Origin: the human T2T-CHM13v2.0 reference genome, Homo sapiens
Length of the DNA stretch: 64,000 nucleotides
Assembly (NCBI GenBank): GCA_009914755.4
Contig: CP068257.2
Span: 7,008,001 to 7,072,000, forward strand
Reading direction: 5' to 3'
Part shown: positions 1 through 64,000 of the stretch, piece by piece
Layout: each line of letters starts with the position of its first letter
Position numbering within the stretch: the stretch's first letter is position 1
Made by a program: the position numbers and the translations under genes
The notes under the pieces: model-generated
Told to the model about the DNA's origin: nothing
Seen by the model: only the letters and a program-made list of their open reading frames with translations
Databases searched by the model: none

Positions 1-16515: not shown

Positions 16516-19419
16516 ACATGATACCATGTCTAGTTAAATTTCCACAATTTCTAATATTACTTTAGTCTAATTATATAGAACCAAGAATAAAAATAAAGAA
16601 ATAGCTCTCTGCAAAAATACGGTATGATGTTAAAATAGGTGTACAAGAAATAAGAAACTATATGCTGTGTGTAACAGGGTGATTCCATGATTCCCATAAT
16701 AAGTCATCTGATGTAACAAACATTCATTTAAACAGAGGTATTATTAGTCATACTCATATGATATACAACTCAAAGTAAAAACACTTACTCAGATAAGCCT
16801 AGACCAAAATTTGTATCTCCTGTCTTGTGGGAAAGCGTTCCCAAACAACATCTTTCTGTCACTATGTATTTTTTTTTCAGATCACACCTCTCAACGTATT
16901 TATCAACTATTTCTTATTTGCAAAGTGAAAAAAAAATTAAAATTAACCCCTCCTATTTCTTTAAAATGGTTATCTCTAATAAAAGTTTTAATACTAACAT
17001 AAAACAATGATAGGTAGACAATCGCTAAGTTTTAGAAGAAAATAATACAAAAAATGAGATTCAGAATGAGAAAATTAATTTCACGAGACAGTACTCTACT
17101 TCAGATTCCAAAGCAAACTTATCCTTTGTCACAGGCTGTGCAACACTATCCAGTAGGTAGCGACACCTACAGAGCAAAAAGATATGACAAAAATGAGCAC
17201 GTTCGTTTCTTAAAAGAAAACAAAAACCATCAGTCTATACATGCATGTCCCCTCCACAAAAAAATGGTAAAACAAAGTCTGAGGAAGGTCAGTTATCCTT
17301 ATATTAAATAATATTTCTTGGTATAATTAAGATATGGCTTCTGTATTAGAAAACATTTCAGTTACCTATTTCTGCCTCCACCTCTCCCAACCTATGAAAT
17401 ATCCAATGCAGACTCACCCTTAAACCCGTAACAAATAGTGACAGGCATTACAATGGCACGGCCAGACAATAATTTGTCTTTATAAATTATCTACCCTAAA
17501 GACTAAACTGAAAATCCAATTGATATCTGAAACAACTTTTGTTACTCAACTGCAGTAAACCCGATAACCTAAAACAAGGTAGAAAAGGCACTGTGTCTTC
17601 TGCATTATCTATTTCTGATTCAAAGACTAATCTGTGTCACGGGAAAATGGGAGTCTTGGATCTTCAGCATGTAAGCTACTTAGATTGCCCATTGATTCTC
17701 TTTACTCTAGAACTCTACAGGGAGCCCCCTGAAACACTGCAAGTGTTTGAAAGCTGAGTGTAAAAAAGTCAAAGTACAAATGTACTCTGGGAATATTCCT
17801 CACAGAAGATTAAAACATTAAAAATTATAAAATGCAATTATTGTCATTATATAGATCCTGCCTTATTCAGGTCCACAAAAACCAGCAAGCTTAAGAACCT
17901 TCACAAACACTCAGATACTCAAGAGAGAGACTGCTGGAAAAGTCTCCCTCCTGAGTACTTACAGCTTCATTTCATTCATCACTATCTAAATACCTTCCTA
18001 TGGGCTCCCCCTTCTGGATCCCTCTTCTGCAGGGATCAATGGCAATCTCCAATCTACATCTTCAAATTTGTCTGTCCCCTGCAAATTCCATTCTTATCCA
18101 CTTTCATTGGGTTCAACAGCTCATTCCATTCTCATCCTTTTCCACTGTGTTCACTAGAGCCACTCCCTCTTTCTAAAACTAAAATCACTCAATGACAGAA
18201 TGATGTAAAAGAAGACTGGGTTTTGAACTAAGAAACCTGAGTGCAATTCTCATTTCTCTGATTTACTGTATCCAAATAATTTTCTCTCTTTGAGTTTCAG
18301 GTTCTCTACCTGAACAACCACTTGATCAGGATGTTAAGCAAGGATTCAAGTACTAGAAGATATTTTGTTTAGTCTCTAGGATTTCTTAACATTCTGAAAT
18401 TCTATGCACCTCTGATTTTGTCTATAGGAAAACGGGGAATATTTAGCTGCCTTAAATGAAAACTATAATAGAAGATCATAAACCCTAAGAAAAGCAGAGG
18501 AGAAAGTAAAAAGAAATCAAGAAAATATTATTAAAAAGTCACAGAAGGAAAAAAAAGAATCCAGAAAATAAGAAAAAGCTTCAGAGAACCAGGCAGGGTA
18601 CTTACTGAAAGAGAAAACCTAACTGGGTAGGTAGTAAGTAGAGAAATGAACTAGAAATATCCTTTTAATATATGCTAAATATAGTTAACATAACATGGAC
18701 TATATTTAGATATTCTCCAAGCACAGTAAGATAATATTTTTCTAGGACTGGCCTGGTCTTGCTTATGAAAAACTTAGGGTCCTGTGGCCACAGATAACTG
18801 ATAACTGCCTTTAAAACTTTGATGATTAAAAAAGAAGTAATATGGTTACCACTGCCATTTCAAAATATTTGGACAAACTTTTGGAGTAGCCAGGCTTCTA
18901 AATAACACTCTAAAGACAGTTAATATATAACAAAATGTGACTTTCTGAATTGATCCGATGTAAATCAGTACCGTGATCCCATTGCTGCATAGGCCTCTAT
19001 CCATCTATGCTTAGGGGCAAATGAAGTGATTTGAGAGCCAGGCAGGATGATGGTCTAATCTTGGGTTGGCTACCTGTTAACTGTGGAATCATGAGCCAAT
19101 ATTTCAACCTCTTTAAAGCAGAGTTGTCTATTATTAGTGAAAAAGCAATAATAGCACAAATAGTTTGTAAAGCTGTGTGAAGATGACATGACATGATAAA
19201 TGTTAAGCATGTAATATGGTGTCTAGCACAGAGTAGAACACTAAACAGATACTAGTTTCTATTCTCTCTATTCACTTAGTTAACATATCACTTTAAAAAA
19301 TCTGTGAAATCATACCTGTCAAAACACTCTTCAACAGGAGGAAGCACTATGAAAGAAAAAGTAAAATGCATTTTAAATCAACAATAGAAAACTACAGAGT
19401 ACTAAAAACATAAAAGAAC

Positions 19420-19545
19420 ACAGTGTCTTGTTCCTATAATTCCAGCTACTCAGAAGGCTGAGGCAGAAGTATAACTTGAGAAGCCCAGGAGTTTGAGACC
19501 AGCCTGGGCAAAATAGCAAGACTCTATCCTTATAAAAATAATAAT
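19420..19545 (+). mobile_element. Alu right-arm fragment
   Basis: 'ttcctataattccagctactcagaaggctgaggcagaagtataacttgagaagcccaggagtttgagaccagcctgggcaaaatagcaagactctatcc'. The paralog at 25437-25555 predates the duplication. Confidence 0.8.
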
Positions 19546-19557
19546 AATAATCAACAA

Positions 19558-30350
<10,793 letters not shown>

Positions 30351-30539
30351 TGAGTTCAGTTATACTTAGAGTCATAATTTAAAAAATCATTTTCTTTGTA
30401 CTCATGAAGGCTCCTAATATTCCTACATTTCCCGTATTCAGCAGTTCAGCTCTTTTGCCATCTTTTTCCACTTTTGCAAAAACATACATGTCAAAGAAAT
30501 CATGCATAATCAGATTCCCATGTAAATAAGGTAAACAAA

Positions 30540-32727
30540 ATCTCTAAATCACAAGACTTCTTTTCTTATTAATAACCAACCAAATATATACATATACATA
30601 TGTACTATATCTATATATAGATATGTCATGATTGCCAAGAATATTGGTAGTTTTTTTTTAGTACTCAAGATATACATTCTTTTACTACTTTGTTTCTAAA
30701 GCTAGTTTGAAATAATATACCATAGGGGTCTCTCAGGTATGAAATTACTACTTCAGCAAGCACAGCTTTCCTAAAGAAAAAACTTTTTCTAGATTAAGCT
30801 GCATCCCAATATGCTAACTGACGTGAATGAAGCACATATCATTGATGTGCAAAACTTCTAGGGAGAAGAAGTGAAACCCTGGGGGTCACCCTCATCCTTC
30901 TAACTTCCGCTTTCCATTAAGTGACTCCCCACAAGTCTCCTCATCAGAAGACTCCAAATTACCTAGCTAGCTGCTTTCTTTGTTCTACCCAGTTTGACAT
31001 ACACTCTTTTTCATTCATAAATCTAATATCCATATTGGTGGACTTCATTCGTTGCCCTCCACTTTCATTTCTTCATTATTCTCACCACTACTGTATTCTG
31101 ACATCTGTACAATCCCATTCTGACACATGTGAAGATAAGGTTTTGCTTTATTAAAATGTTAAATGTATCAGACACTTGACTAACGTGTACAAATTCCTTC
31201 TTCACAAAAGCAGCGCCATGGCCTTCTCTCTCCCATAGACACTTTCACAGCTGTTCTTCACTCACATCGGTTTGAGTATCATCTCTCATTTTGGCTCTAT
31301 ACTTTCACCTCATATCATGAGTTATTATCATAGGCTCAGCAGCCTATCTTACCTATTTTCCTCTCCAGGAGACAGTACTGAGTAGTAAATTAGAATCTTC
31401 CAGGATATGAACACTTTCACGTACAAAAGACTTTGTGGAGCTATTTTATGTCTAACTACGCATAAAACCACTATGTCTATGCCTTCCAGAGAAACGGGCT
31501 CTGAAATGTTATTGAACATAACCTATTTAAAAACTTCTTTAACTACAACGACACTGCCTCTCCTCAATGAACCAACATCTTCAGAAATAACTTGTGAAGA
31601 CTTGAAAACATGTCAGTAATTGACATGAAAAATGAAGAATGATGTAATTTTTTGCATGTATAAATAAGTTACGCTGAGATCCTTACTAGATCCAAGAAGA
31701 GCAGAGTGCTATGAGACAGGAAATAAATGTGGAACAGAAATATTTTCGTTTGTAATGAAAATTATTCTATTTACAGTTTTCAGAAGAGAAAAAAATACAC
31801 ACAGATACACACACACACACACATTCACACACAAAAACCAGAGCAATATGGCTTTACAGGGTGTTTTTTCTTCAAGGGCCTATTTGTCATTTGACATCCG
31901 GGAACACTCTGTGGGGATCAACAAAGGGGTTCTAAATTGTGACCTGAGTAGTTTAGAGTTTAACATTCATGAGGGGGAGCCAAGAGAACAAGTAACACTT
32001 TGACCATCGGCCATTTCCTCTCCTTACTGTCATTCTCTGAAAAGCATACACTGGATTTTCTCAGGGTCATGACATGTCAAAAAGACATACTTTAAGGGGG
32101 AAACAGTTGCAATCAACACAGCCATGGGAGAGATACAGCTATGCTTGCTAGGATTTCTAATACTTCTGTTTCATTTCTAATATAGTACAAATCAATAAAA
32201 GCAACCACGTAAGCATATCCATGCTGGTATGTCATCATATTTATGACCATATGGTATCAGCATGAAGAAAGCATAATTAAATATGCTGCAGTCATCACAT
32301 GGCATATCATTAGATCATACAATAAATCAAATACCTCGCTGGGTCAATGTGGATAGATCTGAAATATATATCACTGATTTTGCAAAGACCAAGTTGCAGT
32401 CATTGTGTGCACTGTCTGAACTTTTCTACAAGGTTTTAATACACAAAATCAAGTTCTACAGGTTATCTATGAATGTGCACATATGTTGTAAGAGGTTTTT
32501 AATGTGTATTTGGGTGATTTTCTTTTTTTAAAAAAAAATTTAATTCAAGTTCTTGGTTAGATGTCGTCAATAAGTTTTAGTAGTACAGAAAACCCTAAGA
32601 CCATAACAGCTCAGAATGACTGTCTTAAAAGGCTATGTCTACCAAAGAGTCAGAAAAGCACGACTACTTACTTTCTTCATTTTTAAAACTCAGAGGTACC
32701 CCACGCACACTCCCAAATAAAACTGCA
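30540..32727. repeat. A-family copy A4 (paralog of A1)
   Basis: An estimated 92% identical to 1-2139 across about 2.2 kb, including the (CA)n tract. ORFs 32283-32531 versus 1788-2033 in the track are paralogous artefacts. Confidence 0.85.
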
Positions 32728-33765
32728 CACAAGTTCTTTAGTTTAATTAGATCCCATTTGTCAATTTTGGCTTTTGTTGCCATTGCTTTTGGTGTTTTAG
32801 TCATGAAGTATTTGCCCATGCCTATGTCCTGAATGGCACTGCCTAGGTTTTCATCCAGGGTTTTTACATATTTAGAACTGACTTTTAAGACTTTAATGCA
32901 TCTTGAGTTAATTTTTGTATAAAGTGTAAGGAAGGGGTCCAGTTTCAGTTTCCTGCATAAGGTTAGCCAGTTTTCCCAACACCATTTATTAAATAGGGAA
33001 TCCTTTCCCCATTGCTTTTGTCAGGTTTGTCAAAGATCAGATGGTGTAGATGTATGGCATTATTTATGAGGCCTCTGTTCTGTTGCATTGGTCTATATAT
33101 CTCTTTTGGTACCAGTACCATACTGTTTTCATTACTGTGGCCTAGTAGTATAGTTTGAAGTCAGGTAGCATGATGCCTCTAGCTTTGTTCTTTTTGCTTA
33201 GGATTGTCTTGGCTATGTGGGCTCTTTTTTTGGTTCCATATGAAATTTAAAGTAGTTTTTTCTAATTCTGTGAAGAAAGTCAATGGTAGCTTGATGGGTA
33301 TAGCATTGAACCTACAAATTACTTTGGGCAGTATGGCCATTTTCAAGATATTGATTCTTCCTATCCATAAGCATGGAATGTTTTTCCATTTGTTTGTGTC
33401 CTCTTATTTCCTTGAGTGGTGGTTTGTAGTTCTCCTTAAAGAGGTCCTTCAAATCCCTTGTGAGTTGTATTCCTTGTTATTTTATTCTCTTTGTAGCAAT
33501 TGTGTATGGGAGTTCACTCATGATTTAGTGCTCTATTACTGGTGTATAGGAAGGCTTGTGAATTTTGCACATTGACTTTGTATCCTGAGACTATGAGGAA
33601 GTTGCTTATCAGCTGAAGGAGATTTGGGGCTGAGACGATTTGGTTTTCTAAATATACAATCATGTCATCTGCAAACAGAGACAACTCGACTTCCTTTCTT
33701 CCTATTTGAATACCGTTTATTTCTTTCTCTTGCCGATTACCCTGGCCAGAACTTCCAAGACTATG
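32728..33765 (-). mobile_element. inverted L1 ORF2 segment, same twin-primed element as in A1
   Basis: Minus ORF 33514-33783 reads '[41 protein letters not shown]'. It has the same inversion junction sequence as 3190-3200 ('cttccaa.ac.at|atcagagtgaacagg'). Confidence 0.85.
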
Positions 33766-34229
33766 ATCAGAGTGAACAGGCAACCTACAGAATGGGAGGA
33801 AATGTTTGCAATCTGTCCATCTGACAAAGGCCTAATATCTAGAATCTACAAGGAACTTTAACAAATTTACAAGAAAAGAACAAACAATCTCATCAAAAAG
33901 TGGGCAAAGGATATGAACAGACACTTCTCAAAAGAATACATTTATGCAGCCAGCAAACATCTGAAAAAAAGCTCATCATCACTGATGATTAGAGAAATGC
34001 AAATCAAAACCACAATGAGATACAATCTCACGCCATTTAGAATGGCAATTGTTAAAAGCTCAGGAAACAACAGATGCTGGAGCAGATGTGGAGAAATAGG
34101 AATGCTTTTACACTGTTGGTGGGAGTGTGAATTAGTTCAACCATTGCGGAAGGCAGTGTGGTGATTCCTCAAGGATCTAGAAACGGAAATACCATTTGAG
34201 CCAGTAATCCCACTACTGGGCATGTACTC
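33766..34229 (+). mobile_element. direct L1 segment (ORF2 C-terminal region), cut off by satellite after about 465 bp
   Basis: 'atcagagtgaacaggcaacctacagaatggga' through 'ccatttgagccagtaatcccactactgggcatgtactc', then (GT)n(AT)n and ATTCC repeats. The A1 copy continues another 490 bp or so to its tail. Confidence 0.85.
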
Positions 34230-34262
34230 GGTGTGTGTGTGTGTACATATATATATATATAT
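34230..34262. repeat. (GT)n(AT)n dinucleotide tract at the L1/satellite junction
   Basis: 'ggtgtgtgtgtgtgtacatatatatatatatatat'. Confidence 0.9.
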
Positions 34263-37200
34263 ATGATTCCATTGCATTCGATTCCATTACATTAGACTCC
34301 ATTCCGTTCAAGTTCATTCCATTCGAGTCCATTCGATTCCAGTGAATTGCATTCGAGTCCATTACATTTGATTCCATTCCATTCCATTCCATTATATTCG
34401 ATTCCATTCCATTCCAATCCATTCCATTCGATTTAATTCCATTCAATTGCATTCCATTCGATTGCATTCCATTCGATTGCATTCTATTCGATTTCATTCC
34501 ATTCGATTGCATTCCATTCGATTGCATTCCATTCGAGTTCATTCCATTCCAGTCCAATCCATTAGAGTCCATTCCATTCCAGTCTACTGTATTCAATTCT
34601 ATTCCATTCCATTCCACTCGATTCCATTCCACTCGATTCCATTCTATTTGATTCTATTCCATTCCATTCCATTGCATTCAATTCTATTCCATTCCATTCG
34701 ATTCCTTTCTTTTTGGGTTCATTCCATTCTAGTCCACTCCATTCCAGTCCACTCCAATCAAATCCATTTCATTCCATTCCAGAAGATTCCATTCCATTCA
34801 AGTCCATTCCAGTCGCTTCCAATCCATTCCATTCAAGAAGATTCCATTCCATTCAAGTCCATTCCAGTCGATTCCATTCCATTCCATTCCATTGCATTCC
34901 ATTCGATTGTATTCCATTCAATTCCATTCCATTAGAATAGATTCCATTCCATTCTATTCCATTCCATTCGATTCATTTCCTTTCGAGTCCATTCCATTCG
35001 AGTCCATTCCAATCAAGTCCATTCCATTCCAGTCCATTCCATTCGATTCCATTCCATTCGATTCTATTCCATTTGATTCCATCCCGTTTGATTCCATTCC
35101 ATTCGATTGCATTCCATTCGAGTCCATCCAATTGAATCCATTCCATTTGCATCCATTCTATTCGAATCCATTCCATTCGTGTCCATTCCATTCCATTCCC
35201 TTTGAGTCCATTCCATTCGATTCCATTCCATTCCAGTCCATTCCATTCGGTTCCATTCCATTCCTTTCCATTCCATTCGATTCCATTCCATTCGATTAGA
35301 TTCCATTCGAGACTGTACTATTACACTCCATTCGATTCCATTCCATTCGATTCCATTCCATTCGATTCCATTCCATTCGATTCCATTCCATTCGATTCCA
35401 TTCCATTGCATTCCATTCCATTCCATTCGTTTCCATTCCATTCAATTCCATTCCTTTCGGTTCAAATCCTTTCCATTCAATTCTATTCCATTCAATTCCA
35501 TTTCATTCGATTCCATTCCTTTCCAGTCCATTCCATTCAAGTCCATATCATTCCAATCCATTCCCTTTGAGTCCATTCCATTCCAGTCCATTCCACTACA
35601 GTTCATTCCATCCCATTGGATTACATTCCATTTGAATGCATACCATTCGATTACATTCCATTCGAGTACATTGAATTCCATTCCATTCCATTCCATACCA
35701 TTCCATTCCATTCGATTGCATTCCATTCAAGTCCATTTCATTTAATTCCATTCCATTCCGGTCGATTACATTCGAGTACAATCCACTCTATTCCATTCCA
35801 TACCATTCCATTCCATTCGAGGCGATTCCTTTCAAGTCCATTGCATTGCAGTCCGTTCCATTTGATTCCATCCCATTTGATTCCATCCCATTCGAGTCCA
35901 TTCCATTCAAGTCCGTACCATTCTATTCCATTGCTTTCCTTTCCTTTCCTTTCCATTCCATTCCATGCAAGTCCATTCCATGCGAGTCCTTTCCATTCCA
36001 GTCCATTCCATTCAATTTCGATTGCATTCCATTCCATTCTAATCCGTTCCATCCGATTGCATGCCATCCGATTGCATGCCATCCGATTTGATCCCATTCT
36101 GTTCTATTCCATTCCATTCGATTCCTCTTCCTTTCGAGTCCATTCCATTCTAGTCCATTCCATTCCAGTCCATTCCATTCGAGTCCATTCCATTCCATTC
36201 TAGTCCATTCCATTCCATTAGATTCCAGTGCATTTTATGCCATTCCACTCGATTCCATTCCATTCCAGTCCAGTCCATTCGATTCCATTCCATTCAAATC
36301 AATTCCATTCCAATCCATTCCATTCCATTCTATTCCATTCCATTAAATTCGAATCCATTCCATTCCATTCTATTCCATTCCATTAAATTTGAATCCATTC
36401 CATTCCATTCCAGTCCATTCCTTTCAAGTCCATTCCATTCCATTCCATTCCGTTTGAATTCATTCCATTCCATTCCATTTGATTTCATTCCATTCCATTC
36501 CATTTGATTCCATTCCATGCCATTCCATTCAATTCAATTCCTTTCCATTCCATTCGATTCCATTCCATTTGATTCTATTCCATTCCATTCCATTCTTTGC
36601 AATTCCATTACATTCGAGTCCAATGCATTCCCTTCCATTCCATTCCTTTCCATTCCAGTCCATTCCAGTCCAGTCCATTCCATTCGGATCCATTCCATTT
36701 CATTCCATTGCTTTGAATTCCATTCCATACCCTTCCAGTCCAGTCCATTCCATTCGAGTCCATTCCATTCGAGTCCATTCCAATTGATTCCCTTTCATTT
36801 GATTCCATTCCATTCGTTTGCATTCCATTCGATTCCATTCAATTAGATTCCATTCCAGTCGTTTCCATTCCATTCGAGTCCATTCCATTCAAGTCCATTC
36901 CATTCCAATCCATTACCTTCGAGTCTATTCCATTCCATTCTATTCCATTCCATTCAATTCCATTCCTTTCGATTCCATTCCATTTGAGTCCATTCCATTC
37001 CTGTCCATTCCATTCAATTCCATTTCATTCCAGTCCATTCCATTCCTTTCCATTCCATTCCATTCAAGTCCATTCCATTCCATTGCATTCAATTCCATTC
37101 CATTCCATTTGATTCCATGCCATTCCAGTCCATTCCTTTTGAGTCCATTCCATTCCATTCCTTTCGAATCCATTCCATTCCATTCCATGTCATTCCATTC

Positions 37201-38000
37201 CATTGTATTCCATTCCATTCCATTCCCTTCGAATCCATTCCATTCCATTCCGTTTCCTTCCATTTGATTCCATAACATTTGATTCGATTCAATTCCTTTC
37301 CATTCCAATCCATTCCATTCCATTCCATTAAATTCTATTCCATTCCATTTGATTCCATTTCACTCGAGTCCATTCCATTCAAGTCCATTCCATTCCAGGT
37401 CATTTCATTCGAGTCCGTTCCATTCCATTCCATTCCATTCCTTTTGGGACCATTCCATTACTGTCCATTCCATTTGAATCCATTCCATTCCAGTCCATTA
37501 CATTTGATTCCATTCCATTCGATTGCTTTCCATTCCAGTCCATTCCATTTGAGTCCATTCTATTTCCATTCCTTTTGATTCCATTCCATTCCATTCGAGT
37601 CCATTCCATTCCACTCGATTGCAGTCCATTCGAGACCGTTCCATTCCGATCCATTCAATTCTAGTCCATTCCATTCGATTACTTTTCATTAGATTCCATT
37701 TCATTTGATTCCATTCCATTCGAGTCCATTCCATTCCATTCCATTCGATTCCATTCCATTCGATTGCCTTCCATTCCAGTCCATTCCATTTGAGTCCATT
37801 CCATTTCCATTCCTTTTGATTCCATTCCATTCCATTCGAGTCCATTCCATTCCACTCGATTGCAGTCCATTCGAGACCGTTCCATTCCAATCCATTCAAT
37901 TCGAGTCCATTCCATTCGATTACATTTCATTAGATTCCATTTCATTTGATTCCATTCCATTCGAGTCCATTCCATTCCATTCCATTCCATTCGAATCCAT
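34263..38000. repeat. HSat3-type (HSat2/3 superfamily) pentameric satellite. It reads (ATTCC)n on the plus strand, which is (GGAAT)n on the minus strand.
   Basis: Several kb of 'attccattccattcgattcc / cattcgagtccattcc'. It contains a local about 241-bp higher-order duplication (37480-37720 and 37720-37960). Overlapping stop-free ORFs such as MEWNGMEWNG and HSIPFHSI in the track are repeat artefacts. Confidence 0.9.
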
Positions 38001-39485
38001 TCTATTCCATTCCATTCCATTCCATAACACTCTGTTCCACTTTACTCCACTCACTACATTAAATTCCATTATATCCAATTCCATTCCACTCCGTTCCACT
38101 CCTCTCCTCTCCACTGCACTCCACTGCACTCCATTCCACTCCATCCCATTCCATTCTGCTCCATTCCACTGCAATCCACTCCACCCCACTCATCTCCACT
38201 TCATTCCATTCCATTCCATCCCATTCCATTCCTCTCCATTCCAGTCCACTCTACTTCACCTCACTCCACTCCACTCTAGTCCACTCCATTCCATTCCATT
38301 CGATTCCACTGCATTCCACGCTATTCCTTTCTTTCAAAAGTATCTCACTCTGTCACCCTGCCTGCAGCACAGTGGCACAATCTCAGCTCACATTTCATTT
38401 CACCATTCCATTCCATTCCACTCCACTCTACTCCACTCCACTCCAATCCATTCCACTCCACTCCTTTCCATTCCATCCCATTCCATTCCACTCCTTTCCA
38501 CTCCACTCCACTCCATTCCATTCCATTCCACTGCATTCCATTCCACTTTACTCCAGTCCACTCCACTCCGTTTCATTCCACTGCATTACATTCCACTCTT
38601 TTCCATTCCATTCCATTTCATTCCACTCCATTCCATTCTACTCCCCTCCACTCCTCTCCACCACATTCCACTCCACTCCACTCCACTCCATTCCATTCCC
38701 TTCCATTACATTCCATTCCATTGCATTCCACTCCACTCCACTCCATTCCTCTCCATTCCATTCCACTCCATTCCATTCCACTCCACTCCATTCCATTCCA
38801 TTGCATTCCACTCCACTCTGCTCCACTCCACTCCACTTCACTCCACTCCATTTCATTCCATTCCACTTCACTCCATTGCATTCCATTCCTTTCTTTCGAC
38901 AGGATATCACTGTGTCACCCAGGCTGGAGTGCAGTGGCACAATCTCTGCTCACATTACATGTCAACTTTCCATTTCATTGCATTATATTCCATTGCATTC
39001 TATTGAATTCCATTGCATTCCATTGCATTCCATTGTATTCCATTCCATTCCGTTCCACTCCACTCCACTACATTCTATAACATCCGATTACATTCCACTC
39101 CTCTCCACTCCACTGCTCTCCCCACCACTCCATTCCACTCCATCCCATTCCATTCCACTCCATTCCACTGGACTCCGCTCCACCCCACTCCACTCCACTT
39201 CATTCCATTCCTTTCTATCCCATTCCATTCCTCTCCATTCCACTCCACTCCACTTCACTCCACTCCACTCCAGTCCACTCCATTCCATTCCACTGCATTC
39301 CATTCCTTTCCTTTCTTTTGAGAGTATCTCACTCCATCACCCAGCCTGGAGAGCAGTGGCACAATCTCAGCTGACATTTCATTTCACCATTCAATTCCAA
39401 TCCATTCAGTTCCATTCCGCTCCACTCCACTCCACTGCAATCCATTCCACTCCACTCCATTCCATTCCACTCCACTCCTTTCCAA
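38001..39485. repeat. divergent HSat3-like subdomain (CCACT/CCATT pentamers) carrying three copies of an Alu-derived segment of about 55-75 bp
   Basis: Pentamer shifts to 'ccactccactccattccattcc'. Alu fragments 'tctcactctgtcaccc.gcctg.ag.acagtggcacaatctc.gctcacat' at about 38327-38405, 38884-38985 and 39303-39395, spaced about 557 and 419 bp apart. Confidence 0.75.

Positions 39486-64000: not shown

What the first reader, a model, noticed from the sequence alone, without database searches (positions are those of the whole stretch)
38001..39485. HSat3 subdomain with a changed pentamer (CCACT/CCATT) and an Alu-derived fragment amplified as part of the satellite repeat
After about 3.7 kb of ATTCC repeats the array switches to 'ccactccactccattccattcc'. 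Three times, at about 38327, 38884 and 39303, it contains the same 55-75-bp piece of an Alu 5' end in reverse orientation ('tctcactctgtcaccc.gcctg.ag.acagtggcacaatctc.gctcacat'), each preceded by 'ttcctttctttc'. Spacing of 557 and 419 bp implies the Alu piece was captured once and then multiplied with the surrounding satellite as a higher-order unit. This is a useful subfamily or chromosome-specific marker and possibly an undescribed HSat3 variant.
Basis: seen in the sequence. Interest (0 to 1): 0.55.

Follow-up and report, generated by a model that had tools for sequence, protein, structure and literature searches.

The report
Known Alu-tagged satellite III block
This is an ordinary, already-annotated piece of human satellite III DNA, most likely on the short arm of chromosome 21, of the known type that mixes GGAAT and GGAGT pentamers and carries a short Alu tail-end fragment copied many times genome-wide.

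Summary
The sequence features are real. At about 38020 a 3.75-kb (ATTCC)n array changes to a 1.46-kb ATTCC/ACTCC mix. This mix holds three copies of one Alu-derived piece, all in the same orientation with identical borders.

The piece is the 3' end of Alu (last ~56 nt plus a decayed A-tail), not the 5' end.

The block is not a local higher-order repeat and not a new variant:
- The same Alu/satellite junction occurs in at least 120 public metagenome contigs (human-type DNA; 731 copies in 344 kb, 730 on one strand, median spacing ~350 bp).
- Each window copy has closer relatives there (85-95% over 380 bp) than inside the window (76-80%).
- The whole block is a ~6%-diverged, partly deleted paralogue of an ordered stretch elsewhere.

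GGAAT/GGAGT satellite III on acrocentric arms, and HSat3 intermingled with Alu fragments on acrocentrics and Y, are both published. The array sizes (5,220 bp HSat3 abutting ~4,750 bp beta satellite) match CHM13 chr21 hsat3_21_7(A2) plus bsat_21_8 (5,225 and 4,746 bp).

Single capture and co-amplification of the Alu piece is supported, but genome-wide and long ago. Interest is low.

The parts
34266..38020 (.). ATTCC-type HSat3 domain (GGAAT on the minus strand), rich in ATTCG/AGTCC variants; A2/A1-like
   Evidence: TRF period 5. Pentamer classes. The published A2 and A1 24-mers give the most near-matches here. The CHM13 label for the matching array is A2. No CGGGTTG motif.
38021..39480 (.). Mixed ATTCC/ACTCC (GGAAT/GGAGT) HSat3 subdomain carrying the Alu pieces; this is the finding
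   Evidence: ACTCC class appears at 38001 onward. GC rises from 0.40 to 0.47. Same composition as 120 junction-bearing contigs. 93.8% identical to L048/L039 over 1612 aligned columns, against ~86% background.
38327..38404 (-). Alu 3'-end piece 1: tail remnant, ~56 nt of Alu, then ATTTCATTTCACC
   Evidence: nhmmer 71.8 bits. Aligns to Alu positions ~224-276. 89.7% identical to the family consensus.
38888..38965 (-). Alu 3'-end piece 2
   Evidence: nhmmer 84.3 bits. 93.5% identical to the consensus; 97.4% to copies in L080, L074, L031 and L023.
39310..39388 (-). Alu 3'-end piece 3
   Evidence: nhmmer 77.4 bits. 79/79 identical to L016_994. Its 529-bp surroundings are 95% identical to L016.
39467..39480 (-). 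Possible start of a fourth Alu piece (CCTTTCC AAGAGTC) cut off by beta satellite; speculative
   Evidence: Read from the sequence. In paralogous contigs L004/L048/L056/L070 the HSat3-to-beta-satellite junction also lies inside an Alu piece, at profile position 47.
39481..44233 (-). Beta satellite array, 68-69 bp unit, about 69 copies (context)
   Evidence: TRF. Its consensus is the reverse complement of the published 68-bp beta satellite consensus. Its length matches bsat_21_8.
44234..47850 (+). 5'-truncated L1 abutting the beta satellite (context)
   Evidence: ORFs resemble L1 ORF2. Pfam RVT_1 E = 5e-26.
37528..38010 (.). Two ~241-bp units 98% identical: a recent local tandem duplication in the ATTCC domain
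   Evidence: Offset scan; visible in the sequence.

Best explanation
The block is a small relic of a known, abundant kind of human satellite III (HSat3): pentamer arrays that mix GGAAT with GGAGT and are punctuated every ~150-1400 bp by one particular Alu fragment.

Proposed history:
1. Once, long ago, an Alu sat in such an array, sense on the GGAAT strand.
2. All but its last ~56 nt and a GAAA-type tail was lost.
3. The resulting landmark of ~64-77 nt was then copied passively. The processes were those that expand and move satellite DNA: unequal exchange, conversion and segmental duplication between acrocentric short arms.

The window holds a 1.46-kb sample with three units and perhaps the stub of a fourth. 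It lies between an A2-type ATTCC array and a beta satellite array. This is most likely the chr21 short-arm island annotated in CHM13 as hsat3_21_7(A2)/bsat_21_8. The sample was inherited as an already-diverged stretch and then lost some units. It was not amplified in place.

No function is implied; it is structural heterochromatin.

Shown: single origin of the piece, family-wide distribution, paralogy to other loci, identity of the neighbours. Inferred: the order of events, the mechanism of spread, and the chromosome assignment (from array sizes only).
For: - Same two borders and same strand in the three window copies and in hundreds of copies elsewhere.
- Alu homology stops exactly at GCTCAC.
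- 60% of spacings equal 2 mod 5, as expected for a fixed insert of 67-77 nt in a pentamer lattice. The window's spacings of 562 and 422 fit this.
- Window units are closer to units on other contigs than to each other.
- Unique 16-mers are collinear between the window (35116-39388) and L048/L099, running from the ATTCC domain through the ACTCC/Alu domain. L048, like the window, then continues into beta satellite, where its 16-mer matches are no longer collinear.
- Identity to L048/L039 is 93.8%, against ~86% family background.
- Literature: satellite III is built of GGAAT and GGAGT motifs on acrocentric short arms (PMC6862356; PMC7767330).
- The ACTCC satellite is found on chr13, 14, 15, 21 and 22, and is also enriched on Y (PMC11305138).
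- HSat3 often includes fragments of ancient transposable elements in its repeating units (10.1101/2021.07.12.452052).
- HSat3 blocks are intermingled with Alu fragments on Y and acrocentrics without local homogenisation (10.1101/2022.12.01.518724).
- The cenSat table has chr21 HSat3 of 5225 bp directly followed by beta satellite of 4746 bp. The window has 5220 and ~4750 bp.
Against: - The contigs used as 'elsewhere' are metagenome assemblies. I take them to be human contamination; they are short-read assemblies of repeats and may be collapsed or chimeric.
- They were selected by the junction itself, so they cannot show how much ACTCC-rich HSat3 lacks the Alu piece.
- The chromosome assignment rests on two array lengths. 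Parts 1, 4, 5 and 8 of the table were not read (chr1, chr10-12, chr13 below 11.14 Mb, chr17-19, chr2, chr5 onward).
- The subfamily of the ACTCC/Alu part could not be assigned: the one published 24-mer per subfamily does not discriminate.
- CHM13 labels the whole array A2, not A4.
Confidence: 0.85

Rival explanations
1. Local higher-order repeat: the Alu piece was captured in this block, and the block grew here by tandem duplication of a unit of about 0.4-1 kb.
For: - The best self-offset in the block is 976-999 bp, 89% identity over 200 bp.
- Blocks 38001-38470 and 38999-39464 align at 80%.
- Pieces 1 and 3 share GTATC where the consensus has GGATC.
Against: - With Alu-anchored 380-bp units, A-C is 79.8%. 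That is only about the 95th percentile of random inter-contig pairs (73.7 +/- 4.0%). A-B and B-C are 76.5%.
- Every unit has a closer relative outside the window.
- The order A...B...C with the same flanking 16-mers exists in L048/L039/L099, so the arrangement predates this locus.
Confidence: 0.07
2. Alu-tail origin: the pentamer repeat of this subfamily grew out of the A-rich tail of the Alu, as pathogenic pentanucleotide expansions do. On this reading the Alu was not inserted into a pre-existing array.
For: - On the GGAAT strand the piece reads Alu 3' end, then GAAAGAAAGG, then AATGGAATGG.
Against: - Pentamers flank both sides of a 5'-truncated piece.
- The pentamers are ordinary HSat3-type ATTCC, continuous with a 3.75-kb ATTCC array.
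- Both published accounts treat the Alu as a fragment embedded in HSat3.
- In a tandem array the two histories give the same structure, so this reading is not strictly excluded.
Confidence: 0.05
3. Three independent Alu insertions into the satellite.
For: Alus are dense in this window.
Against: - All three have an identical internal breakpoint, identical tail remnant and the same orientation. The same holds for 635-731 copies elsewhere.
- Independent insertions would not share a 5' truncation point and the same flanks.
Confidence: 0.01

Closest known systems
HSat3 arrays intermingled with Alu fragments on chrY and acrocentric short arms (T2T-Y paper, 10.1101/2022.12.01.518724)
   Same: Alu fragments embedded in HSat3. 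Copies are not locally homogenised: window copies are 83-87% identical to each other and have nearer relatives elsewhere. Likely acrocentric location.
   Different: That paper speaks of Alu fragments 'including AluY'. The 56-nt piece here is too short to assign a subfamily, and its end (GATCCTGTC) looks like the GACCCTGTC of some older Alus in the window. The paper's text does not give the shared breakpoints, the uniform strand or the spacing of 2 mod 5 that I find.
Acrocentric satellite III subfamilies built from GGAAT and GGAGT (pTRS-47, pTRS-63, pE-, pK-, pR-, pW- clones; Bandyopadhyay 2001, as cited in PMC6862356 and by Altemose 2021); HSat3A4 = pTRS-47 family (PMC4022460)
   Same: The same two pentamers in comparable proportions. 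HSat3A4 arrays abut beta satellite on all five acrocentrics, and 'A2,A4' mixed arrays are common. This mirrors the window order of A2-like, then ACTCC/Alu, then beta satellite.
   Different: No clone sequence was available, so identity is untested. The published A4 24-mer is almost absent: 0 in the window and 1 in 344 kb of contigs. No 1366-bp period is visible in the 1.46-kb block. CHM13 labels this array A2.
ACTCC / AATGGAATGGAGTGG simple satellites (k-Seek study, PMC11305138)
   Same: The same variant pentamer, localised by that study to chr13, 14, 15, 21 and 22 and also reported as enriched on Y.
   Different: That study counts pure tandem runs in short reads. Here ACTCC is interleaved with ATTCC and the Alu piece.
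HSat1B / DYZ2 (2.47-kb unit with one Alu per repeat)
   Same: A satellite whose repeating structure carries an Alu-derived part.
   Different: HSat1B is a fixed 2.5-kb composite with an extremely AT-rich part. Here there is no AT-rich part (GC 0.47), only 56 nt of Alu, and variable spacing.

Membership tests
Human satellite 3 (HSat3) | Tandem array derived from the pentamer ATTCC/GGAAT | tested here: met
   TRF period 5, about 1007 copies at 34266-39315. ATTCC is the top pentamer class throughout, apart from the last 250-bp bin where ACTCC slightly leads.
Human satellite 3 (HSat3) | Occasional interspersed 10-bp ...TCGGGTTG motif (Table S2 of 10.1101/2021.07.12.452052) | tested here: not met
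   0 matches to CAACCCGART, its reverse complement or the 7-mer core in 34266-39485. The motif is described as occasional. The published 24-mers that contain it belong to B subfamilies, so its absence fits an A-type array rather than excluding HSat3.
Human satellite 3 (HSat3) | Pericentromeric or acrocentric short-arm location, annotated as hsat3 in CHM13 | tested here: met
   Sizes of the HSat3 array and the abutting beta satellite array (5220 / ~4750 bp) match chr21 hsat3_21_7(A2) 5225 bp plus bsat_21_8 4746 bp. No other such pair occurs in the rows read. This is a match by size only, not by sequence.
GGAAT/GGAGT acrocentric satellite III subfamilies (incl. pTRS-47 / HSat3A4) | Built from the two motifs GGAAT and GGAGT | tested here: met
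   ATTCC 46-85 and ACTCC 49-79 per 250 bp from 38001 to 39500.
GGAAT/GGAGT acrocentric satellite III subfamilies (incl. pTRS-47 / HSat3A4) | Sequence identity to a named clone, or subfamily-specific 24-mers | tested here: inconclusive
Only one 24-mer per subfamily is published in the text. The A4 24-mer occurs 0 times in the window and once in 344 kb of contigs, and near-matches do not discriminate A2, A4 and B5.
GGAAT/GGAGT acrocentric satellite III subfamilies (incl. pTRS-47 / HSat3A4) | 1366-bp repeat unit (pTRS-47, PMC4022460) | tested here: inconclusive
   The block is only 1.46 kb. Its best internal offset is 976-999 bp. In L048/L039 the corresponding units lie 1510 bp apart.
HSat3-associated Alu fragments (T2T-Y paper) | Alu fragments intermingled with HSat3 blocks, not locally homogenised | tested here: met
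   Three pieces within 1.1 kb. They are 83-87% identical to each other, with closer copies on other contigs.
HSat3-associated Alu fragments (T2T-Y paper) | Alu subfamily AluY | tested here: inconclusive
   Only 56 nt of the Alu 3' end are present, and no subfamily library was available. The piece matches a consensus of 15 mixed in-window Alus almost perfectly.
HSat1B / DYZ2 composite satellite | About 2.5-kb unit with an Alu subunit plus a region more than 85% AT | tested here: not met
   GC is 0.47 across the block. No AT-rich part is visible in the sequence. Spacing is 422-562 bp.
Higher-order repeat in the alpha-satellite sense | A multi-unit block repeated in tandem with much higher identity between blocks than between units | tested here: not met
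   Unit pairs are 76-80% identical, against a family background of 74 +/- 4%. The block spans at most 1.5 copies of any candidate period.

The most novel reading that the evidence does not exclude
The Alu-tagged, GGAGT-rich HSat3 seen here and in at least 120 contigs could be a sequence class that the 14-subfamily HSat2,3 scheme does not label separately. In CHM13 this block is lumped under A2, and none of the flagship 24-mers marks it. Its junction k-mers (for example GGCACAATCTCNGCTNACATT) would then be a clean marker for it. In addition, the HSat3-to-beta-satellite joins in the paralogous contigs fall inside an Alu piece, and the window's join may do so too. This could mean the piece mediated those joins.
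Probability: 0.1. Interest if true: 0.3.

Novelty: already known. Interest (0 to 1): 0.1.

Why it matters
It matters little beyond bookkeeping. The finding corrects a mislabel (the piece is the Alu 3' end, not the 5' end). It also shows that an apparently local oddity is a sample of a genome-wide, published class of acrocentric satellite III.

The conserved Alu/satellite junction is a convenient landmark. It could be used to count or phase this class of HSat3 in long reads and to recognise human satellite contamination in metagenome assemblies. It does not open a new question.

Tried and rejected
- Rfam scan of the whole window at E <= 1: it finds many Alus as partial SRP hits, but nothing inside 34266-44233, because the pieces are too short.
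- The repeat finder on the block: swamped by pentamer self-similarity and uninformative.
- Junction scan of bacterial/archaeal genomes: 3 hits. Chance gives about 4 (my own estimate: 596 Gb, both strands, 19 specified bases). All three lack the satellite's composition, and the one match I read lies in ordinary non-satellite sequence. No human contamination was recovered there.
- Plain blastn of the block against the contigs: 73-78% everywhere, which is pentamer background. Paralogy showed only with unique 16-mers and long-gap global alignment plus a background control.
- Subfamily assignment with the published 24-mers, exact and with 1-3 substitutions: supports A2/A1 for the ATTCC domain only.
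- Primary papers not held: Jarmuz 2007 and the Science version of Altemose 2022 were looked up and are not in the library. Bandyopadhyay 2001 is known to me only through citations; I did not look it up.
- A claim that the master copy had lost its CpGs before amplification was dropped. The in-window Alu consensus used as reference is itself CpG-decayed.
- SVA-derived Alu-like region: considered and set aside, because the piece carries a GAAA-type A-tail remnant rather than a CCCTCT hexamer.

Full report
**What is in the sequence.** The window is human-type DNA. It holds many full-length Alus (paired Metazoa_SRP hits) and L1 fragments.

- TRF reports one pentamer array from 34266 to 39484.
- Directly after it comes a 68-69-bp tandem array to 44233.
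- Counting pentamers by rotation class shows ATTCC with ATTCG/AGTCC variants up to about 38020.
- From there to the end, ATTCC and ACTCC occur in roughly equal amounts, and GC rises from 0.40 to 0.47.

The pentamer switch after ~3.7 kb is therefore real.

**The three Alu pieces.** A profile built from the piece finds three full-length matches in the block: 38327-38404, 38888-38965 and 39310-39388 (E = 1e-20 to 1e-24). The junction pattern GGCACAATCTCNGCTNACATT occurs exactly at these three places, with none expected by chance.

- All three are antisense on the + strand.
- All three are preceded by CCTTTCTTTC-type sequence.
- All three end at GCTCAC followed by ATT.

- Aligned to five full Alus from the same window, it covers their last ~60 nt plus the tail.
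- A consensus of 15 in-window Alu 3' ends matches it up to GCTCAC. There Alu continues TGCAACC and the satellite continues ATTTCATTTCACC.
- 'ttcctttctttc' is the reverse complement of a GAAA-type decayed A-tail. Alu 50683 in this window has such a tail.

So the piece is the Alu 3' end, about 56 nt plus 8-10 nt of tail.

**Is it local?** No.

Almost all have the block's composition, with ATTCC about 0.27 and ACTCC about 0.20 of positions. I take them to be human DNA in microbiome assemblies; some also hold beta satellite and L1-like sequence.

In these 344 kb:

- The profile finds 731 copies, 730 on the same strand, spaced 144-1373 bp apart with a median of 351.
- 60% of spacings equal 2 mod 5, as expected for a fixed non-pentamer insert in a pentamer lattice. 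The window's 562 and 422 fit this.
- Both borders are conserved in a 176-sequence alignment.
- BLAST with an in-window Alu gives 635 hits, all starting at Alu positions 220-249.

This is one truncated fragment that spread with the satellite. It rules out independent insertions.

**Is there a higher-order unit in the block?** Only weakly.

- The best self-offset is 976-999 bp, and blocks 1 and 3 align at 80%.
- For Alu-anchored 380-bp units, the window pairs are 76.4-79.8% identical. Random pairs from different contigs give 73.7 +/- 4.0%.
- Each window unit has a better partner elsewhere, 85-95%. Piece 3 is 79/79 identical to a copy in L016, whose surrounding 529 bp are 95% identical.

Evidence that the arrangement predates this locus:

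- Unique 16-mers are collinear between the window (35116-39388) and contigs L048/L099, running from the ATTCC domain through the ACTCC/Alu domain. L048, like the window, then runs into beta satellite, where its 16-mer matches are no longer collinear.
- A long-gap global alignment gives 93.8% identity to L048/L039 over 1612 columns. The family background under the same scoring is ~86%.
- Relative to L048 the window lacks about 365 bp near 38840-38867 and about 700 bp after 39388, each containing Alu units.

The block is therefore a diverged, partly deleted paralogue of an ordered stretch found elsewhere. It was not amplified in place.

**Surroundings and location.**

- The 68-bp array's consensus is the reverse complement of the published beta satellite consensus.
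- It is followed at 44234 by a 5'-truncated L1.
- The HSat3 array is preceded by another L1 fragment and a short (GT)n(AT)n run.
- In the CHM13 cenSat table, chr21 7779275-7784500 is hsat3_21_7(A2), 5225 bp. It is directly followed by bsat_21_8, 4746 bp, with transition sequence on both sides.
- The window has 5220 bp of HSat3 and ~4750 bp of beta satellite in the same order.
- No other pair of these sizes occurs in the rows I read: chr13 from 11.14 Mb, chr14, chr15, chr21, chr22, chr3, and parts of chr16, chr20 and chr4.

This is a match by size, not by sequence, but it is specific. The A2 label agrees with my 24-mer near-matches for the ATTCC domain. The ACTCC/Alu part is not labelled separately.

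**What is already known.**

- Reviews and a cytogenetic paper state that acrocentric satellite III is built from GGAAT and GGAGT in varying proportions. They give named subfamilies such as pTRS-47, pTRS-63, pE, pK, pR and pW.
- A 2024 k-mer study places ACTCC on chr13, 14, 15, 21 and 22 and also reports enrichment on Y.
- The CHM13 centromere paper says HSat3 often includes fragments of ancient transposable elements in its repeating units, citing Bandyopadhyay 2001.
- The T2T-Y paper says some HSat3 arrays are intermingled with Alu fragments on Y and the acrocentrics. It reports no local homogenisation and no clustering by chromosome.

Both halves of the finding are thus published, and the 'chromosome-specific marker' idea is contradicted.

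**Which subfamily?** Unresolved.

HSat3A4 (the pTRS-47 family) is a lead. A4 arrays abut beta satellite on all five acrocentrics, and 'A2,A4' arrays are common. However, the single published A4 24-mer is nearly absent from the contigs, and I had no clone sequence.

**Mechanism.** This is passive co-amplification of a captured transposon fragment within satellite DNA, followed by duplication of a stretch to this island and loss of some units.

The single origin and the paralogy are shown. The order of events and the processes involved (unequal exchange, conversion, inter-acrocentric duplication) are inferred from general knowledge of satellites.

A rival in which the pentamers grew from the Alu tail cannot be strictly excluded from structure alone, but it is unparsimonious.

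**Verdict.** This is ordinary, already described and already annotated.

Noticed in passing
window 37528-38010: Two ~241-bp units of the ATTCC domain are 98% identical. This is a recent local tandem duplication, far more similar than anything in the ACTCC/Alu block.
   Followed up: partly
window 39467-39481; L004 ~1040-1090, L048 ~4380-4430, L056 1772-1818, L070 ~480-530: In four contigs the HSat3-to-beta-satellite join lies inside an Alu piece (GGCTGTAGTGCAG|GTGATGAGACT, profile position 47). In the window the last bases before beta satellite (CCTTTCC AAGAGTC) look like the first bases of a fourth piece. The two joins differ in position.
   Followed up: partly
window 34100-34265 and 44234-47850: The 10-kb satellite island (HSat3 plus beta satellite) is bracketed by two different L1 fragments, both in + orientation. 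They overlap in L1 ORF2 coordinates, so they are not halves of one element. A (GT)n(AT)n run lies at 34232-34265.
   Followed up: partly
L062 3-519, L089 2-104 and 4670-5014: Two contigs join Alu-tagged HSat3 to sequence 86-91% identical to window 45404-45752 and 47327-47848 (the L1 next to the beta satellite). This may be just L1 similarity, or it may hint at a shared duplicated segment.
   Followed up: no
L009, L118 (metagenome contigs): Two junction-pattern hits lie in contigs with almost no pentamer content. They are presumably chance matches or ordinary Alus and were excluded from conclusions.
   Followed up: no
window 38391-38404, 38953-38965, 39376-39388: Next to the Alu breakpoint the family consensus reads ATTTC ATTTC ACC before ATTCC resumes, so ATTTC variant pentamers sit at a fixed position. 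Copy 2 in the window has diverged here (ATTACATGTCAAC).
   Followed up: no
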